Shown piece after piece: positions 1 to 64,000 of a stretch of 64,000 nucleotides of DNA. The notes below the pieces were generated by a model. That model was given only the letters and a program-made list of their open reading frames with translations. It was not told where the DNA came from and searched no databases. The translations under genes were made by a program, and so were the position numbers. Within the stretch, counting starts at the first letter, position 1, and the number at the start of each line of letters is the position of its first letter. The stretch lies in NCBI GenBank assembly GCA_963826715.1, contig CAWGYA010000008.1:224001-288000 (forward strand). Reading direction: 5' to 3'. The stretch comes from Candidatus Bathyarchaeota archaeon. Its GTDB lineage: Archaea > Thermoproteota > Bathyarchaeia > Bathyarchaeales > Bathycorpusculaceae.

Positions 1-290
1 TTATTGTCAACAACTGGGAAGATTTTCTTGAGGAAGTCAATTGCCTCTTGGTTACGGAGGGTTACGACGACAGCTATGGATTCTCCTTCCCGGATACCAA
101 AGTCTCGGATTGTATTCTTAGCTTTACGTTTCACAGGTTCATGAGCCGTAATTTCCTGGAGAACTCTACTTGCTTTCTCAAGCGGTTCACCTGATTTACC
201 TACGTTAAGGTTAACCACGACTTTCTCAATTCGGGGTTTACGCATTGGATGTTCTGCCCAAGTTTTAATCATAGCTTCTTCTTCAGACAA
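1..290 (-). CDS. rpl5: 50S ribosomal protein uL5, N-terminal part (runs off window)
   Basis: Manual translation from TTG at 290 (GGAGG upstream): ...HPMRKPRIEKVVVNLNVGKSGEPLEKA...KAKNTIRDFGIREGE; follows eS4 as in the archaeal spc cluster. Confidence 0.93.
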   Translation of the reverse strand, partial: MSEEEAMIKTWAEHPMRKPRIEKVVVNLNVGKSGEPLEKASRVLQEITAHEPVKRKAKNTIRDFGIREGESIAVVVTLRNQEAIDFLKKIFPVVDN

Positions 291-1047
291 CGTTGAATGC
301 CTCCAAAGTGGTTATCATGGGAGTAGTTTCGCCGATGGAAAATACAAAGTCTAAAATGGTTTGGTAACGTACACCCTGAGCGTCTTCGATAACAACGAGA
401 GCTTGGCGACGTTTTTTGGCTTCAGCTTTCTCGATTTCCACAATTTTTCCCTGTTTGCCTATGTTTTTGCCGCCTGTTATGATTGCTAAGTTGCCTTCTT
501 TGGTTTTAAGAGTTTCAGTGACCTGTTTATCGGGGAATGTAATTTTGAGGACATCAAAGGTTTCATACGGAACGGATGTTGTGTTTTTGAGATCTGCTAC
601 TTTAACGAGCATATTTGAGCCGTCGTGTAATCCGACCTGGACACCATATCTTAGAGTCGTTTTATCTTCCACACGGACCAGTTTTACTTCGGCTTCTTCT
701 TTGCTGATAGGAGCCAAAACTAATCCTTTATGTGAAGGCATAATTCGGTAGTGTTTGCCCATATCAGGCAGTGAAATAACATCCATTAAGCCGACGGGAG
801 AATCATCTTGTTTTCTGATTTTGCCGTCAACAAGAACTTTGCCTTGTGTTAATATGAGTTTACCTTCTTTGCGTGTTTGAGCAACACCCAACATATCTCG
901 AAGAACTAAGGTCATAGGCAGGCATTCATGAAGTGAATGTGAACCTGATGAAGGCTTAACTACCCATGGTTTTTCTTTTCGATGAATCTGCCAGAATGCT
1001 GGTGCTGGCTTACGTTTCAGCCGTGCGGTTTTTCCTTTTCTTCCCAA
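283..1047 (-). CDS. rps4e: 30S ribosomal protein eS4
   Basis: LKRKPAPAFW, VLVDGKIR, PVGLMDVI, ITGGKNIG motifs; position after uL24. Confidence 0.96.
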   Translation of the reverse strand: MGRKGKTARLKRKPAPAFWQIHRKEKPWVVKPSSGSHSLHECLPMTLVLRDMLGVAQTRKEGKLILTQGKVLVDGKIRKQDDSPVGLMDVISLPDMGKHYRIMPSHKGLVLAPISKEEAEVKLVRVEDKTTLRYGVQVGLHDGSNMLVKVADLKNTTSVPYETFDVLKITFPDKQVTETLKTKEGNLAIITGGKNIGKQGKIVEIEKAEAKKRRQALVVIEDAQGVRYQTILDFVFSIGETTPMITTLEAFNVV

Positions 1048-1049
1048 AT

Positions 1050-1649
1050 TTATTCTCCTCCTTCTTCAGAGGTTTGGTCTTTAGCACGCGGCTTAGCCGT
1101 GGCTTTCTTTTCCTCTGTTTCTTTCGCAGGTGCCTTTGCTGCGGATTTCTTGGCGATCTCTTTTTTTGTTGTTGGCATCGGTTCTGCTATGGGGACTTCT
1201 TTTGTTTTAACTGGAGCCTTTTCGGCTTTCTTAGAGGGTTTAATTTTTGTTTTCTCTTTCTTTTCAGGAGCAACTTTGCGTCCGAGTATTGTTTCTTTGC
1301 GGTATTTGTCCTCGAGGTTGAGATTGCGTATCTGAACTTTGGATGGATGAACTGCTAGAAAGATGTTAGTTCCGTCTACTTTTTCGCGGGTTAACCCTTC
1401 AAGGTAGATTCTGTAAGCTTTAAGGTCGATACGTGAAATTTTGCCTTCGAAGCCCTTGTTGTCTCCACGGAGAATACGCACAGTGTCGCCTTTGCGCACT
1501 GGCAGAGTTTTAGCGCCTTTTGAAGCGGCAAGTTCGTTAGATAGGGGAGCTGCCATTTGTTTGTGACGTATGTGGGCAGGGGCATTGAAAAGCCTTTTTC
1601 GTTGTTTACCAGGATTTTTTACTCTGTTAGTTTGTTGCAATATCTTCAC
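1050..1649 (-). CDS. rpl24: 50S ribosomal protein uL24 with long K/E/A-rich C-terminal tail
   Basis: PGKQRKRLFNAPAH, LPVRKGDTVRILRG (KOW), HPSKV. Confidence 0.95.
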   Translation of the reverse strand: MKILQQTNRVKNPGKQRKRLFNAPAHIRHKQMAAPLSNELAASKGAKTLPVRKGDTVRILRGDNKGFEGKISRIDLKAYRIYLEGLTREKVDGTNIFLAVHPSKVQIRNLNLEDKYRKETILGRKVAPEKKEKTKIKPSKKAEKAPVKTKEVPIAEPMPTTKKEIAKKSAAKAPAKETEEKKATAKPRAKDQTSEEGGE

Positions 1650-2093
1650 CTATACAATTATGCTGGAGGCACTTGCGATTCTAGGCCATCTCTCAGCAGC
1701 TTCTCTTGCGACTGGACCACGAATTTCTGATCCTTTCATTTCCCCCTCGGGGGTAATAATTACGGCCGCATTATCCTCAAATTGAACCCAAACGCCGTCA
1801 ATCCGTCGGAAAGTTTTTCTTTGACGAACAATAACAGCTTGAAAGATCTTTTTCCGCATATCAGGTGACCCTTGGCGAACAGATACCGTCACTTTATCCC
1901 CAACAGTTGCGGAGGGATACCGTCTAAGGCGACCCTTATATCCCATTGCTTGAATTAAACGCAATACACGTGCACCCGTATTATCAGTGCATTTTAGTTC
2001 AGAGCCTGAAACGAGTCCACGACTAAGTTTTTGTCCGTGAGCCATCATGCCTTTGGCAACTAAGCCTCTTCCTTTTGCTTTAGCCGCACACAT
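1650..2093 (-). CDS. rpl14: 50S ribosomal protein uL14
   Basis: DNTGA, AVIVRQRK, FEDNAAVI, GPVAREAAERW. Confidence 0.97.
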   Translation of the reverse strand: MCAAKAKGRGLVAKGMMAHGQKLSRGLVSGSELKCTDNTGARVLRLIQAMGYKGRLRRYPSATVGDKVTVSVRQGSPDMRKKIFQAVIVRQRKTFRRIDGVWVQFEDNAAVIITPEGEMKGSEIRGPVAREAAERWPRIASASSIIV

Positions 2094-2094
2094 T

Positions 2095-2415
2095 TTACTT
2101 TTCCTCGCCTATTTTTTCAACAACAACAAACGACACCGTCTTGCTTAAAGGCCGGCATTCAGCGATTTTGACACGATCGCCTTCTTTCACGTCGATACAG
2201 GGCGGGTTGTGTGAAGGTATGTGACCGTGTCGTCGTTCATAACGCACAAATTTTGAGGAGAACTGCATGAATTCTCTATCAACGATAACGGTTTTGTCCA
2301 TTTTAGCTGTGTGCACGATGCCTTCCAGTACACGTCCCCGCACAGCGAGCGCTCCGTGAAATGGGCAGTTTCGGTCGTCACAGGTCTTTTTTGGTCGCTT
2401 GAAAGTCATCGACAT
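2095..2415 (-). CDS. rps17: 30S ribosomal protein uS17
   Basis: CDDRNCPFHG, KMDKTV, IAECRPLSKT. Confidence 0.97.
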   Translation of the reverse strand: MSMTFKRPKKTCDDRNCPFHGALAVRGRVLEGIVHTAKMDKTVIVDREFMQFSSKFVRYERRHGHIPSHNPPCIDVKEGDRVKIAECRPLSKTVSFVVVEKIGEEK

Positions 2416-2416
2416 A

Positions 2417-2698
2417 TTACCATAACCTCTTCATGTTTTTCTTAAGTCGGTCTTCTGGTCTACCGACTAAAAGTTTACCGTCAATTTCAACAACTGTACC
2501 GTCGTTGAAGGTAAAATCGAAAGTTGCGGATTCCTTGATCACACGTCGGGTTTTAGTTTCCGCTTGAAAGAGAAAACTGTTTCTAGTTTCGCCAATCACT
2601 AGACCGCCTATACCCACACTATCTATGTTGGGTGAAGTTGCAACTTGGGCATGTGTACCAATGAATTCGTAGCGAATAATGTCAGGAGTTATTTTCAT
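2417..2698 (-). CDS. rnp1: RNase P protein subunit Rpp29/Pop4
   Basis: EFIG, G..IGETRN, IDGKLLVGRPEDRLKK; canonical position between uL29 and uS17. Confidence 0.9.
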   Translation of the reverse strand: MKITPDIIRYEFIGTHAQVATSPNIDSVGIGGLVIGETRNSFLFQAETKTRRVIKESATFDFTFNDGTVVEIDGKLLVGRPEDRLKKNMKRLW

Positions 2699-2970
2699 TC
2701 AGAAACTTTCTCCTTGCTTTCTTTCTTTGCAGCCGCTTTCTTTGCGGGTTGAGGCGCTTTGCGGATTCCAAGCTTCTGCTCATTTTCCACGGTGAGAATT
2801 TGTGCGATTGTTCTGCGCAACTCTCGAATACGAGTTGGGTTTTCTACAGCGCCTCCTGCGTGCACCATGGTGCGTATGCGGGCGAGTTCAATTCTTAAAT
2901 CAATAAGTCTTTGAACTCGATCTTGGGGTGATAGTGCCGCGATATCTTTCATTCGCATAATAGGCGCCAT
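2695..2970 (-). CDS. rpl29: 50S ribosomal protein uL29
   Basis: ENPTRIRELRRTIAQILT. Confidence 0.94.
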   Translation of the reverse strand: MAPIMRMKDIAALSPQDRVQRLIDLRIELARIRTMVHAGGAVENPTRIRELRRTIAQILTVENEQKLGIRKAPQPAKKAAAKKESKEKVSE

Positions 2971-3762
2971 CTACTCTTTTGCCTCCTCAGGTTTTGCCTC
3001 TTCTTGAGGGGCATCAATAGCTACTTCAGGTTTAGGTTCATCTACAACTTCTTGGGCTTCCACTGACAACTCAGGTTCTTCTGAGATTGGTTCTGGGGCA
3101 GCCGAAGCTGGAGCCTCTGATGTTGGCGCAGAGGGTGCAACAGTAACAACCTCCGTCTCTTCAGGTTCCGCGTCCATAATTTGGACTTTGTCCGGGAAGT
3201 ACGCATCTGGGGGCATTATTTTAACTCGCACTCCAATCATGCCTGGTTTCAGTTGGACGTGGACTTCTGCAGTTTTCATAGCACGTAAGGCTGGTTCCCC
3301 AACAATGGGATAATGACCGGCACGGAATTTTTCGAAGCGGGCACGTTCAGTTGTGAGTTTACCGCTAATGACGATCTCACAACCCAATGCGCCTGCTTCC
3401 ATAACTTGATTTAGTGCCCAAAAGCCAGCGCGTCTAAAGTGAACACCCCGCTCTAATGCTGAGGAAACGCGGTTAGCAACGACATGAGCGTTGAATTCGG
3501 GTACTTCAATTTCTGAAACTGAAATCTGAGGGTTGGAAACTTGGAAGTTATGCTCGAGAGAAGAGGCGAGTTCTTTGATAGTTTCTCCGCCTCTACCGAT
3601 AACAATACCTGGACGCATTGCGTAAATAACTACATGTGTGCCTAGGGGTGTTTTTGACAGGTTAACTCCGCCGTATCCGGCACGCTCAAGTTTTTTCTGC
3701 AAAAACTCATCGATTTCGGTTCGTTTAATAGCTTCAGTTATAAAACGTTTGACTATGCTCAT
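2971..3762 (-). CDS. rps3: 30S ribosomal protein uS3 (acidic/Pro-rich C-tail)
   Basis: KH motif RPGIVIGRGG, ALERGVHFRRA, GCEIVISGKL. Confidence 0.97.
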   Translation of the reverse strand: MSIVKRFITEAIKRTEIDEFLQKKLERAGYGGVNLSKTPLGTHVVIYAMRPGIVIGRGGETIKELASSLEHNFQVSNPQISVSEIEVPEFNAHVVANRVSSALERGVHFRRAGFWALNQVMEAGALGCEIVISGKLTTERARFEKFRAGHYPIVGEPALRAMKTAEVHVQLKPGMIGVRVKIMPPDAYFPDKVQIMDAEPEETEVVTVAPSAPTSEAPASAAPEPISEEPELSVEAQEVVDEPKPEVAIDAPQEEAKPEEAKE

Positions 3763-4248
3763 TTACTGTTCTCCTTGTGAGGCTTTTTCTTCAAGCACTA
3801 TTTCTACGTGTGTAGTGATGTTGTATTTAGGTGAGGCTCTACCGTGTGCTCGGGGGGTAAAACGTTTTAGTTTCATACCCGGATAGGCAGCGCTGTGCAT
3901 GATTCGCAGGCGATCCACATCTAAACCTTTGTTTTCCGCATTGGCTTGCGCGGCTTGAAGGACACGGAGCACTTGTGAGGCAGTTTTTATTGGGAACCTA
4001 CCTACGCCGCAACCTACCATCCCACCTTTATGACCAAGCTTTTTGGTATATCTTGTGTATGGTATCGGCTTTTTCATTGCCACAACATCCCGCAGATAAG
4101 TTTTTGCCTGAATGAGGTCCATCCCTTTTATGGCCTTAGCAACTTCCCGTGCGGCTTTGTGGGATACTTTAAGTTCGCGTCCACTGGCTTTCGCTGTTTT
4201 TTCTGGATTAAGCATTTCTAGTTGGATTGAGTATCCCCGTTTTGGCAT
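3763..4248 (-). CDS. rpl22: 50S ribosomal protein uL22
   Basis: VSHKAAREV, GRFP.K, ANAENKGLD, PRAHGRA; start moved to ATG 4248 (GGAG upstream). Confidence 0.95.
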   Translation of the reverse strand: MPKRGYSIQLEMLNPEKTAKASGRELKVSHKAAREVAKAIKGMDLIQAKTYLRDVVAMKKPIPYTRYTKKLGHKGGMVGCGVGRFPIKTASQVLRVLQAAQANAENKGLDVDRLRIMHSAAYPGMKLKRFTPRAHGRASPKYNITTHVEIVLEEKASQGEQ

Positions 4249-4559
4249 TGTTATATCTCCGATGCGCAATCAAACACGTAAAAGCGATTTATATGGCTTT
4301 CCGTATCACAACTAAGATTTTAGTCATTTTTTCCAAATTGACTAGTTAACGTCCCTACCAGAGGGATGCAATTCGTTGCAGTGAGGTGTACAGTTTTTGG
4401 ATTACGTTTAGCCTTTTATAGTTTACCTAAAAAGCGCCAGTACGGAGTAAGCGACGATCATAAATGGCACACTTTTGCAATCAAGAAACCATTTCGTTAA
4501 GGGGATAGAGCATAACTTAAAGAGCAGCAAAACCCCACCAAAGGGGCAGGTGCAAATCA

Positions 4560-4817
4560 TTGAAATATGTAAAAATCATAAGTAAAATAGCTGCGTTTTC
4601 CAGCGCAGCGGCATTTGCATTCACTGTTTTTTCAGCCATCACAACCTACTTTCTCTTAACAATAACTGTCCAAGGAGCCCCAATTGAATACATTACATTA
4701 TATATTCTATCAACGGTAATGCCCTACCTGTTTATCGGAGTGCTTTCGCTGATAATTGCAGTCATGTCTAAAGCGAAAGAAGAGCCAATCGTTGAAGAAG
4801 AAGTACAATCTAGTTAA
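4560..4817 (+). CDS. small two-TM membrane protein, unknown function
   Basis: Two hydrophobic helices, acidic tail, AGGTG upstream of TTG. Confidence 0.6.
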   Translation: MKYVKIISKIAAFSSAAAFAFTVFSAITTYFLLTITVQGAPIEYITLYILSTVMPYLFIGVLSLIIAVMSKAKEEPIVEEEVQSS

Positions 4818-5164
4818 ACATGAGAATAATACCTATTTTTTTAAAGGTGAAAAGGGCACCAATACTATTCCACTGTACCGCTTTTCTTTCAGATTTAAGC
4901 CCTACCTAAACAAGCAAAAAACGTAAAGATCTACAAAACAATGGGAAACCTTGAAAACTACTTTGGGAAAAAGTCACTAAATAAAGTAAATTGATACCAC
5001 CCTTGGTCTTTACTTGCTACTCAGGTAGTTCACTTTATTTCGATAACCAGATGACAAGTTATTCCAAAGAAATGTATATAAAAAATTGAGGTTAAGCTGC
5101 GATTTGTTTATGTTTCACCGTAAAAGGATTGTTAGATAACTGTTTGTAAGGAAGTAACCTGAAA

Positions 5165-6229
5165 ATGACATCGAAAGATGAGAAAATCACTATGCTGCAT
5201 GGCGCAGGAGGCACAGTCATGCATGACCTCGTCAAAAACTATATAGTGAAAGCTTTCGGCGGCATCGGCAACGCAGAAGTGCCTCTTGAAGCCATGGATG
5301 ACGCCGCAGTTGTCGGCGACATAGTATTCAAAAGCGACTCCCATGCTGTAAAACCTATCTTTTTCCCAGGCGGTGACATAGGGCGCATTGCAATTTCTGG
5401 CACCGTCAACGACATCAGTTGTCTTGGGGCGCAGCCGTTTGCGTTGGCATGCGGCTTGGTTTTGGAGGAGGGACTGCTTCTATCAGATTTTGAGCAGATT
5501 TTAGCCAGTATGCGCCAAACCTGCATCGAAGCAGATGTAGGCATTGTGACAGGCGACACCAAAGTTGTCGAAAAAGGCGCATTGGGTGGCTGCGTCATGA
5601 ATGTTTCGGGTATTGGACGGCGTACAGCAGCACTAGATAACAACTTAGCAGTTGTACTCAAAACCCGCGAACTTAAAACACGCTGGACACTAGATTCTAA
5701 CTTAACAGTGGGGGACAAAGTAATTTTGCTCGGCACAATTGGCGACCATGGGTTGGCAGTACTCTCGGCGCAACAGGGCTTATCATTTGGCAGTGAAATC
5801 AAATCAGACGTCAAACCACTCAACTGCATGGTGCAACACCTGCTGGGTGAGGTGGGAGGAGTCGTTGCCATCAAAGACGCTACCCGTGGAGGACTTGCTG
5901 ATGCCCTCAACGAGTGGACCGAAAAATCGCATGTAGGCATTTTAGCGCACGAAGACAAAATCCCTATCCACGATGATGTGCGAGTTGCCTGCGAAATGCT
6001 GGGGTTGGATCCCTTGGAAATCGGCAATGAAGGCAAACTAATCATCGGTGTCATACCGGAAAAAGCTGAAGAGGCTCTATCGTTTTTGCGTCAGACGCCG
6101 GAGGGCAAAGATGCCCAAATAATTGGACAAGCAACCGCGGAGTTTCGGGGTGTGACAATGCAGACAATAGTTGGCGGCAAACGCATTGTGGCGCGTCCCA
6201 TCGGCGACCCCGTACCAAGAATCTGCTAA
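5165..6229 (+). CDS. hypE: hydrogenase maturation carbamoyl dehydratase HypE
   Basis: HGAGG, FFPGGDIG, GTVND, VTGDTKVV, DATRGG, C-terminal PRIC. Confidence 0.96.
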   Translation: MTSKDEKITMLHGAGGTVMHDLVKNYIVKAFGGIGNAEVPLEAMDDAAVVGDIVFKSDSHAVKPIFFPGGDIGRIAISGTVNDISCLGAQPFALACGLVLEEGLLLSDFEQILASMRQTCIEADVGIVTGDTKVVEKGALGGCVMNVSGIGRRTAALDNNLAVVLKTRELKTRWTLDSNLTVGDKVILLGTIGDHGLAVLSAQQGLSFGSEIKSDVKPLNCMVQHLLGEVGGVVAIKDATRGGLADALNEWTEKSHVGILAHEDKIPIHDDVRVACEMLGLDPLEIGNEGKLIIGVIPEKAEEALSFLRQTPEGKDAQIIGQATAEFRGVTMQTIVGGKRIVARPIGDPVPRIC

Positions 6230-7314
6230 GCTTGGGCGGCAACGCTTTTTGCCCAGACTCGACAGGTACCTTCACTGCTGACCATGCAGGCGCCAACGGG
6301 TTTAGCTGGCTTACAGGCTTTGAGAAACATAGGACATTGATTGGGTTTGATTTTCCCAATTATTACAAGATGACATTCGCATCCAAGCAGAATATCCTTT
6401 CCTTCTTCTATCTTTACACCGTATTTCTTGCGTGCATCATATTGAATCAAGTTTTCACGGAGTTGCAAAGCAGAGTCGGGAAGTCTACCGATGCCTCGCC
6501 AGTTTCCCCCAGTGACTATGAAAGCTTTTTCTATCAATTTTTGTGCTTTTACGTTCCCCTCAGGCTTAACTACACGCGAATACTCGTTTTCCAACTTTGC
6601 ATCGGATTGGCTATACTGCCTTAGAAGCATATATAGCGACATAAGAACGTCGTTGGGCTCAAACCCCGCCACGACAGTAGGCATTTGGTAAACTCTAGGA
6701 AAAAGTTCATAGGGTTTTATACCAATAATTGCGCTCACATGCCCGGGCGCGATGAACCCATCAATTTCCAAGTCACCCACACCCAACAGTAGCTCCATAG
6801 CGGGTGGAATAAGACGATGTGAGATCAGAAAACTAAAGTTTTTAGGCAAATCTCCCAATACTTCCAGTGCAGTTATTGGGGCGGTGGTTTCAAAACCCAC
6901 AGCAGAGAAAACAAACTCTTTCTGAGGCTCAGCTCTAGCCATCTTCACCGCGTCTGAAAGAGCATATACTATTCGCACATCTGCACCTGAGGCTTTAGCG
7001 TCTAATAGAGAAGATTCACTACCAGGAACACGCAAGACATCGCCAAAGCATGTTATAACTTTTCCTTGTTTTGCGAGTTGCACGGCTTCGTCTATTTCGG
7101 CAGCGGGCATAATGCAAACAGGGCAACCTGGTCCTGCGATGACTTCAACATTTTTTGGAAGAAGACTCCGGAGACCAAAATGGGTTATTGTCCATTCATG
7201 AGTACCGCAGACATGGCAGAATTTTACGGTGCCCTTTTTGGGTGCGACATCACGAATTTTTTGGGCAATTTCCTTGGCAAGTTGGGGGTTTCTAAAGCCC
7301 AGAGTATCATTCAT
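6226..7314 (-). CDS. hypD: hydrogenase maturation protein HypD
   Basis: CGTH, GPGCPVC, GFETT, PGHVS, GACMVSSEGTC. Confidence 0.97.
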   Translation of the reverse strand: MNDTLGFRNPQLAKEIAQKIRDVAPKKGTVKFCHVCGTHEWTITHFGLRSLLPKNVEVIAGPGCPVCIMPAAEIDEAVQLAKQGKVITCFGDVLRVPGSESSLLDAKASGADVRIVYALSDAVKMARAEPQKEFVFSAVGFETTAPITALEVLGDLPKNFSFLISHRLIPPAMELLLGVGDLEIDGFIAPGHVSAIIGIKPYELFPRVYQMPTVVAGFEPNDVLMSLYMLLRQYSQSDAKLENEYSRVVKPEGNVKAQKLIEKAFIVTGGNWRGIGRLPDSALQLRENLIQYDARKKYGVKIEEGKDILLGCECHLVIIGKIKPNQCPMFLKACKPAKPVGACMVSSEGTCRVWAKSVAAQA

Positions 7315-7323
7315 ACCTCTCGC

Positions 7324-7551
7324 CTATTCTTGCCCTGCCTGCAGTAGAACATCGTTCCAGAGACTCAGGGTTTCCAAGGCCTCTTTTTCGTCGAGAAGCT
7401 GAATTGCATAACCTGCATGCACTAACACATAGTCACCGAGTTTGGCTTCAACCAACGACACATCAACCTCGCGCAGCACGCCCTGTCCAAAATCAACCTG
7501 GGCTTTTATGCCTTCAAGCGAAATGATTTTTGCGGGAATTGCTAAACACAT
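7324..7551 (-). CDS. hypC: hydrogenase chaperone HypC
   Basis: N-terminal MCLAIP, GDYVLVHAGYA. Confidence 0.96.
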   Translation of the reverse strand: MCLAIPAKIISLEGIKAQVDFGQGVLREVDVSLVEAKLGDYVLVHAGYAIQLLDEKEALETLSLWNDVLLQAGQE

Positions 7552-7601
7552 AAGCATCAGATAATCAAAAATGTGTGTTGGGACGATAAAAACAAATTGG
7601 T

Positions 7602-9884
7602 CTAAAAGTCTGAAAAAGATGCAGCAACTGCCTGACCAAATGAAATGCCACCGTCTCCAGCTGGAACCGCTTCATGTACAAAGAATCTCAACCCAGCGTT
7701 CTCAACGCTGACGCGGAGATGTTCAGTAAAGAGTTGGTTGCATGCAACACCTCCCGTGAAACCTACATTAACTACACCCTGTTGGGCAGCTTTTTGGAGC
7801 ACCAACTCAGCTAAGCCCTCCGCAAGGTAGCTGTGGGCGGAGTAAGCCAAATCTGAGACAGAAACCCGACCCAAATTATCGTATATCGCCTCCATCAGGG
7901 TGGTTGTGCTCAAAATATCACCGTTTATCCGGGGTTTTATGTGTAAAACATCCTTTCCCTGCAACGCTATAGATTCCAGTTTCATCGCGGGTTCACCCTC
8001 GTAGCTACGCATAAAACAGACGCCCAAAACCGCAGCAGCTGCATCCAACACCCGTCCACAACTTGTAGTTTCAATGGTGCCTCTGCCTGTTTTCAATTGA
8101 TTAGCAATGAGTTTGGCTTCAACTGCACCATGTGGTAGATGTAAACTATTCTCTAAAAGCCATGTCTCAGCATCTTCCCCTGCTTTATTAAGAATTCCAG
8201 CCGCCACTCGCATAGGGTATCTACTAGCCAAATCACCGCCCAAAAGTGGCTGAGCCTCAAGATGTGCCATACGCTTAAATTTAGTTGACCCCGAGGTACA
8301 ATGAAGTATTTCACCGCCCCATGCACCTCCATCAGAACCATAACCATAACCATCACAAGCAACAACCACCATATCTTCTAAACCATGTTCCGCCATAAGC
8401 CCCATCGCGTGAGCATGGTGATGCTGCACCTGCAAAATAGGTAGCCCCTTTGCATCAGCTATCTCATGGGCTAAGCGGGTTGTGTTAAATTTAGGGTGCA
8501 AATCACATGCAACCACCTCAGGATTGGTGTTAGTTAAGTGTTGTAGGTGAACTGTGGCTTCCTCGAGGAATGCTTGAGTTTCAATGTTTTCTACGTCACC
8601 TATGTGTTGGCTGATAAACGCTTTGTCGTCTATTAATATGGTTGAGGTGTTATTGAGTTCGCCTCCCAAACCTAAAGTGCAGCGCTTTGTGTTCATTTTA
8701 AGGCGGATCGGAACGGGGGAGTAACCACGACTTCTACGCAGAAAAATAGGGCGGGGACCGTGGAGACGCATGACGCTGTCATCGCAACGGTGGGCGATTT
8801 TGCGGTTGTGGAAAAGGAAGTAGTCAACAGTGTCACGCAGAATCTTAAGTGCATCCTCGTTGTCCTTCACTATGGGCATGTTTGCAGGATTTGCGCTGGT
8901 CATTACAAACGTTGTGTCAATAATCTCGTCGAAGAGCATATAATGAAGGGCGGTGTAGGGAAGCATTACACCGATATTGTGGAGGTGGGGAGCAACCAAT
9001 GGTGAGAGGTTATAATTCTCATTTTTGTTTATTAAGACTATCGGACGCTGAGGAGAAGCGAGGAGACCCTCTTCCTTTAGGCTGACTTCACCAAATCTCT
9101 GTACAGCGCCCAAGTTCTTAGCCATAATCGCAAATGGCTTCTCGCCGCGATGCTTAGAGTTTCTTAGCCTCATCAGAGGTTGCTCAAGTGTGGTCGATGC
9201 GGCTATGTGGAAGCCTCCATATCCTTTGATAGCAAGGATTTTGCCTTCCGAAAGCAGTTTCCCTGCTAGGCGAACGGGATCAGTTGTTTCAATAGGTTCG
9301 CCTAAATTGTTTGTCAAATAAGCTTTGGGGCCGCAGATTGGGCACGCCACCGTCTGTGCCTGAAATCGCCTATTGGTTGGGTCCTCGTATTCTTTTTTGC
9401 AGAAGCCACAAAGTGGGAATTCGATCATAGTAGTGTTTTTTCGGTCATAGGGCAGACGCTTGATTATGGTAAAGCGAGGTCCACAGTCGGTGCAGGTTAT
9501 GAAGAAGTAATTATTGCGGGGATTTTGGGAATCGCGAAGTTCTGCTAGACAGGAGTTGCAGATTGAGATGTCCGGGGGAATAATTGAACCACAAGTTTCG
9601 GCTTGGGTTGAACTCGGATAAATGGTAAATTTATCATATTGGTTGTTACCTGTGAGATATGTTCGGGTGACTCGGTCAATTTGTGCTAGGGGCGGCTTCT
9701 CAGCAGACAAGTTGGCTACAAATTTATCGATGTTTTTCTCTTCACCTTCTAGTAGCACCTCAACTCCAGCATCACCCCTGTTACGCACATAACCCATCAA
9801 GTTACTTTTGACAGCGGTTCGGTAAATGAAAGGTCTAAAACCTACGCCTTGCACGATACCTAAGATTAGGAGTTTAACCCGCAA
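7602..9884 (-). CDS. hypF: carbamoyltransferase HypF
   Basis: GIVQGVGFRPF acylphosphatase domain, Zn fingers CTDCGPR, DLHP, QHHHAH, GDGGISFGQ. Confidence 0.97.
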   Translation of the reverse strand: MRVKLLILGIVQGVGFRPFIYRTAVKSNLMGYVRNRGDAGVEVLLEGEEKNIDKFVANLSAEKPPLAQIDRVTRTYLTGNNQYDKFTIYPSSTQAETCGSIIPPDISICNSCLAELRDSQNPRNNYFFITCTDCGPRFTIIKRLPYDRKNTTMIEFPLCGFCKKEYEDPTNRRFQAQTVACPICGPKAYLTNNLGEPIETTDPVRLAGKLLSEGKILAIKGYGGFHIAASTTLEQPLMRLRNSKHRGEKPFAIMAKNLGAVQRFGEVSLKEEGLLASPQRPIVLINKNENYNLSPLVAPHLHNIGVMLPYTALHYMLFDEIIDTTFVMTSANPANMPIVKDNEDALKILRDTVDYFLFHNRKIAHRCDDSVMRLHGPRPIFLRRSRGYSPVPIRLKMNTKRCTLGLGGELNNTSTILIDDKAFISQHIGDVENIETQAFLEEATVHLQHLTNTNPEVVACDLHPKFNTTRLAHEIADAKGLPILQVQHHHAHAMGLMAEHGLEDMVVVACDGYGYGSDGGAWGGEILHCTSGSTKFKRMAHLEAQPLLGGDLASRYPMRVAAGILNKAGEDAETWLLENSLHLPHGAVEAKLIANQLKTGRGTIETTSCGRVLDAAAAVLGVCFMRSYEGEPAMKLESIALQGKDVLHIKPRINGDILSTTTLMEAIYDNLGRVSVSDLAYSAHSYLAEGLAELVLQKAAQQGVVNVGFTGGVACNQLFTEHLRVSVENAGLRFFVHEAVPAGDGGISFGQAVAASFSDF

Positions 9885-9989
9885 AATGGTAACCTACCTT
9901 CATTCAGAACAAACTTTTCTCTTATACATTTCCTATTTTTTCGGCAATCCTTAAAGCCACAGAGATTCATCAAGAAGGTTTGAGCGAGC

Positions 9990-10196
9990 ATGAAACCTTT
10001 AACGTTTGCTTTAGCATTCATTTTAACGGTATGCCTCATCTTATCAGGTGTTTTTTTCTATCCTGATGTGCTCGGCAAAGCGGCGACGCAAAACAATGAA
10101 ATTGTCTTTGGGCTATTTTTAGGACCTTTCTGTTTCTTTCTGGTTTTGGGGTGGTTTAGTGAAAAACTTGTGCTGAAGGTCTTCAGAAAAAAATAG
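9990..10196 (+). CDS. small two-TM membrane protein
   Basis: Two hydrophobic segments, basic C-terminus, fills gap between genes. Confidence 0.5.
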   Translation: MKPLTFALAFILTVCLILSGVFFYPDVLGKAATQNNEIVFGLFLGPFCFFLVLGWFSEKLVLKVFRKK

Positions 10197-10198
10197 CA

Positions 10199-11845
10199 CT
10201 ACCTGTTTTGAAGTTGTCGCCGAAGGACTTTTCCCGCTGCACTTATGGGGAGATCACTTCGAAATTCGATTTCACGGATTACCTTGTACGGAGCCACTTG
10301 AGTATTTACATAAGACATCAGCTCCTCTGCAGAAGCTGTTGCACCTTCTTTTAGCACCACAAACGCTTTGGGAACTTGACCTGATGCCAAATCGGGCTTG
10401 CCCACCACTGCACATAGCTTCACTGCACGGTGCTCGTAGATTACATCTTCTAGTTCTCTGGGATAGACACTGTAGTCTTTATGTTTGATAATGTCTTTTT
10501 TGCGGTCCACAATGTAGAAAAAGCCGTCACTGTCAATACGAGCTATGTCCCCAGTTAAAAGCCAACCATCATGGAGAACCGCTGCAGTTTCGTCGGGACG
10601 ACGCCAGTAACCCATCATAACCTGCGGTCCCTTCACTATCAATTCACCTACGTCTCCGATGGAAAGCACCGGTGAACGCGTTTTCAAATCCACGATTTTG
10701 GCGTATGTATCTGGCAAAGGCAGCCCTATCGAACCCACCTTCAAGGGTAGCGTCTTGTCCACTGGATTGCAATGTGTAACTGGTGACGCCTCAGTTAACC
10801 CATAGCCTTCCGCCAAAAACCCCCCCGTGACATCCATGAAGCGCTTTTGTACTTGCGCCGGCAAAGATGAGGCTCCCGAGATACAAACACGAATCGATGA
10901 CAAATCGTAGCTTGCAAGTTCGGGTTGGTCTAGGAGCATCTGATACATAGTGGGAACGCCACAAAAAACTGTTACTTCATACTCAGTTATGGCATGAAGG
11001 GCTTTAGCTGGCTCGAATTTAGGCAGCAGCACTATTGTGGCTCCCACACTAATGGGTACTGAAAGACTTGTGGTCATACCATAAATGTGGAATAACGGAA
11101 GGGCAGTCAGAAAGGTATCGTTGCTTTTTGCTTGAATAAAATTCGCGAAAGCCATCGCGTTGGAGACCAGGTTATGATGGGTTAGCATTGCTCCTTTCGC
11201 CGTTCCCGTGGTTCCGCCTGTGTACTGAAGCGCCGCTAAATCAATGAGTGGATCAATGGGTATGGTAAGTTTGGAAGGGGAAGCCGCTTTCAGAAGTTGT
11301 TGGAAAGATAAAGTCTCTGAGATGCATGAGGGAGATGCCTTTTTAGCGCTGAACTCGTCGAGTCCAGTCACTATGACATGTTTGAGGTAAATTTTCTCCC
11401 TTGCCATCTTAACTATGGGATATAGGCTGTCAAGGGCCACTATGGTTTTTGCGCCCGAATCAGCCAGTTGAAATGCGACTTCACGTTCGCGGTGCAGGGG
11501 GCTTATAGAAGTAACAGTGGCATTTGCTTTTAGGGTCCCGAAGTAAGCGATTATAAATTGTGGGATGTTGGGCAAATAAAGAGCTATGCAGTCTCCTTTG
11601 CCTATTCCTAATGCATGAAGGGCGTTCGCAAATCGATTACACAACATATCCAATTCCGAATAAAATAATGTGCGCCCCCCAAAAATCACCGCCGCCTTCT
11701 CACTAAAACTCTGAGCTGACTCCTCAAGCACTCCTTGAAGTGAAATCGGTGGATAAACAATATGCTGAGGTACCCGAAGAGACCACGAGTTAACCTTAGG
11801 TAAATGTTGTTGCATCAAAGCACGTCGCTTTCCAAGTAATAACAT
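10199..11845 (-). CDS. long-chain acyl-CoA synthetase (AMP-forming); real start possibly 11815
   Basis: YTGGTTGTAKG, GYGLTE, TGD, RKKD, GKVLRR ANL motifs. Confidence 0.92.
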   Translation of the reverse strand: MLLLGKRRALMQQHLPKVNSWSLRVPQHIVYPPISLQGVLEESAQSFSEKAAVIFGGRTLFYSELDMLCNRFANALHALGIGKGDCIALYLPNIPQFIIAYFGTLKANATVTSISPLHREREVAFQLADSGAKTIVALDSLYPIVKMAREKIYLKHVIVTGLDEFSAKKASPSCISETLSFQQLLKAASPSKLTIPIDPLIDLAALQYTGGTTGTAKGAMLTHHNLVSNAMAFANFIQAKSNDTFLTALPLFHIYGMTTSLSVPISVGATIVLLPKFEPAKALHAITEYEVTVFCGVPTMYQMLLDQPELASYDLSSIRVCISGASSLPAQVQKRFMDVTGGFLAEGYGLTEASPVTHCNPVDKTLPLKVGSIGLPLPDTYAKIVDLKTRSPVLSIGDVGELIVKGPQVMMGYWRRPDETAAVLHDGWLLTGDIARIDSDGFFYIVDRKKDIIKHKDYSVYPRELEDVIYEHRAVKLCAVVGKPDLASGQVPKAFVVLKEGATASAEELMSYVNTQVAPYKVIREIEFRSDLPISAAGKVLRRQLQNR

Positions 11846-11860
11846 ACAGGTAAAATAACT

Positions 11861-11968
11861 TGGTGCCGGGGGCGGGATTCGAGCCCGCGACTTCTGGCAC
11901 TGGGCGGTTGGCCCTACTTGTCTCCAGATTATGAGTCTGGCGCCCTAGCCAGGCTAGGCTACCCCGGC
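11861..11968 (-). tRNA. elongator tRNA-Met(CAU), encoded CCA, 30-nt intron at 11892-11921 (position 45/46)
   Basis: Acceptor GCCGGGG/CCCCGGC-A-CCA; D stem GCCT/GGGC; anticodon arm CCAGA-CTCATAA-TCTGG; T arm GCGGG-CTCGAAT-CCCGC; removing the insert gives a 78-nt cloverleaf with variable loop AGGTC. GCCGGGG start fits elongator Met, not initiator or Ile2. Confidence 0.92.
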
Positions 11969-12284
11969 AAACCTCACCAAAACGGTGGCGTCGGAGTGTT
12001 TAGTCTGAATTCTTTGATTTAAACTTTTAAAACTCTGTCGAAGTTTTCTCTTAGTTATAGCCACATAATAGTAATATCCTTAGAAAACTCGGGGGAAATC
12101 GTTGAAAGTCATATGCAAAATATTCAAAAGTTCTGTGCAAACGCCGTCCTTTGAATAAGTAGGGGGTCAAAAATGGAGGAATCAGGTGAACTAAACCTCA
12201 AACGCGTTCACCTACATATTGTTGCATAAAATCTAACAATAAATTTATTGGCTCGAAAAACCCAAATTACACTAAGGTGAAAGT

Positions 12285-12881
12285 GTGTCTTCAGAAGGCG
12301 AGGATTTTTCAGAATGGTTCAAAAAACGCCGCAGTTCATCCAAGGACCCCTTCTTCGGCGATATAGAAAATATGTTCCGTGAAATGGAGAAGATGATGGA
12401 TGAAGAACTCAAAGGGTTCACGAATAAGATCCCTAAGGAATACGTAAAGGAACGTCAGTTACCTGATGGCAGCACCATTAAGGAACTGGGTCCTTTTGTA
12501 TATGGTTACAGCATGAAGATAGGATCCGACGGCAAACCTGAAATCCAAAAATTCGGCAACATCAAAAAAGGACTCAAAGGAACTCCACAAGTCAAAGAGG
12601 AGCGGGAACCACTGGTGGATATTGTAGAAACAAATGGGGAAGTGCGTGTAGTGGTGGAACTTCCAGGTGTAGAGAAAACTGACATCAAGCTACATGGGAC
12701 AGAAGATTCTCTGGAAATATCGGTTGATACAGCCAACTACAAATACTACAAGGAAGTTGATTTAACCACAAAAGTTCGAATAATAGAAGCAAAATCCACC
12801 TACAAAAACGGCGTGTTAGAAGTTGTGTTGCCAAAAGCCGGATCCTCCAAAAACAAAGGAGTAGCCTTAGACATTGGCTAA
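12285..12881 (+). CDS. hsp20: archaeal small heat-shock protein Hsp20
   Basis: GPFVYGYSMKIG, EREPLVD, ELPGVEK, STYKNGVLEV alpha-crystallin motifs. Confidence 0.93.
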   Translation: MSSEGEDFSEWFKKRRSSSKDPFFGDIENMFREMEKMMDEELKGFTNKIPKEYVKERQLPDGSTIKELGPFVYGYSMKIGSDGKPEIQKFGNIKKGLKGTPQVKEEREPLVDIVETNGEVRVVVELPGVEKTDIKLHGTEDSLEISVDTANYKYYKEVDLTTKVRIIEAKSTYKNGVLEVVLPKAGSSKNKGVALDIG

Positions 12882-12905
12882 CTCATAATCTTCTTCAGTA
12901 GTGTA

Positions 12906-13319
12906 ATGATGACGGAATCCTCAGAAATAGACACCCTAAATGCAGTCTGCAGAGATGCTAAAGTAGCGGGCAAACTGTCAGGAGACAATCTAACGCAACT
13001 CTATGAGTTATTTGGTTCACGCTTCACCAAAGCGCTTGACGCAGTGAAAGAAGGCAGAGTAAAAAAATACGTTTTTAAGCCTTCGGGAAGGGTTATTTGG
13101 ATTGTTCTGGGTAGAGAACGCGATTATCTTATTATGCCCAATGCAGAGTTCTGTCCATGCGATGATTTTTACTTCAGGGTACTTGACAGGAAAGTGCATA
13201 TGTGTTATCACTTGCTTACTCAGAAAATAGCTCAGAATCTGGGTTGGTTTGAACTTTTTGAGGAAAAAGACGATTGTTATGAAATGCTGATGAATGAGTG
13301 GAAAAAAGCTACTCCTTAA
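12906..13319 (+). CDS. SWIM zinc-finger protein
   Basis: CPCDDF...CYH (CxC..CxH) signature. Confidence 0.8.
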   Translation: MMTESSEIDTLNAVCRDAKVAGKLSGDNLTQLYELFGSRFTKALDAVKEGRVKKYVFKPSGRVIWIVLGRERDYLIMPNAEFCPCDDFYFRVLDRKVHMCYHLLTQKIAQNLGWFELFEEKDDCYEMLMNEWKKATP

Positions 13320-13362
13320 ATATGAAGAGTTACAAGAATACGGATAATACAGAGGAACCTCG

Positions 13363-13488
13363 ATGGATATAGGCGCATACTTCATAACCCTGCAGTACGT
13401 CCTGATGGGCTCAACTTTCATTGCTTTAGCCTTAATTTTCCTGTACGCATATTATGGCAGAAGCGAAGAAGAAGAGAAAGACGAATAA
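13363..13488 (+). CDS. 41-aa single-TM micro-protein (not in ORF track)
   Basis: MDIGAYFITLQYVLMGSTFIALALIFLYAYYGRSEEEEKDE*, GAGG upstream, fills the gap between SWIM and DUF131 genes. Confidence 0.6.
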   Translation: MDIGAYFITLQYVLMGSTFIALALIFLYAYYGRSEEEEKDE

Positions 13489-13501
13489 GATCCTATAATT
13501 T

Positions 13502-13780
13502 CTAAATCCTCTTTACTTTTCGGTTGAATACCAAAAATAACACTAAACTAATTATCGTTAATACCACACTGATTGCAATTAACCAGCCAGAGTCCGAGCC
13601 CGAACCGAACACAATCGGTATGGGACCAATCAATATAACGCCACTCACGTTTCCTGAACTCCCAAAGGCAACCGATACCACAACGATAATAGCAATGCCA
13701 ATAACAACCAGGGTTATCCCCAAATAAAGCAACATCAACAATCTGCTTGAAACCACAAACTCCTTATTTACACCAATCAC
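13502..13780 (-). CDS. DUF131/TIGR00304 membrane protein
   Basis: GVILIGPIPIVFG signature. Confidence 0.85.
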   Translation of the reverse strand: MIGVNKEFVVSSRLLMLLYLGITLVVIGIAIIVVVSVAFGSSGNVSGVILIGPIPIVFGSGSDSGWLIAISVVLTIISLVLFLVFNRKVKRI

Positions 13781-13789
13781 CGCCTACAT

Positions 13790-14083
13790 CTATCTCCAGA
13801 ACCAATAATGCATCAAAAAGAAAGTTATAACAACTATCGTTAGAGCTAATGCGAGCACCAAAACCGTTTTAGTCAATTTCTTGTCTGAGCCAAAGATAAT
13901 AGGAATGGGTCCTATCATAATTACGCCTGCACTATGCACACTTTTTTTCTCATCACGCGTAATTATTGAAGCCACAGCGATAACGATAACTATAATACCG
14001 ACTATAACCAGCGCGATTCCGAGCGTGTAAAAAACCGTTAAATCAGCCATTTGATGCGTCCAAGATAGATTGGAACTACCCAT
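13790..14083 (-). CDS. DUF131/TIGR00304 membrane protein (tandem paralogue)
   Basis: GVIMIGPIPIIFG signature. Confidence 0.85.
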   Translation of the reverse strand: MGSSNLSWTHQMADLTVFYTLGIALVIVGIIVIVIAVASIITRDEKKSVHSAGVIMIGPIPIIFGSDKKLTKTVLVLALALTIVVITFFLMHYWFWR

Positions 14084-14159
14084 TTAATAAATATGGCCAG
14101 AAGGGACAGTCAAGGATAAAAATTAAAAGCGCTGGTATGCATAATCGTGTCGTCGCAAA

Positions 14160-14999
14160 TTGTCAATCCAAGATATTATCGAACAGATTCAAGCCAAGAA
14201 CCCCCATTTCACAGCTGCTCAAATTTTTGAGCAGTTAGCTGATGAACGGGATAAATCTGGCGGGTTATTAAGTGATGAGACATTGATGCGATTAATTGCC
14301 GCCAAATCTGGGGTTTCGGTGAAGCAGAATCTCTTCAACACCAGCAGCGTCCTCTTAACAAATCGACTATTTGCTGGGCTCTATGATGCTACTGTTGCTG
14401 GGCGATTGCTGGCTGTTTTTCGAGTTAAAACCTTTCAAGGGCTGGAAAAAACAGGCAAATTCGCCAAGTTGTTGCTTGGCGATGAATCTGGGCTTTTGCA
14501 TGTTATTCTCTGGAACGAGAAGGCGGAGCTGGTGGAACGAGGCGAGTTGAAGGCTGGGCAGACCGTACAACTGCTACATTGCTACACACGGGAAGATCGG
14601 TACGGTAAAGTGGAGCTGCACCTTGGCAGCAAAAGCCAAATCGAAATCCAAAATGACTCAGAAGCTGATAGTTATCCCTCCATCGAGAAATTCACTACAA
14701 AAATCAACAGCATCACAGCCAGTTCGGGCAACATACACCTATTGGGCACTGTAAAGGCGGTTCTTGGCAAAAGCAGCTTTCATAGAAACGACAATAACGA
14801 TGGAGTTGTACTGCGATTATCGTTTAGAGACGACTCAGGCGAGGTAATGGTTGTCGTCTGGAACGAGAAGGTTGAAGAAATCGAGAAAACTCTCAGAGAC
14901 AGCCCAAGGCTGCTTTTGGTTAATGCTCGCGTGAAGGAAGCAAAAAGCGGACTAATCGAAGTGCATGTAGACTCCACCACTGCAATTCAAACCCAGTAG
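14160..14999 (+). CDS. replication protein A-like ssDNA-binding protein (two OB folds)
   Basis: GGLLSDE N-terminal helix; two repeats DESG..ILWNEKA / DDSGEV.VVVWNEK. Confidence 0.85.
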   Translation: MSIQDIIEQIQAKNPHFTAAQIFEQLADERDKSGGLLSDETLMRLIAAKSGVSVKQNLFNTSSVLLTNRLFAGLYDATVAGRLLAVFRVKTFQGLEKTGKFAKLLLGDESGLLHVILWNEKAELVERGELKAGQTVQLLHCYTREDRYGKVELHLGSKSQIEIQNDSEADSYPSIEKFTTKINSITASSGNIHLLGTVKAVLGKSSFHRNDNNDGVVLRLSFRDDSGEVMVVVWNEKVEEIEKTLRDSPRLLLVNARVKEAKSGLIEVHVDSTTAIQTQ

Positions 15000-15283
15000 C
15001 AAAAAAGAAGGCTATATTTATTTGATTCAGTTTTTTGTCGAGACCATCCCTGTAGTCTAGCATCTACAACAATTTGCTGCGATAGAGTTGACACAGTTAA
15101 TTGTAATTTTCTGACCGGAAGAAGACGGGAACATATCAGAAGAGAAGAAATATTTGCGCCTACCTGGGAGCTTCAATGACTTTCCTTTGACGCTATGTTT
15201 TTGGGATAGCTTTATGTTTAGAGTTATAGGCATGAAACCAGCCCCCAAAGTTATTAAATATAATATGTTCTTACTTTTTTCAA

Positions 15284-15763
15284 TTATTTTTTGGGATTAG
15301 CAGGAACTTTTTTGATTTTATATGCATGCCGAAGGGTTGCTGCTTGGGTTTTTACCCGTTGGAAACGCTTTTTGGTATTAGTTAACTCTGATAGCTTTAT
15401 GACATCTTGGACTTTGCTGAATTTTTCGGTTGTGCCATCTTCGCGGGTTCGCTCAACTTTGATACAGTCATCGACCATGCAGTTAACGACACAAGCCCCA
15501 CAGTAAACGCAAAGATCATCGATTATGCCGACTTCGCCCATACCCCAGTAGAGTGCGTTGGTTGGACACTTCTGCACACAGAGCTTACATTGACCTCCGA
15601 CACAAGTAAATTTGTTAATGCTAATTTTGCCATCTTTAAACAGATCCTTTACGCCAGTCGGCTCTAAAAGTTCCTTTCGCCGCTTCTTTTTTTCTTCTTC
15701 TTCACCCAATGCTTCCTCTTCTTCATTCATTAAGTCGAATATAGAAGGCGGATTTGTCGGCAT
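15284..15763 (-). CDS. 2x[4Fe-4S] ferredoxin-domain protein
   Basis: CVGGQCKLCVQKCP and CVYCGACVVNC. Confidence 0.85.
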   Translation of the reverse strand: MPTNPPSIFDLMNEEEEALGEEEEKKKRRKELLEPTGVKDLFKDGKISINKFTCVGGQCKLCVQKCPTNALYWGMGEVGIIDDLCVYCGACVVNCMVDDCIKVERTREDGTTEKFSKVQDVIKLSELTNTKKRFQRVKTQAATLRHAYKIKKVPANPKK

Positions 15764-15943
15764 TGAAGGATCACCGGGGTTGTTAAAAAATTGGTGTAGA
15801 ATTATAATTACTTATCTTAAAGCTTTAGATGATTTTAACGAATAAACATACCTAATTCTGTTGCTTCATTTGTGTTTGCTCAGTACGCTTTTAATACTTC
15901 CCAAATCTTCGTTTAATATCAGCCTAAGGTCTGAAGAACCAAA

Positions 15944-17410
15944 ATGAGCCCAAATCTAACTCAAAACAGCCCTCCCATATCTAATGTTACGCCACACAGC
16001 CGCATTATATTAGCGATAATTGTTTTGGGCACACTTATGGGCGCTTTAGACAGCACTATCGTTCTCTTGGCGTTTCCAGTTATTAACGATAGTCTCAATT
16101 CAGATCTCGCTACCTCCATTTGGATTATTATCGCCTATCTTCTGGTACTTGCTGTTGCCACGACCCAAATGGGCAGAATCGGCGACAGCTACGGGCGCAG
16201 TAAAATCTTTAACAGTGGATTTATTGTCTTCACAATTGGTTCAGTTTTATGCGGATTATCGACGAGCATCTACATTTTGATTGGTTCTAGGATTATTCAA
16301 GCGGTGGGCGGTGCCATTTTGCAGGCAACTAGCGGAGCGATAATAGCTGATGTTTTTCCACCTCAAGTCCGTGGTCGAGCGTATGGTTACAATGCCCTTG
16401 GTTACACATCTGGGGCTATGTTAGGTATAGTTTTGGGTGGTATCTTAACAACCTTCATCAGTTGGCAATACATTTTCTTCATTAACATCCCCATAGGCGC
16501 TGTCGCAACCACCATAGGCTTGAAGTATCTTAAAGATACAAGCAAAACGTACAAAAAAATCGATTTTATTGGAATGGTACTTCTTGCCGCAGCATTGGTC
16601 ATGATTACGTTGGGACTTGTGAATTTTGCCGCGCAGGGGCTCAGCATCTTCAACCTCGTGACAACTTTAGTTGGTACTGCATTGGTTCCTGTTTTCATAG
16701 CCTACGATAGTAAATTGACCAATCCACTAATTGACTTTGAAGCCTTCAAAAACAAGGTGTTACGCAATGCGGTTTTCTCAGCGTTTTTCCTCAGCGTCGG
16801 CTACTTCAGCGTCGTTTTCCTGTTAATTATGTATCTACAAGGAATTCGGGGCCTCTCACCTTTGGATGCATCTTTACTGCTTGTTCCTGGCTATGTGGCA
16901 GGTAGCTTTCTTGGTCCAATCATGGGGCGCCTCTCAGACAAGTATGGTTCAAGGGGAATCGCGACGGCGGGAGTATTTTTCCTTTCGGCAGCTATCCTGA
17001 TATACCTCACAATGACTACGTCATCTTCCCTCTACATCGTTTTGTTAGGATCAGCCGTTTCAGGACTTGGCACATCGATGTTCTTCCCCGCCAACAATAG
17101 CGCCGTTATGGCAAACGCCCGCCAAGGATCCTACGGCAGCATCTCAGGTGTACTACGTACAGTGCAGAACATCGGTTTGGTCGGTAGTTTTGTGATGGCA
17201 ATTTCTGTTGCTTCAGTTTCGATTCCCCGATCGGTAGCATTTGAGGTTTTCATCGGGACCTCAAACTTGACAGGAGGCATCAGCAACGAGTTCCTGTCGG
17301 GCATCCACAACGCCTTCTATGCCTCTATAGTCATCCTGATCATCGCTGGTGTACTCTCCTATTTCAGGGGTAAGGAAGTCCGCAAGGTAATAACGTATCC
17401 TAAAACCTAA
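15944..17410 (+). CDS. MFS transporter, DHA2-type (14 TM)
   Basis: LDSTIV, GRIGDSYGR, WQYIFFINIPIG, GRLSDKYG. Confidence 0.92.
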   Translation: MSPNLTQNSPPISNVTPHSRIILAIIVLGTLMGALDSTIVLLAFPVINDSLNSDLATSIWIIIAYLLVLAVATTQMGRIGDSYGRSKIFNSGFIVFTIGSVLCGLSTSIYILIGSRIIQAVGGAILQATSGAIIADVFPPQVRGRAYGYNALGYTSGAMLGIVLGGILTTFISWQYIFFINIPIGAVATTIGLKYLKDTSKTYKKIDFIGMVLLAAALVMITLGLVNFAAQGLSIFNLVTTLVGTALVPVFIAYDSKLTNPLIDFEAFKNKVLRNAVFSAFFLSVGYFSVVFLLIMYLQGIRGLSPLDASLLLVPGYVAGSFLGPIMGRLSDKYGSRGIATAGVFFLSAAILIYLTMTTSSSLYIVLLGSAVSGLGTSMFFPANNSAVMANARQGSYGSISGVLRTVQNIGLVGSFVMAISVASVSIPRSVAFEVFIGTSNLTGGISNEFLSGIHNAFYASIVILIIAGVLSYFRGKEVRKVITYPKT

Positions 17411-17454
17411 TACCGACAACGTTCAATTGATTAACTTACAGGCGGTAGCGGTCC

Positions 17455-18402
17455 TTGAATAAACCCAAATTCGGTGTCTTTCTACCATTCTATTGCTTTC
17501 AAAGCGTGACAGCCAAAAAGCACTATGAACAACTAAAAAAAATTGTTTTGGAGTGTGAACGGTTGGAATACGATTCGGTTTGGCTGGATGATCATCTAAT
17601 GTATGGTGATACACCGATTCTGGAATGCTGGACGACCCTAACAGCACTGGCGGTCTCAACAAGTACAATTCGCCTCGGTACCATGGTAGCATGTACAGCT
17701 CATCACAACCCCGCTTGGCTAGCTAAAGCTGCTGCTGCATTTGATGTAATCTCTGATGGGCGCCTTGAGCTGGGGTTGGGCTCTGGGGCACAGAAGAAGG
17801 AACACGACGCCTATGGCTTTGGTTTTGGCAAACCCAAAGTCAGGGCAAATCAACTGGCAGAGTCATTGGAAATACTTAGGAGACTATGGATTGAAAAGGA
17901 AACCAGCTTCCAGGGCACACACTACCAGCTAAACGGCGCTGTCTGCGAACCTAAACCTCAGCAAAAGCCCCACCCACCAGTTATAGTGGGTGGAAGCGGA
18001 GAAAAACACACCTTGCCCGTAACCGCCAGATATGCAGATCGTTATGATTGGGGCTATTTACCTTTTGAAGAATATAGACATAAACTTGGAGTTTTGGAAC
18101 GGATGTGTAAAGAGACGGGGAGGGATTTCACTGAGATTGAGAGATCATGTTGGCCAAGTGGGCAGATACTGATTGCGGAAACTAAAAAAAAGTTAGATGC
18201 CAAGGTTGCCAAGTTTAAGCCCAAAGGTGTTTCAATGGAAAATTTTTTAAAGTACACATTGGCTGCGACGCCCATAGATTGCGTGGATCGTTTACGAGTT
18301 TACCGTGAATTAGGAGCATCTTATTTTATGCTTTACTTCGCCGATTTACCTAGCCTAGATGGGCTGCGATTGTTTAGCAGTATCACCCGCGAATTGATTT
18401 AG
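17455..18402 (+). CDS. luciferase-like (LLM) probably F420-dependent oxidoreductase
   Basis: DSVWLDDH, IRLGTMV, SDGRLELGLGSG, PKPQQKPHPPVIVGGSGE. Confidence 0.88.
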   Translation: MNKPKFGVFLPFYCFQSVTAKKHYEQLKKIVLECERLEYDSVWLDDHLMYGDTPILECWTTLTALAVSTSTIRLGTMVACTAHHNPAWLAKAAAAFDVISDGRLELGLGSGAQKKEHDAYGFGFGKPKVRANQLAESLEILRRLWIEKETSFQGTHYQLNGAVCEPKPQQKPHPPVIVGGSGEKHTLPVTARYADRYDWGYLPFEEYRHKLGVLERMCKETGRDFTEIERSCWPSGQILIAETKKKLDAKVAKFKPKGVSMENFLKYTLAATPIDCVDRLRVYRELGASYFMLYFADLPSLDGLRLFSSITRELI

Positions 18403-18736
18403 AGGTCTCTAAAGGATGTTTTTGTAAAGGCTTAGATGATGTTTTCTTTGCGTTTGCTCTAGTTTTTTAGGACCAGCACTAATCATCGTCGATAAAAACA
18501 TTTGATTGAAATAATGCGGATTATTCGCATTATATTTACGTCAGGGTACCATTTTTCATTCATTTTTTATTTTTCGGGCTTGAATTTCAGCCTTCAACAC
18601 AAAACCCTGGTACAGATGCATTTAAGAAATAGCCGCATTGCCTTCGGGGAAATTAGAAAATAAAAATCGCTGGAATACTCTAAAAGCCTTTAGGTTATTG
18701 CAGCACAACTATAAACTGAGGAAATGGAAAAAGAAG

Positions 18737-20254
18737 TTATTGTTTTTGTTTGCCGTTGTAGTCGGTTTTAAGAACGTTCATTCCACTTAGCACCGCTTCG
18801 ATGCTGGCTTTCACTATGTCTTCGCGGACACCTATTGCAGCTACTGTTCGGTTGCCTTCGCGAAGGTGCACCACTACCTCAACCATAGCATCAGTTCCAC
18901 CCGTGATTGCTTTGACATTGTACTGCTCAAGGGTTATGGGTTCAGTTTCGGAAAGCGCTGCTTTAACAGCATTAATGGTTGCGTCAACTGGACCGACTCC
19001 AATCGCGCTGCCCCATACGTATTTCCCGTTAAGTTTGAGCTTAACCGAGGCGGTTGAGGTGACTTTGTTACCTCCTACGAACGTCATCTCTTCGAGCTCA
19101 ATCGGCTTAACTCCGCCGAGCCCCATGACGGTTTCGGCTATGGCAAGTACATCGGCGTCCATTACTGATTTCCCTTTGTCGCCTAGTTCCTTTATACGCT
19201 GCATGATTTCGTGGAATTGCGGTTCACTGGGTTTTAGACCCATATTAGAGAGGTCGTTGCGGATAGCGTTTGAGCCGCTGTGTTTGCCGGGAGCAATTCT
19301 ACGGGTGCACCCAACGAGTTCAGGAGCAATGGGCTCATAAGTAAGAGGGTTTGCCAGGACACCTTGAGTGTGGATACCTGACTCATGTGTGAAGGCGTTT
19401 TCACCTACAACTGCTTTGTTGGGCTGCATATGCACACCTGTTAGTCTTGAAACGAGTTGGCTGGTGCTGTAGAGTAACTCAGTTTTAATGTTAAGGTCCA
19501 ACTTATAGAATGTGCGTAGTGCAACAACGATTTCTTCAAGCGCAGCATTGCCTGCCCGTTCACCTAACCCGTTTATAGTTGCGTGGCATTCTTCAACTCC
19601 CGTAGCTAATGCAACGATAGAGTTGGCAACTGCCATCCCGAAGTCGTTGTGGCAATGCACCCCCATTGGAACCTTGATTGATTCTTTTAATTTGGTGAAG
19701 AATTCGGAAGTGCGCTCGGGAGTAAGGTATCCAACAGTATCACATGGCGTCAGGCGTTGTGCACCTGCGCCTACTGCAGTCTCGAAGACTTTGGTTAAAT
19801 ATTCCAAATCCGAGCGCGTGGCATCTTCAGCTAAGAGCTCAACGATTAAGCCGTGATCTTTGGCGTAGCTAACGCAATCTTCAGTTATCTTTAGCACCTG
19901 CTCACGGGTCTTGCGTAACTTGCATTCTATATGCAAGTCGGAGGTGGGTATAATCATGCTGATAGTAGAGGCTCCGGATTTCAAGACGGCATCGATATCA
20001 CCGCGGGTACCGCGGGCTGCGCTACTGATTTCCGCGTGTAGTCCCTGTTTGGCGATGGTGCTTATTGATTTGAGTTCACCCTCGCTCACAGCAGCGAACC
20101 CAGCTTCAATCACATCCACTCCTAACTCATCGAGCCTCTGGGCTATACGCAGCTTATTTTCAGGTACAAGTGAAACTCCGGGTGTTTGTTCTCCATCACG
20201 CAAGGTGGTGTCTAAAAATTTTACAGACTTAGGGAAGCGGTTGAATAAAGCAAT
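18737..20254 (-). CDS. cimA: (R)-citramalate synthase (LeuA family); start codon uncertain
   Basis: VKFLDTTLRDGEQ, PTSDLH, AEDATRS, CDTVG, HCHND, GKHSG, C-terminal regulatory domain. CDTVG/GKHSG resemble methanogen CimA more than LeuA. Frame is open upstream of track start 20203 but has no ATG/GTG/TTG there. Confidence 0.72.
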   Translation of the reverse strand: MALFNRFPKSVKFLDTTLRDGEQTPGVSLVPENKLRIAQRLDELGVDVIEAGFAAVSEGELKSISTIAKQGLHAEISSAARGTRGDIDAVLKSGASTISMIIPTSDLHIECKLRKTREQVLKITEDCVSYAKDHGLIVELLAEDATRSDLEYLTKVFETAVGAGAQRLTPCDTVGYLTPERTSEFFTKLKESIKVPMGVHCHNDFGMAVANSIVALATGVEECHATINGLGERAGNAALEEIVVALRTFYKLDLNIKTELLYSTSQLVSRLTGVHMQPNKAVVGENAFTHESGIHTQGVLANPLTYEPIAPELVGCTRRIAPGKHSGSNAIRNDLSNMGLKPSEPQFHEIMQRIKELGDKGKSVMDADVLAIAETVMGLGGVKPIELEEMTFVGGNKVTSTASVKLKLNGKYVWGSAIGVGPVDATINAVKAALSETEPITLEQYNVKAITGGTDAMVEVVVHLREGNRTVAAIGVREDIVKASIEAVLSGMNVLKTDYNGKQKQ

Positions 20255-20521
20255 ACCCCATTTAAATCACATTCATTTTCAAGGGGGCAAGCGGAGATAT
20301 AAGAATTATGGTACCCTACACTGTCAAAAAAGGCTTTAGCGAGTGATTCTTTTGTCCCAAGAAGTCTACTGGACCAACGTATATCTAAGAATATCCATAG
20401 TAGACAGAATAATCAGATAGGAGTTACTTTTTATAAATTAAATCGGGTTGGCATCGCGCAAAACTTAACTGCAACTAAATCCAGATAGTCCTCTGTTAGT
20501 ATTTGTATTGAGGTATTAGCT

Positions 20522-22150
20522 TTGAGAAGCGATCAAATCAAGTCTGGAATTGAGAAAGCACCTCATCGCGCTCTTTTAAAATCTTTGGGCTTAGAGGACG
20601 ATGATATTTCTAAGCCTCTTATAGGCGTTGCGAACAGCTACACAAACATTGTTCCGGGCCATATTCACTTGCGAATAATCGGTGAAGCAGTAAAAGAAGG
20701 CATCTTATCTGCTGGAGGCACACCATTCGAATTTAACACTATTGCGGTTTGCGATGGAATCGCTATGGGGCACCAGGGTATGCGTTATTCCCTTCCGTCA
20801 CGAGAAATTATTGCCGACAGCGTTGAAATTATGTTGCAAGCTCACAGCCTTGACGGTTTAGTTATGATATCTAATTGCGACAAAATCACACCTGGCATGC
20901 TGATGGCAGCTGCCCGTGTTGACATTCCAGCCATTATGGTTACAGGAGGACCTATGGCAGCAGGTATACACCACAACAGAAAAATAAGCTACTCAGCAAT
21001 GCCCGAAGCACTTGGGCAATTTACCGCAGGAAAAATGTCGGAAGGTGAGGTTTTGGAGTTGGAAGCGGAAGCGTGCCCAGGATGTGGCAGCTGTAGCGGC
21101 ATGTTTACAGCTAATACCATGGCATGCATGACCGAAGCACTCGGATTATCGTTGCCTTACTGTGCTACTTCGCTGGCAAATAGCGCCTTCAAACTCAGAA
21201 TGGCAAGAGCAACTGGCAAACAAATTATAAAACTTGTCAAGGATGACCTCAAACCTTCACAAATCCTAACTCATGAAGCCTTTGAAAATGCAATCGCTCT
21301 CGACATGGCACTTGGTGGCTCCACCAACACTACCCTGCACTTACCAGCTATCGCTAAAGAAGCAGGCATCAAATTACCGCTATTGGCTTTTGACGAAATC
21401 GGTAGAAAAGTCCCACATCTCTGCAGCATGATCCCAAGTGGCATATACGCTCTTGAGGATTTGGATACGGCAGGTGGAGTACCAGCAGTTCTAAACGAAA
21501 TTCGGTCACTTCTTCATCTCAAAGTGTCTACTGTCACAGGCAAATCTATCGATGAAAATATTAAAAACGCCAAAGTTCGCGACCGAAATGTAATCCATTC
21601 ATTATCTGACCCAGTGCATAAAGAAGGGGGCATTGCAATTTTGACAGGGAACCTAGCCCCGAAGGGGTCAGTTATTAAAACCGCAGGCGTTTCAGAGAAA
21701 ATGCAAAAGCACATCGGTCCAGCAAGAGTTTACGATTCAGAATCCGAAGCCTTAACAGCGATTCGCTGTGGAAAAATCAAACCGGGTGATGTTGTAATTA
21801 TCCGTTATGAAGGTCCACGTGGAGGACCCGGAATGCCTGAAATGCTGTTTCCGACAGCAACAATTGCAGGCATGGGCTTAGCCGATAGCGTTGCACTCGT
21901 AACGGATGGACGTTTTTCTGGCGCTACAAGAGGCGGCAGCATAGGGCATGTTGCTCCCGAAGCCTTCGAAGGTGGACCAATCGCTGTGCTCAAGGACGGT
22001 GACACCATAATTATCGACATCCCTAACCGCCTCCTGAGGGTGGAACTTACAGACGCTGAGTTGCAGTCACGACTTAACACTTGGAAGCCACGTGAGCCAA
22101 AAATCAAAAAAGGCATCCTTTCTCGGTATATACCAACTTCGATTGAATAA
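20522..22150 (+). CDS. ilvD: dihydroxy-acid dehydratase
   Basis: VCDGIAMGH, CDKITPG, CSGMFTANTM, GGSTN, TDGRFSG. Confidence 0.97.
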   Translation: MRSDQIKSGIEKAPHRALLKSLGLEDDDISKPLIGVANSYTNIVPGHIHLRIIGEAVKEGILSAGGTPFEFNTIAVCDGIAMGHQGMRYSLPSREIIADSVEIMLQAHSLDGLVMISNCDKITPGMLMAAARVDIPAIMVTGGPMAAGIHHNRKISYSAMPEALGQFTAGKMSEGEVLELEAEACPGCGSCSGMFTANTMACMTEALGLSLPYCATSLANSAFKLRMARATGKQIIKLVKDDLKPSQILTHEAFENAIALDMALGGSTNTTLHLPAIAKEAGIKLPLLAFDEIGRKVPHLCSMIPSGIYALEDLDTAGGVPAVLNEIRSLLHLKVSTVTGKSIDENIKNAKVRDRNVIHSLSDPVHKEGGIAILTGNLAPKGSVIKTAGVSEKMQKHIGPARVYDSESEALTAIRCGKIKPGDVVIIRYEGPRGGPGMPEMLFPTATIAGMGLADSVALVTDGRFSGATRGGSIGHVAPEAFEGGPIAVLKDGDTIIIDIPNRLLRVELTDAELQSRLNTWKPREPKIKKGILSRYIPTSIE

Positions 22151-22727
22151 TACAAAAATGTTAGCTAAGAGATCTATTGGCTCAACTAAAAAATTATTTG
22201 GCTATACCTTCTACAGATACTTTGAACGGATTCATGGACTGCACAGTATCAATATGATTCAACTGGCAGACCGGATAAGCAAAAAATCTTAGTTACGATT
22301 TTTTTCTCAATTGTTTATTTATATTTGCAACGCACTTCTCGAGGTATGGCGCTTAAGCTTTTTCGTTTCAGCGCCTCTGCAAAAGTTTCTGCCGATTTAT
22401 CGCAAATTTGATAATATGAACTTACGATAGCACAAAAGAAATCACATGAAAATGGCACCCAACTCTCGATGGGGTTGTTACGCTTTTAACTTGGTCTGCC
22501 AACATTTAGATGGGGTCACCACAATCTTTTTATGGGAACATAACTTACGTTCAAGATACGTGGAGTTTAAAAGAGGTTTGAAAATGAGGGATCGTCACCT
22601 CAATAGCTGGGATCGTCGGGTACAAATTCTCTAAATCACCCAGGTTACCCTCTAAAACAACTACAATATTTTCAGCTCAATTTTTTTGTTCAGACGAGAG
22701 TATATTCCATAAAAAATACAGGAGACC

Positions 22728-24443
22728 ATGTTGAACATGACAAAAATGAACGGTGCACAGGCACTTCTAGAATCCCTTGAACGACAAAAAGTTGACACCA
22801 TATTCGGTATCTTAGGCGGAGCTATCCTTCCCGTATACGACGAACTATGCAGCCACAAAAAAATCCGCCACATACTTGCACGGCATGAACAATGCGCCGC
22901 ACATGAAGCCGAAGGTTACGCTAAAGCCAGCGGCCGAGTAGGCGTTTGTATGGCAACCAGCGGACCAGGAGCCACTAATCTCGTAACAGGAATTGCCAAC
23001 GCCTACATGGATTCCTCCCCAATCGTTGCGTTAACAGGTCAAGTGCCATCCAGCGGCGTCAACACTAGTTACATGATTGGCAAAGACGCCTTCCAAGAAG
23101 CAGACATCATAGGCATAGTTACGGCAGTCACCAAATATAGCTACCAACCCAGAAGCATAGCTGAAATTCCCGAGATGGTGAATAACGCCTTCTACTTGGC
23201 AAACACTGGAAGACCAGGACCAGTCCTAATAGACTTACCAAAGAACATACAGGCAGACTTCGCGGATATAGAACTCACCAACAAAATCAGTCTAAGAGGT
23301 TACAAACTAATCACTGAACCCAAACCCTCAAAAATTAACCAAGCCGCCGATTTGCTGGCGAAAGCAGAGCGCCCAATCATACTAGCCGGCGGCGGAGTTA
23401 TTTCTTCAGGTGCATCAGACGAAATCGTTGCAATGTCGGATTTGCTGATGGCTCCAGTCGCCACCACTTTCATGGGCAAGGGAGCATTCCCCGAAACTCA
23501 CCCTCTATCTCTGGGAAGCATCGGCATGCACGGCAACCCCGCAGCCAACAGGCTAATCGGTGAAGCAGATGTGCTACTGGCAGTGGGCACCCGTTTCTCG
23601 GATCGAGCAACTGCTAATCTAGATACCTTCGCCCAAAACGCAAAAAAAATCCACGTAGAAATCGACAACGCAGAAATCAACAAAAACATAGAGGTCGACG
23701 TTCCAATAGTTGCAGATGCTAAGAGAGCCATGACTATACTGCTGCAAGCAACATCGGAGAAACTCAAGAAAGGAGAGGGGAAAGCATGGACAAAACATGT
23801 TAAGGAAGCAAAAGATCAATTGAGCCCGTTGCTAAGAGAACGCCCTCGCGACATTGTTCCAAAGCATCTACTCAAGGTATTGCGTGAGTTGCTTCCTGAA
23901 AGTGGCATAATAACCACCGAAGTGGGCCAAAACCAAATGTGGTCAGCACTGTATTTCCAAGCAATAAAGCCACGGACCTTCATCAGCTCTGGTGGGCTTG
24001 GAACGATGGGCTTCGGTTTCCCAGCAGCCATTGGAGCCAAAGCCGCATGTCCCAATCGTCAAGTTGTAGACGTTGCAGGCGACGGCAGCTTTATCATGTC
24101 TGAACAAGAGCTAGCATGCAGTGTTACTGAAAACATACCCGTCATTGTAATCGTACTAAACAACAGCGTTTTGGGTATGGTAGCACAATGGCAACGTACA
24201 CTCTACAATCGTAGATACAACGCGGTCAATCTAGGCAAGTCTCCTGACATGGTTAAGTTGGCAGAAGCTTATGGAGCACAAGGATTCCGCATAAATAGCA
24301 TAGAGGAATTCCAAAAAGCAGTTAAGACAGCGCTATCTAGTAATGTTACAACAGTGATCGATGTGCCCATCGGCTCGGAAACGGACGTTGTACCTTTCGT
24401 GCCGCCGGGCTGCGGTTTACCACAACAGAGAGGGGACTACTAA
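22728..24443 (+). CDS. ilvB: acetolactate synthase large subunit
   Basis: RHEQ, TSGPGATN, SSGGLGTMGFG, GDGSF..NN ThDP motif. Confidence 0.97.
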   Translation: MLNMTKMNGAQALLESLERQKVDTIFGILGGAILPVYDELCSHKKIRHILARHEQCAAHEAEGYAKASGRVGVCMATSGPGATNLVTGIANAYMDSSPIVALTGQVPSSGVNTSYMIGKDAFQEADIIGIVTAVTKYSYQPRSIAEIPEMVNNAFYLANTGRPGPVLIDLPKNIQADFADIELTNKISLRGYKLITEPKPSKINQAADLLAKAERPIILAGGGVISSGASDEIVAMSDLLMAPVATTFMGKGAFPETHPLSLGSIGMHGNPAANRLIGEADVLLAVGTRFSDRATANLDTFAQNAKKIHVEIDNAEINKNIEVDVPIVADAKRAMTILLQATSEKLKKGEGKAWTKHVKEAKDQLSPLLRERPRDIVPKHLLKVLRELLPESGIITTEVGQNQMWSALYFQAIKPRTFISSGGLGTMGFGFPAAIGAKAACPNRQVVDVAGDGSFIMSEQELACSVTENIPVIVIVLNNSVLGMVAQWQRTLYNRRYNAVNLGKSPDMVKLAEAYGAQGFRINSIEEFQKAVKTALSSNVTTVIDVPIGSETDVVPFVPPGCGLPQQRGDY

Positions 24444-24444
24444 T

Positions 24445-24957
24445 ATGGAAACTGGAAAAACCAAAGTCATATCTGTGCTAGTCGAAAACAAACCAGGTGT
24501 CTTACACATGATTTCTAACCTGTTTAGGCGCCGAAATTTTAACATAGAGTCCATCACTGTAGGACCTACAGAACAAGCTGAAATAGCGCGTATGACAATA
24601 ACCGTTAACGAAGACGAAAAAACTGTTGACCAAGTCATTAAACAAGTTGCCAAACAAATCGACGTTCTCAAGGTGGGTGAACTAGAGCAAGGCAACTTCG
24701 TCATGCGGGAACTCTCTTTAGTTAAAGTAGCAGTGAAAGATGCTAAAGAACGCAGTGACATCATTAACTTCGTGGAAGTCTTCCGCGGTCGAATTATTGA
24801 TCTTTCCTTTGACAGTTTAACGGTAGAAATTACGGGAGCCCCCGACAAAATCGATGCATTCCTTAACCTAATGAAAACCTTTGGAATTATTGAGCTTGCA
24901 CGCACCGGTATAACTGCACTGGCACGAGGTGCCAAATCGATAAGAATCGACGAATAA
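24445..24957 (+). CDS. ilvH: acetolactate synthase regulatory subunit
   Basis: VENKPGVL, FRRRNFNIESITV, ARTGITAL; start at ATG 24445. Confidence 0.96.
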   Translation: METGKTKVISVLVENKPGVLHMISNLFRRRNFNIESITVGPTEQAEIARMTITVNEDEKTVDQVIKQVAKQIDVLKVGELEQGNFVMRELSLVKVAVKDAKERSDIINFVEVFRGRIIDLSFDSLTVEITGAPDKIDAFLNLMKTFGIIELARTGITALARGAKSIRIDE

Positions 24958-25054
24958 ACAGCTCTTCCATAGCGGAAATGCTTAATTGTCTGTTCTTTAG
25001 AAATTGGAAATGTCCCATCTCTGATTAGATTAATTCAAGGATAAGCGAAAAAAA

Positions 25055-26317
25055 ATGAACATAACAGAGAAAATCTTAGCCAAAGCCGCAACCAAAAAAG
25101 TTGTGCATCCAGGCGAAATCGTCGACTGCAACGTCGATATGGTAATGGTGCACGATTTAACTGGTCCCTTAGCGGTAGAGGCATTCAAAAAAATAGGTGT
25201 CCCAAAGGTTTGGGATAACGAAAAAGTAGTTGTAATTCTAGATCACCAGGTACCGGCGGAGTCTGTAAAAGCTGCAGAGCTCCATAAAACCATGCGCAAT
25301 TTTGCCAAAGATCAAAACCTCACCTTCTACGACGTTGGTAGAGGTGGCATTTGCCACCAGGTTATGCCTGAAAAAGGACACGTAACTCCAGGGAACGTTA
25401 TCGTTGGTGCAGACAGTCATACTTGCTCCTATGGAGCATTTGGAGCGTTTGCAACAGGTATCGGTTCAACTGAGGCAGCTGCGGTTTTTGCAACAGGTAA
25501 GATCTGGTTCAAAGTGCCTTCGTCAATAAAAGTCAATGTGCAAGGGCAATTCAAAAAATTCGTTACCCCTAAAGACCTAATCCTAAATATCATCGGCACG
25601 TTAGGCGTAGATGGTGCCATATACCGAGCCGTTGAATTCACAGGATCAACTATTGAAGCTATGAGCATGGCAGGCAGAATGACATTATGTAACATGTCGG
25701 TTGAGATGGGTGCTAAAAACGGAATCATCGCCCCCGACTCAGTCACCGAAGAATTCTTAGCGGGCAGAATCAAAAACATGCCAGATTTCAAAGCTTTACA
25801 GAGTGACGAGGATTCAGAGTATGAGCGCACCATAGAATTTGAGGTATCCGAGATGGAACCACAAATAGCTTGTCCGAATTCAGTGGACAACGTTAAGCCC
25901 GTCTCTGAAGTGGGAGATATCCCTGTTGATCAGGTCTTCATCGGTTCCTGCACGAATGGGAGATTGGAAGACCTACGTTTAGCCGCGCAGGTACTTAAAG
26001 GCAGAAAAGTCAAAGATGGGGTCCGTGCATTGGTCATCCCCGCCTCACAGGAAGTCTGGAAACAAGCTAACAAAGAAGGGGTACTGCAGATTTTCACCGA
26101 TGCAGGCGCAATTGTCTGCGGATCGGCCTGCGGACCCTGCTTAGGCGGTCACATAGGGTTGCTAGCAGCGGGCGAATCTTGTGTGTCTACGTCAAACCGC
26201 AACTTCATTGGACGAATGGGCAGTACCCAAGCCAGCGTCTACTTGGCCTCACCTGCAACAGTTGCTGCATCTGCAATCACTGGCAAAATCAGTAGTCCTC
26301 AGGAGGTTAAAACATAA
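25055..26317 (+). CDS. leuC: isopropylmalate/citramalate isomerase large subunit
   Basis: GADSHT, FIGSCTNGR, CGPCLG, STSNRNF. Confidence 0.95.
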   Translation: MNITEKILAKAATKKVVHPGEIVDCNVDMVMVHDLTGPLAVEAFKKIGVPKVWDNEKVVVILDHQVPAESVKAAELHKTMRNFAKDQNLTFYDVGRGGICHQVMPEKGHVTPGNVIVGADSHTCSYGAFGAFATGIGSTEAAAVFATGKIWFKVPSSIKVNVQGQFKKFVTPKDLILNIIGTLGVDGAIYRAVEFTGSTIEAMSMAGRMTLCNMSVEMGAKNGIIAPDSVTEEFLAGRIKNMPDFKALQSDEDSEYERTIEFEVSEMEPQIACPNSVDNVKPVSEVGDIPVDQVFIGSCTNGRLEDLRLAAQVLKGRKVKDGVRALVIPASQEVWKQANKEGVLQIFTDAGAIVCGSACGPCLGGHIGLLAAGESCVSTSNRNFIGRMGSTQASVYLASPATVAASAITGKISSPQEVKT

Positions 26318-26820
26318 TGGATAGCAATATTCAAGCAAAAGCTGTAGTATTCGGTAACAACATTGACACAGACGTCATTTTACCTGGCAAGTACCTAATC
26401 CTAGTTGATCCCTACGACTTAGCTAAGCATGCGCTAGAGGGATTAGATACTGACTTCGTAAACAAGGCTAAGGCTGGCGTCATCTTAGTCGGGGGCAAAA
26501 ACTTTGGTTGTGGCTCTAGCCGTGAACAGGCACCCTTGGCACTGAAATACTCAGGAGTGAAATGTGTAATCGCGGAATCTTTCGCTCGAATATTCTTCCG
26601 CAATGCAATCAACATTGGTTTACCTGTAATTGAATGCAAAGGCATATCAAGCGCGGTAAAGAATGGCGACGCATTAGTCATCGACTTTGAAGCCGGTAAA
26701 ATAGAAAACACATCAAATGGCAAAAAGTTTCAAGTCGAAAAACTACCACCCTTCATCCTAAAAATCTTGGCGGATGGTGGATTAATCGAGAATTTAAAAC
26801 GGAGAATGAACAAGAAATGA
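26317..26820 (+). CDS. leuD: isopropylmalate isomerase small subunit
   Basis: NIDTDVI, NFGCGSSREQA, SFARIFFRN. Confidence 0.95.
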   Translation: MDSNIQAKAVVFGNNIDTDVILPGKYLILVDPYDLAKHALEGLDTDFVNKAKAGVILVGGKNFGCGSSREQAPLALKYSGVKCVIAESFARIFFRNAINIGLPVIECKGISSAVKNGDALVIDFEAGKIENTSNGKKFQVEKLPPFILKILADGGLIENLKRRMNKK

Positions 26821-27851
26821 CGGAATACAAAATATCCTTAATTCCAGGCGATGGCATCGGACCAGAACTCTCCGAAGCAACGTTGAAAGTTCTAAATGCG
26901 ACTGAAAAAAAATTCGGGTTAAAATTCAAAATAATTGAAGCTCCAGCGGGCGACATCGCTCTTGAAACACTCGGAGCCGCCCTACCCGCAGACACAGTAG
27001 AGAAAGTCAAGGAATCCCACGCTTGCCTTAAGGGGCCCGTTGGTGAATCCGCAGCTGATGTCATCGTTAAACTCCGGTATATGTTCGACCTGTACGCGAA
27101 CCTTCGCCCAATAAAGACTTATCCCGGCGTTGAAGCAGCACGCCAAAACATCGACATGTACTTTGTCAGAGAAAACACTGAAGATGTCTACAAAGGCTTA
27201 GAATTCACTCTAGGTAACGATACCACAATATGCTTACGTGTTATCACACGTCAAAACTGCACGCGTATCGCACATAAAGCATTCCAAGTGGCACGCCTAA
27301 GGAACGGCAAAAAGAAAGTCACTGCTATTCACAAAGCAAATGTAATGCGTATTACTGACGGATTGTTCCGAGATGTATGCCGTGAAGTCTCAAAAGGCTA
27401 CCCAGACATCACATTCAATGAACTCTACGTTGACGCGGCATCCATGCGCCTGATCAAAGAACCGGAATCCTTTGACGTTTTCTGCACCTGTAACATGTTC
27501 GGTGACATCCTTAGTGATGAAGCTGCACAACTAGTCGGCGGCTTAGGTATGGCGCCAGGAGCAAATGTAGGGGATAACTTCGGCTTATTCGAACCTATCC
27601 ACGGTAGTGCACCTAATCGAACAGGCAAACATACCGCCAATCCATTGTCCATGGTGTTATCTGCTAAGCTGATGCTGGAATGGCTAGGCGAAAAATATAA
27701 CGACCAAAAATGCCTTAAAGCAGCAGTAGCCATAGAGAAGGGTGTAGTCTACGTACTGGAAAACCATCAGGGTGTTCCAGACTTAGGCGGAAAAACCACG
27801 ACCGTGGGAATGGCTGAGGCAATTGCTGCAGCCATGCCTTCGGCTAAATAG
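26817..27851 (+). CDS. leuB: 3-isopropylmalate dehydrogenase
   Basis: GDGIGPE, RENTE, NMFGDILSD, EPIHGSAP; leu operon context. Confidence 0.9.
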   Translation: MTEYKISLIPGDGIGPELSEATLKVLNATEKKFGLKFKIIEAPAGDIALETLGAALPADTVEKVKESHACLKGPVGESAADVIVKLRYMFDLYANLRPIKTYPGVEAARQNIDMYFVRENTEDVYKGLEFTLGNDTTICLRVITRQNCTRIAHKAFQVARLRNGKKKVTAIHKANVMRITDGLFRDVCREVSKGYPDITFNELYVDAASMRLIKEPESFDVFCTCNMFGDILSDEAAQLVGGLGMAPGANVGDNFGLFEPIHGSAPNRTGKHTANPLSMVLSAKLMLEWLGEKYNDQKCLKAAVAIEKGVVYVLENHQGVPDLGGKTTTVGMAEAIAAAMPSAK

Positions 27852-27861
27852 TCGTGTCAAT

Positions 27862-29376
27862 ATGACTGAAACAAGAACCATCCGTATATTAGATACAACT
27901 TTAAGAGACGGGGAACAGACCCCGGGTGTTTCTTTAACCGCTGAAGACAAAATCGAGATTGCTCGCCAACTAAGCAAACTAGGCGTCGACATTATCGAAG
28001 CAGGTTTTCCAAGCTCCTCAGAGGGCGAACGCAAAGTTGTCAAAGAAATTGTTAAAGCAGGTTTAACATCACAAATATGCGCTTTATCTCGTTGCACACG
28101 CAAAGATATCGACGCCGCACTGGAATGTAATGTCGATTTGGTTCACGTTTTCATCCCCACTTCACCAGTGCAAATGAAACACGCCGTCAACATGACTCCC
28201 GAACAGGTCTTGACATCAGCTGTTGAATCCATCGAATATGTCAAGGCGCACGGCGTAAAATGCGAATTCTCACCTATGGACGCTACTCGCACAGAATTGC
28301 AGTTCCTAAAAGAAATCTGCAGAGCCGCACAGAAAGCAGGTATGGACAGCTTAAACGTGCCAGATACTGTCGGGATTATGATACCTAAAACTATGGCTGA
28401 ACTTATTACTGAAATAAAAACCGCTGTAGCTGTTCCAATAAGCATTCACTGTCACAACGATTTTGGTTTAGCAGTCGCCAACAGTTTAGCGGCAGTTGAA
28501 GCAGGCGCCTCTCAAGTTCATACCGCAGTAAACGGATTAGGTGAACGGGCAGGCAATGCAGCGCTCGAAGAAATCGTAACCACGTTACATGTGGTTTATA
28601 ATTATAAAACAAACGTAAACACCCGCTTGCTTTACAGCACTAGCCGCATGGTTGCTTCGCTCACTGGAATAAACGTGCAGGTCAACAAAGCCATAGTTGG
28701 CGAAAACGCCTTTGCTCACGAATCAGGTATCCACACCCGCGGAGTAACCGAGCAGCCCTTGACTTTTGAGCCTATTAGCCCTGAACTTGTTGGCAGAACT
28801 CGTAAACTAGTAGCAGGTAAACTTGCTGGTACTCGCGGCATCAAAGCAGAACTCGAAGAAATCGATATCCATCCCAACGAAGAACAACTAAACGAAATCG
28901 TCAAACGTGTTAAAGATTTAGGCGATAAAGGCAAAATGGTCACCGATGCTGACCTCATAGCGTTGACCTCTGCAGTTATGGGTGAAGTAGTTGGGGAACA
29001 GAAAATTGTTGACCTCTGTGACATGGCTGTAATAACGGGTATTAAAGTCATCCCAACCGCGTCAGTGCGCCTAACACTGGATGGAAAAGAATACGTTGCC
29101 GCCGAAACTGGCGTAGGACCAGTTGATGCAGTACTAAAAGCCATCCAGAAATTAACCAGTAACCTTGAGAAAATTCGTCTCAGTGAATATAGGTTAGAAG
29201 CTATAACAGGTGGTTCTAATGCGGTGGCAGAAGTTGTTATCAAAGTTGAAGATGAAAATGGTAACATTGTCTCTGCGAGAGCTGCCCGAGAAGACATCGT
29301 TATGGCATCTGTTGAAGCAATGATAAACGGTATAAACAAGTGTTTGCTAAAGAATCGCCAGGGCAAAAAATTATGA
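27862..29376 (+). CDS. leuA: 2-isopropylmalate synthase
   Basis: DTTLRDGEQ, NVPDTVG, HCHND, GLGERAGN, regulatory GVGPVDA; start at ATG 27862. Confidence 0.85.
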   Translation: MTETRTIRILDTTLRDGEQTPGVSLTAEDKIEIARQLSKLGVDIIEAGFPSSSEGERKVVKEIVKAGLTSQICALSRCTRKDIDAALECNVDLVHVFIPTSPVQMKHAVNMTPEQVLTSAVESIEYVKAHGVKCEFSPMDATRTELQFLKEICRAAQKAGMDSLNVPDTVGIMIPKTMAELITEIKTAVAVPISIHCHNDFGLAVANSLAAVEAGASQVHTAVNGLGERAGNAALEEIVTTLHVVYNYKTNVNTRLLYSTSRMVASLTGINVQVNKAIVGENAFAHESGIHTRGVTEQPLTFEPISPELVGRTRKLVAGKLAGTRGIKAELEEIDIHPNEEQLNEIVKRVKDLGDKGKMVTDADLIALTSAVMGEVVGEQKIVDLCDMAVITGIKVIPTASVRLTLDGKEYVAAETGVGPVDAVLKAIQKLTSNLEKIRLSEYRLEAITGGSNAVAEVVIKVEDENGNIVSARAAREDIVMASVEAMINGINKCLLKNRQGKKL

Positions 29377-30185
29377 AGGTAACATACCAGGGCGAATCAG
29401 GAGCCTATAGTGAAATGGCTGTTTACAAGTTCTTCGGAAGCAAAGCGGAGCCAGTGCCCTGCAAGGACTTCCGTGGAGTATTTGAATCTGTGAAAACAAG
29501 TATAGCGCCCCATGGGGTGGTTCCAATCGAAAACTCGATTGAAGGCAGTGTCAACCAAAACTATGACCTTTTTCTGGCATATGATCTAAAGGTCTGCGGG
29601 GAAGTTGCAGTGAAACTCACTCATGTTCTAATCGGCAATTCAGATACTAAATTTACTGACATAAAAACTGTTTATTCACATCCACAGGCGTTAGCTCAGT
29701 GTCGCGGATACCTTGAAAAGCACAGCTGGGAAGTCATCCCAGCCTACGATACCGCTGGAGCCGTTAAAATTATCAAGGAACAGTGCATAACTGATGCCGC
29801 TGCAATTGCAAGCGAAAAAGCAGCCGAAATCTACAGCATGAAAATTCTCGCCCGTGATATCGCTGACAATCCCTCTAACTACACCCGCTTCCTAGTTCTC
29901 GGTCTAGAAGACTCCGCCCCCACAGGAGATGACAAAACCAGCATCATATTCTCAGCCAAGCATGAACCTGGAACACTCTACCATGCACTCGGAGAATTCG
30001 CTTCACGCAACATCAACCTTACTAAAATTGAGTCTCGCCCCACCAAAACTACCGCATGGCAATACAACTTCTTCCTTGACTTCGAAGGTCACAGAATAGA
30101 AAAACGTTGTATTGATGCAATAGCGGCACTTGAAAAATACGCGACATTCGTTAAGATTCTGGGCTCTTACCCAAGAGTAATATAA
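29373..30185 (+). CDS. pheA: prephenate dehydratase (PDT-ACT)
   Basis: GAYSE, PIENSIEGSV, SHPQALAQC, NYTRF, NLTKIESRP; ATG overlaps leuA stop. Confidence 0.96.
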   Translation: MKVTYQGESGAYSEMAVYKFFGSKAEPVPCKDFRGVFESVKTSIAPHGVVPIENSIEGSVNQNYDLFLAYDLKVCGEVAVKLTHVLIGNSDTKFTDIKTVYSHPQALAQCRGYLEKHSWEVIPAYDTAGAVKIIKEQCITDAAAIASEKAAEIYSMKILARDIADNPSNYTRFLVLGLEDSAPTGDDKTSIIFSAKHEPGTLYHALGEFASRNINLTKIESRPTKTTAWQYNFFLDFEGHRIEKRCIDAIAALEKYATFVKILGSYPRVI

Positions 30186-30225
30186 TTAACCAATAATTGA
30201 AACCTACTGCCTGATTACTTATCGA

Positions 30226-30693
30226 TTATTCTGTTAAATGTTTGATTTTGTCATAGATGTCCGCGGGCTTGATCGGTTCGCCGCAATGTTTGCAGATTAG
30301 AAGTTTGCCTTTAGTTGGGATATCCAACATGCCGCCACATTTTGGGCAGGCAAACGCCTCTGCCACGATACCCGCCTCATCAAGGAAGTTACGTAACGAT
30401 ATAAAATCTGTTAGGGTAGTCCTGAGGTCTGTTGAGGCTGTTATTTCTTCCTCTTCAGATAGCTCTTCTTCACCTTCTGATTCAAAAGCACTAGAAAAAA
30501 GAGCGTGTGCACAAGTTGTGCATAGCTTCTTTCCAGCATACTCCGGAAAATCCCTACGCCTACCCCATTTTGAGGAACCAATCACGTACCAGCGAATATA
30601 ACCTTGCGTTAGTTGCTTATTCCAAAACACCATCTTCCGCTCGTGCCACTCGAGTCCTTTACCGCATTGAGCACAGGTTTCAGTTTGAGTCAT
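30226..30693 (-). CDS. multi-CxxC zinc-ribbon protein, unknown function
   Basis: CAQC, CTTC, CPKC, CKHC with an acidic linker. Confidence 0.7.
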   Translation of the reverse strand: MTQTETCAQCGKGLEWHERKMVFWNKQLTQGYIRWYVIGSSKWGRRRDFPEYAGKKLCTTCAHALFSSAFESEGEEELSEEEEITASTDLRTTLTDFISLRNFLDEAGIVAEAFACPKCGGMLDIPTKGKLLICKHCGEPIKPADIYDKIKHLTE

Positions 30694-31113
30694 GTTGAGT
30701 AAATTTGGGTGTGGGAGTAATTAGATTTTACGCTAAAACTTAACAAGAAAAAAATAACTAAGGTTTTTAGTTTTTTGAAGTTTATACGATTTTGTGTCAT
30801 TTAAGAAATATACTTTTTAATGTATATTATTCGTTAGGATAAAAAATGACAATTTAGTTGGTTCCAACTTTTCCTCAATGACCATAATTTTGCAGACCCA
30901 AACATAGAACTTGATAATGGGGTTTATGAGAAAAACACCCCATTACTAAATAGACATAGAAAAACAATGTAACAGCCTAAATCAAACCATTTCTTAAAGA
31001 AAGTAGCAGCAATTAAAGACTTAACAATCACTAAAAAAGAACCGCACAATTAGGGTTTAACTCTTAAAGAATGCATAAATGCCTTTTGAGAGGTTGACAG
31101 TCCTTAGCAAAAA

Positions 31114-31746
31114 TTAGACACCTAGACGTTTTACGTTATTTGCATAGAAATTATCGAGGATTTTGTGTCCTTCAGGGTGAATTTCGTTTTCAATAGATAT
31201 GCATTCGGGATGGAATTGCACGCCGAAAAAAAGTTTTGTTTTATGTTTGACGGCTTCGACTTCGCAACTTGCGGAGTCAGCCAACAAATTAAAGCCTGCG
31301 GCGTTGAGACTGTCTTTAAGGACGTAGTCTTTATTGCATTCTGCCAGGGGAACAGCTTGACCTCTTTTGAATCTGGAAAGTATGTCTCCTGTTTGGATTA
31401 TGTTAACCTGCTCGAAACGGTTAAGGATCGGTTGGGGCAGTGCTTCTGTTTTGGAGCCGAATGCCATGCAAAGTAGCTGATGCCCAAAATCTATTCCTAA
31501 AAGGGGTACTGTACAGGTTTTGATGAGATGTGTTACTCCGCCAAATTTTGCCTTATCTTGAGGGTTTGTTATTCGGGCGTCTGAACCGCTGAGAACTACC
31601 GCAGCGATATCACCTACCATTTGGTAGTCCTTCTCGATTTTATTATAGGGAACTATTTTGCAGATAGTAAAGTTGCTTAATGCGTCATACAATTGGTTGA
31701 TTTTTGAGCTTTCAATGTAGCAATTTACGAGTAAAGTCTTGGTCAT
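31114..31746 (-). CDS. class I glutamine amidotransferase-like protein lacking the catalytic Cys
   Basis: VLSGS, PLLGIDFGHQ (normally GICFGHQ), GVQFHPE. Confidence 0.85.
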   Translation of the reverse strand: MTKTLLVNCYIESSKINQLYDALSNFTICKIVPYNKIEKDYQMVGDIAAVVLSGSDARITNPQDKAKFGGVTHLIKTCTVPLLGIDFGHQLLCMAFGSKTEALPQPILNRFEQVNIIQTGDILSRFKRGQAVPLAECNKDYVLKDSLNAAGFNLLADSASCEVEAVKHKTKLFFGVQFHPECISIENEIHPEGHKILDNFYANNVKRLGV

Positions 31747-31748
31747 AT

Positions 31749-32621
31749 CTACTCCTCAGTTGACTGAAGCATCTTATACATCACGTCATAGCTTTTGCCA
31801 TATTCGCTGTCCGCCTTCGCCATTTTTGCTCTCAGCTTATTCATACGCTCAACTATAGTGGCTGAATCTTTTTTCTTCATCAACTCCAGCCATTCTTCGG
31901 CTTTGGTTATGAATAGTTCTTCGATTTTTTCCAGCCCAGCCAGTTTGGTTTGAACGTTGGCATAGAGGTCAGGGGTCTCTAAAGCGGTGGCTTCCGCCAG
32001 AGTGAAGAGCATGCGGTAAGTTGTGCCTGCAAGTCGTTTCGATTCGGGGAAGAAAGGCTGATCTATGAGGGTCTCGCATGCTGCTAACCCTAGAAAATGA
32101 GGAAACCCCAAGACAATTGACATAAGGTCATCGTGTTTTTGCGGCGACATTATGAAGACGTGAGCGTTTTCCTTCTCCAACCATTTTTTAAACTCCTCTG
32201 CATATGCCTCTTCTTGAGGGTTTGTAGGAGTCAGCACATACGCTTTGTGGGCAACACCTCTGCTTCCCGGACCAAAAACGGGGTGTGTTCCCAAAACCAG
32301 TGCTTTCTTGAGGTATCTATGCATTATGTTAACTGGATATTCTTTAATTGAGCAGACATCCATTATTGGTTGCCCTTGATGAATTGAAGTTGCAATTTTT
32401 TTAATAACTTCCTCAAAAGAGGAAATAGATACACAGATCATGACGCGGTCAGCACCTGATACTGCGGTTGGGAAATCTGCTGTTTCGACGCCCAACTCGT
32501 CTTTTAATTTCGCAAGCTTATCTGGATTTCGATCGGCGAGTACCACGACGTCGCCTTTCTCTTTGCACCATTTTGCGAACCAAACGCCCATTTTTCCCGC
32601 GCCTAAAACCGCGGTTTTCAT
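31749..32621 (-). CDS. tyrA: prephenate dehydrogenase
   Basis: GAGKMG Rossmann fold, DVCSIK, THPVFGP, HD..MS. Confidence 0.93.
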   Translation of the reverse strand: MKTAVLGAGKMGVWFAKWCKEKGDVVVLADRNPDKLAKLKDELGVETADFPTAVSGADRVMICVSISSFEEVIKKIATSIHQGQPIMDVCSIKEYPVNIMHRYLKKALVLGTHPVFGPGSRGVAHKAYVLTPTNPQEEAYAEEFKKWLEKENAHVFIMSPQKHDDLMSIVLGFPHFLGLAACETLIDQPFFPESKRLAGTTYRMLFTLAEATALETPDLYANVQTKLAGLEKIEELFITKAEEWLELMKKKDSATIVERMNKLRAKMAKADSEYGKSYDVMYKMLQSTEE

Positions 32622-33715
32622 TTAGCTGCCTCACTGATTTTATCGAGCGCTACCCTGATTTGGTCGTCAGGCGCGGTTAGACTTATGCGAAAGTGTTCAC
32701 GGTAGTCACCAAAAGATGTTCCTGGTGCAACAGCTACTCCTTTGTCGAGAAGGTCTAAAGTAAATTTTTCGCTGTCTAAACCTTTACGTTTGGGGAAGAC
32801 ATAGAAGGGAGCATCTGGTGCAGTAAATTGGAAGCCTCCCGCCGAAAGTTTGGCAGATGCAAGATCGGCGCGTTGCTTGTATTTTGCTTTTATGTTAGCC
32901 GCGATTTGTTCGCGCAACTCAAGACCTTTAAGTGCGGCGTCTTGGATAAAGACCGGAACATTGTTGAAGGTGATTTGGTTGAGTTTAGTGACTTTATCAA
33001 CTAAGGGTTTGTTAGCAACAAGGTAACCGATTCGCCAACCTGTCATCGTGAAGGTTTTGGAAAAGCCGTTTGAAAGAATATGTTTGCACTCATTATCATA
33101 ATCAAGGATACTCTTCGTTTCAACAAAGCTAATTGCACCATAAACTTCGTCAGAGAGCACGGTGACGCCTTTTCTATTAGCTATTTCCACTATCCCTTCA
33201 AGAGTTTGCGTGTCCATGACCTTGCTAGTAGGATTGTTAGGGTTATTTAGAATAATCATTTTGGTATCGCTGTCAATAATCCCTTCAAGCTTGTCTAGAT
33301 CTACTTTCCAACCTGTTTCCATCTCGGTTCGAAGCAGCTTAACATTAGCTCCAAAGCTTTTAGCAATTAAGTCATAAGCGGTCCAATAAGGCGTTGGGAT
33401 GATCACATTGCCGCCGTTTTTCAGCAACAGAAACATGGTGGAGAAAATTGCCCATTTTGAGCCGGGAGTTATGACAACGTTTTCTGTTTTGACGCCGTGA
33501 ACTTCAGCGATGGCTTTACGAAGCGATAGTTCGCCGTAAGAAGATGAGTATTTGGTTTTTCCAGCCTGCATGGATGCGTAGGCAGCTTGCACGATTTCAG
33601 GAGGCGTATTCATGTCTGGATCACCGAGGTTTAAACGAATTATCTTTTTTCCTTCACTTTCAAGCTTTAGGGCTTTCTCGTTTATTTCATACAACATTAG
33701 ATGACTACTCTCCAT
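32618..33715 (-). CDS. class I/II PLP aminotransferase (probable aromatic aminotransferase)
   Basis: GDPD, NNPNNPT, SDEVY, FSKTFTMTGWRIG. Confidence 0.9.
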   Translation of the reverse strand: MESSHLMLYEINEKALKLESEGKKIIRLNLGDPDMNTPPEIVQAAYASMQAGKTKYSSSYGELSLRKAIAEVHGVKTENVVITPGSKWAIFSTMFLLLKNGGNVIIPTPYWTAYDLIAKSFGANVKLLRTEMETGWKVDLDKLEGIIDSDTKMIILNNPNNPTSKVMDTQTLEGIVEIANRKGVTVLSDEVYGAISFVETKSILDYDNECKHILSNGFSKTFTMTGWRIGYLVANKPLVDKVTKLNQITFNNVPVFIQDAALKGLELREQIAANIKAKYKQRADLASAKLSAGGFQFTAPDAPFYVFPKRKGLDSEKFTLDLLDKGVAVAPGTSFGDYREHFRISLTAPDDQIRVALDKISEAAK

Positions 33716-33724
33716 TTAGAATTC

Positions 33725-33985
33725 TTAGTGTTGAACTGTGCTGCACATATTAACTATTTCTCGGTAGATCTGCTCAATTCTGTCAGGGTCTAACTTGAGT
33801 AGTTCAGCTCTTTCTCGGACGCGGCTGAAAACTTCATTTTCCCGAGAGATGTCGTGGACAGCTTTACCCTGCTGCTTCTTAACTTCTCCGATGGCGCGGC
33901 AGATTTTTACTCGTAAAACAATATCATGTAGGATTTGATCGTCGACTGCATCGACTTTTTCACGCAGATTTTCTAAGTCACCCAT
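33725..33985 (-). CDS. aroQ: chorismate mutase (AroQ type)
   Basis: LREKVDAVD, R..I...IGEVK, D.SRE..V. Confidence 0.9.
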   Translation of the reverse strand: MGDLENLREKVDAVDDQILHDIVLRVKICRAIGEVKKQQGKAVHDISRENEVFSRVRERAELLKLDPDRIEQIYREIVNMCSTVQH

Positions 33986-33989
33986 TTTT

Positions 33990-35102
33990 TCAACGCTCCT
34001 TTAGTACCTTTGGGATTTCACCTGAACGTATGAGATGATCCGCTAAGGTTAATGCTACTACAGCTTCTATAGCAGGCACCGCCTTGGGCACCACACAAGG
34101 GTCATGTCTGCCCTTAACACTTATACAGGTATTCTCCATAGAAGCCAAGTTAACCGTTTTCTGTTCCTTGGTAATCGAAGGTGTAGGCTTGATTGCCACA
34201 CGTATCACAATAGGCATACCGGTGGATAATCCACCCAAGATGCCACCTGCATTCTCAGTTGCGGTAACAATTTTATTTCCTTTAATGAGGAAAGAATCGT
34301 TATTTTCTGAGCCCCTCATCTCTGCAACTTTGAAACCAGATCCGAATTCAACACCCTTCACTGCGGGAACACAAAAAAGTGCCTTCGCCAAATCCGCATC
34401 TAAAGCATCAAACAATGGCTCGCCGACGCCAGCAGGCATGTTGAGTGCAACGCATTCGATTACTCCTCCTAAGCTATCCCCTGCCTCTTTGGCTGCAACT
34501 ATGGCTTCCTCCATCTTTTCTGCGCATTCCAAGTCAGGACATCTTGTTGATGCTGAGTTACGGTTTTTACGAATTTCTGAAACATGAAAGTCCTTGTGGC
34601 TCTTGATGGGCCCTATGGCTTGAGTGTAAGCCAGAACGTCTATGTTGTATCTGCCTAGCAGTTTCTTGGCGATGACGCCTGCCATGATAATTGCCACGGT
34701 TACGCGACCGCTAAAGCGTCCGCCTCCACGGTAATCGTTATAGCCACCGTAGCGGATTTTTGCAGGGTAATCGGAGTGAGCGGGTCTTGGAAGGTCTTTG
34801 ATAGCTTCGTAATCACTGGATTTTGTTTCCTTATTCTCTACGATAATTGTAATTGGTGCGCCTGTTGTGTAGCCTTTAAAGACTCCAGTGAGAATTTTGG
34901 GGATGTCTTTCTCAACCCTTGCCGAGACTATTTTGGGGTCCTCTGGTATACGTCTATCGAGTTCATTTTGGAAATCCGTTTGAGCAAGCGGTAGCCCCGC
35001 GGGGCAGCCATCCACGACGACACCAACAACTTCACCATGGCTTTCTCCGATACTAACTACCGTAAATTCTTTACCTAACGAGTTTCCCGCCAACAACTTC
35101 AA
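33990..35102 (-). CDS. aroC: chorismate synthase
   Basis: GESHG, PRPAHSD, RGGGRFSGR, KPTPSI, GRHDPC. Confidence 0.97.
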   Translation of the reverse strand: MKLLAGNSLGKEFTVVSIGESHGEVVGVVVDGCPAGLPLAQTDFQNELDRRIPEDPKIVSARVEKDIPKILTGVFKGYTTGAPITIIVENKETKSSDYEAIKDLPRPAHSDYPAKIRYGGYNDYRGGGRFSGRVTVAIIMAGVIAKKLLGRYNIDVLAYTQAIGPIKSHKDFHVSEIRKNRNSASTRCPDLECAEKMEEAIVAAKEAGDSLGGVIECVALNMPAGVGEPLFDALDADLAKALFCVPAVKGVEFGSGFKVAEMRGSENNDSFLIKGNKIVTATENAGGILGGLSTGMPIVIRVAIKPTPSITKEQKTVNLASMENTCISVKGRHDPCVVPKAVPAIEAVVALTLADHLIRSGEIPKVLKER

Positions 35103-36366
35103 CTCCTAACTGCTTTAGATGATGGAAGAACTGCGGATAAGACTTTCTGATGCACTCCGAGTGGGCAATTACGGTTTCGAATCTTGCCCCCAGTGCAGCC
35201 ACGGCGGCTGCCATTGCTATGCGATGGTCGTTATGTGGGTTGATAATTGCTCCATGTAGCGGTGCACCTTTAATGATCAAACCGTCCTCGGTTATGACTA
35301 CTTGTGCACCCATCCGCGTAAGTGCCTCATAAATTGAGGCAAGTCTGTCGGATTCTTTGATTCGAAGCCGCTTTGCGCCCGAGATATGCGAAGTTCCTTC
35401 CGCATAACAAGCCAAAACTGCTATTACCGGTACTAGATCCGGGATGTTTTTAGCGTCTACATCTATGGGTTTTAGGGATTTACCTGTTCCTTCGATTTCG
35501 ACGCTGCCATGGCATACTTTACCCTCAATGCCCATGCGTTTGAGAATTGTGAGAATAGCTTTGTCACCCTGCACTGTCGAAACGTCGAGATTATCAATGG
35601 TGACCTTTGATGCTGTTATAGCTGAGGCGGATAGAATAAAAGCTGCTGAGGAGAAATCGCCTGGAACTTTGTCGTCGGCTGCCTTGTATGATTGGTTAGA
35701 AGGTATGGTTATGAAGTTTTCTTCCACGCCCACAGTGATAGCATGTTTAGAAAGAACTGCTTCAGTCATTTTTACATAATCTGCTGATTCAAGAGGTGAA
35801 GAAAGCGAGATTTCGGTTTCTGTCTGAGCGAGAGGACAAGCAAACATCAAACCTGAGATGAATTGTGAGCTGATGTTTCCGGGAATCTGGGTTCTACCAC
35901 CAACAATTCCACCGCCGGCCAAAAACACCGCGTCAACATCTCCGACTTTCCCCACGTGTGCTTTAGCGCCAAGATCTTTGAGGCTCTGAAGCAACGGTTC
36001 CACGGGGCGGCGTTCAAGTGAACCCCGAAACAATAACGTTGAAGGTCCATCTGCCAACGCCGCAATGGGAATCATGAATCGCAAGGTGGCGCCTGATTCG
36101 CCGCAGTCGATTGCCTGGCTTGCGGCTTTAAGAGGTTTTGCTCCAGAGATTGCCCAGCAACCGTCTTCCGTCTTAACCTCTGCGTTCAATGCCATGACCG
36201 CCCGTAGCGCCGCTTCGGAATCCTCGGATAATAGGGGGTTTGAAATTTTGGATGTACCCTCTGAGAGGGCAGAGGCAATAACCATGCGCTGTGTATAGGA
36301 CTTAGATGAAGGTGCACAGATCTCTCCGCTGATAAACGGTGTTTTATTGATAGTTACGCTTACCAT
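35071..36366 (-). CDS. aroA: EPSP synthase
   Basis: SKSYTQR, GESGATLRF, SSQF, KESDR, DHRIAM, KSYPQF. Confidence 0.97.
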   Translation of the reverse strand: MVSVTINKTPFISGEICAPSSKSYTQRMVIASALSEGTSKISNPLLSEDSEAALRAVMALNAEVKTEDGCWAISGAKPLKAASQAIDCGESGATLRFMIPIAALADGPSTLLFRGSLERRPVEPLLQSLKDLGAKAHVGKVGDVDAVFLAGGGIVGGRTQIPGNISSQFISGLMFACPLAQTETEISLSSPLESADYVKMTEAVLSKHAITVGVEENFITIPSNQSYKAADDKVPGDFSSAAFILSASAITASKVTIDNLDVSTVQGDKAILTILKRMGIEGKVCHGSVEIEGTGKSLKPIDVDAKNIPDLVPVIAVLACYAEGTSHISGAKRLRIKESDRLASIYEALTRMGAQVVITEDGLIIKGAPLHGAIINPHNDHRIAMAAAVAALGARFETVIAHSECIRKSYPQFFHHLKQLGVEVVGGKLVR

Positions 36367-36368
36367 TG

Positions 36369-37238
36369 TTAGAGCACCTTAGCTTTTTCGTCGTTAAAAT
36401 ACGCGGTTAAAATTTCACCTTCGTACTTCGATAGTGCAGCTTTGACTTGATCCACTTTGTCTTTAGGAGATATTGCGGTTATGGCGGGTCCTTTGCCGCA
36501 AAGTCCAGCTGCTACTGCGCCTGCAGCCAAGGCGTCAACTGCGATAGTTGTGTTTAGGTTAGAAGCCGCTGAGTAAACAAGTCCGTTAAGTGTGAGCGCC
36601 TCCCAGAACTTATCCGCCATAGCCTGCTCAAAAGCCATTTCTACCAGCGGCTTCACAGTTGCCAACCTCTTCACGTTCGAGTTTGCTGTGTAGGCTTTCT
36701 GAGGTGGAATGTGAAATAGTACCAAAAAGCCCTGAGGCAACTCAATCTGTTTAATGATTGTGCAGTTTTGGTTATTTGTTACTACCGCACCGCCAAAGTA
36801 GGAAGCGCAAGCATCGTCAAACGCACCTGTTATTGTAACTTTGGCTTCGAATGAGGCTTTTATTCCGAGTTTAATTATTTCTATGTCGCCGAGTTGTTTA
36901 TCAAGCGCAGCCATAGTGGCGAGTACTGTTGCGTTTGCAGCAGCACTGCTACTTTTAAGTCCTCGCGCGATAGGAATGTTTGATTTGGTTTTAATTTTAG
37001 CCCCGAAACATTTCTCCAACCCGAAGTGTTTGATGACGTTTGCAGCTGTTTTTTCGACAAGTACCGTGTTTTCTTTAGGATCAGATATTATTTCAACTTC
37101 AATAAAACCTGGTTCGTTAGTCAGCTTCACATCTGCTCTTGTCCATAGATCTACGCCGAATGCGGCACCCTTGCCCAGGGCAATTGCGTTCACGATTGTC
37201 GCTGCACCATGAGCCACTGCAGATGCTTTTCCTACCAC
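36369..37238 (-). CDS. aroK: archaeal GHMP-family shikimate kinase
   Basis: TIVNAIALGKG, IPIARGLKSSSAA, ITGAFDDA. Confidence 0.94.
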   Translation of the reverse strand: MVGKASAVAHGAATIVNAIALGKGAAFGVDLWTRADVKLTNEPGFIEVEIISDPKENTVLVEKTAANVIKHFGLEKCFGAKIKTKSNIPIARGLKSSSAAANATVLATMAALDKQLGDIEIIKLGIKASFEAKVTITGAFDDACASYFGGAVVTNNQNCTIIKQIELPQGFLVLFHIPPQKAYTANSNVKRLATVKPLVEMAFEQAMADKFWEALTLNGLVYSAASNLNTTIAVDALAAGAVAAGLCGKGPAITAISPKDKVDQVKAALSKYEGEILTAYFNDEKAKVL

Positions 37239-37241
37239 TGG

Positions 37242-38102
37242 TTACACCTTCTGCTGTAAGTGATTAAGCGCAGCCTTCCTCATAACTTCAACAGGCGCTG
37301 ATCTTCCTGTCCAGATTTCAAAAGAGGCTACACCCTGATAAATCAACATCTCCACTCCGCTCACCACTTTGGCGCCTGCAGCTCGTGCGTCTTTTGTTAA
37401 CTTGGTTTCTAATGGATTGTAAACTATGTCCATGACGGCGAGGTTAGAACGAATCAGTTTAGGAGCCACCGGACTTACGTCAGATTTCGGTTTCATGCCT
37501 ATGGATGTGGCGTTGATCAGAATGTCGGAGTCTTGAAGTTGATTTTGGACATCTCGTTGCTCAAGCGAGCCGTAAGCAATTTTTTTGTTAAATGTGTTCT
37601 CTAGCAGTTTAGCTAACTCTTGAGCTTGCTTGACCGTACGATTTAGCACGGCAAGTTCATCAGCTTCCTTTGCCACGCTGTAAGCTATTGCTCGTGCAGC
37701 ACCTCCAGCGCCCAAAAGCAGAACTTTTCTTCCTTTTAGTTCAACACCATTTTCCTTAAGTGCTTTCATTGCACCAACCCCGTCGGTGTTAAAGCCAAAC
37801 AACATGTTTTCCTTGTTGAGGATTGTGTTAACGGATTTTATTATTTGCGCGGACAAGTCGATACGGTCCAGGTGCGCTATTACTTTGCTTTTGTGGGGCA
37901 TTGTGACGTTTAAGCCGCGAATGTTTAGTGCCTTTGCGCCGTTAATTGCATCAGCTACACCTTTTGCTTTGACTTTGAAAGCTAAAAACACGTAATCGAG
38001 TCCCAACTCAACGAAGGCTGCATTATGAATCACCGGACTTAGTGTATGCTCGATAGGGTCACCAATAACACCGCAAACTCGAGTTTTCCCCGACACCTTC
38101 AC
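37242..38102 (-). CDS. aroE: shikimate dehydrogenase
   Basis: SPVIHN, NVTMPHK, NTDG, GAGGAA, DIVYNP. Confidence 0.96.
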   Translation of the reverse strand: MKVSGKTRVCGVIGDPIEHTLSPVIHNAAFVELGLDYVFLAFKVKAKGVADAINGAKALNIRGLNVTMPHKSKVIAHLDRIDLSAQIIKSVNTILNKENMLFGFNTDGVGAMKALKENGVELKGRKVLLLGAGGAARAIAYSVAKEADELAVLNRTVKQAQELAKLLENTFNKKIAYGSLEQRDVQNQLQDSDILINATSIGMKPKSDVSPVAPKLIRSNLAVMDIVYNPLETKLTKDARAAGAKVVSGVEMLIYQGVASFEIWTGRSAPVEVMRKAALNHLQQKV

Positions 38103-38785
38103 GGCAACAACCCCAGCATTTTATATGCCAACTTCATTTCTACGATACGAATTTGTCCAACTGCAGTTTCGTTGCCGCCCTCCAGAGAGGCAAAGGTAAA
38201 GAAGGCACCAAACGCAGGGGAGAGCAAACGTGAAGTTTTTCCATGTTCTCCCATGCAAAAACATACAAGTTTAGCCTTGGCGGAGGCAAACGAAACAAAG
38301 CTTAGGATAGGGAGATTGTCTTCAATACGTTTGGCTGTTAGGACTATTTTGCAGACTGAGGCACCCCTGGCGATTTGCTCATCAAGAATGTGTTCCAAAG
38401 CAGAGACTGATAGGATACCATCGAATTTATGATAGGAAATAATGGGTTTAGCTCCTAAAGCTTTTATTTTGTTGACAGTTTCATCGCACATTTGGCTTGT
38501 AAAGTCCACATCAATGTATTGAAAACCGTTTTGGGCAGCGTTAAGAAGAGTATTCTGACGTTCAACATCAGAACCAGAGAAATAGCCTTTTTCGCTAAGG
38601 AGTTTACAAGTAGCGATAAGAGGGATTTTTGTTGTCGCTGTGAGTTCGGAGAGATCCTGCGCTTCCTCGAGAAGATCCAAGCGCACTTCGATTATATCAG
38701 CTTGGGCGCATTCCGCCTGTTCGATTAGAGTCTTTCCTTCTTTTTCAGTTTTGGGGAGAATCGAAACACAGATTCTCATGCTCAC
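38099..38785 (-). CDS. aroD: 3-dehydroquinate dehydratase type I
   Basis: IEVRLD, ISYH, CKIV, MGEHGKTSR, GQ. Confidence 0.93.
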   Translation of the reverse strand: MSMRICVSILPKTEKEGKTLIEQAECAQADIIEVRLDLLEEAQDLSELTATTKIPLIATCKLLSEKGYFSGSDVERQNTLLNAAQNGFQYIDVDFTSQMCDETVNKIKALGAKPIISYHKFDGILSVSALEHILDEQIARGASVCKIVLTAKRIEDNLPILSFVSFASAKAKLVCFCMGEHGKTSRLLSPAFGAFFTFASLEGGNETAVGQIRIVEMKLAYKMLGLLP

Positions 38786-39813
38786 TTTTCAATCACCGTT
38801 TCATCAGGCACCGATATTCCGAAGTGTCTGCCACCCTTCGCTGCCAAATGCACCACTACTTCATCGCCTGGTTTAAGTTCTGTAACTGGCTTGGAGGCAT
38901 CAGGGGTCACGACACGAATGGTTTCTGCATTTTGCAGAATCACCTTTATGGTTTTCTCGGCTACTTGCGCCTCGACAAGTATTAGGGGGCGGATTTCTAT
39001 TTTTATTCGACCCACATTAGCTTTGCGGGTTCTGCCCTCCCTGTTAACAATTATGACTTCGTCTCCTGCTTTGAATTCTTGGAGGTAACGTGTAGTCTGG
39101 AGATTACCCAATGTATACATTGACAAAGAACCAGCGTTCACTCGGAAGGGTCGCGATGCCACGTAAGGGTTCTCGTTAACTTCAGCTTCAACGAGAAACA
39201 AACCTGCACTTTGGCTGCCAACAAGCATGCCTTCGCCACTGATCATCATATCGCAAGTGTCTACGCAAACCCGTGCACCTGTACTTATTGGTTTAATTGA
39301 AATGATCTTTGCGACTGCCATTTCGAGTTTTAATGCCTCAGGTTTGACAATAGCAATAGTCTTGAAAATTTCTTCAGGGTCAGATGTCTTTAATAATACC
39401 CCATCAGTCCCAAGCTCGAGGGTTTCAATTGCCACTTTTGCCTCTTCTGCATTGGCTACTTCAGCTATTAATTTACTTGTTTTTTTAATTCTGGCAATTA
39501 AATTTTCCAAAGGGATAACACGCCAATTTGCACAACCAATAATCAAGTAACGAACACCTAATTCAGCAACTTTAACAGCTAAATTTTCAGTTTGTTTGTC
39601 AACAATGCAGAGCCTAAAAACAGCGTTGTTAATCTCTTTGCCCTCAAGATTTTCTGGTTGTAGACGTTTAATAGTAGTTGATTCATTGGTTTGGAAAAAA
39701 GTGATTTTATCACCTTCGACAACGGCGTCACAATAGGGAGCCACGATTGATAGAGTAGAAGCCCTTTCTTGCTCCGAGACTGTAGAAGGTATTTCTATCC
39801 AAAGGGTCTTCAT
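38782..39813 (-). CDS. aroB': 3-dehydroquinate synthase II (archaeal)
   Basis: WRVIPLENLIA, RVCVDT, RPFRVNAG, LQNAETI, RHFG. Confidence 0.95.
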   Translation of the reverse strand: MKTLWIEIPSTVSEQERASTLSIVAPYCDAVVEGDKITFFQTNESTTIKRLQPENLEGKEINNAVFRLCIVDKQTENLAVKVAELGVRYLIIGCANWRVIPLENLIARIKKTSKLIAEVANAEEAKVAIETLELGTDGVLLKTSDPEEIFKTIAIVKPEALKLEMAVAKIISIKPISTGARVCVDTCDMMISGEGMLVGSQSAGLFLVEAEVNENPYVASRPFRVNAGSLSMYTLGNLQTTRYLQEFKAGDEVIIVNREGRTRKANVGRIKIEIRPLILVEAQVAEKTIKVILQNAETIRVVTPDASKPVTELKPGDEVVVHLAAKGGRHFGISVPDETVIEK

Positions 39814-40601
39814 CGTTTATCTCCGAGAATTTTTTGCGCCTGCTCAACCGAGGCGTTTTCGTGAACTATGGAGGAGAGGGCCTTTACCATGAGGGTGGGG
39901 TTATCACATTGGAAAACGTTTCGACCAATAGAAAGCCCTGCTGCACCTGCCTTGATTGCATCTAATGTAGTTTCAAGAACTTCCACGGGGGATTTGCATT
40001 TGGGTCCACCTGCAATAACAATGGGCACAGGGCAGCTTTCGATTACAACTTTGAAGCTCTCTATGTTACCGGTGTAGTTTGTTTTTATAATGTCTGCGCC
40101 AAGTTCTGCTCCTATTCGAGCGGCATGAGCAACAACAGTGGGGTCGTGTTCACTTTGAATTCGAGGACCTCGCGGATACATCATCGCTAATAGAGGTAGC
40201 CCGTAGTGTTCACATTCTTCGCTAACTTTACCTAGGTTCGCAAGCATCTTATCTTCGTCCTGCGCGCCTATGTTCACATGGACGCTGACAGCGTCAGCTC
40301 CGAGGCGGAGAGCTTCTCCTACGCTGCAAACCTGTACTTTAGAATTGAGATTTGGTGCGAGATTTGACATACCTGATAGCATAACGATTAATCCAGCGCC
40401 ATCCACATCGATGAGTTTTGCAATGCCCTTATGGACTAGAATAGCATCGGCTTTGCCTTTAATGAGCTGGTTAGTAATATTTTGCATATTAGTTATGCCT
40501 TGGACGGGCCCTATTGTTACGCCATGATCCATGGGTACAATGACTGTGCGGTTATCTTTTTGCATAAGTTTTTTTAGTCTACGGGTTTTGCCTACGTTCA
40601 T
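39810..40601 (-). CDS. aroA': 2-amino-3,7-dideoxy-D-threo-hept-6-ulosonate (ADH) synthase
   Basis: PMDHG, AMMYPRG, ELGADIIKT, IAGG, GRNVFQ; adjacent to DHQ synthase II. Confidence 0.92.
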   Translation of the reverse strand: MNVGKTRRLKKLMQKDNRTVIVPMDHGVTIGPVQGITNMQNITNQLIKGKADAILVHKGIAKLIDVDGAGLIVMLSGMSNLAPNLNSKVQVCSVGEALRLGADAVSVHVNIGAQDEDKMLANLGKVSEECEHYGLPLLAMMYPRGPRIQSEHDPTVVAHAARIGAELGADIIKTNYTGNIESFKVVIESCPVPIVIAGGPKCKSPVEVLETTLDAIKAGAAGLSIGRNVFQCDNPTLMVKALSSIVHENASVEQAQKILGDKR

Positions 40602-40614
40602 GTGTCTTCCTCGT

Positions 40615-41859
40615 TTAGTTTGTCTTTAGCGCATTTTTTATTAATTTTAAAGCTTTCTCTTTTTCGTTCCAATCTATAAATAACAATATACTTGAAGTAA
40701 TAGTCAAGATGCCTGAAATGTTTATGCCGTTAACGTTCAAGTCCTCGCTTATTCGACCGATTATACCATGAGTTTTCTCCAAACCAACACCGCTTGTTTT
40801 GATAAACACCAAGTCCTTCTTAACGGCCATAGCGATTGTTTCTTTGTTGTTTATTGTTATTTCGTGTATTTGGTTAAAGAGATTATTGATTGTTTTCTCT
40901 TGTGGCACATAGAGGATTATCGAGTTAGTGTTCATCGACATACCCAAAAGCATGGAGTTTTCTTTGACTTTCTCTACCAGCTGTGTGATAACCTGAGGAT
41001 TAGCTGATAATCCATCCCCAACAACAGTGATTTCAGCAACTGGCATAGGATGGGCAATTTCAGCGTCAAGTTCCGAGGCTAATCCACCTTTAATTAGGGT
41101 TCCTTCTTTGCCAAGATCACCATAGGCTGAATTCATAACTTTCACATCAATGTTTTCGGGTTTGTATTTGAGAGCCTTGCTATGGATGAACTTTGCGCCT
41201 GAATCCGCTAAACCCACAAGTGTGTTAACGTTGATTTCTGATAGTCTTTGGGGTGTACCGACGATTTTTGGGTCACCAGACATTATGCCATCTGCATCGG
41301 TTACAAGGACTACTTGGTCGGCATTTAGTCCCTTGGCCAAGAGGAAGGCTGTGGTGTCGCTTCCACCTCTGCCAAGGGTGGTAATTTTGCCACTTTTTGT
41401 TTTGCCCACGAACCCTGGGATGACAGGTATTAATCCTTTTTCTACTAGGGGGAGGATGCATTCATTGATGTTTTCTGCGCATTCTTGTAACAGCGGGTTG
41501 GCGTTTTGGAAGGCTTCGTCAGTTATGATGGGCCATTTGCAGTCCATTGGATCGAAGTAGCATGCGGCCACTCCGTTATTGCGCAATGCGGTTGCAAAGA
41601 TACGCACGCTAGTGCGTTCACCCATAGAAAGAATGTCATCTAAATCATGTTTTTCCAGTTTACCATTCGAAGTATTTTTTGCTGTAGTCATAAGGACATC
41701 AGTGGTTTTGCCCATAGCTGAGACCACGACAGTTACTTTGGTGCCTTTTTTGGCTTCATTCACTACTGCCATTACAGCACGTAAAAGACGTTCATGATCG
41801 GATAGACTGGATCCCCCGAATTTAACAACAATTTTACGTTCAGAGAGTTGTTTTGCCAT
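40615..41859 (-). CDS. lysC: aspartate kinase with C-terminal ACT domains
   Basis: VKFGGSS, VVSAMG, TLGRGGSDTTA, TDADG...DP. Confidence 0.93.
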   Translation of the reverse strand: MAKQLSERKIVVKFGGSSLSDHERLLRAVMAVVNEAKKGTKVTVVVSAMGKTTDVLMTTAKNTSNGKLEKHDLDDILSMGERTSVRIFATALRNNGVAACYFDPMDCKWPIITDEAFQNANPLLQECAENINECILPLVEKGLIPVIPGFVGKTKSGKITTLGRGGSDTTAFLLAKGLNADQVVLVTDADGIMSGDPKIVGTPQRLSEINVNTLVGLADSGAKFIHSKALKYKPENIDVKVMNSAYGDLGKEGTLIKGGLASELDAEIAHPMPVAEITVVGDGLSANPQVITQLVEKVKENSMLLGMSMNTNSIILYVPQEKTINNLFNQIHEITINNKETIAMAVKKDLVFIKTSGVGLEKTHGIIGRISEDLNVNGINISGILTITSSILLFIDWNEKEKALKLIKNALKTN

Positions 41860-41880
41860 TTTGTGTTACACCCTTGTTTT

Positions 41881-41918
41881 GCCCAGAACCGCTCTTGAAA
41901 AAATTTTCAGTTCTGGGC
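41881..41918 (-). promoter_or_regulatory. hairpin enclosing a U6 tract, immediately after the leader-peptide stop
   Basis: Minus strand GCCCAGAAC-TGAAAATTTTTTCA-AGAGCG-GTTCTGGGC: perfect 9-bp outer stem plus inner AU stem. Confidence 0.7.
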
Positions 41919-42008
41919 TTATGGAAAATATTCGTTATAATAAAAGACGTAGTCGAAGCTACGGAACAAAATTGCAGTACCAGCATCTTTTCCATTTGCA
42001 ATTAGCAT
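41919..42008 (-). CDS. putative Phe/Tyr-rich leader peptide, 29 aa (not in ORF track)
   Basis: MLIANGKDAGTAILFRSFDYVFYYNEYFP*; BRE/TATA-like CGAAACGC-TTATAT at ~42058-42045 upstream; lies 5' of the aromatic operon. Confidence 0.72.
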   Translation of the reverse strand: MLIANGKDAGTAILFRSFDYVFYYNEYFP

Positions 42009-42209
42009 TGCTTCGAACCTTTGGAATCACTCATATACCAAAAAATATAAGCGTTTCGGATTTAAGCTAAACAATAAGAAGTTAACTCTGGTTCTTAAGA
42101 AAATATGATCCCCTTATTTCTGCGGGGGACGACGTAGTGGAGTTGAGGTAATGGGTTACCAATATTATCACTCGATGAGGTTTAATTTACAAACAATAAT
42201 TGGTGCAAA

Positions 42210-42905
42210 TTACCTTTCGATTTTTATTATCTGAGGTAGCTTCCCGGCTGTTCCAACTTGTCCCTTGTAAATAATCAAGACACCTTCAACTCCATCAATT
42301 GCTAATGCTCTTCTGATCCCCGCTTCAATCCCCACCTCAACATCTCCTGTGACAACATTACCTACTGCAGTCGCCGCTGCATCAGCTAAACTGGCGTTTT
42401 TGCAGAAAACCGTAGCTGCCTCCGCTTGACCAAAGCTAAAAGCGTGACTAAAACATCCTGAGCTGGTAGCGACGGCAATTGGGAACTCTGTTAAGCGGAA
42501 ACCGAAGCGTCTTGAGAGTGGTTCTTCGCCCATGGCTACAGCAATGTCGATAGATTGTTTTGATTGTGCCATGATTTCACCGCCATCCTCCACAACCGCA
42601 ACTTTGCAATTTGTTTTTAGCATATCCGCAACTGCTAAGTCGGCTATAGCTCCAGCAACTGCCGCCATCGGGCCCACGTCTGCTTGCTCTGCTGCTTGAG
42701 CCATAAGTTTTGCAACTAGTGGCGATTCAGGAGGCGTTACAGGTTTAAAAGTATGCAGAAATTTTTTGTTCCCTTGAGCATAAAGTTCTAGTTCTGCATA
42801 ATTATGGGTGATAGATGCCTTAGCGACTTCTATGGCTTGATGGCTGTCAGAAATTATGGTGCATTGAGATTCTTTTAAAATAAAACTTTTCTTAAGCAGA
42901 TTCAA
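42210..42905 (-). CDS. UPF0280 / ApbE-like protein (COG2122)
   Basis: GPMAAVAGAIA, EDGGEI, ATSSG..SH.FSFG.A, ADAAATAVGN; start moved to TTG 42905. Confidence 0.9.
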   Translation of the reverse strand: MNLLKKSFILKESQCTIISDSHQAIEVAKASITHNYAELELYAQGNKKFLHTFKPVTPPESPLVAKLMAQAAEQADVGPMAAVAGAIADLAVADMLKTNCKVAVVEDGGEIMAQSKQSIDIAVAMGEEPLSRRFGFRLTEFPIAVATSSGCFSHAFSFGQAEAATVFCKNASLADAAATAVGNVVTGDVEVGIEAGIRRALAIDGVEGVLIIYKGQVGTAGKLPQIIKIER

Positions 42906-42907
42906 TG

Positions 42908-43345
42908 TCAACTTTTCTTTACCTTGCTGTTTACAGAGGTGTCGAACCCATTGGTTTTGATTGACTTTATGGCGCGGGCAGGGCAAGCGTCCACGCAGAT
43001 ACTACATGAACTACCGAGACATTTTTCCTTATCAAAGTTGATTGAAGCATCTTTATCTGTTCTTATGGCTTCCACAGGACAAAGGGCCACACAACTACCG
43101 CAGCTAAAACAACTCTCATAATCTACCTCTATCAGTTTGGGCACGGCTACAGTAACGCCGCGTTTTCGGAAAGCTTCAACTATTTTATCGAGGAATTCAT
43201 CAGGGACTTCGGCTAGAATCTCCCCACCTTTTGAATTAATCTGAGCAGACAGAATTGCGATTGGCACCTTGTATTCGATAATTATTTGTGATGCAATGGG
43301 CTCTGCTACTTGTTCTTCGTTAAATCGGATAAGAATTCTCCCCAT
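42908..43345 (-). CDS. NIL-domain ferredoxin (MA1822/MJ0099-like homocysteine synthesis partner)
   Basis: N-terminal NIL-like domain, CFSCGSCVALCP and CLGSSCSICVDACP. Confidence 0.88.
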   Translation of the reverse strand: MGRILIRFNEEQVAEPIASQIIIEYKVPIAILSAQINSKGGEILAEVPDEFLDKIVEAFRKRGVTVAVPKLIEVDYESCFSCGSCVALCPVEAIRTDKDASINFDKEKCLGSSCSICVDACPARAIKSIKTNGFDTSVNSKVKKS

Positions 43346-43349
43346 ATCA

Positions 43350-44852
43350 TTACCTTCCTAAAAGTTTAGCTACGTCTTCAGCAGTAACAATTCCTAACAC
43401 TTTCTTTTCGATGTCCACCACGGGTAACGCAGAAATGCAATGTTGCCCCATCCGCTTTGAAGCAATTTCAAGAGGCTCATCGGGTTTGGCTGTAAAGACT
43501 TTGTGGGTTTCGATATCTGCTAAGGCTTTTTTGCCTTCTGCCATGGCGCGAGTTATATCCCATGAGGTTACAATGCCCCGAAGTTTGCAATCACCATCCA
43601 CTACGACAATATGGTTAACAGATTTTGTTACTATACGCCGTGCAATGACGTGGATTTCTTCATCTTCAGTACAAGTGACTGCAGGATGCATTACATTAAC
43701 GACGAAGGGGATTTCTTCAGTTTGCCGCATGGGCTTAAAAACTGTGCTATTTGGCAGTCGCTCAATGGGGGGGGTTAATGTGAAGGTGCCTTCTTCAATC
43801 CATGATTTGAGTGTAGCGGAAACCTTCTTCGCCATCTTTATGCTTGATAACGAGCTAACGCGAACTTTTTTGCCATTCACGTTGATGCTGCCTGATTTGA
43901 GTTCTTTGTAACTAACTTGCCCAAACTTGGGGCGATCACGCCTCGGCACGCTGTAATCAACTACGTCGGTTAAAATTTCGCTATCGCGAATAGCGGTTTT
44001 TTTGGCTAGTCCTAAATTGAGAATTGGAATGGGAATACCCAACCCTACATAGAGGGAGGTACCATACCCTTTGAAAGAAGCCCCCCGCAAAAACTCACTT
44101 GACATCTGCTTTGCGTCTCCCTTCACCATTAAAGTACCGTTTAGGTTTTTGGGGCTATGCTGCGTACCTTCCCCGATGACATAACCCTGTCCACCACCAA
44201 GAAAGATTCGGGTACCCATTCCTATGGTTTCATAATCAGGGTCGTTCATGAGCGGGTTTAATTCGCCTGCACCTGAGAAAGTGGCATTGCGGAATCTGGG
44301 AAGAAGTTTGCTCATATATGTATAGATGATTTCGTCGCTGCTATTTACTGCGCAATTATATCGTTGGTAGCAGTTGCGGAAATTGATAAGGTAAAACTGG
44401 TTTAAGTCATCTGAGGTTAAGGTTGTTTTGATAGAGGTGCGTGGATAGCAATCGGTACCATAGGCATTGGCTCTTAGTTCGACTTCTCTTCCTGCGACTA
44501 AGTCCTCGATAATGTGTCCGCCACCGTATTCATAGGGTTGTTTCTCTGACATGTTGGTTGCGCCAATGAACAAATCCACTGCCGCACCGGGATGGCAGAC
44601 TTCGACGTCGTTTAACCAAGCATGATCAATCTTGATTGGAGGATCGGAGTGCCCAATGTTAATCACTGCACCTGAACTGCACATTGCGCCAAAAGTTCCA
44701 GTGGTAACCACATCTACTTCTTTGAAGGCAACTTCAATACCGCTGCTCTCAACGAGTTTTTTCATTTCTTCAGCGGTTAGAACTTGAGCGTCGCCTTTGC
44801 GAATTTTCTCATTAATCTCTTCGATGCTGCGGGTTTTCGCTTCCTTAGACAA
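43350..44852 (-). CDS. L-aspartate semialdehyde sulfurtransferase (DUF39 + CBS; MA1821/MJ0100-like)
   Basis: VDVVTTGTFGAMCSSGA, YGGGH, GTDCYPR, GEGTQH, C-terminal CBS pair. Confidence 0.93.
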   Translation of the reverse strand: MSKEAKTRSIEEINEKIRKGDAQVLTAEEMKKLVESSGIEVAFKEVDVVTTGTFGAMCSSGAVINIGHSDPPIKIDHAWLNDVEVCHPGAAVDLFIGATNMSEKQPYEYGGGHIIEDLVAGREVELRANAYGTDCYPRTSIKTTLTSDDLNQFYLINFRNCYQRYNCAVNSSDEIIYTYMSKLLPRFRNATFSGAGELNPLMNDPDYETIGMGTRIFLGGGQGYVIGEGTQHSPKNLNGTLMVKGDAKQMSSEFLRGASFKGYGTSLYVGLGIPIPILNLGLAKKTAIRDSEILTDVVDYSVPRRDRPKFGQVSYKELKSGSINVNGKKVRVSSLSSIKMAKKVSATLKSWIEEGTFTLTPPIERLPNSTVFKPMRQTEEIPFVVNVMHPAVTCTEDEEIHVIARRIVTKSVNHIVVVDGDCKLRGIVTSWDITRAMAEGKKALADIETHKVFTAKPDEPLEIASKRMGQHCISALPVVDIEKKVLGIVTAEDVAKLLGR

Positions 44853-45032
44853 AGTAGCCTTACCTTAACGCCAAACGATTAGGCGGCTGGACAATATAAT
44901 ATTTACTCAAAGATCAAGATCCAATCTGTCCGAGGTCAAAATATTCAACTCTGTGCAAAAATTTTTCTGCAATATTCTATGCAAAAAAGTCAACATAATA
45001 AAGAATGTTGGTTTACATAATAAGAAACGAAA

Positions 45033-45533
45033 TCAGGTTTTTAGTTGATCTGCAATTTTAGCACCGAATTCAACAGATCTAGAAAGTTCCCCTTCTGCGA
45101 GTGGACCTGTTACACCTTTCACTTTCACAGACAATCCTGGCAGAACCTGTCTTAGTTGCGGCATTTTTTCTGCTATTAGGCTTTCTAATTTTTTCTCAGC
45201 TCTGTCTTGTGAACGAAATCTACCTGAGTAAGTTCCGAAAACAGCCACCCTATCAGCTTTCAAATCGCTGGAGGCTAAACGCTCAATGAAGTTCTTCATT
45301 GCCCTTGATGGACTAGCCATGTGATTAGGGGCACCCAAGATTATGAGATCAGAACAAATTGCATTTTGGAGGTTAACTTCTTTAATGTATCCCATATCGA
45401 CGTCTATGCCCTCAAACTTTTTTAAACCGTCTACAATTTTTTCGGCTACAACCTTAGTGTTGCCATACTTGGAATCATAAAAGACAAAGACTTTCACCAT
45501 AAATTTTCTCTCAAAATATAATGTGAATGGCAA
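45033..45533 (-). CDS. flavodoxin-like protein (start probably 45500)
   Basis: YDSKYGNT FMN-phosphate loop, ILGAP, AVFGTY. Confidence 0.88.
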   Translation of the reverse strand: MPFTLYFERKFMVKVFVFYDSKYGNTKVVAEKIVDGLKKFEGIDVDMGYIKEVNLQNAICSDLIILGAPNHMASPSRAMKNFIERLASSDLKADRVAVFGTYSGRFRSQDRAEKKLESLIAEKMPQLRQVLPGLSVKVKGVTGPLAEGELSRSVEFGAKIADQLKT

Positions 45534-45721
45534 CGTAAAAAGTTCCCCCCTAACATATCAGGGTAACGAAACTACCACGCTAACAATAATTGGAGAAAGA
45601 TTTCGTAATGCACCATGATACAGAGTAATGCGTTTTCTTTAGATTTATGCGAAACTTGTAAACAAGATGCGTTTGAGGACACAATGGTCTATTCAGTTAC
45701 ACCTTTTGAAGTGAAGAATAG

Positions 45722-48700
45722 TTACCATTGCTTCCAGGGCAACTCGTCCATGTATTCATTGAGGCTTCGAATGCTGTTGCTGTTTTGGTCTTTATGTTTG
45801 AGCACATCCACTAGGGCCGCTGCTAACTGCAAATTGGTGATAACTGGAACGTTGAATTCCACCGCTTGACGTCGTATGACGTAACCATCGGTTAAAATAT
45901 CATTAAAGCTTGAACGGCGATTTGCCATGGGTACGTTGATGACGAGGTCAATTTTGCGTTCTTGAAGGTAGTCAAGGATGTTGGGAGTGACTTCAGGATC
46001 TTTGACTTTGTGGAGAACAACTGTGTTTATGTCATTGTTGTTGAGCACTCTAGCTGTATTTGCTGTCGCATAGATTTTGAAGCCCATATCTGCGAAGGAC
46101 TTGGCGATTGGAACCACTCGTTTCTTGCGTTCCTCGTCGCCGCCGACACTGATGAGCACTGACCCGCCTTTTGGAGGAATTGTGAACTCTGCAGCCTGTA
46201 AGGCTTTGAAGAATGCATCTGAGAAGTTCTCGCCCAAACAGGCCACCTCACCAGTGCTAAGCATTTCAACGCCAAGAACTGGATCGGCGCCACTAAGGCG
46301 CATGAAGCTGAACTGGGGTACCTTAACTCCTACGTGAGGGGCTACCTGCATCGGTGAGAGTTTGGCGTTGATTTTTTTGCCCAACATCGCGAGAGTAGCA
46401 AGTTCAATCAGATTTATCCCGCGGGTTTTGCTGACAAACGGCATGGAGCGTGATGCTCGTAGGTTACATTCAATTACGTTGACTATGTCGTCTTTTACTA
46501 GGTATTGGATGTTATAGGGACCGTGTATTTTGAGGGCTTTTACGATGCTTATTGTTGCTTCCTCAATATCTTTTTGAACCTCGGGTTTGAGGGCTTGAGG
46601 GGGAATGGTCATGGTTGCGTCGCCGCTATGGACACCTGCGTTTTCGACATGTTCCATGATGGCGCCGATAAAGACATTTTCGCCATCGGAGACACCGTCA
46701 ACTTCGACTTCTTTGGCGCGGGTAATGAATTTGCTAATAACCACAGGATGGTCGCGGGAAACCTTCGCTGCTAGGTTGAGGAAATTAATCAGCGAGACCT
46801 CGTTGTATGCGACTCTCATAGCGGAACCGGAAAGCACATAGCTTGGGCGTACCAGGACGGGGTAGCCGATTTTCTGTGCAAACCGCTTCGCATCTTCAAT
46901 TGATTGAAGTTTACTCCAGCCTGGCTGATGAATACCTAATTGGTCGAGGAGTGCGCTGAATTTGCTACGGTCTTCGGCTAGGTCTACATCCTGTGCTGAT
47001 GTGCCCAAGATGTTGGCGCCTGCTTCGCAGAGCGGTAAAGAGAGGTTGTTAGGAATTTGTCCGCCGACGCTGGTTATAATACCGAGTGGCTTTTCCTTTT
47101 CGTATATGTCTAGGATGCGTTCGGCAGTTAATTCTTCAAAGTAGAGTTTGTCGGAGACATCATAATCTGTGCTGACAGTTTCAGGGTTGTAATTGACCAT
47201 GATGGCTTCTTTTATGCCGTTTTTCTTGAGCGCCCAAATTGTGTTAACCCCACACCAGTCAAACTCCACACTACTACCAATGCGGAAAACACCTGCACCT
47301 AAAACTATGACTTTGCTCGGATCTGTGCTCAGTTCAATGTCGTCTTCGTCTCCGCCGTATGTAAGGTAGAGGTAGTTGGTTTTTGCTGGCCATTCTGCAG
47401 CCAAAGTATCGATCTGCTTTACTACGGGGATAATGCCTGCTTTTTTGCGGTAGCTACGGATGGAGTTTTCTGTGGTTTTTTGGCAAACTGCGATTTGTTC
47501 GTCTGAGAAGCCCAAGCGTTTGGCTTCGCGAATAATTTTAACTGCATCAGTTTCTGCGAGGTTGAGGCAGCAGAGTTGGGATTCCATGTCTATTATGTTT
47601 TGGATTTTGTGTAGGAAAAATGGATCAACTCCGCTTAAACGGTAAATCTCCATTATGGGGATTCCGATTTTGAGGGCTTTTGCAACCTTGTACAGGCGTT
47701 CGTCTGTGGGATGCGCCATCTCATCGCGTAGGCTCTCCTCAGATTCTAATTCTGTGTCCTCCGGGTTACAGACCAATCCTATTTTTCCAGTGTCGAGCAT
47801 GCGTACCGCTTTCTGCAGGGCTTCTTCAAAGCAGCGACCAATTGCCATGACTTCTCCGACGCTGCGCATTTGAGGACCGACATGGCGATCTGCGTTTTTG
47901 AATTTCTGCAGGTCCCAGCGGGGAATTTTGACGGTGATATAGTCTAGGGCGGGTTCGAAGCATGCGGTGGTGACTTCAGTGACTTTGTTGATGAGTTCAG
48001 GCAGTGTGTAGCCTAATGTTAGTTTAGTTGCGATGTAAGCTAGTGGGTAGCCTGTTACTTTGCTGGCTAGAGCTGAGCTTCGGGACATGCGTGAGTTGAC
48101 TTCGATAACGCGGCACTCTTCAGATTTTGGATGTAGCGCCCATTGGATGTTACATTCGCCTACGATTCCGAGACTGCGTATTGCATTTATGGAAATCGTG
48201 CGAATTTGGTGGTATTCACGGTTTGTCATAGTCTGTGAAGGCGCGACAACTATGGAGTCGCCTGTGTGGATGCCCATTGGGTCAAAGTTCTCCATATTGC
48301 ACACGGTTAGGCAGTTGTCAGCGTAATCGCGCATTACTTCGTACTCGACTTCCTTCCAGTGCCCCACGTATTCTTCTACAAGAACTTGGTTGATGCGGCT
48401 CTGAGCAATGCCAATAGTTACGATTTCTTTGAGTTCATGTTGGTTGTGGGCGACGCCTGCACCTTTTCCGCCAAGTGTGTAGGCCACTCGGACCATTACA
48501 GGGTAGCCAATTTCTTCGGCAATTGTCTCTGCCTGTTTGAAGCTGGTTGCTGCTCTACTTTTTAGGTATGGTACACCAGCTTTTTGCATAGCTTGGCGGA
48601 AGCGTTCGCGGTCTCCAGTGTCTTCGATAGCTTGGACAGGTGTTCCTAAAACTTTGACGTTGTATTTTTGGAGAATACCCGTTTTTTCGAGTTCTAAACC

Positions 48701-48994
48701 GCAATTAAGAGCAGTTTGTCCACCGAAACCTAAGAGGATACCGTCTGGGCGTTCTTTGGCGATAACTTTTTCGACGTATTCAGGAGTAACTGGTAAAAGG
48801 TATACTTTGCCTGAGAGACGCGGGTCAGTTTGAATGGTTGCGATGTTTGGGTTAATCAAAACCGTTTCAATACCTTCTTCACGAAGTGCTTTTAGGCATT
48901 GGCTACCGCTGTAATCGAATTCGGCAGCTTCCCCGATTTTTATTGCACCGCTTCCTAGCACCATAACTTTCTTTATCCAGTCAAACTTTGGCAT
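45722..48994 (-). CDS. carB: carbamoyl-phosphate synthase large subunit
   Basis: GSGAIKIGEAAEFDYSG, duplicated ATP-grasp (HTGDS / HSGDA), MGS domain. Confidence 0.98.
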   Translation of the reverse strand: MPKFDWIKKVMVLGSGAIKIGEAAEFDYSGSQCLKALREEGIETVLINPNIATIQTDPRLSGKVYLLPVTPEYVEKVIAKERPDGILLGFGGQTALNCGLELEKTGILQKYNVKVLGTPVQAIEDTGDRERFRQAMQKAGVPYLKSRAATSFKQAETIAEEIGYPVMVRVAYTLGGKGAGVAHNQHELKEIVTIGIAQSRINQVLVEEYVGHWKEVEYEVMRDYADNCLTVCNMENFDPMGIHTGDSIVVAPSQTMTNREYHQIRTISINAIRSLGIVGECNIQWALHPKSEECRVIEVNSRMSRSSALASKVTGYPLAYIATKLTLGYTLPELINKVTEVTTACFEPALDYITVKIPRWDLQKFKNADRHVGPQMRSVGEVMAIGRCFEEALQKAVRMLDTGKIGLVCNPEDTELESEESLRDEMAHPTDERLYKVAKALKIGIPIMEIYRLSGVDPFFLHKIQNIIDMESQLCCLNLAETDAVKIIREAKRLGFSDEQIAVCQKTTENSIRSYRKKAGIIPVVKQIDTLAAEWPAKTNYLYLTYGGDEDDIELSTDPSKVIVLGAGVFRIGSSVEFDWCGVNTIWALKKNGIKEAIMVNYNPETVSTDYDVSDKLYFEELTAERILDIYEKEKPLGIITSVGGQIPNNLSLPLCEAGANILGTSAQDVDLAEDRSKFSALLDQLGIHQPGWSKLQSIEDAKRFAQKIGYPVLVRPSYVLSGSAMRVAYNEVSLINFLNLAAKVSRDHPVVISKFITRAKEVEVDGVSDGENVFIGAIMEHVENAGVHSGDATMTIPPQALKPEVQKDIEEATISIVKALKIHGPYNIQYLVKDDIVNVIECNLRASRSMPFVSKTRGINLIELATLAMLGKKINAKLSPMQVAPHVGVKVPQFSFMRLSGADPVLGVEMLSTGEVACLGENFSDAFFKALQAAEFTIPPKGGSVLISVGGDEERKKRVVPIAKSFADMGFKIYATANTARVLNNNDINTVVLHKVKDPEVTPNILDYLQERKIDLVINVPMANRRSSFNDILTDGYVIRRQAVEFNVPVITNLQLAAALVDVLKHKDQNSNSIRSLNEYMDELPWKQW

Positions 48995-50152
48995 TTATGG
49001 CGCCTCCAAAGATTTTGCGAATTTATCAAACAGCATCTCCGTGTCATATGGACCTGGTGAGGCTTCTGGGTGCCATTGAACCGCGAAAACAGGTTTATTT
49101 TTGTGGCATACGCCTTCGGTTGTTTTGTCGTTTGGATTCAAAAACCAAGGCTGTAGAGGTGTTTTTTTCAGGGATTCCATGTTTATAGCGTAACCATGGT
49201 TCTGCGTGGTGATGTAGCAGCGGCGACTCGCCAAGTCTAGGGCAGGTTGGTTCTGTGCGCGGTGGCCAAATTTGAGTTTATATGTGTCACCGCCTAGTGC
49301 CAGCGCAAGAATTTGTGCGCCAAGGCAGATACCCATAATTGGGGTTTTTTCGCTGAGTTCGCGGATAGATTCGATAGTTTTAATGCATTTTTTGGGATCG
49401 CCTGGTCCATTGCTTATGAATACACCATTGGGATTATAGTTGAGGATTTCATTTGCGGGTGTATCATAGGGGACGCGGACTACATTTATGCCTCTTTTGA
49501 GCAAGTTTCGTATGATGCTGTATTTAACCCCACAGTCAATGAGTACCACGGTTTTTTTTCCTTCTATGCTGTATGATACGGGTTTTTTGACTGAGACTTC
49601 TTTAACTAGGTCGGTTTTATTGGGGTCAGCGATGTTTTTGCCGTTCTTTAGCAATGATTCTATGTCGGGTTCTTGGCCCTCTTCAAAAGCTTGCAGTATA
49701 CCCAGCATGACTCCGTGGGTGCGGAGTTTCTTGGTTAAGTGACGTGTATCTACGCCGTAGATGCCGGGAACGCCTTCGTCTGTGAGCCATTGATCAAGGG
49801 TACGGGTGGATGCCCAGTGAAAGGGTTGATGACAGAGTTCATGGATGATTAAGCCTTGAACTTGGATGTGGGCAGATTCAAAATAGAGTGGCAAGCCAAG
49901 GTTGAGTTGGTTTGATGGAACGCCATAGTTGCCCACCATAGGGTACGTGAAAGTTAAAATCTGTCCCTTATAGGACGGGTCCGTCAATGCTTCGGGGTAA
50001 CCAACCATCTGAGTGGAAAAAACAACTTCTCCAGAAATTTTGCCTGTTGCACCAAAACCTTTACCGATAAATGACGTTCCGTCTTCAAGTAGCAGAACAG
50101 CTTTTTTACTATTTTTGGACGTGCTATCTTGTGGAGCCAAAGCCCTATTCAA
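48995..50152 (-). CDS. carA: carbamoyl-phosphate synthase small subunit
   Basis: LTDPSY, SNGPGDP, GICLG, QNHGY, HPEASPGP. Confidence 0.98.
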   Translation of the reverse strand: MNRALAPQDSTSKNSKKAVLLLEDGTSFIGKGFGATGKISGEVVFSTQMVGYPEALTDPSYKGQILTFTYPMVGNYGVPSNQLNLGLPLYFESAHIQVQGLIIHELCHQPFHWASTRTLDQWLTDEGVPGIYGVDTRHLTKKLRTHGVMLGILQAFEEGQEPDIESLLKNGKNIADPNKTDLVKEVSVKKPVSYSIEGKKTVVLIDCGVKYSIIRNLLKRGINVVRVPYDTPANEILNYNPNGVFISNGPGDPKKCIKTIESIRELSEKTPIMGICLGAQILALALGGDTYKLKFGHRAQNQPALDLASRRCYITTQNHGYAINMESLKKTPLQPWFLNPNDKTTEGVCHKNKPVFAVQWHPEASPGPYDTEMLFDKFAKSLEAP

Positions 50153-50156
50153 CCTA

Positions 50157-51665
50157 TCAGTCTAAATTTTTAAGTTTTGCGCTTTCACGCGTGTTTGAAA
50201 GAGAATAAGCCGAGACTAGTTGGTCTAGTTTGCCTGCGGCGACATCTTGTTTTTTCTTGAGTGCTGTGATGACCTGTTTTGTATCGGCGAGAGTTTTATT
50301 GCTGCCTTTAATGGCTCTTTCAACTTCTGCGGGTGATGGACCACCTTGTACTTTATATGTTTCTATTAGTTTGCGGAGATTTGTGCATGAAACTATGTCT
50401 CGGTTTTTAATTGTTAATTTGATGTTTGCTGTTTCCAGAGCAATTTTTTCCAGCAACGGTGGCGTTGCATCGGTTAATGTTTTCTTTTCGTCAAGCAGTG
50501 CCTTTACGAGTGTACCAATGATTTTGTGGGAAGTTCGGAAAGCCACATTGTGCTTGCTAACCAGCATGTTGGCAAGCTCAGTAGCGCCGACAAAGCCCGC
50601 TGCTGCCTTTGATTCAACATCAGCAGATAGTTTTAGCTTTGGGATAATCGCGGTGAAAATCGCCAGCGATGTTGCCAGGTTGTCAACTGAAGCCCAGAGC
50701 TTAGGAGTTATTTCTTGGAAGTCAAGGTTGTAAGTAGTTGGCAGGCTCTTGAGTATGGCTGCAGTCGCAACAAAATCTGCCAAGCCATAACTGGCACGTG
50801 CACGGATTACTTCTAGCACCTCCGGATTTTTTTTCTGAGGCATGATGCTGCTTGTGGAGGTGAATTCATCGGGCAATTCGACTGTGCTGAATTCGGCTGA
50901 ACTCCAAATTATGAGGTCTTCAGCGAAGCGGCTGAGGTTCACGGCGAGAAGTGAAAGAACAGCTTGGGTCTCCATTATAAAATCTCGGCTACCTACTGCA
51001 TCCAGGGAATTTTCTAGTACTCTGTCGAAACCCAAAAGCTGGGCAGTTGTTTTTCTGTTTATGGGAAAACTTGTTGTCGCCAACGCGCATGCCCCAAGTG
51101 GGCATAAGTTAACACGTTGATATGCGCTTTGTAGTCGTTCAAGATCCCGTCCTAAAGCATCAACATGCGAGAGAAGATAGTGCCCAAAAGTTACTGGCTG
51201 GGCAGCTTGCAGATGAGTATATTCGAGTATTACTGTTTCTGTGTGCTTTGCTGCTGTCTCCAGAAGAACCTGTTGCATGTAAACTATTTGTTCCATGAGG
51301 GTTAGCAGTTTGGTTCGCAGCGTCATGCGTATGGCGGTTGCGACTTGGTCGTTTCGGCTCTTGGCTATATGCAAGTTGCCGCCGACTTCAGGACCATTTT
51401 CTGCTAAAACTGCCTCTTCCAACGCCATATGTACATCTTCGGCGTTGGAGTCAAGGTTTTGGCTATTTTGTTTTTGGAGGGCTAAGAGAATTTTTGCTCC
51501 GTTCTGCCATGTTATTATCTTCTGGTCCATAAGCATAACGATGTGGGCTTTGTTAATGGCTATGACGGCGTCGACTAAGAGCGAATCGTCTTTGCGTGAA
51601 GAGCAGAATTTGGCTACGTCAGCGCGTACATCGCTTAGGCGTCCGCCATGCAGCATTTTCGACAA
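50157..51665 (-). CDS. argH: argininosuccinate lyase
   Basis: SRNDQ, YTHLQ.AQP, SSIMPQKKNP. Confidence 0.96.
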   Translation of the reverse strand: MSKMLHGGRLSDVRADVAKFCSSRKDDSLLVDAVIAINKAHIVMLMDQKIITWQNGAKILLALQKQNSQNLDSNAEDVHMALEEAVLAENGPEVGGNLHIAKSRNDQVATAIRMTLRTKLLTLMEQIVYMQQVLLETAAKHTETVILEYTHLQAAQPVTFGHYLLSHVDALGRDLERLQSAYQRVNLCPLGACALATTSFPINRKTTAQLLGFDRVLENSLDAVGSRDFIMETQAVLSLLAVNLSRFAEDLIIWSSAEFSTVELPDEFTSTSSIMPQKKNPEVLEVIRARASYGLADFVATAAILKSLPTTYNLDFQEITPKLWASVDNLATSLAIFTAIIPKLKLSADVESKAAAGFVGATELANMLVSKHNVAFRTSHKIIGTLVKALLDEKKTLTDATPPLLEKIALETANIKLTIKNRDIVSCTNLRKLIETYKVQGGPSPAEVERAIKGSNKTLADTKQVITALKKKQDVAAGKLDQLVSAYSLSNTRESAKLKNLD

Positions 51666-51690
51666 TTCTCAGCCTCCATTCGTTCTAAAT

Positions 51691-52923
51691 TCAGGTTTTC
51701 TCTGACTCGGATTTTTTGTTTGCCGCTTTCAGAGAATTATACATCCGTGTTTGCAGTCCCCAGAGTTCAATGAAGCCTTTGCTGTAGGATTGGTTGAAGC
51801 TGGTTTTGATGTTATAGTTGGCGAGGTTCTTGTCGTAGAGTGAGTTGGGGGAACTGCGTCCGATAACTATCATGCCGCCCTTGTAGAGTTTAAGTTTGAC
51901 TTCGCCTGTCACGTTTTCCTGTGAGTGGTTGATATAGGCGTCTAAGTCATCCTTAAGCGGATCAACCCACAGTCCAGCATAGGCGAGAAATACCCACTCT
52001 GCGTCAATTTGTTGCTTAAAAAGCACCTGATGCCGGGTCATCACCATCTTTTCAAGGTCTTTGTGAGCTTCAAGAATAACTAGCGCTGCCGGGCATTCAT
52101 AAACTTCGCGGGATTTTAAGCCTACAACCCGGTCTTCGATATGGTCAATTCTGCCGACTCCATTTCGACCGGCAATTTTGTTAACTTCCTCAATTAGTGC
52201 AAGGGGTGTCATCTCTTTACCGTTAACCGCGACTGGGACTCCTGCTTGAAAGGTGATTGTAACGATTTCGGGTTTATCTGGTGCTTTCTCTGGTGCAACA
52301 GTCCATTCGTAGGCGTCGTCTGGGGGTGTTTGACTTGCATCTTCCAGTAAACCGCATTCGATGGCTCGGCCCCAAACACTTGAGTCTATACTGTATTTTT
52401 TGGCTGATTCAGAGACGTGAATACCTTTGGTTTTAGCATATTCGATTTCTTCGTCTCGCGTTAACCCCCATTCTCGGATGGGTGCAAGAATTTGTTTGCC
52501 AGGGGCCAATGCACCCAAGGTTATGTCAAAGCGTACTTGGTCGTTGCCTCTGCCTGTGCAGCCATGCGCCAGACCTGTGGCGCCTTCTTTTTCTGCAATT
52601 TCCACCATCTTTTTGGCAATTAGGGGGCGTGAGAGAGTTGTGCTTATGGGGTATTTTCCTTCGTAGAGGGCGTTTGCTTTGATGGCTGGGAAAATGTAGT
52701 TTTTGGCGAATTCTTCTTTGGCGTCTATAGAGTAGTGTTTGATGGCGCCGAGTTTTTTGGCTTTGTCTTCTGCTGCTTTAAGGTCTTCGCCTTGACCTAC
52801 GTCTACTGTTACTGTTATTACTTGAGCGTTACATTTTTCTTGCAAGTATTTGATTAACACGGATGTGTCTAATCCGCCAGAATACGCTAGCACAAATTTA
52901 TCTGTTATTGGTTGGTCCCCCAT
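51691..52923 (-). CDS. argG: argininosuccinate synthase
   Basis: LAYSGGLDTS, HGCTGRGNDQVRF, KSREVYE. Confidence 0.98.
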   Translation of the reverse strand: MGDQPITDKFVLAYSGGLDTSVLIKYLQEKCNAQVITVTVDVGQGEDLKAAEDKAKKLGAIKHYSIDAKEEFAKNYIFPAIKANALYEGKYPISTTLSRPLIAKKMVEIAEKEGATGLAHGCTGRGNDQVRFDITLGALAPGKQILAPIREWGLTRDEEIEYAKTKGIHVSESAKKYSIDSSVWGRAIECGLLEDASQTPPDDAYEWTVAPEKAPDKPEIVTITFQAGVPVAVNGKEMTPLALIEEVNKIAGRNGVGRIDHIEDRVVGLKSREVYECPAALVILEAHKDLEKMVMTRHQVLFKQQIDAEWVFLAYAGLWVDPLKDDLDAYINHSQENVTGEVKLKLYKGGMIVIGRSSPNSLYDKNLANYNIKTSFNQSYSKGFIELWGLQTRMYNSLKAANKKSESEKT

Positions 52924-52992
52924 TTTTTGTTTTGAATTATTCTCAGTACCTTAAGGGCTGTATTTTTAAACCTTGTGACTTTTTTGTTACTT

Positions 52993-53032
52993 AACAAGCT
53001 TTAAATGTCCCATTTGATACACTTAAGAAAAC
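52993..53032 (+). repeat. attL-like direct repeat
   Basis: AACAAGCTTTAAATGTCCCATTTGATACActtAAGAAAAC; first 29 bp match 63057-63085 at 28/29. Confidence 0.88.
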
Positions 53033-53130
53033 TGTTTTGGGCTTTATCTTTTGGGTTTTTTGGTTGTGTATCATACTTTCACTTTCTCTTTTACTCTCTA
53101 AGCTTCTTACTTTCAAATAAACTTTTGAAT

Positions 53131-54201
53131 TTACCATAATTGGTCTTCCTCTGCTAGTAGTCCTTGGTCTTCGGGTAAGTCAAAATTGTCTTGTGTATCT
53201 TTTGGGTCATCACTATACACTGATTGGTCTAAGTTTTCGTTGGTATCGGTGGCGGTTTTAGGAGTTAGCCAACAAATGAACCTTTCAAGTAATGTCTTAG
53301 GTTTAGGCTCTTCTTTGGGTTGTTTTTGTATAGGTTGTTTTAGCTGTATGGGTGCACCGTTTCTTTTGAATTCGGCAATCTCTATTTCAGGATTAGTTTT
53401 GCCATCTAAGTATATCCAATGCCTTTTTGGTAGTTGCTGTACTCTATCTTTAAGGTGCTCTGGTAATTGACTCTTAATTTTTCTTAAGCTATTTTCTCCA
53501 AGCGTTAAACCAACAAAAGGTCGTAGCCGTTCTATGACTTTAGTGCTTATATCATTAAGGCGTTGACCTATCCCAATATAATGAATGTTCGCATCTGACC
53601 TTGATTGTGTGAATATAGTCATTAAATCCAAGCTATCATCTGAATTCATCGAGTAAGTGCCAAAACTGTTCTGTATTTCCTCTAAAATAATTATATAATG
53701 ATGGTTATAGTTCGGGTTTCTATCTATCTCCGATTCCTGCATCTCATATAATCGTTGGAGAACCAAACTTTCAAACGCTTTTATTCGTCTACCGTTGCGG
53801 TATTTAATCTCGAAAAGCAAAGATTCCTTAGACCGCAAAAGTTCCTCAAACCATTCATTTTGAACATATTCCCATTTCTTATCCAAGTTTACATGTATCG
53901 TATCTCTAAGATATGGAACAGCTTCAAGTTTTAGGTCTTCTTTAGGAATTATTGGATTGCATTCACATGTACCAATTTTTATATATTCACCCGACCAGAG
54001 TTTCCGCCGCCAAATAGTAGATGGACTAAGAACTATAACGGTCAAGTTTTCATCTGTTAATGCTTGTTTGCCTATACTTGCCGCACAATAGCTTTTTCCA
54101 TGTCCAGCTTCAGCCGCCAATACAATGCCGAGATGTTGCTTTATATCATCAAGTACTGCCGATAATGTGAAACTGCTATGTACCCGTTCATCGTTTGCCA
54201 T
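53131..54201 (-). CDS. FtsK/HerA-superfamily P-loop ATPase
   Basis: Walker A AEAGHGKS, Walker B IIILEE, hydrophobic strand + GQR sensor motif; acidic C-tail. Confidence 0.75.
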   Translation of the reverse strand: MANDERVHSSFTLSAVLDDIKQHLGIVLAAEAGHGKSYCAASIGKQALTDENLTVIVLSPSTIWRRKLWSGEYIKIGTCECNPIIPKEDLKLEAVPYLRDTIHVNLDKKWEYVQNEWFEELLRSKESLLFEIKYRNGRRIKAFESLVLQRLYEMQESEIDRNPNYNHHYIIILEEIQNSFGTYSMNSDDSLDLMTIFTQSRSDANIHYIGIGQRLNDISTKVIERLRPFVGLTLGENSLRKIKSQLPEHLKDRVQQLPKRHWIYLDGKTNPEIEIAEFKRNGAPIQLKQPIQKQPKEEPKPKTLLERFICWLTPKTATDTNENLDQSVYSDDPKDTQDNFDLPEDQGLLAEEDQLW

Positions 54202-54557
54202 TTTTCTTTTTCTCCATGTATTTTAATAGATATATTTGCAGATTGTGGTTATAATACATATTTTTCGATAAATTTCGGTAAACTTTGCGAAAAAAGCCCG
54301 CAAAATCAATATTTTTACAGATTAAATGCACATAAGGATTTTATGAGCAAAAAACATGTTCTAAATTTATTTTGTGACTCTAACTAGATTTTGTTATTGA
54401 GCGTTAATTTATGTTAATCTAACGTTTGATTTTATTCTTCATTTATTCATCACAATATAGCATGCTATACTTTCCAGAAATAGCAAAATTATCTTAATTT
54501 ATATCTAAAGCAAGCAACCACGAAAAAATTTGGGGCTAAAAAATAAAGTCAAAATTT

Positions 54558-55259
54558 TCAAATGGGTACGGGTGTTTTTCGATGTCTTCTAAGAAGCAAT
54601 ATACAGGCAATAACAACCGCTATAATAATCAAAGCAATAACTAGAACTGGGAAAGTTTGTGGTGTATTCGGACTAGGATTGACGGTTGGCGTTGGCGAAC
54701 TTGAACTTGCTGGTATAGTTATTGCTTGTGTGTTGCTCCAATCACTTGTTACTCCATCAAATCCATAAACTCTTCCACCTTGATGGTCGGTTGGAAATTC
54801 TATTCCAATAAGTGCAATAACTTGCATATCTATAGGTCCACTCTTAGAGATTCCTGTGTGATGATTTTCGCCTTCGAACGGATAGTCATCTATTGGAAAT
54901 GATATAATGGTGTAGTCTGAAGCAGATGCTTCATAATAGGTTCCGTAAGATGAAATGCCTACAAAGAATATTGGAGCGTAATTCCAGCCACCAAGCGTAC
55001 TGTTAGGGTCTTTAAATCGGAATCCATAGTAGAGATGGGGATTACTAACATTAATGTCACCAAATCCCGTTAGTGGCTGATTCTTAATAGTTACTTCCAA
55101 TGAAGACGTTGTTAATCTTGCGGTGAATTCTGGTACTGCTGGTCTAGGTATTGTCTGGTCAGTCTGAGCAGATACAGATTTAGCCGTCAATACACTCATG
55201 CACGAAATAGCCATTATTCCAATGAGGATTAAAGCGAAACTTTTGGTTATGCTATTCAT
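54558..55259 (-). CDS. secreted, C-terminally anchored cell-surface protein
   Basis: Signal peptide, IPRPAVPEFT, S/P/T linker, TM helix + RRHRK. Confidence 0.8.
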   Translation of the reverse strand: MNSITKSFALILIGIMAISCMSVLTAKSVSAQTDQTIPRPAVPEFTARLTTSSLEVTIKNQPLTGFGDINVSNPHLYYGFRFKDPNSTLGGWNYAPIFFVGISSYGTYYEASASDYTIISFPIDDYPFEGENHHTGISKSGPIDMQVIALIGIEFPTDHQGGRVYGFDGVTSDWSNTQAITIPASSSSPTPTVNPSPNTPQTFPVLVIALIIIAVVIACILLLRRHRKTPVPI

Positions 55260-55465
55260 AGTTAATGAACGAAAACTAAGTCAATAAAAGGTTATTCGTT
55301 AAACTTTCTTGACTAAGCCCAGTCAAGAGTTCTTGACTAAAAGAAACCTGCCTTAGACCTTACAGCACCGCAACAGGAACAAACAATAATCCACGTATCA
55401 ATATCATAAACAGCATTCGACTCTATGCAACCGCATTTAGGGCAATTAACCACCGCTCAAAACCT

Positions 55466-55966
55466 CTAAACGGTTGTTATATATTCGCTAACATTTCCGA
55501 AATTGTCGGTTGAAACCTTACCAAACTTATAACCAGTATTTTGCATTAGGCGTTTAGCTTCCTCTATATCTTGAATTAAGTATGGAATCGATTTTTCTAC
55601 AATCAAAGTATCCGTGCTCTCCTCAAAAGGAGCAAGAAAAGTGTTGCCCAAAGGATGTAAATCTGAAAGATAATAACGCATATCCGCATCATTATACCGA
55701 AGAACTATATGGGGGGCAACATCAGAACGAATTTTTATAGTGCAGTCTTGGGCAAAAAATTTCATTTTTTTGCCGCTAAGTGAATCCTCATCTTTAAACT
55801 CCTTTAAGAAAATAATTTTGAATTTTGCTTCTCTACTTATGCCTTCAACTTGAATCGGCTCGTATTCTTTATATGAATTCCAATCCAACTTTTCACGCCA
55901 TACAGTTCTGCCGTGTTCAGTGTGCCATTTCCCAGATTTTGGGCGATGCTTAACTTCCAAAGACAA
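55466..55966 (-). CDS. hypothetical protein (element operon)
   Basis: 166-aa ORF 1 bp after upstream ORF. Confidence 0.6.
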   Translation of the reverse strand: MSLEVKHRPKSGKWHTEHGRTVWREKLDWNSYKEYEPIQVEGISREAKFKIIFLKEFKDEDSLSGKKMKFFAQDCTIKIRSDVAPHIVLRYNDADMRYYLSDLHPLGNTFLAPFEESTDTLIVEKSIPYLIQDIEEAKRLMQNTGYKFGKVSTDNFGNVSEYITTV

Positions 55967-55967
55967 A

Positions 55968-56546
55968 CTAATTCACTCTCCATTTGAATCGATTTTGGCG
56001 TAACCGCTCATTCAGCTTTTTACGTCTTTCTTGTTCTTCAACTGCCATATTTTCATTGATTTGTTTGGGACTACGCATAAAATCTATATTTGAGCCGATG
56101 AAGGTCATATCGATGGGTTTATCGTGAATTATTTTTCTGGTTAGTTTACTCATTATATTTTTGCAATCTTTATTTCCCATTTTGGCTAATCCTTCAACTT
56201 TTTCTATAACTTCAGCTTCATTTTTGCCACGAATCCAGTCAAGCGGTATGTCTGAATTTTCATAGTCTATGTTTCTAAGAACATGTTCGTCTTGATATGA
56301 GGGTTCATTTGTTAATATGGCTGTATTTTCAGGATTTTCAGGGGGTTTCTTGGGGTCTGAAGGTGTAAATTCGGCTCTATCACGAACTAACATGGCTTTT
56401 ATTAAATTTTCTTGTTCTCCGATTTTTTTGTTTAATTGGGCTATTTTTTCATCTTTAGCTATCACTTGAGGGGAAGTATCAAGCATAACCTTTACTTTGC
56501 GTGTATCTTTGTCAAGGTTAACTGTTCTCTCTGTTTCTTCTGTCAT
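55968..56546 (-). CDS. hypothetical protein with short coiled coils
   Basis: 192-aa ORF, ATGA overlap with upstream gene. Confidence 0.7.
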   Translation of the reverse strand: MTEETERTVNLDKDTRKVKVMLDTSPQVIAKDEKIAQLNKKIGEQENLIKAMLVRDRAEFTPSDPKKPPENPENTAILTNEPSYQDEHVLRNIDYENSDIPLDWIRGKNEAEVIEKVEGLAKMGNKDCKNIMSKLTRKIIHDKPIDMTFIGSNIDFMRSPKQINENMAVEEQERRKKLNERLRQNRFKWRVN

Positions 56547-56869
56547 TGTCCGTTCTTCCTAATCTTCTTCTCATCTATATCATGCACTTTTGAGAATCGG
56601 TCATCATAATATCTCTTCATCTCAGGGTCGGCGTGAATGGGGTTCTCTCTTGGGTCAACAGCTTTTTTCATAAGAAAATCAGTTTTGGATTCCAACTCTA
56701 TTTTTATATCAGCATGTGGAACATGCGGTTTTAGCTGGTCTTGGTTTATCGTAGCGATAATTTTTTGGCGGTTTCGTCTTATAGCTTCAGTCATCATGTC
56801 CCACCTCAACAGGTTGATTTTTTGAGAAATTGAACTTGTTTGATTGCCCATAAAACTGGTATATGACAT
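56543..56869 (-). CDS. hypothetical protein
   Basis: 108-aa ORF; start may be downstream (~56797) to avoid overlap with the RHH gene. Confidence 0.55.
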   Translation of the reverse strand: MSYTSFMGNQTSSISQKINLLRWDMMTEAIRRNRQKIIATINQDQLKPHVPHADIKIELESKTDFLMKKAVDPRENPIHADPEMKRYYDDRFSKVHDIDEKKIRKNGQ

Positions 56870-57056
56870 TAGAGCGTGTAACTAATGGAAAAGTTTCTAG
56901 GTCGGCTTTATCGTAAAGTGTACCAACTTCAAATAAGGGTTCAATTATTTTATTTAGTATACCTGATTTTGAGCAGTTACAAATTTTTGCGAGAGTATCT
57001 ATTTTACGCCATGTTTCTAGGGAAATACACATTGTTGTATAGGATTTTTTATTCAT
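56787..57056 (-). CDS. ribbon-helix-helix (CopG-like) DNA-binding protein
   Basis: YTTMCIS-LETWRKIDTLAK-ICNC-SKSGILNKII strand-helix-helix pattern. Confidence 0.7.
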   Translation of the reverse strand: MNKKSYTTMCISLETWRKIDTLAKICNCSKSGILNKIIEPLFEVGTLYDKADLETFPLVTRSNVIYQFYGQSNKFNFSKNQPVEVGHDD

Positions 57057-57434
57057 ATCTTGTCACTCAATATATTATATATCTATTGAGTTTTTGTTTT
57101 TCACCCATTTAAATATTTTTATTATTACTAACACTTTATTGTAAAATACTCTGTTTATAGCAATTATTTGATAATAAATACAACAATATTTAAATTATTG
57201 ATTGTTTATATATTTAGATAGCTTTAGTTCGGCTTTGGCTAAAGCAAACCCCACATAGTCAACCATAAACAAAGCCTATCCACCCTAAAATATGTCTAAA
57301 AAAGACTGATTTATAAAGCCATAATATTTAAATATATAGTATATAAAGTTTACTATATTAAACCAATTAATTAGCGGCGGGTGCAACCGCATAATTTTTA
57401 GGGTCAAATAAAATTCGGGTGGATATTAGATAAG

Positions 57435-58613
57435 ATGGATAAGTTAAATTATGGTATTATGGATAGCACTCAAACAACTATCCCGAAAATAAGCAAACAA
57501 TTAAGTTACTATCATAGGAACTCTGTTAGAATAAATAAGAATAAAAGAAAAAAATATAAACAAAATATAGCAAAAGAAAATAGAGTATATAAATACAATA
57601 AGTCCAGAGTTTCTAAAAAAAGCTTTTACTACTCAAATATCAGAAAAGAAATAGAACAATATAACGATAATAAACCCATTTTGAGCCTCAATTCACTAGT
57701 ATCTCTTTCATATAATAAACTACTCCCCGAATACAAGTACACTCATGACAACTGCACGGTGACCAGTAGATTTTCCGCTTTACCTTCAATAGTTGCCGAA
57801 GCACTACTACAGGATGGTTTATTTTATTCTGACTTTGAGAAAGCATTTTCCAACATAAGCACTAGACAGCTACAAAGAAATCTTCAATTATTAGTCAAGT
57901 TAAAATGGCTTGTAAGATGGGGTAACTTTGATTATACACAATATTACGCCAATCCCTTCTTGTTAGCATTATACCGTAAACGTGAAACATATGCTTCCTT
58001 ATGTTGGTTCACAAAATTTAGAATCGACTTTTTTGACTTGATAAATATTCCTTTACTTAATGCTTTAGACCAAAAAGTGACTTTAGCTGAAACAAATTTT
58101 AGTTCATATTTTGGAAAAGCCCAATGGATAAAAGCATTTTTTGAAGGACAAGTAAGAATAAAATTACATACGGCTAACGGAATCTTTGAAACTATAATGC
58201 CCGTTAACCTACATGGAGCTAACAAACGTGAAGGTAAAACAAATAATCCATATGGCTTCCCACATCATACAATCCCATTAAATTGGCGATTGTTTGATAT
58301 CTTATCAAGTTCTGAGTACCAAAACGGGAACACCTACATCCATTTTGACAACAGCTTTAAAATCATAAAATATGAAGCCTCAAAGAACAGTTGGGGATAT
58401 CATAATTATATAACTTTTAAGAAACCTTTTGAGAAGCTATTAGAGGATAAAAAGAATGGGTGGAATACTAAGACCTGTCAATATGTAGAAGTATCAGATT
58501 TTGAAATTTTACAAAGATTATTCAATGAGAGATTCGTCAATGGCAAAAGAAGAAACGACTTGTTTGATGCTTTAGGTATTCAATACAAGTCAAGGAAAAT
58601 TAATGAAAATTAA
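57435..58613 (+). CDS. winged-helix-containing protein, possible replication initiator or regulator
   Basis: FYSDFEKAFSNISTRQLQRNLQLLVKLKWLVRWG wHTH pattern; basic YYHRN..INKNKRKKY N-terminus. Confidence 0.55.
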   Translation: MDKLNYGIMDSTQTTIPKISKQLSYYHRNSVRINKNKRKKYKQNIAKENRVYKYNKSRVSKKSFYYSNIRKEIEQYNDNKPILSLNSLVSLSYNKLLPEYKYTHDNCTVTSRFSALPSIVAEALLQDGLFYSDFEKAFSNISTRQLQRNLQLLVKLKWLVRWGNFDYTQYYANPFLLALYRKRETYASLCWFTKFRIDFFDLINIPLLNALDQKVTLAETNFSSYFGKAQWIKAFFEGQVRIKLHTANGIFETIMPVNLHGANKREGKTNNPYGFPHHTIPLNWRLFDILSSSEYQNGNTYIHFDNSFKIIKYEASKNSWGYHNYITFKKPFEKLLEDKKNGWNTKTCQYVEVSDFEILQRLFNERFVNGKRRNDLFDALGIQYKSRKINEN

Positions 58614-58930
58614 AAAAGTGGATTTCGTCTAGAGGGTTTACCGAATAGAAGAGTTCCAACATTATCCTTAGTTTTTTTCTTTATGGGCTTATCATGAGCA
58701 GTAGAATGACAATTTGGACATAGAATTTTTAGATTTGAAATTTTATTATTTTTTGGGTCTCCATCTTTGTGATGAACATGAGGTTTTATTCCGTCCAATG
58801 ACCGATGGCACTTTTCGCATTTACCCTTTGAACGAACCAATAGCTTAGTTCTCAAGGATTGCCCAACAGCTTTACGTTTTGGTTCATCATTAAACCCAAA
58901 CAAATCTGATTTAGTCAATGCAGAATTCAA
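58610..58930 (-). CDS. HNH endonuclease
   Basis: CEKC...HVHHKDGDPKNNKISNLKILCPNCH...H. Confidence 0.92.
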   Translation of the reverse strand: MNSALTKSDLFGFNDEPKRKAVGQSLRTKLLVRSKGKCEKCHRSLDGIKPHVHHKDGDPKNNKISNLKILCPNCHSTAHDKPIKKKTKDNVGTLLFGKPSRRNPLF

Positions 58931-58936
58931 CTCCTA

Positions 58937-59287
58937 CTACTTTCCGCTCATGACTCTGTTTATTAAATTTACATATCTATTTGCCATGTTTTGAGCGTTT
59001 GAATCAGCGAAATTCATACCGCCAAAAAGCAAATCGGAATCACCCGTCTTAAATATTATTGTCTCTTCATTTCCAGTTTTATGCTTTATAACTAATTGAG
59101 TAAGTCCTGTAAACGATTGACTTTTAGGATAAACTTCTAAGAGGTTATCCAGCAATATCTCTCGTTCAATTTTGTCCTTGTTTAAGAAAAGTAACCGTTT
59201 GTTTGTTACACCTAAAGTTTTATGCCAACCTATTTTTCCCTCATTTAGAAGCAGATTTTCATCGTTTTCTAGATTCATTCTAACCAC
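58937..59287 (-). CDS. prokaryotic PH-domain-like protein
   Basis: ENE.LL...LGVTNKRLLFL...EILLDNL pattern. Confidence 0.55.
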   Translation of the reverse strand: MVRMNLENDENLLLNEGKIGWHKTLGVTNKRLLFLNKDKIEREILLDNLLEVYPKSQSFTGLTQLVIKHKTGNEETIIFKTGDSDLLFGGMNFADSNAQNMANRYVNLINRVMSGK

Positions 59288-59380
59288 CGTTTTCGATTAT
59301 GTCTGTTTTGGGTATTTAGCTTTTGTCAAATGATGAAAGTTCAACTTGGCGATGCAAAAAAAAGAGCAAGAGAGCAAAAA

Positions 59381-60163
59381 CTAAAGGTAGTACTCTAAGA
59401 TAGTTGCTTTCAAGTAATCATACACACTACCATCGATATGAAGGGATGACAAATCAATCTCAGCCTTGTTTGGGTAAATGTGGATGTCTATGTTTTCTTT
59501 TGATTTTAAAGTAACGCTGACTGACATTTCCTTCTCTTTTACCCAATCCGCAATGGTAAAATCAGCCTTTGTGGGTTCAATTGTGAATAATCCATTAGAC
59601 GTTTTTTTCCATAGCCCATTTTGCTTCAGTTGTTCATCTAACAGGTCTATAATTGAAGTCACATCAAACAAAGTTCTCTCAAAGGAATTAAAAGGAAAAC
59701 TAGCTTCCAAAGTAACGGCAACACTATCGCAAACTTGTGCTATTTCAACTGCTTCAGTTTCACTTTCAACGTCTCTATGTTCAGTAGCCAAATTAAATTC
59801 AAGTGAATACTCTTTGCCATTATACGAGATATCGGATGAAGTCTGCTCTCTTTCCTCAGACCATAGTAAAGGTGAAAAAACAATTTGCCCTTTGTTTCGT
59901 CCAGAGATAGTAGTGGTAATACTGGATATCATCTCTCTAACTTGTTCTGGTTTTGTTGGTATTAGCATTACTCTAAAGTGAAAATTAATCTTGATAGGAT
60001 GCCATTTTGTTCTGAAAATCTTTGTTTTTCGAACCATTTTTTTCCATATCGTAGCAAAGGGAGTTTTATCATAAAAATAACCCAATAATGCATCGGTTAT
60101 CCTGCCAACGACATAAGCCACGATAGGAAATAAAGCACCATATAGTGCTGTTAACCAATCCAA
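59381..60163 (-). CDS. hypothetical protein with N-terminal membrane anchor
   Basis: WLTALYGALFPIVAYVVG hydrophobic N-terminus then basic patch; 260 aa. Confidence 0.7.
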   Translation of the reverse strand: MDWLTALYGALFPIVAYVVGRITDALLGYFYDKTPFATIWKKMVRKTKIFRTKWHPIKINFHFRVMLIPTKPEQVREMISSITTTISGRNKGQIVFSPLLWSEEREQTSSDISYNGKEYSLEFNLATEHRDVESETEAVEIAQVCDSVAVTLEASFPFNSFERTLFDVTSIIDLLDEQLKQNGLWKKTSNGLFTIEPTKADFTIADWVKEKEMSVSVTLKSKENIDIHIYPNKAEIDLSSLHIDGSVYDYLKATILEYYL

Positions 60164-60167
60164 TTAA

Positions 60168-61091
60168 TCATTCCTCTTCTTCTTCACTAACGTCTTCAAA
60201 TATGTCTACCGATGCCGAAAAACCAGTTAACGGAACGGCAGGTGGCTTTTCCAATTGCTTTAATGTGGGGAAGATATGTCTACGTAGGAACCATTCATAT
60301 TCGCTGTAAGTCGCACTTGTGTAAAACCTAAGAAGTGCATCCTCAGAAAGAGTAATGACTTTTCTATGGTTTTTCCCGTCAGGAGCGGTAACACTATAAG
60401 CAAACATATGTTGGTGGATTGAACTTCTCTTCTTATCATTTAAGTATGATTCTTCATTTTCAAAACCCTTGCCTACTATTCTGACTGATTTTATTTTTGG
60501 TGTGGCAAAGCCATCTAATGTAGTGTCCAGAAGTTCACCATTAAGTGACTCTCTGACAGCTTCTACATCGCTGGGGGCAATACCTGCTGGAACGGCATAC
60601 AATCCCACCGTTATCAGAAAGTTGTTAATTCTATCGAAAGTGCTTTTGCTATTAGCCCTTGACCCTAAGATTACAAGATAGACCCTTTTTAACCGCTCAT
60701 CTTGACAAACAAGAAAATGTATCTCAGTTGTTGCTATAATGAATATCCTGTAACCTCTATATGTCCATTCCAAGGGTTTGTCAAAAGTAATTTTGCCAAA
60801 CAAAGAAGAACCCGTTAGGGTAATTTTATCAATACTTGTCCTAAGCACAAGCTTACCTGTAGCTTTGTCCTTGAAAACCTCTGGGATGACTAGTTTTTCA
60901 TTTTTTTGACTATTTTGTAGCTCTTCCACATCTATGTAAGAAGTATCGGATTTGTCTTTCAGCGTTTCCATTAACTTTGTCCAGACTATCTGACCTTTTT
61001 TATATTGTATGAGAAAGAAAGAAACTCCAGTGATAACCTTACTTTGTTCTCTGTACACATCAACAAAGTCTGATGTTGGGGTTTCGGTCAT
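60168..61091 (-). CDS. hypothetical protein, 307 aa
   Basis: Long ORF with upstream TATA-like TTTATATA; 4 bp from downstream gene. Confidence 0.72.
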   Translation of the reverse strand: MTETPTSDFVDVYREQSKVITGVSFFLIQYKKGQIVWTKLMETLKDKSDTSYIDVEELQNSQKNEKLVIPEVFKDKATGKLVLRTSIDKITLTGSSLFGKITFDKPLEWTYRGYRIFIIATTEIHFLVCQDERLKRVYLVILGSRANSKSTFDRINNFLITVGLYAVPAGIAPSDVEAVRESLNGELLDTTLDGFATPKIKSVRIVGKGFENEESYLNDKKRSSIHQHMFAYSVTAPDGKNHRKVITLSEDALLRFYTSATYSEYEWFLRRHIFPTLKQLEKPPAVPLTGFSASVDIFEDVSEEEEE

Positions 61092-61459
61092 AGGTTAAGC
61101 ATTACAGAACAAAGTGTATATAAATTATTATAACAGCAACAAAGCATTTACAGCCTTGCGATGTCAAGTTTATTTTTAAAAAATGGGTTTCAGCGGATGG
61201 ATTCCCCTTGTTTTATAGCGAACAAAATCGAACTACGTAGGGGCGAGTTTTCGGCTATTTTGGGCTTGTTTTAGATGGAAAAAATGCGGCGGGCATCACT
61301 TATCATCCAATAAGTAACTCAAAAGAGATGTTTATCAGGACAAAAACTTAGCTGTATTAGCCGATAAAACTTTTAACTTCCCTACCGAAAACAAGGCTAT
61401 AAAGGCAAAGATTAGTACTTTTAGAACTAAAAAAGGATTAAAAAGGGATAGGATTAAAA

Positions 61460-62947
61460 TTACATTAAATGCCTTCGCCAATGGTCTTTAAGTTTCATAT
61501 TTTTGCGTTTATCTGGATGTAATAAGTATTCTTTCCATTGGCTAAGTGTATCTGGGTTGAATAGTATCTTATGTTCTTCAATTGTCTCCCAGATTGCTCT
61601 ACAAGTTTGAGGGTCATCTTCTATTTCTTTATCTGATGCTTGTTTGTCAGTATCGGAATCATAACCATAATCAAAATAGACCTCATTCATGTCTTCTTCA
61701 TATTGCCATTTTTCTGCCTGATAACTCATGAAGTCATCAATTTTCTTATTGGTTTCTTCGAGTTGCTTTTGTTGTTCAGCTATGATTTTGATATTTTCAA
61801 GTTTTCCTTTTTCGGTCTCTGCTTTCTGTTCGTTTAGTTCTGCTTTTAAGTCTGCTACTGTTTCAGGGACTAGGTAAGGAATGCATGACCTGAAAACCTC
61901 TAATTGGTCAGTGTTTGGTCTATCTTCATCATCGTCTAAACCTTCATAAACTGCCTCAATTCCATCAGGCGTATGAGACGTTAATGGTTTAGTTAGGTTG
62001 GAAGTAATTTTGATTTTGTCTCTAAGAACTGTGCTGATAACATCTCTAAAGTCTTGTGGGCTATAGCGTTTTTCGCCTTTGAATGCTTTTTCTGATGCAT
62101 CAACAAAAATGGAAAAAATGTTAGTTAGTGTACCGCCTTTCTTACTGCCTACTTTTGTTGATTTATAACTCATGAATAATGGTGAATTGTTGTTATATGC
62201 TATGCCTTTTTCGTTTAGTTCTGCTTTGTACGCTTCGAATTTCTGGTTTGCATAGTAGTGCAAGAATCCGACATGTTTAGCTTTTCTATATTTGCCTTTG
62301 CCGCTACCTTTTAACCGTTTAGCTTCTACTCTTAACCAGAAAGAAACGTCTTTATCGTCAAGCGGTTTCAAATCTCCAATCTTTAATTGTCTAAGTGTGC
62401 CTTTGCGTACAGGACAAGATTCTAAGAACCAAACCAAAAACTTGTCTCGATTGGTAGTCATAGCCTCTTCAAGCTTAAGGCAATCTTCAACTTTTGGCGT
62501 TCTCTTTTTAGGGTCTGGTTTATCGAGAAAATCCCCTACATCGGAATCTAGGCTTCTCTTTCTATTAGATTTATAAAAGCTTTTGACAGCCGCAAGCACT
62601 CCAATCTTTGAGTCAATTGTAAATTCCCTCTCTTCTTTTTCGCCATTTTCATCTATGCCAAAATATGTGTCTTGCCTAAGATATTTCTCTAAAAGTTCTT
62701 CTGCGGCATCTTCATTAATTGAATCTGCATTTACGCCTTTTTGGAGCATAACCGCAAATTCCAATTGAGTTGGCTTTAGCTTAATTAGCTCATCTGGAGT
62801 CATGCATACATTATCGCAATAGGTTTTGATTCTGCTAATGTAAATTGTTTCTGTATCCTTGCTGTCTTTGCATTTCTTATCATAGAAATTTTGTCCAGAA
62901 ACGAAAGATAATAGCCATGCCTTGTTAGAGTCAGTCATACGGCTCAA
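61460..62947 (-). CDS. int: tyrosine recombinase / integrase
   Basis: CPVRKGTL..LKIGDL (R), SPQDFR (HxxR position), LTSH, EAVY (Tyr); likely start TTG 62947 behind GAGGTGA. Confidence 0.88.
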   Translation of the reverse strand: MSRMTDSNKAWLLSFVSGQNFYDKKCKDSKDTETIYISRIKTYCDNVCMTPDELIKLKPTQLEFAVMLQKGVNADSINEDAAEELLEKYLRQDTYFGIDENGEKEEREFTIDSKIGVLAAVKSFYKSNRKRSLDSDVGDFLDKPDPKKRTPKVEDCLKLEEAMTTNRDKFLVWFLESCPVRKGTLRQLKIGDLKPLDDKDVSFWLRVEAKRLKGSGKGKYRKAKHVGFLHYYANQKFEAYKAELNEKGIAYNNNSPLFMSYKSTKVGSKKGGTLTNIFSIFVDASEKAFKGEKRYSPQDFRDVISTVLRDKIKITSNLTKPLTSHTPDGIEAVYEGLDDDEDRPNTDQLEVFRSCIPYLVPETVADLKAELNEQKAETEKGKLENIKIIAEQQKQLEETNKKIDDFMSYQAEKWQYEEDMNEVYFDYGYDSDTDKQASDKEIEDDPQTCRAIWETIEEHKILFNPDTLSQWKEYLLHPDKRKNMKLKDHWRRHLM

Positions 62948-62996
62948 GAAAATGTCACCTCTGAAAAAGTTAAAGGTTGCTGAATATCGGTTGTTT

Positions 62997-63017
62997 TTAA
63001 GTGTCTGAAATGGGACA
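62997..63017 (-). repeat. inverted copy of the attL inner sequence
   Basis: TTAAGTGTCTGAAATGGGACA matches the reverse complement of 53006-53026 at 19/21. Confidence 0.8.
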
Positions 63018-63056
63018 CAAGACATGCAGTTCTTAAGTGACTCAATTCGGTAGCTA

Positions 63057-63095
63057 AACAAGCTTTAAATGTACCATTTGATACATCAAGAAAAC
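63057..63095 (+). repeat. attR-like direct repeat containing the probable TATA box of the downstream gene
   Basis: AACAAGCTTTAAATGTACCATTTGATACAtcAAGAAAAC; TTTAAAT lies ~30 nt before ATG 63099. Confidence 0.88.
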
Positions 63096-63098
63096 ATT

Positions 63099-63677
63099 AT
63101 GACAGTCGCTCAAAACGTCCGCAGTCATCTACGAAACAAACCCTATTTACTCGAAGCCTTAGAGAAAGGCATAGTTAACTTGAGTGAGCTTTCACGGCAA
63201 ATTCAAATAGAACTCAAATCCAGCGATACCAGCGCCATAAAAGCTGCCCTGCGCCGTTACAGCGAAGAACTTCAAAAACACAAACAGAAACGCGAAGAAA
63301 AAGTGTTGGCTCTCCTAAAACGTAGTGGCGTGGCTGTCTATGACCGCAAATCCGTCATGATAACCGCCAAAGAGCTCAGTTCAAAGGCAGGCATGAAGGT
63401 AGATTTGCTTGACAAATTCGTATACCTCACTGATCGAAACGATTTGCCCGAACGTACGCCCTCGTTGGTGAAACATGAGAACTGCACTATGATTGTAATT
63501 CATTCACCTGAGGAACTTGAAGCTACCCCAGGTGTCGTTGCCTTCCTAGCCACTTTATTGGCCGAGCAAAATATCAACATCGTCGAGTTCATTTCATGTT
63601 GGACAGAAACTATCATGGTGGTAGAAAAAAAAGACAGCTTAAAGGCCTACGAGGTTCTCTCAAACTTAGTGGGTTAA
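63099..63677 (+). CDS. HTH-like + ACT-domain putative amino-acid-responsive regulator
   Basis: GIVNLSELSRQI...AIKAALRR N-domain; TPGVVAFL..LLAEQNINIVEFISCWTE ACT domain. Confidence 0.78.
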   Translation: MTVAQNVRSHLRNKPYLLEALEKGIVNLSELSRQIQIELKSSDTSAIKAALRRYSEELQKHKQKREEKVLALLKRSGVAVYDRKSVMITAKELSSKAGMKVDLLDKFVYLTDRNDLPERTPSLVKHENCTMIVIHSPEELEATPGVVAFLATLLAEQNINIVEFISCWTETIMVVEKKDSLKAYEVLSNLVG

Positions 63678-63761
63678 CGGATGCTTGTTAAAGGCAAAAT
63701 TAAATAATGTTCAATCCGAATTAAGCCAATTAACCATTTCACATTAGCGGAGACATACAAG

Positions 63762-64000
63762 ATGGTACACCAAGAATGCATAAACTGCAAGACAATTTAT
63801 GGTATTGACGAGATTGTGTACTTCTGCAGAAAATGCGGAGAAATCCTGGAGATAAAGTTCGATGGCGACGAATTATCCGCTGCAGTCCAAGACAGCAATT
63901 GGAAAAGTAAGCCGCTTTCGGTTTGGCGTTATCGCCCTTTTATGCCAATTCATGAAGCCTCTAAGCCTATAACGCTCAGTGAAGGTGGAACTGGGCTGCA
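63762..64000 (+). CDS. thrC: threonine synthase, N-terminal part (runs off window)
   Basis: Manual translation MVHQECINCK...CRKCGEIL...SVWRYRPFMP...ITLSEGGTGL. Confidence 0.88.
   Translation, partial: MVHQECINCKTIYGIDEIVYFCRKCGEILEIKFDGDELSAAVQDSNWKSKPLSVWRYRPFMPIHEASKPITLSEGGTGL

Follow-up and report, generated by a model that had tools for sequence, protein, structure and literature searches.

A candidate leader-peptide attenuator in a Bathyarchaeia archaeon: a Phe/Tyr-rich open reading frame with a conserved hairpin on its stop codon

Introduction

Leader-peptide attenuation is a textbook bacterial mechanism. In the enterobacterial pheL-pheA and trpL attenuators a short open reading frame (ORF) carrying codons for the end product precedes the first biosynthetic gene, downstream of the promoter, and is interlocked with RNA helices, while in the tnaC-tnaAB leader of Escherichia coli the decisive position of the ribosome is the leader stop codon and the factor concerned is Rho. 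Archaeal termination proceeds via U-tracts and FttA (aCPSF1), not via a hairpin plus U. According to one account, the KH domains of FttA bind U-tracts with no need for a hairpin, and Term-seq finds no hairpin ahead of archaeal termination sites, earlier work having found no strict need for one (PMC8716108). In another, the RNA required by FttA spans -1 to -36 with a U-rich part at -30 to -36, cleavage falls 15–25 nt from the 3' end, and the ribosome and FttA are hypothesised to be mutually exclusive on Spt5 (PMC11616081).

The locus described here, in a 64,000-nt stretch of archaeal DNA (the window), has features in common with each of these systems. As in pheL-pheA and trpL, a short ORF with end-product codons stands between promoter and first biosynthetic gene and is interlocked with RNA helices, of which one, termed H1, overlaps the regulatory codons. 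It differs from them in its archaeal host, with termination via U-tracts and FttA, in a hairpin (H2) whose first base directly follows the stop codon and which, within the genus, lacks a trailing U-run, and in that no conserved antiterminator of matching strength was found here. With tnaC it would share the leader stop as the decisive ribosome position, a last residue that is often Pro and, in the mechanism proposed below, a read-out through the access of a termination factor to the RNA just past the stop. The outcome would be reversed, however, as the ribosome at the tnaC stop blocks Rho and turns the genes on, whereas the one considered here would keep a protective hairpin from forming and turn them off; in addition, the proposed factor is FttA and not Rho. 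In line with archaeal FttA terminators, five to seven U residues lie in single-stranded RNA, FttA is encoded and the spacing fits -30 to -36; unlike them, the U-run is single instead of one of several and lies in the loop of a 5' leader hairpin, not at the end of a gene (PMC8716108; PMC11616081).

The leader RNA has no Rfam match in the window, where only tRNA reaches the gathering score and chance hits stay at or below 15.5 bits with E up to 10, and a full-text literature search returned no archaeal leader-peptide attenuator. What is new here is that H1 and the stop-abutting H2 are the only conserved helices and that the U-run is looped, not paired. Promoter, H1, Phe/Tyr ORF, stop-codon hairpin and loop U-run make up a compact and highly conserved element, present in a lineage that is widespread and uncultured; two explicit wirings remain for it, one with H2 as the “on” form, acting through FttA, and one with H2 as the “off” form in the classical style. 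If H2 controls access of FttA, this would be, as far as the literature search shows, the first case in which the archaeal termination factor is used for regulation, offering a direct handle on transcription-translation coupling in Archaea, and an inverted wiring, if true, would mean an archaeal form of leader-peptide sensing that relies on a different termination machinery from the bacterial attenuators. If H2 is instead the off form, archaeal polymerase or translation must answer a hairpin in an as yet undescribed way.

The Aromatic Operon and Its Predicted Promoter

The genome of this Bathyarchaeia archaeon comprises 2.64 Mb with 41.5% G+C. The initial annotation, made from the letters of the sequence, had named the region an aro leader, and this label is correct because the NCBIfam identities of the genes that follow describe an operon that begins with aspartate kinase and ADH synthase and leads on to chorismate. 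From promoter to first gene the features are:

42040 to 42057, reverse strand: predicted BRE/TATA promoter element, GAAACGC TTATATTTTTT, 32–49 nt upstream of the leader ATG
41919 to 42008, reverse strand: leader ORF of 29 codons from ATG to stop, MLIANGKDAGTAILFRSFDYVFYYNEYFP, with UAA at 41921-41919
41869 to 41873, reverse strand: Shine-Dalgarno (SD) sequence GGGUG of the first operon gene
40615 to 41859, reverse strand: aspartate kinase, operon gene 1, 414 aa (NCBIfam NF005159, 384.5 bits, cut-off 379)

The hexamers TTATAT, TTTATA and CTTATA are enriched 2.9–4.3-fold at 15–60 nt upstream of gene starts in this genome. Spacing from the promoter element, the one basis for this estimate, would put the start of the leader transcript near 42023-42021. 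The second operon gene encodes ADH synthase (NCBIfam TIGR01949, 334 bits, cut-off 299) and the next a 3-dehydroquinate synthase II (DHQ synthase II), named from its best NCBIfam matches, which lie below cut-off. AroD, AroE, an archaeal shikimate kinase, EPSP synthase and chorismate synthase follow in this order, and after them come an aminotransferase and prephenate dehydrogenase (all NCBIfam). The pathway is the aspartate-semialdehyde/DKFP route of many archaea. An ORF of about 86 codons in the gap at 33716-33989 resembles chorismate mutase, judged by eye.

Homologous Leaders

An orthologue of the aspartate kinase occurs in all 24 sampled genomes of the genus and in 162 of 301 genomes of the order (E of 1e-90 or better). 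Homologous leaders were fetched with a pattern composed of the promoter and 5' UTR, which leaves the 3' part of the ORF and the hairpin untouched; it matched 95 metagenome stretches, which together with the genome loci brought the total to 127 loci that have 215 nt or more downstream. The promoter element is present in all 127 relatives by selection, the pattern having been used to fetch them. The 109 distinct leaders among these loci are close kin and not independent sequences. A further 43 leaders were taken from other genera and families of the same order. The SD motif GGGTG is found in 74 of 96 relatives, and its distance to the kinase ATG is 6 nt in 59 of the 96.

The Leader Open Reading Frame

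The ORF ends 59 nt upstream of the gene for the 414-aa aspartate kinase. Phe and Tyr make up 7 of its last 14 residues, and most of its last 12 codons are Phe/Tyr codons. All 109 distinct relatives retain an intact ATG-to-stop ORF with 6–10 Phe/Tyr/Trp in the final 14 residues, the Phe/Tyr codons extending to codon -2 in 108 of them. Among the 2166 upstream small ORFs of the same genome, compared in a crude scan, this leader ranked first, and no second leader of the same design stood out. The final residue is Pro in 65 of the 109 relatives; in bacteria, Pro before the stop slows release.

At the end of the ORF the choice of synonymous codons is strongly skewed. Codon -3 is UAU in 82 of the 109 leaders and UAC in none, and codon -2 is UUU in 93 and UUC in none, the genome-wide shares being 51% for UAU and 56% for UUU. 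The last three leader codons in other genera show the same preference, with UUU to UUC at 35 to 0 and UAU to UAC at 39 to 4. This bias towards U-ending codons points to selection that acts on nucleotides or on decoding. The sole tRNA for Phe found by ARAGORN is tRNA-Phe(GAA), so that UUU would be read by wobble. The leader ORF with the hairpin behind it looks like a ribosome-read amino-acid sensor heading the aromatic operon, of a type that the literature search showed for bacteria alone.

Conserved Helices of the Leader RNA

Folding and the alignment of the 109 leaders define the following elements, listed in the order of the hairpin at the stop codon (H2) and the upstream helix (H1):

41908 to 41918, reverse strand: H2 5' arm, GCCCAGAACUG, starting on the first base after the stop (folding and RNAalifold)
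41892 to 41907, reverse strand: H2 loop, AAAAUUUUUUCAAGAG, with an A-run, U6 (41903-41898) and a purine-rich 3' part (folding)
41881 to 41891, reverse strand: H2 3' arm, CGGUUCUGGGC (folding and RNAalifold)
42010 to 42016, reverse strand: H1 5' strand, UCGAAGC, between an SD-like AGGU and the leader AUG (RNAalifold columns 15-21)
41953 to 41959, reverse strand: H1 3' strand, GCUUCGA, in the Ser17-Phe18-Asp19 codons (RNAalifold columns 77-83)

The initial annotation had described a 9-bp stem from the base after UAA, and this stem is found at the coordinates it gave, with GCCCAGAAC (41918-41910) pairing with GUUCUGGGC (41889-41881). It can be extended to 11 bp (41918-41908 with 41891-41881), which takes its energy from -15.0 to -19.0 kcal/mol, and has an ensemble probability of about 1.0. 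The 61-nt fold has a z of -3.3, equalled by 1 of 200 shuffles, and the hairpin is a single occurrence in the 2.64-Mb genome.

Conservation of the stem, proposed at the outset as a check, is borne out by all 109 distinct relatives, 104 of which match a strict pattern and five of which carry wobble or compensatory pairs; pairing in the alignment is full in 108, the single miss being an alignment shift. The stem starts 0 nt from the stop in most relatives and at -1 or +5 nt in the others. RNAalifold on the 109 aligned leaders yields two helices only, namely H2 with a tenth pair and H1, a helix absent from the initial annotation. The cells are paired to 98.1% for H2 and 99.6% for H1 across the 109 sequences, and to 98.7% for both together, as opposed to 21–46% when the partners are slid by 1–3 columns. 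An H1-like link between 5' and 3' parts is predicted in 36 of the 43 leaders from other genera, a count made without a shuffle control. Covariation, likewise put forward as a check, gives a divided picture: it is weak inside the genus, where two pairs have changed on both sides and the score is reached by 7 of 500 shuffles, and the support lies in wobble-compatible changes and in compensatory pairs of sister genera, where pair positions 8, 9 and 10 each occur as four standard pair types (for example A-U, G.U, G-C and C-G).

The substitutions in H2 are unevenly divided between its arms. Events in the 9-bp core were counted along a neighbour-joining tree built from the columns outside the stem. 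The 5' arm has undergone about 25 transitions, from A to G at three positions (18, 4 and 1 events) and from C to U (1 and 1), all of which give G.U or U.G except one A-to-G change in a single leader (L176) that is matched by a U-to-C change in the 3' arm. At the mirror positions, the 3' arm has this one compensated U-to-C and three to four C-to-U changes giving G.U; uncompensated U-to-C or G-to-A changes are absent from this arm in the 109 sequences. For 25 versus 1 between the arms the binomial probability is below 1e-6, although tree error may inflate the event counts.

This asymmetry bears on the possibility that the element works at the DNA level, either as an operator for a regulator or with the A/T-run of the loop serving an internal promoter as its TATA box. 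The perfect 9-bp inverted repeat, centred on A4T6, would suit such a role, and palindromic operators control aromatic genes in Thermococcus (Tar). A DNA palindrome, like neutral drift, would nevertheless take changes on both arms alike, so that the asymmetry, with all changes wobble-compatible on the transcript strand, speaks for RNA. The T-run hexamers are not promoter-like in this genome either, as ATTTTT and TTTTTT stand at 0.78–0.79-fold in promoter regions compared with 4.2-fold for TTATAT; an internal promoter in the H2 loop was rejected on these grounds, and a DNA-level element of either kind is extremely improbable.

Outside the genus, an aromatic-rich ORF followed by a hairpin that starts -3 to +6 nt from the stop is found in 42 of the 43 leaders. 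The stem sequences of these hairpins are often wholly different; their median z is -2.0, with z below -2 in 21 of 43. Wobble and compensation on one strand, together with hairpins of other sequence in the same place, show that H2 is a real RNA structure on the transcript strand, the defining trait of which is that it abuts the leader stop codon.

The initial annotation had further proposed a set of mutually exclusive helices, here called b to e. Their segments are present in this genome where they had been described, and it is their pairing that does not hold up. Helix b (AUUUUC/GAAAAU, -0.1 kcal/mol) and helix e (CGUAG/CUACG, -4.7 kcal/mol) are fully paired in 2 of the 109 leaders each, helix c (AUGGAAAA/UUUUCCAU, -4.9 kcal/mol) and helix d (AAUUGCA/UGCAAUU, -3.8 kcal/mol) in 1 each; all four have an ensemble probability of about 0, and the RNAalifold consensus contains none of them. 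Helices of 5–6 bp occur in the 163-nt leader at chance level (14 against 15.8 and 7 against 4.4 in dinucleotide shuffles), and Watson-Crick helices of at least 7 bp number 4 against 1.17 ± 1.05 in shuffled sequences, 13 of 500 of which reach 4. By these comparisons helices b–e are chance-level or private to this genome. Some points do favour helix b, in that it is the most stable fold of the nascent RNA as far as U6 (-1.5 kcal/mol at 37 C, -7.6 at 15 C) and its strands are conserved in composition, with UAU UUU at codons -3/-2 and an A-rich start of the loop; in folding models it may form transiently while the 3' arm is still to be transcribed. That all four helices are functional alternative folds, as the full scheme would have it, is nonetheless scarcely credible.

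The Loop U-run

The stem had also been said to bury UUUUUU, which is wrong, as U6 (41903-41898) lies in the 16-nt loop and is unpaired in the MFE structure, with P(unpaired) of 0.62–0.87 at 37 C and 0.48–0.92 at 15 C. The longest U-run of the loop has at least 5 residues in 89 of the 109 leaders, exactly 4 in 16 and 3 or fewer in 4. A purine run always precedes it in the 109 loops, and in 78 of them the U-run ends 7 nt ahead of the 3' arm; loop length, counted from the 9-bp stem, is 20 nt in 69. A helix between A-run and U-run within the loop is predicted in some sister genera and is weak here. In other genera a U-run of at least 5 lies inside the hairpin in 13 of 43 leaders, and U-runs of at least 3 directly follow the hairpin in 7 of 43. 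With so few U-runs in other genera, comparison of the leaders argues that the U-run belongs to this genus and its near kin and is not part of the overall design.

T-runs of at least 6 occur in this genome at 3.31 per kb in the 60 nt after stops versus 0.435 per kb on the coding sense strand, a 7.6-fold enrichment in 3' flanks that is the archaeal oligo-T terminator signature. An intrinsic terminator in the usual sense is a GC-rich hairpin directly followed by a U-run; here the segment directly after H2, AAAACAAG, contains no U-run, which lies in the loop instead.

The position of the U-run, which ends 21–23 nt past the stop in 87 of the 109 leaders, could suit an intrinsic pause or terminator that acts before the 3' arm is transcribed, with a following ribosome pushing the polymerase through. 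In pyrBI a closely following ribosome pushes the polymerase through the terminator in this manner, and at bacterial expressome distances a polymerase on the U-run would place a coupled ribosome on the last Tyr-Phe codons. Such a device has the wrong logic for a biosynthetic operon, however, as plentiful Phe/Tyr would lead to read-through, and it leaves H1 and H2 without a role, which makes it very unlikely.

Ribosome Position and Folding

Folding with a ribosome masked on the leader, a check suggested by the initial annotation, was run with a footprint of 28 nt, a size taken from bacterial data, as are the coupling distances. H2 remains intact with the A site at F18, Y20, F22, Y24 or Y27, opens in part at F28 and is lost with the A site on the stop. 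Over the 109 leaders, the 5' arm has a median unpaired fraction of 1.00 with the ribosome at the stop versus 0.00 with the ribosome seven codons upstream. In these models H2 is a clean reporter of a ribosome at the end of the ORF.

The initial annotation had expected a ribosome at the stop to expose the U tract, which is not seen: the mean P(unpaired) of the U-run has a median of 0.57 in that state versus 0.76 with H2 formed. Modelled accessibility of the U-run is higher with the ribosome at the stop in only 30 of the 109 leaders, and base-pair masking of the U-run was rejected as a read-out. A switch that masks the kinase SD was rejected as well, there being no consistent change in accessibility of the SD or start region between a ribosome at the stop and one upstream (more accessible in 34 and less in 25 of 96 leaders). 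As modelled, neither U-run pairing nor SD masking is the read-out.

The inverted logic put forward in the initial annotation stands up better. The stem is lost only with a ribosome at or near the stop and, given the logic of a biosynthetic operon, H2 must therefore be the on form in these models, provided that it is the sole switch.

A Proposed FttA-Dependent Mechanism and Its Alternatives

Two linked claims follow the inverted logic. That H2 is the on form and a ribosome at the stop exposes a substrate for FttA is, on the modelled folds, the reading we favour, quite possible if still short of probable. The fuller one, a factor-dependent archaeal attenuator in which H2 is an anti-terminator that withdraws U-containing RNA from FttA/aCPSF1 and the terminating ribosome is the off-switch, is somewhat more tentative.

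According to this proposal a leader of about 165 nt would be transcribed and its 29-codon peptide translated. With ample Phe/Tyr, the first ribosome would run to the stop and hold the 5' arm of H2, and the terminal Pro could prolong its stay there. The loop U-run and the unpaired 3' arm would then trail the RNA polymerase as linear, U-containing RNA, a substrate for FttA/aCPSF1, and transcription would stop short of the aspartate-kinase gene. If Phe/Tyr-tRNA runs low, the ribosome would stall upstream and H2 would zip up as its 3' arm leaves the polymerase, removing the FttA substrate and allowing the operon to be transcribed. Closure of H2 and threading into FttA would compete for the same nucleotides, and the U-run may also pause the polymerase, letting the ribosome catch up.

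FttA/aCPSF1 is encoded in the genome (TIGR03675, 899 bits, cut-off 580). By arithmetic, a polymerase about 52 nt past the stop, between SD and AUG, would have U6 at roughly -31 to -36 and the H2 3' arm at roughly -15 to -25, so that with the polymerase near the SD both would lie on the RNA path of FttA, which fits the published geometry given above. Several observations count against H2 as the on form. H1 has no role in the scheme; modelled accessibility of the U-run fails to rise in most leaders with the ribosome at the stop, as given above; and four of the 109 leaders have a loop U-run of 3 or fewer, while other genera often lack one of at least 5. The Phe/Tyr codons reach codon -2, which is unfavourable since a stall there partly opens H2, and the 5' UTR partly mimics the 3' arm of H2 and can pair with its 5' arm, an arrangement that selection should avoid were H2 the on form.

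This mimicry and H1, which overlaps the first regulatory codons, are what a three-helix attenuator of the classical style would explain, with H2 as the off form. With no ribosome on the Phe/Tyr codons, H1 would tie up the 5' UTR and H2 would form; a ribosome stalled on the 3' strand of H1 would free the 5' UTR, which would capture the stop and the 5' arm, and the operon would be expressed. Phe/Tyr codons that reach the end of the ORF agree with this wiring. The region of the H1 5' strand, GGUUCGAAGC, is similar in sequence to the H2 3' arm, GGUUCUGGGC, and is able to pair with the stop plus the H2 5' arm. Within the genus the 25 nt ending with the leader ATG pair with the stop plus 5' arm at a median of -7.9 kcal/mol, against -2.3 for the next 25 nt, and outpair these in 108 of 109 leaders. 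In other genera the same pairing has -8.7 versus -3.6 kcal/mol for the neighbouring 25 nt and is the better one in 32 of 42, with strong pairings of differing sequence in some (L272, -16.7; L275, -17.3; L273, -17.3; L251, -13.4 kcal/mol). The best upstream partner of the stop plus 5' arm falls in that 25-nt region in 34 of 48 leaders. Against dinucleotide shuffles of the whole upstream leader, however, the pairing is not significant overall (median z -0.8; z below -2 in 10 of 48; +0.5 for the leader of the window itself), nor is it against non-cognate pairs (mean -8.8, cognate mean -10.1), and at -7.4 kcal/mol in this genus it cannot hold against H2 at -19.

The off form also wants an effector. 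No U-run follows H2 and few of the leaders from other genera have one just after the hairpin, SD masking is not available to give an off effect, and we know of no archaeal mechanism by which a hairpin that lacks a trailing U-run could act as an off signal. Term-seq shows no hairpin in front of archaeal termination sites (PMC8716108). Taken together, these points leave the classical-style wiring unlikely, though it is the main rival.

Besides H2 as an on form acting through FttA, control without regulated termination has to be weighed, in which a stalled ribosome, H1 and H2 would alter the life-time of the mRNA, as a barrier to 5'-3' exonucleases, or the loading of ribosomes on the kinase gene. 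Post-transcriptional control of this kind is a rather remote prospect, as it leaves the exact abutment of stop and hairpin and the spacing of the loop U-run unexplained, and the inconsistent SD and start accessibility described above does not favour it. On its side are the stall-induced stabilisation of mRNA known for erm leaders in Bacillus, the involvement in H1 of the probable 5' end of the mRNA, and the 3' end of H2, which lies about 8 nt before the SD of the kinase gene.

Helices and hairpin variants in the leader transcript

The leader ORF, 29 codons rich in Phe and Tyr, precedes the aspartate kinase gene of the aromatic operon, and its transcript contains a conserved helix (H1):

42016-42010 with 41959-41953, minus strand: conserved helix of 7 bp (H1)

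H1 joins the segment flanked by the SD-like AGGU and the leader AUG with the Ser-Phe-Asp codons, and in the MFE structure comprises 9 bp including a bulge. It was missing among the helices named in the initial annotation. A similar link of different sequence is predicted in 36 of 43 leaders from other genera, a raw count without shuffle control.

The hairpin directly after the leader stop (H2) has, in leaders from other genera (L245-L278 and L025), a GCCCAG...CUGGGC base of constant sequence across families f1, f6 and f7 of the order, while its upper stem covaries. This constancy of the base is greater than pairing alone would require. One relative, L278, carries the compensated change GCCCAA/UUGGGC. 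A same-genus clade (L024, L193, L217 and L023), in which the UAG stop overlaps the first stem base, retains H1, the leader ORF and H2, with short loops of 12-16 nt whose longest U-run is at most 3.

The 5' UTR sequence GGUUCGAAGC (42020-42006) is similar to the 3' arm of H2, GGUUCUGGGC, and is able to pair with the stop and 5' arm (41921-41908). This pairing is strong in some leaders of family f7 and of sister genera, whose sequences differ; over all leaders compared it has no overall significance.

Synonymous codon bias in the final leader codons

Codon counts in the alignment of 109 distinct same-genus leaders show a strict synonymous bias in the last codons:

41930-41925, minus strand: biased last codons (alignment columns 106-112)

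At codon -3, UAU occurs 82 times and UAC 0, against a genome-wide UAU share of 51%, while at codon -2 UUU occurs 93 times and UUC 0 (UUU genome-wide, 56%). The same preference is evident in 43 leaders from other genera. It may stem from decoding by wobble, from U-richness as such, or from base-pairing to the A-run of the loop.

Other features of the window and genome

11864-11968, minus strand: tRNA of 105 nt (Rfam, 57.8 bits)
33716-33989, minus strand: ORF of about 86 codons (MGDLENLREKVDAVDDQIL...)

The tRNA, presumably intron-bearing, is not detected by ARAGORN, which reports no tRNA-Tyr or tRNA-Trp across the whole genome. The small ORF, shorter than the 100-aa threshold for ORF listing, fills the 275-nt "gap" from chorismate synthase to the aminotransferase and, by eye, reads like an AroQ-type chorismate mutase. 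The aspartate kinase of the operon may be a copy dedicated to the aromatic pathway; as a query, it gave weaker matches elsewhere in the same genome, on contigs C8 (290402-291385, E 1.3e-35) and C7 (264450-264860, E 7.4e-13).

Follow-up and report, generated by a model that had tools for sequence, protein, structure and literature searches.

The window (the whole stretch of DNA analyzed here, 64,000 nucleotides from a Candidatus Bathyarchaeota archaeon) carries on its minus strand an operon for aromatic amino acid synthesis whose open reading frames overlap or are tightly packed. Its first gene (40615–41859, minus strand) encodes an aspartate kinase (NCBIfam NF005159, 384.5 bits, above the cut-off). 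The remaining genes (31749–40601, minus strand) encode, in the order given by NCBIfam, ADH synthase (aroA′), dehydroquinate synthase II (aroB′), the aroD and aroE products, an archaeal shikimate kinase, EPSP synthase (aroA), chorismate synthase (aroC), chorismate mutase, an aminotransferase, and prephenate dehydrogenase (tyrA); no trp genes were recognized by NCBIfam among the operon genes. The ADH synthase route begins from aspartate semialdehyde, so it makes sense that an aspartate kinase gene should head an aromatic operon. At the operon end, after tyrA, lies a class-I glutamine amidotransferase-like gene (31114–31746, minus strand) with weak GuaA/TrpG-type matches. The prephenate dehydratase gene pheA (PF00800; 29340–30185, plus strand) is outside the operon and convergent to it; it is preceded by a 517-aa ORF (27823–29376, plus strand) and an isopropylmalate/isocitrate-dehydrogenase-like gene, and from this neighborhood the Phe branch is seemingly transcribed with leucine-type genes. 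On the other side of the operon, and divided from it by the promoter described below, are three genes on the same strand (42210–42986, 42908–43345, and 43350–44852, all minus), which encode a PRK04334-type conserved hypothetical protein, a 4Fe-4S ferredoxin-domain protein, and a "methanogenesis marker 16"-like metalloprotein with CBS domains, respectively.

The operon promoter appears to include a BRE/TATA-like element, CCGAAACGCTTATATTTT (42042–42059, minus strand), that is nearly unchanged in 29 of 30 same-genus loci, namely those that extend far enough upstream. The transcription start site presumably lies near 42020, as we assume from the usual archaeal TATA-to-start spacing. A search for RNA runs covering the locus turned up none. 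Between this element and the aspartate kinase gene is a minus-strand ORF (42008–41919) of 29 codons from its ATG, followed by TAA, which encodes the peptide MLIANGKDAGTAILFRSFDYVFYYNEYFP. On this prediction the ORF begins about 12 nt downstream of the transcription start, and in other lineages the corresponding ORF starts about 27 nt past the TATA element, so that by the same spacing rule those ORFs should be leaderless or nearly so. The stop codon of the ORF abuts an RNA hairpin (41881–41918, minus strand), and a Shine-Dalgarno-like GGGTG of the aspartate kinase gene (41869–41873, minus strand) lies 7 nt past it; a G-rich motif is found 1–14 nt past the hairpin in most of the 75 loci compared. 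The promoter motif and the hairpin motif each occur once in this genome, at this locus.

There are no aromatic residues in codons 1–14 of the leader ORF, and codons 15–29 include four Phe (codons 15, 18, 22, and 28) and four Tyr (codons 20, 23, 24, and 27); Trp is absent. The presumed sensing codons, 15 through 28, span 41925–41966 (minus strand). NCBIfam gene order, the positions of the promoter element (42059–42042) and of the aspartate kinase ATG (41859), and translation of the ORF all agree with a preliminary description of this DNA, which had reported a lysC-aro-tyrA operon without trp genes, a small ORF between a BRE/TATA-like element and the first operon gene, and this unequal distribution of Phe and Tyr. 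The exact leader peptide is absent from a collection of 15 billion proteins, and so the ORF has not been called as a gene there. Among 12,468 ATG-initiated ORFs of 20–45 aa in the six frames of this genome, 23 have eight Phe or Tyr residues in a 15-residue window. When 2,315 gene proxies in this genome were screened for an upstream ORF ending 15–125 nt before the gene start, 100 had such an ORF with at least five Phe, Tyr, or Trp residues in its last 14, 30 had one with at least six, and four, including the leader, had one with at least seven; the other three look like the ends of membrane-protein genes and were rejected as leaders. The composition is therefore rare in this genome as judged from its sequence, yet a single locus is unpersuasive, and it is conservation that decides.

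Orthologs of the aspartate kinase are present in 35 of the 36 other genomes of the genus and, at E ≤ 1e-90, in 218 of 401 genomes of the order. From these, 76 order-level loci were assembled: the window's own, the best 29 from the same genus, 11 and 20 chosen to represent other genera and families, and 15 from further searches, covering seven families (f1, f5, f6, f7, f10, f11, and f12). A leader was scored when an ORF ended 60–113 nt before the conserved Lys-Phe-Gly-Gly codons and had at least five Phe, Tyr, or Trp residues among its last 14. The preliminary description had proposed a search for a conserved Phe/Tyr-rich upstream ORF with synonymous variation before orthologous operons, and such an ORF is clearly present: it precedes the aspartate kinase/aro operon in 74 of the 76 loci and in all seven families, although these and the following counts overstate the number of independent cases since the genomes are related. 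The two exceptions are L041, with four aromatic residues, and L038, which is truncated by a contig end and in which the aromatic tail is still visible. Eighty named records comprised 29 identical to loci already examined and 51 new ones, and all 51 of the latter, further Bathyarchaeia records, have the leader (50 by script, and L157 by eye behind a masked run of N). Two of the named records, titled as Acidobacteria genera (L130 and L152), carry this archaeal aspartate kinase (70–76% identity), and their upstream 150 nt are identical to those of examined loci having the leader; these contigs are probably mis-binned or mislabeled.

Beyond the order, 62 of 151 genomes in other orders of the class have the aspartate kinase (E ≤ 1e-80), and 20 of their loci were examined. 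A tail in which at least six of the last 14 residues are aromatic occurs in 11 of these 20 (families f14, f16, f19, f28, f30, f31, and f33), two (L173 and L178) are borderline, and in the other seven of the 20 (five f26, one f35, and one f17) the aromatic leader is absent. Upstream of their aspartate kinase ortholog the f26 loci (L159–L162 and L169) instead carry another conserved small ORF, which begins Met-Gly-Asp/Gly-x-Leu/Ile-Phe-Gly-Asp-Gly/Phe-Val-Tyr, and their aspartate kinase frame is 50–90 codons longer; the small ORF may represent either a substitute regulatory ORF or an extension of the N terminus. In an alignment of the 30 same-genus loci, the leader ORF (41919–42008 in the window) always begins at the same ATG and ends at the hairpin, and its internal indels are all multiples of three, while the first ~14 codons vary freely. 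Between families the nucleotides cannot be aligned, yet the tails stay aromatic, and the frame and the architecture persist.

The last 14 residues of 75 leader peptides (11 to 33 residues long) are 29.3% Tyr, 25.6% Phe, and 1.7% Trp, and the preceding heads are 4.8% aromatic; in all 75 the last aromatic codon is 0–2 codons before the stop. The tails are U-rich (46%, with 21.5% in the heads), and the preliminary description had raised the possibility that TTT and TAT codons might arise from AT-richness alone. This is not so, since the enrichment is specific to the frame and exceeds that of shuffled sequence: Phe plus Tyr make up 54.5% of tail residues in frame, whereas the two alternative frames give 9.8% and 11.2%, and 300 shuffles of the tails give 20.1%, with a maximum of 23%. 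Three further residues that a merely U-rich element would be expected to produce, Leu, Ile, and Val, each account for at most 1.7% of tail residues. Both synonymous codons of each amino acid are used in the tails (TTT 148, TTC 119, TAT 217, and TAC 89). Across the leader span the +1 and +2 frames are open in only 22 and 7 of the 75 loci, respectively. Frameshift coupling of the leader to aspartate kinase was also considered; the frames required are open all the way from the tail to the aspartate kinase start in 38 of 75 loci (+1) and 11 of 75 (+2), and the idea was rejected because the open frame is not kept among close relatives (for example, L006 and L010).

The hairpin at the leader stop has an 11-bp stem (5′ arm 41908–41918, 3′ arm 41881–41891; −17.5 kcal/mol) and a 16-nt loop that contains an A-run and a T6 run (41898–41903). 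Of 75 leader stops, 71 have a hairpin that starts between −3 and +5 nt from the stop, has ΔG ≤ −13 kcal/mol, and spans no more than 60 nt; in this genome the control rate is about 2%, with 45 such hairpins at 2,318 gene stops and 33 at 1,500 stops of random small ORFs. The sequences of the arms differ completely from lineage to lineage. They are GCCCAGAAC and GTTCTGGGC in most of f1; f6 and f7 have a longer GCCCAG...CTGGGC stem, the low-identity f1 genera and f5, f10, f11, and f12 have purine-first GGAGAAG.../...CTTCTCC arms, and the other orders have yet other arms. In an alignment of 49 f1 sequences, pairing holds for 98.8% of the hairpin cells, substitutions lead to G-U, and double changes occur at two pairs; neither the pairing nor the covariation score was equaled in any of 500 shuffles, and slid controls gave 23–50% pairing. 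Substitutions compatible with G-U pairing speak for a structure in the RNA and against a palindrome in the DNA.

A second conserved stem lies upstream of the hairpin. Segment A, GGTTCGAAGC (42010–42019, minus strand), is at or near the transcript 5′ end just before the leader ATG and is conserved in the 49 aligned f1 loci; it is complementary to segment B, AGCTTCGAC (41952–41960, minus strand), which contains the Ser-Phe-Asp codons. RNAalifold pairs the two segments, with 97.2% of cells paired in the 49 loci and changes mostly to G-U, and in the low-identity f1 genera the second stem instead pairs N-terminal codons with Ser-Gly-Tyr codons. Pairing at this stem accounts for the nucleotide-level conservation of Ser-Phe-Asp/Gly/Glu and of the few non-aromatic residues. 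For each of three lineage sets RNAalifold placed a single hairpin past the stop and a single stem, A:B or its equivalent, farther upstream, and no mutually exclusive antiterminator (2:3) and terminator (3:4) helices were found in these sets. A search by eye for alternative partners of either hairpin arm turned up only matches of 4–6 bp, and the best Rfam match in 41000–43000 has E = 0.17.

Runs of T are common between the leader stop and the aspartate kinase start, where 41 of 75 loci have a run of at least five and 66 of 75 a run of at least four, compared with 17% and 40%, respectively, of control 60-nt upstream regions. The run of at least five is missing in the other 34 loci, including a subclade of the window's genus (L031–L035). 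The place of the tract also varies; it is in the loop (T5–7) in the window's genus, and in f14, f11, and part of f7 the hairpin is followed by U4–6, an arrangement that resembles a bacterial terminator. Hairpin-dependent termination would imply the opposite regulatory sign where the hairpin precedes the U-tract. An ortholog of the termination factor FttA/aCPSF1 is encoded in this genome (899 bits, above the cut-off). FttA is described as binding U-rich RNA and needing about 36 nt of nascent RNA, and a coupled ribosome as possibly excluding it (PMC11616081); termination in M. maripaludis is described as dependent on poly-U tracts and aCPSF1 (PMC10450193).

Taken as a comparative sequence argument, these features make it probable that the leader ORF is a ribosome-speed sensor of the supply of aromatic aminoacyl-tRNAs. 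Once translated, the leader would gauge the supply of aminoacylated tRNA-Phe and tRNA-Tyr, and in some lineages of tRNA-Trp as well, through the speed of the ribosome across the 7–10 aromatic codons packed into its last 14. Since the stop codon sits at the foot of the hairpin, the position of the ribosome would decide whether the hairpin forms. A ribosome covers roughly −12 to +15 nt around its P site. With the stop codon in its A site it would hold the 5′ arm in the mRNA channel and leave the loop and 3′ arm single-stranded, and when stalled on most of the aromatic codons it would leave the hairpin intact. The sign of regulation we infer from physiology: the folded hairpin would have to be the ON state because a biosynthetic operon needs negative feedback.

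What the hairpin might then control is a separate matter. We lean, with rather less than even confidence, toward premature termination of the U-tract/FttA type over a translational or stability read-out. The folded hairpin would shield the nascent transcript from termination, and a hairpin kept open would leave U-rich RNA (the Phe and Tyr codons, U-tracts in the loop or 3′ arm, and the U-run before the Shine-Dalgarno sequence) exposed to a hairpin-independent termination machinery (U-tract plus FttA/aCPSF1); such termination would precede ribosome loading at the aspartate kinase start. It is conceivable, though on balance doubtful, that Bathyarchaeia possess a true ribosome-mediated attenuator adapted to termination in archaea, consisting of the leader, an antiterminator hairpin, and U-rich RNA read by FttA/aCPSF1. 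Read as such an attenuator, the locus would require no terminator hairpin, and three elements (a leader of cognate codons, a hairpin at its stop, and U-rich RNA) might suffice, a proposition that we hold with the same reserve.

The mechanism of the classical leader attenuators of bacteria is well known, and the enterobacterial pheL-pheA, trpL, hisL, thrL, leuL, and ilvL systems share with the Bathyarchaeia locus a short leader ORF before a biosynthetic operon, codons for the end product at the end of the leader, variable residues without a regulatory role, and an RNA structure at or near the leader stop. By analogy, the sensing part appears to work like the classical leader peptides. The two differ in that the bacterial systems have 2:3 and 3:4 alternatives and the Bathyarchaeia leader has one stop-abutting hairpin, its U-tract is often inside the loop or absent, it would gauge two or three amino acids for a common pathway starting with aspartate kinase, and termination in the proposed model would be hairpin-independent (U-tract/FttA). 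The leader of cognate codons and the conserved ORF with an otherwise variable sequence are those of a classical attenuator; because the alternative terminator and antiterminator helices that define such attenuators were not found, the leader is better regarded as a variant than as a member of that class.

The nearest known system in layout is that of the mycobacterial polycysteine leaderless short ORFs, which are described as likewise being first-cistron ORFs (10.1101/834739) at the mRNA 5′ end with a tract of cognate codons, where a stalled ribosome alters downstream RNA structure and there is no classical terminator. They differ from the Bathyarchaeia leader in the position of the Shine-Dalgarno sequence, which here is outside the hairpin and is not consistently unmasked in modeling. 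In the tnaC-tnaA system, Rho is denied entry by a ribosome that is held at the stop of the leader; the signal there is free tryptophan, sensed by way of a specific nascent peptide, and the operon induced is catabolic. The Bathyarchaeia leader points instead to the sensing of tRNA charging, as its peptide sequence turns over and only the aromatic codon content is kept. The tnaC/Rho case is nonetheless nearest to the read-out proposed here, in that a ribosome at the end of the leader would decide the access of a termination factor to the RNA beside the stop; FttA is the archaeal functional counterpart of Rho (PMC11616081).

The same sensor could have a different output, in which the stalled ribosome and the hairpin act on aspartate kinase translation initiation or on mRNA stability and not on transcription; we regard this as a serious contender, although it too falls well short of an even chance. 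In one version, a ribosome parked on the U-rich tail would keep it from pairing with the A-rich start region of the aspartate kinase gene, a pairing that would be clamped by the hairpin, and in another the stalled ribosome and the hairpin would guard the mRNA from 5′-to-3′ decay, which would resemble the mycobacterial polycysteine ORFs, a precedent for an output of this kind (10.1101/834739). The layout suits such an output, since the hairpin ends 1–14 nt before the Shine-Dalgarno sequence in most of the 75 loci and the upstream ORF lies right at the 5′ end, preceded by little or no leader; the Shine-Dalgarno sequence is, however, outside the hairpin. In folding ensembles the aspartate kinase initiation region shares on average 5.8 pairs (median 4.9) with the tail, but base composition by itself predicts that U-rich and A-rich RNA will pair. 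When the footprint of a ribosome at the middle or last aromatic codon is masked, accessibility of the initiation region rises from 0.45 to 0.51–0.52 (0.46 at the first aromatic codon), a gain that is small, equal for a ribosome at the stop (0.515), and near zero in several lineages other than f1. Accessibility of the Shine-Dalgarno sequence itself shows no systematic change in ribosome-masked folding (0.35 free, 0.35–0.40 stalled, and 0.37 with the ribosome at the stop), and a switch based on its sequestration was rejected because no consistent change was obtained.

Other explanations dispense with amino acid sensing altogether. The leader ORF might be translated as a constitutive ribosome-loading device, acting through termination-reinitiation or 5′-end protection, with its aromatic codons otherwise caused. 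The folded hairpin would bring the stop near the aspartate kinase Shine-Dalgarno sequence, and leader genes have been proposed to raise downstream translation (PMC4833913); this is nevertheless improbable, as it leaves unexplained both a tail that is 55% Phe plus Tyr in every lineage despite sequence turnover and the restriction of the leader, within this genome, to a position ahead of the aromatic operon. We consider it quite improbable that the element is untranslated, its conserved features serving as an RNA motif or as the DNA operator of some transcription factor and the open frame being a by-product. Segments A and B and the hairpin arms are indeed inverted repeats, segment A is at the predicted transcription start, a usual site for archaeal repressors, and Ser-Phe-Asp is conserved at the nucleotide level. 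Against these stand a frame that is open from an invariant ATG to the hairpin stop in all loci, with only in-frame indels in its fast-changing head, the scarcity of open +1 and +2 frames (22 and 7 of 75), aromatic codons that persist where the nucleotides of different families cannot be aligned, and changes in the arms to G-U, which keep an RNA helix and break a DNA palindrome. That the peptide itself is the product, as a small aromatic peptide or the precursor of a modified one, seems highly improbable: the motifs Phe-Ser-Gly-Tyr and Ser-Phe-Gly/Asp-Tyr do recur across families, but they coincide with the RNA stems, the head is unconserved, the length ranges from 11 to 33 residues, no genes for modifying enzymes adjoin the leader, and in every case it is linked in cis to the aro operon and to the stop hairpin.

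Leader-peptide attenuation is a textbook mechanism of bacteria. Archaeal gene control has been described almost wholly in terms of promoter-bound factors, with initiation given as the only known target (PMC8448881), and no account of archaeal leader-peptide attenuation was found in the literature searched, which left out most subscription journals and supplements. If control by termination is correct, the Bathyarchaeia leader would be the first attenuation mechanism in Archaea and a direct regulatory use of archaeal transcription-translation coupling, placed at the aspartate kinase entry to the DKFP aromatic route. A leader conserved across the class would show that archaeal ribosomes also gauge amino acid supply, and it would offer a natural system for learning how the ribosome communicates with archaeal RNA polymerase and FttA. 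The leader also flags a class of unannotated small ORFs overlooked by genome annotation, and it points to an aspartate kinase dedicated to, and regulated with, aromatic synthesis.

The leader appears to be alone of its kind in this genome, where no Trp-rich ORF was found before trpE, no similar leader before the pheA transcription unit, and no second clear leader in a genome-wide screen for small ORFs rich in a single residue. Some other small ORFs outside the window came to light. Four intergenic ones (G000 C8:499286-499358, C8:1009231-1009300, C8:326802-326871, and C2:350591-350660), two of them identical, begin Met-Ile-Phe-Glu-Glu-Glu and continue with runs of Glu and Asp with Trp or Cys; these could represent acidic mini-proteins of one family, or else precursors of peptides. 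Another (G000 C8:1071471-1071555, plus strand) has eight Thr in 16 residues together with Ile, Val, and Ala and brings to mind a leader of the threonine type; about 600 nt separate it from the next long ORF.
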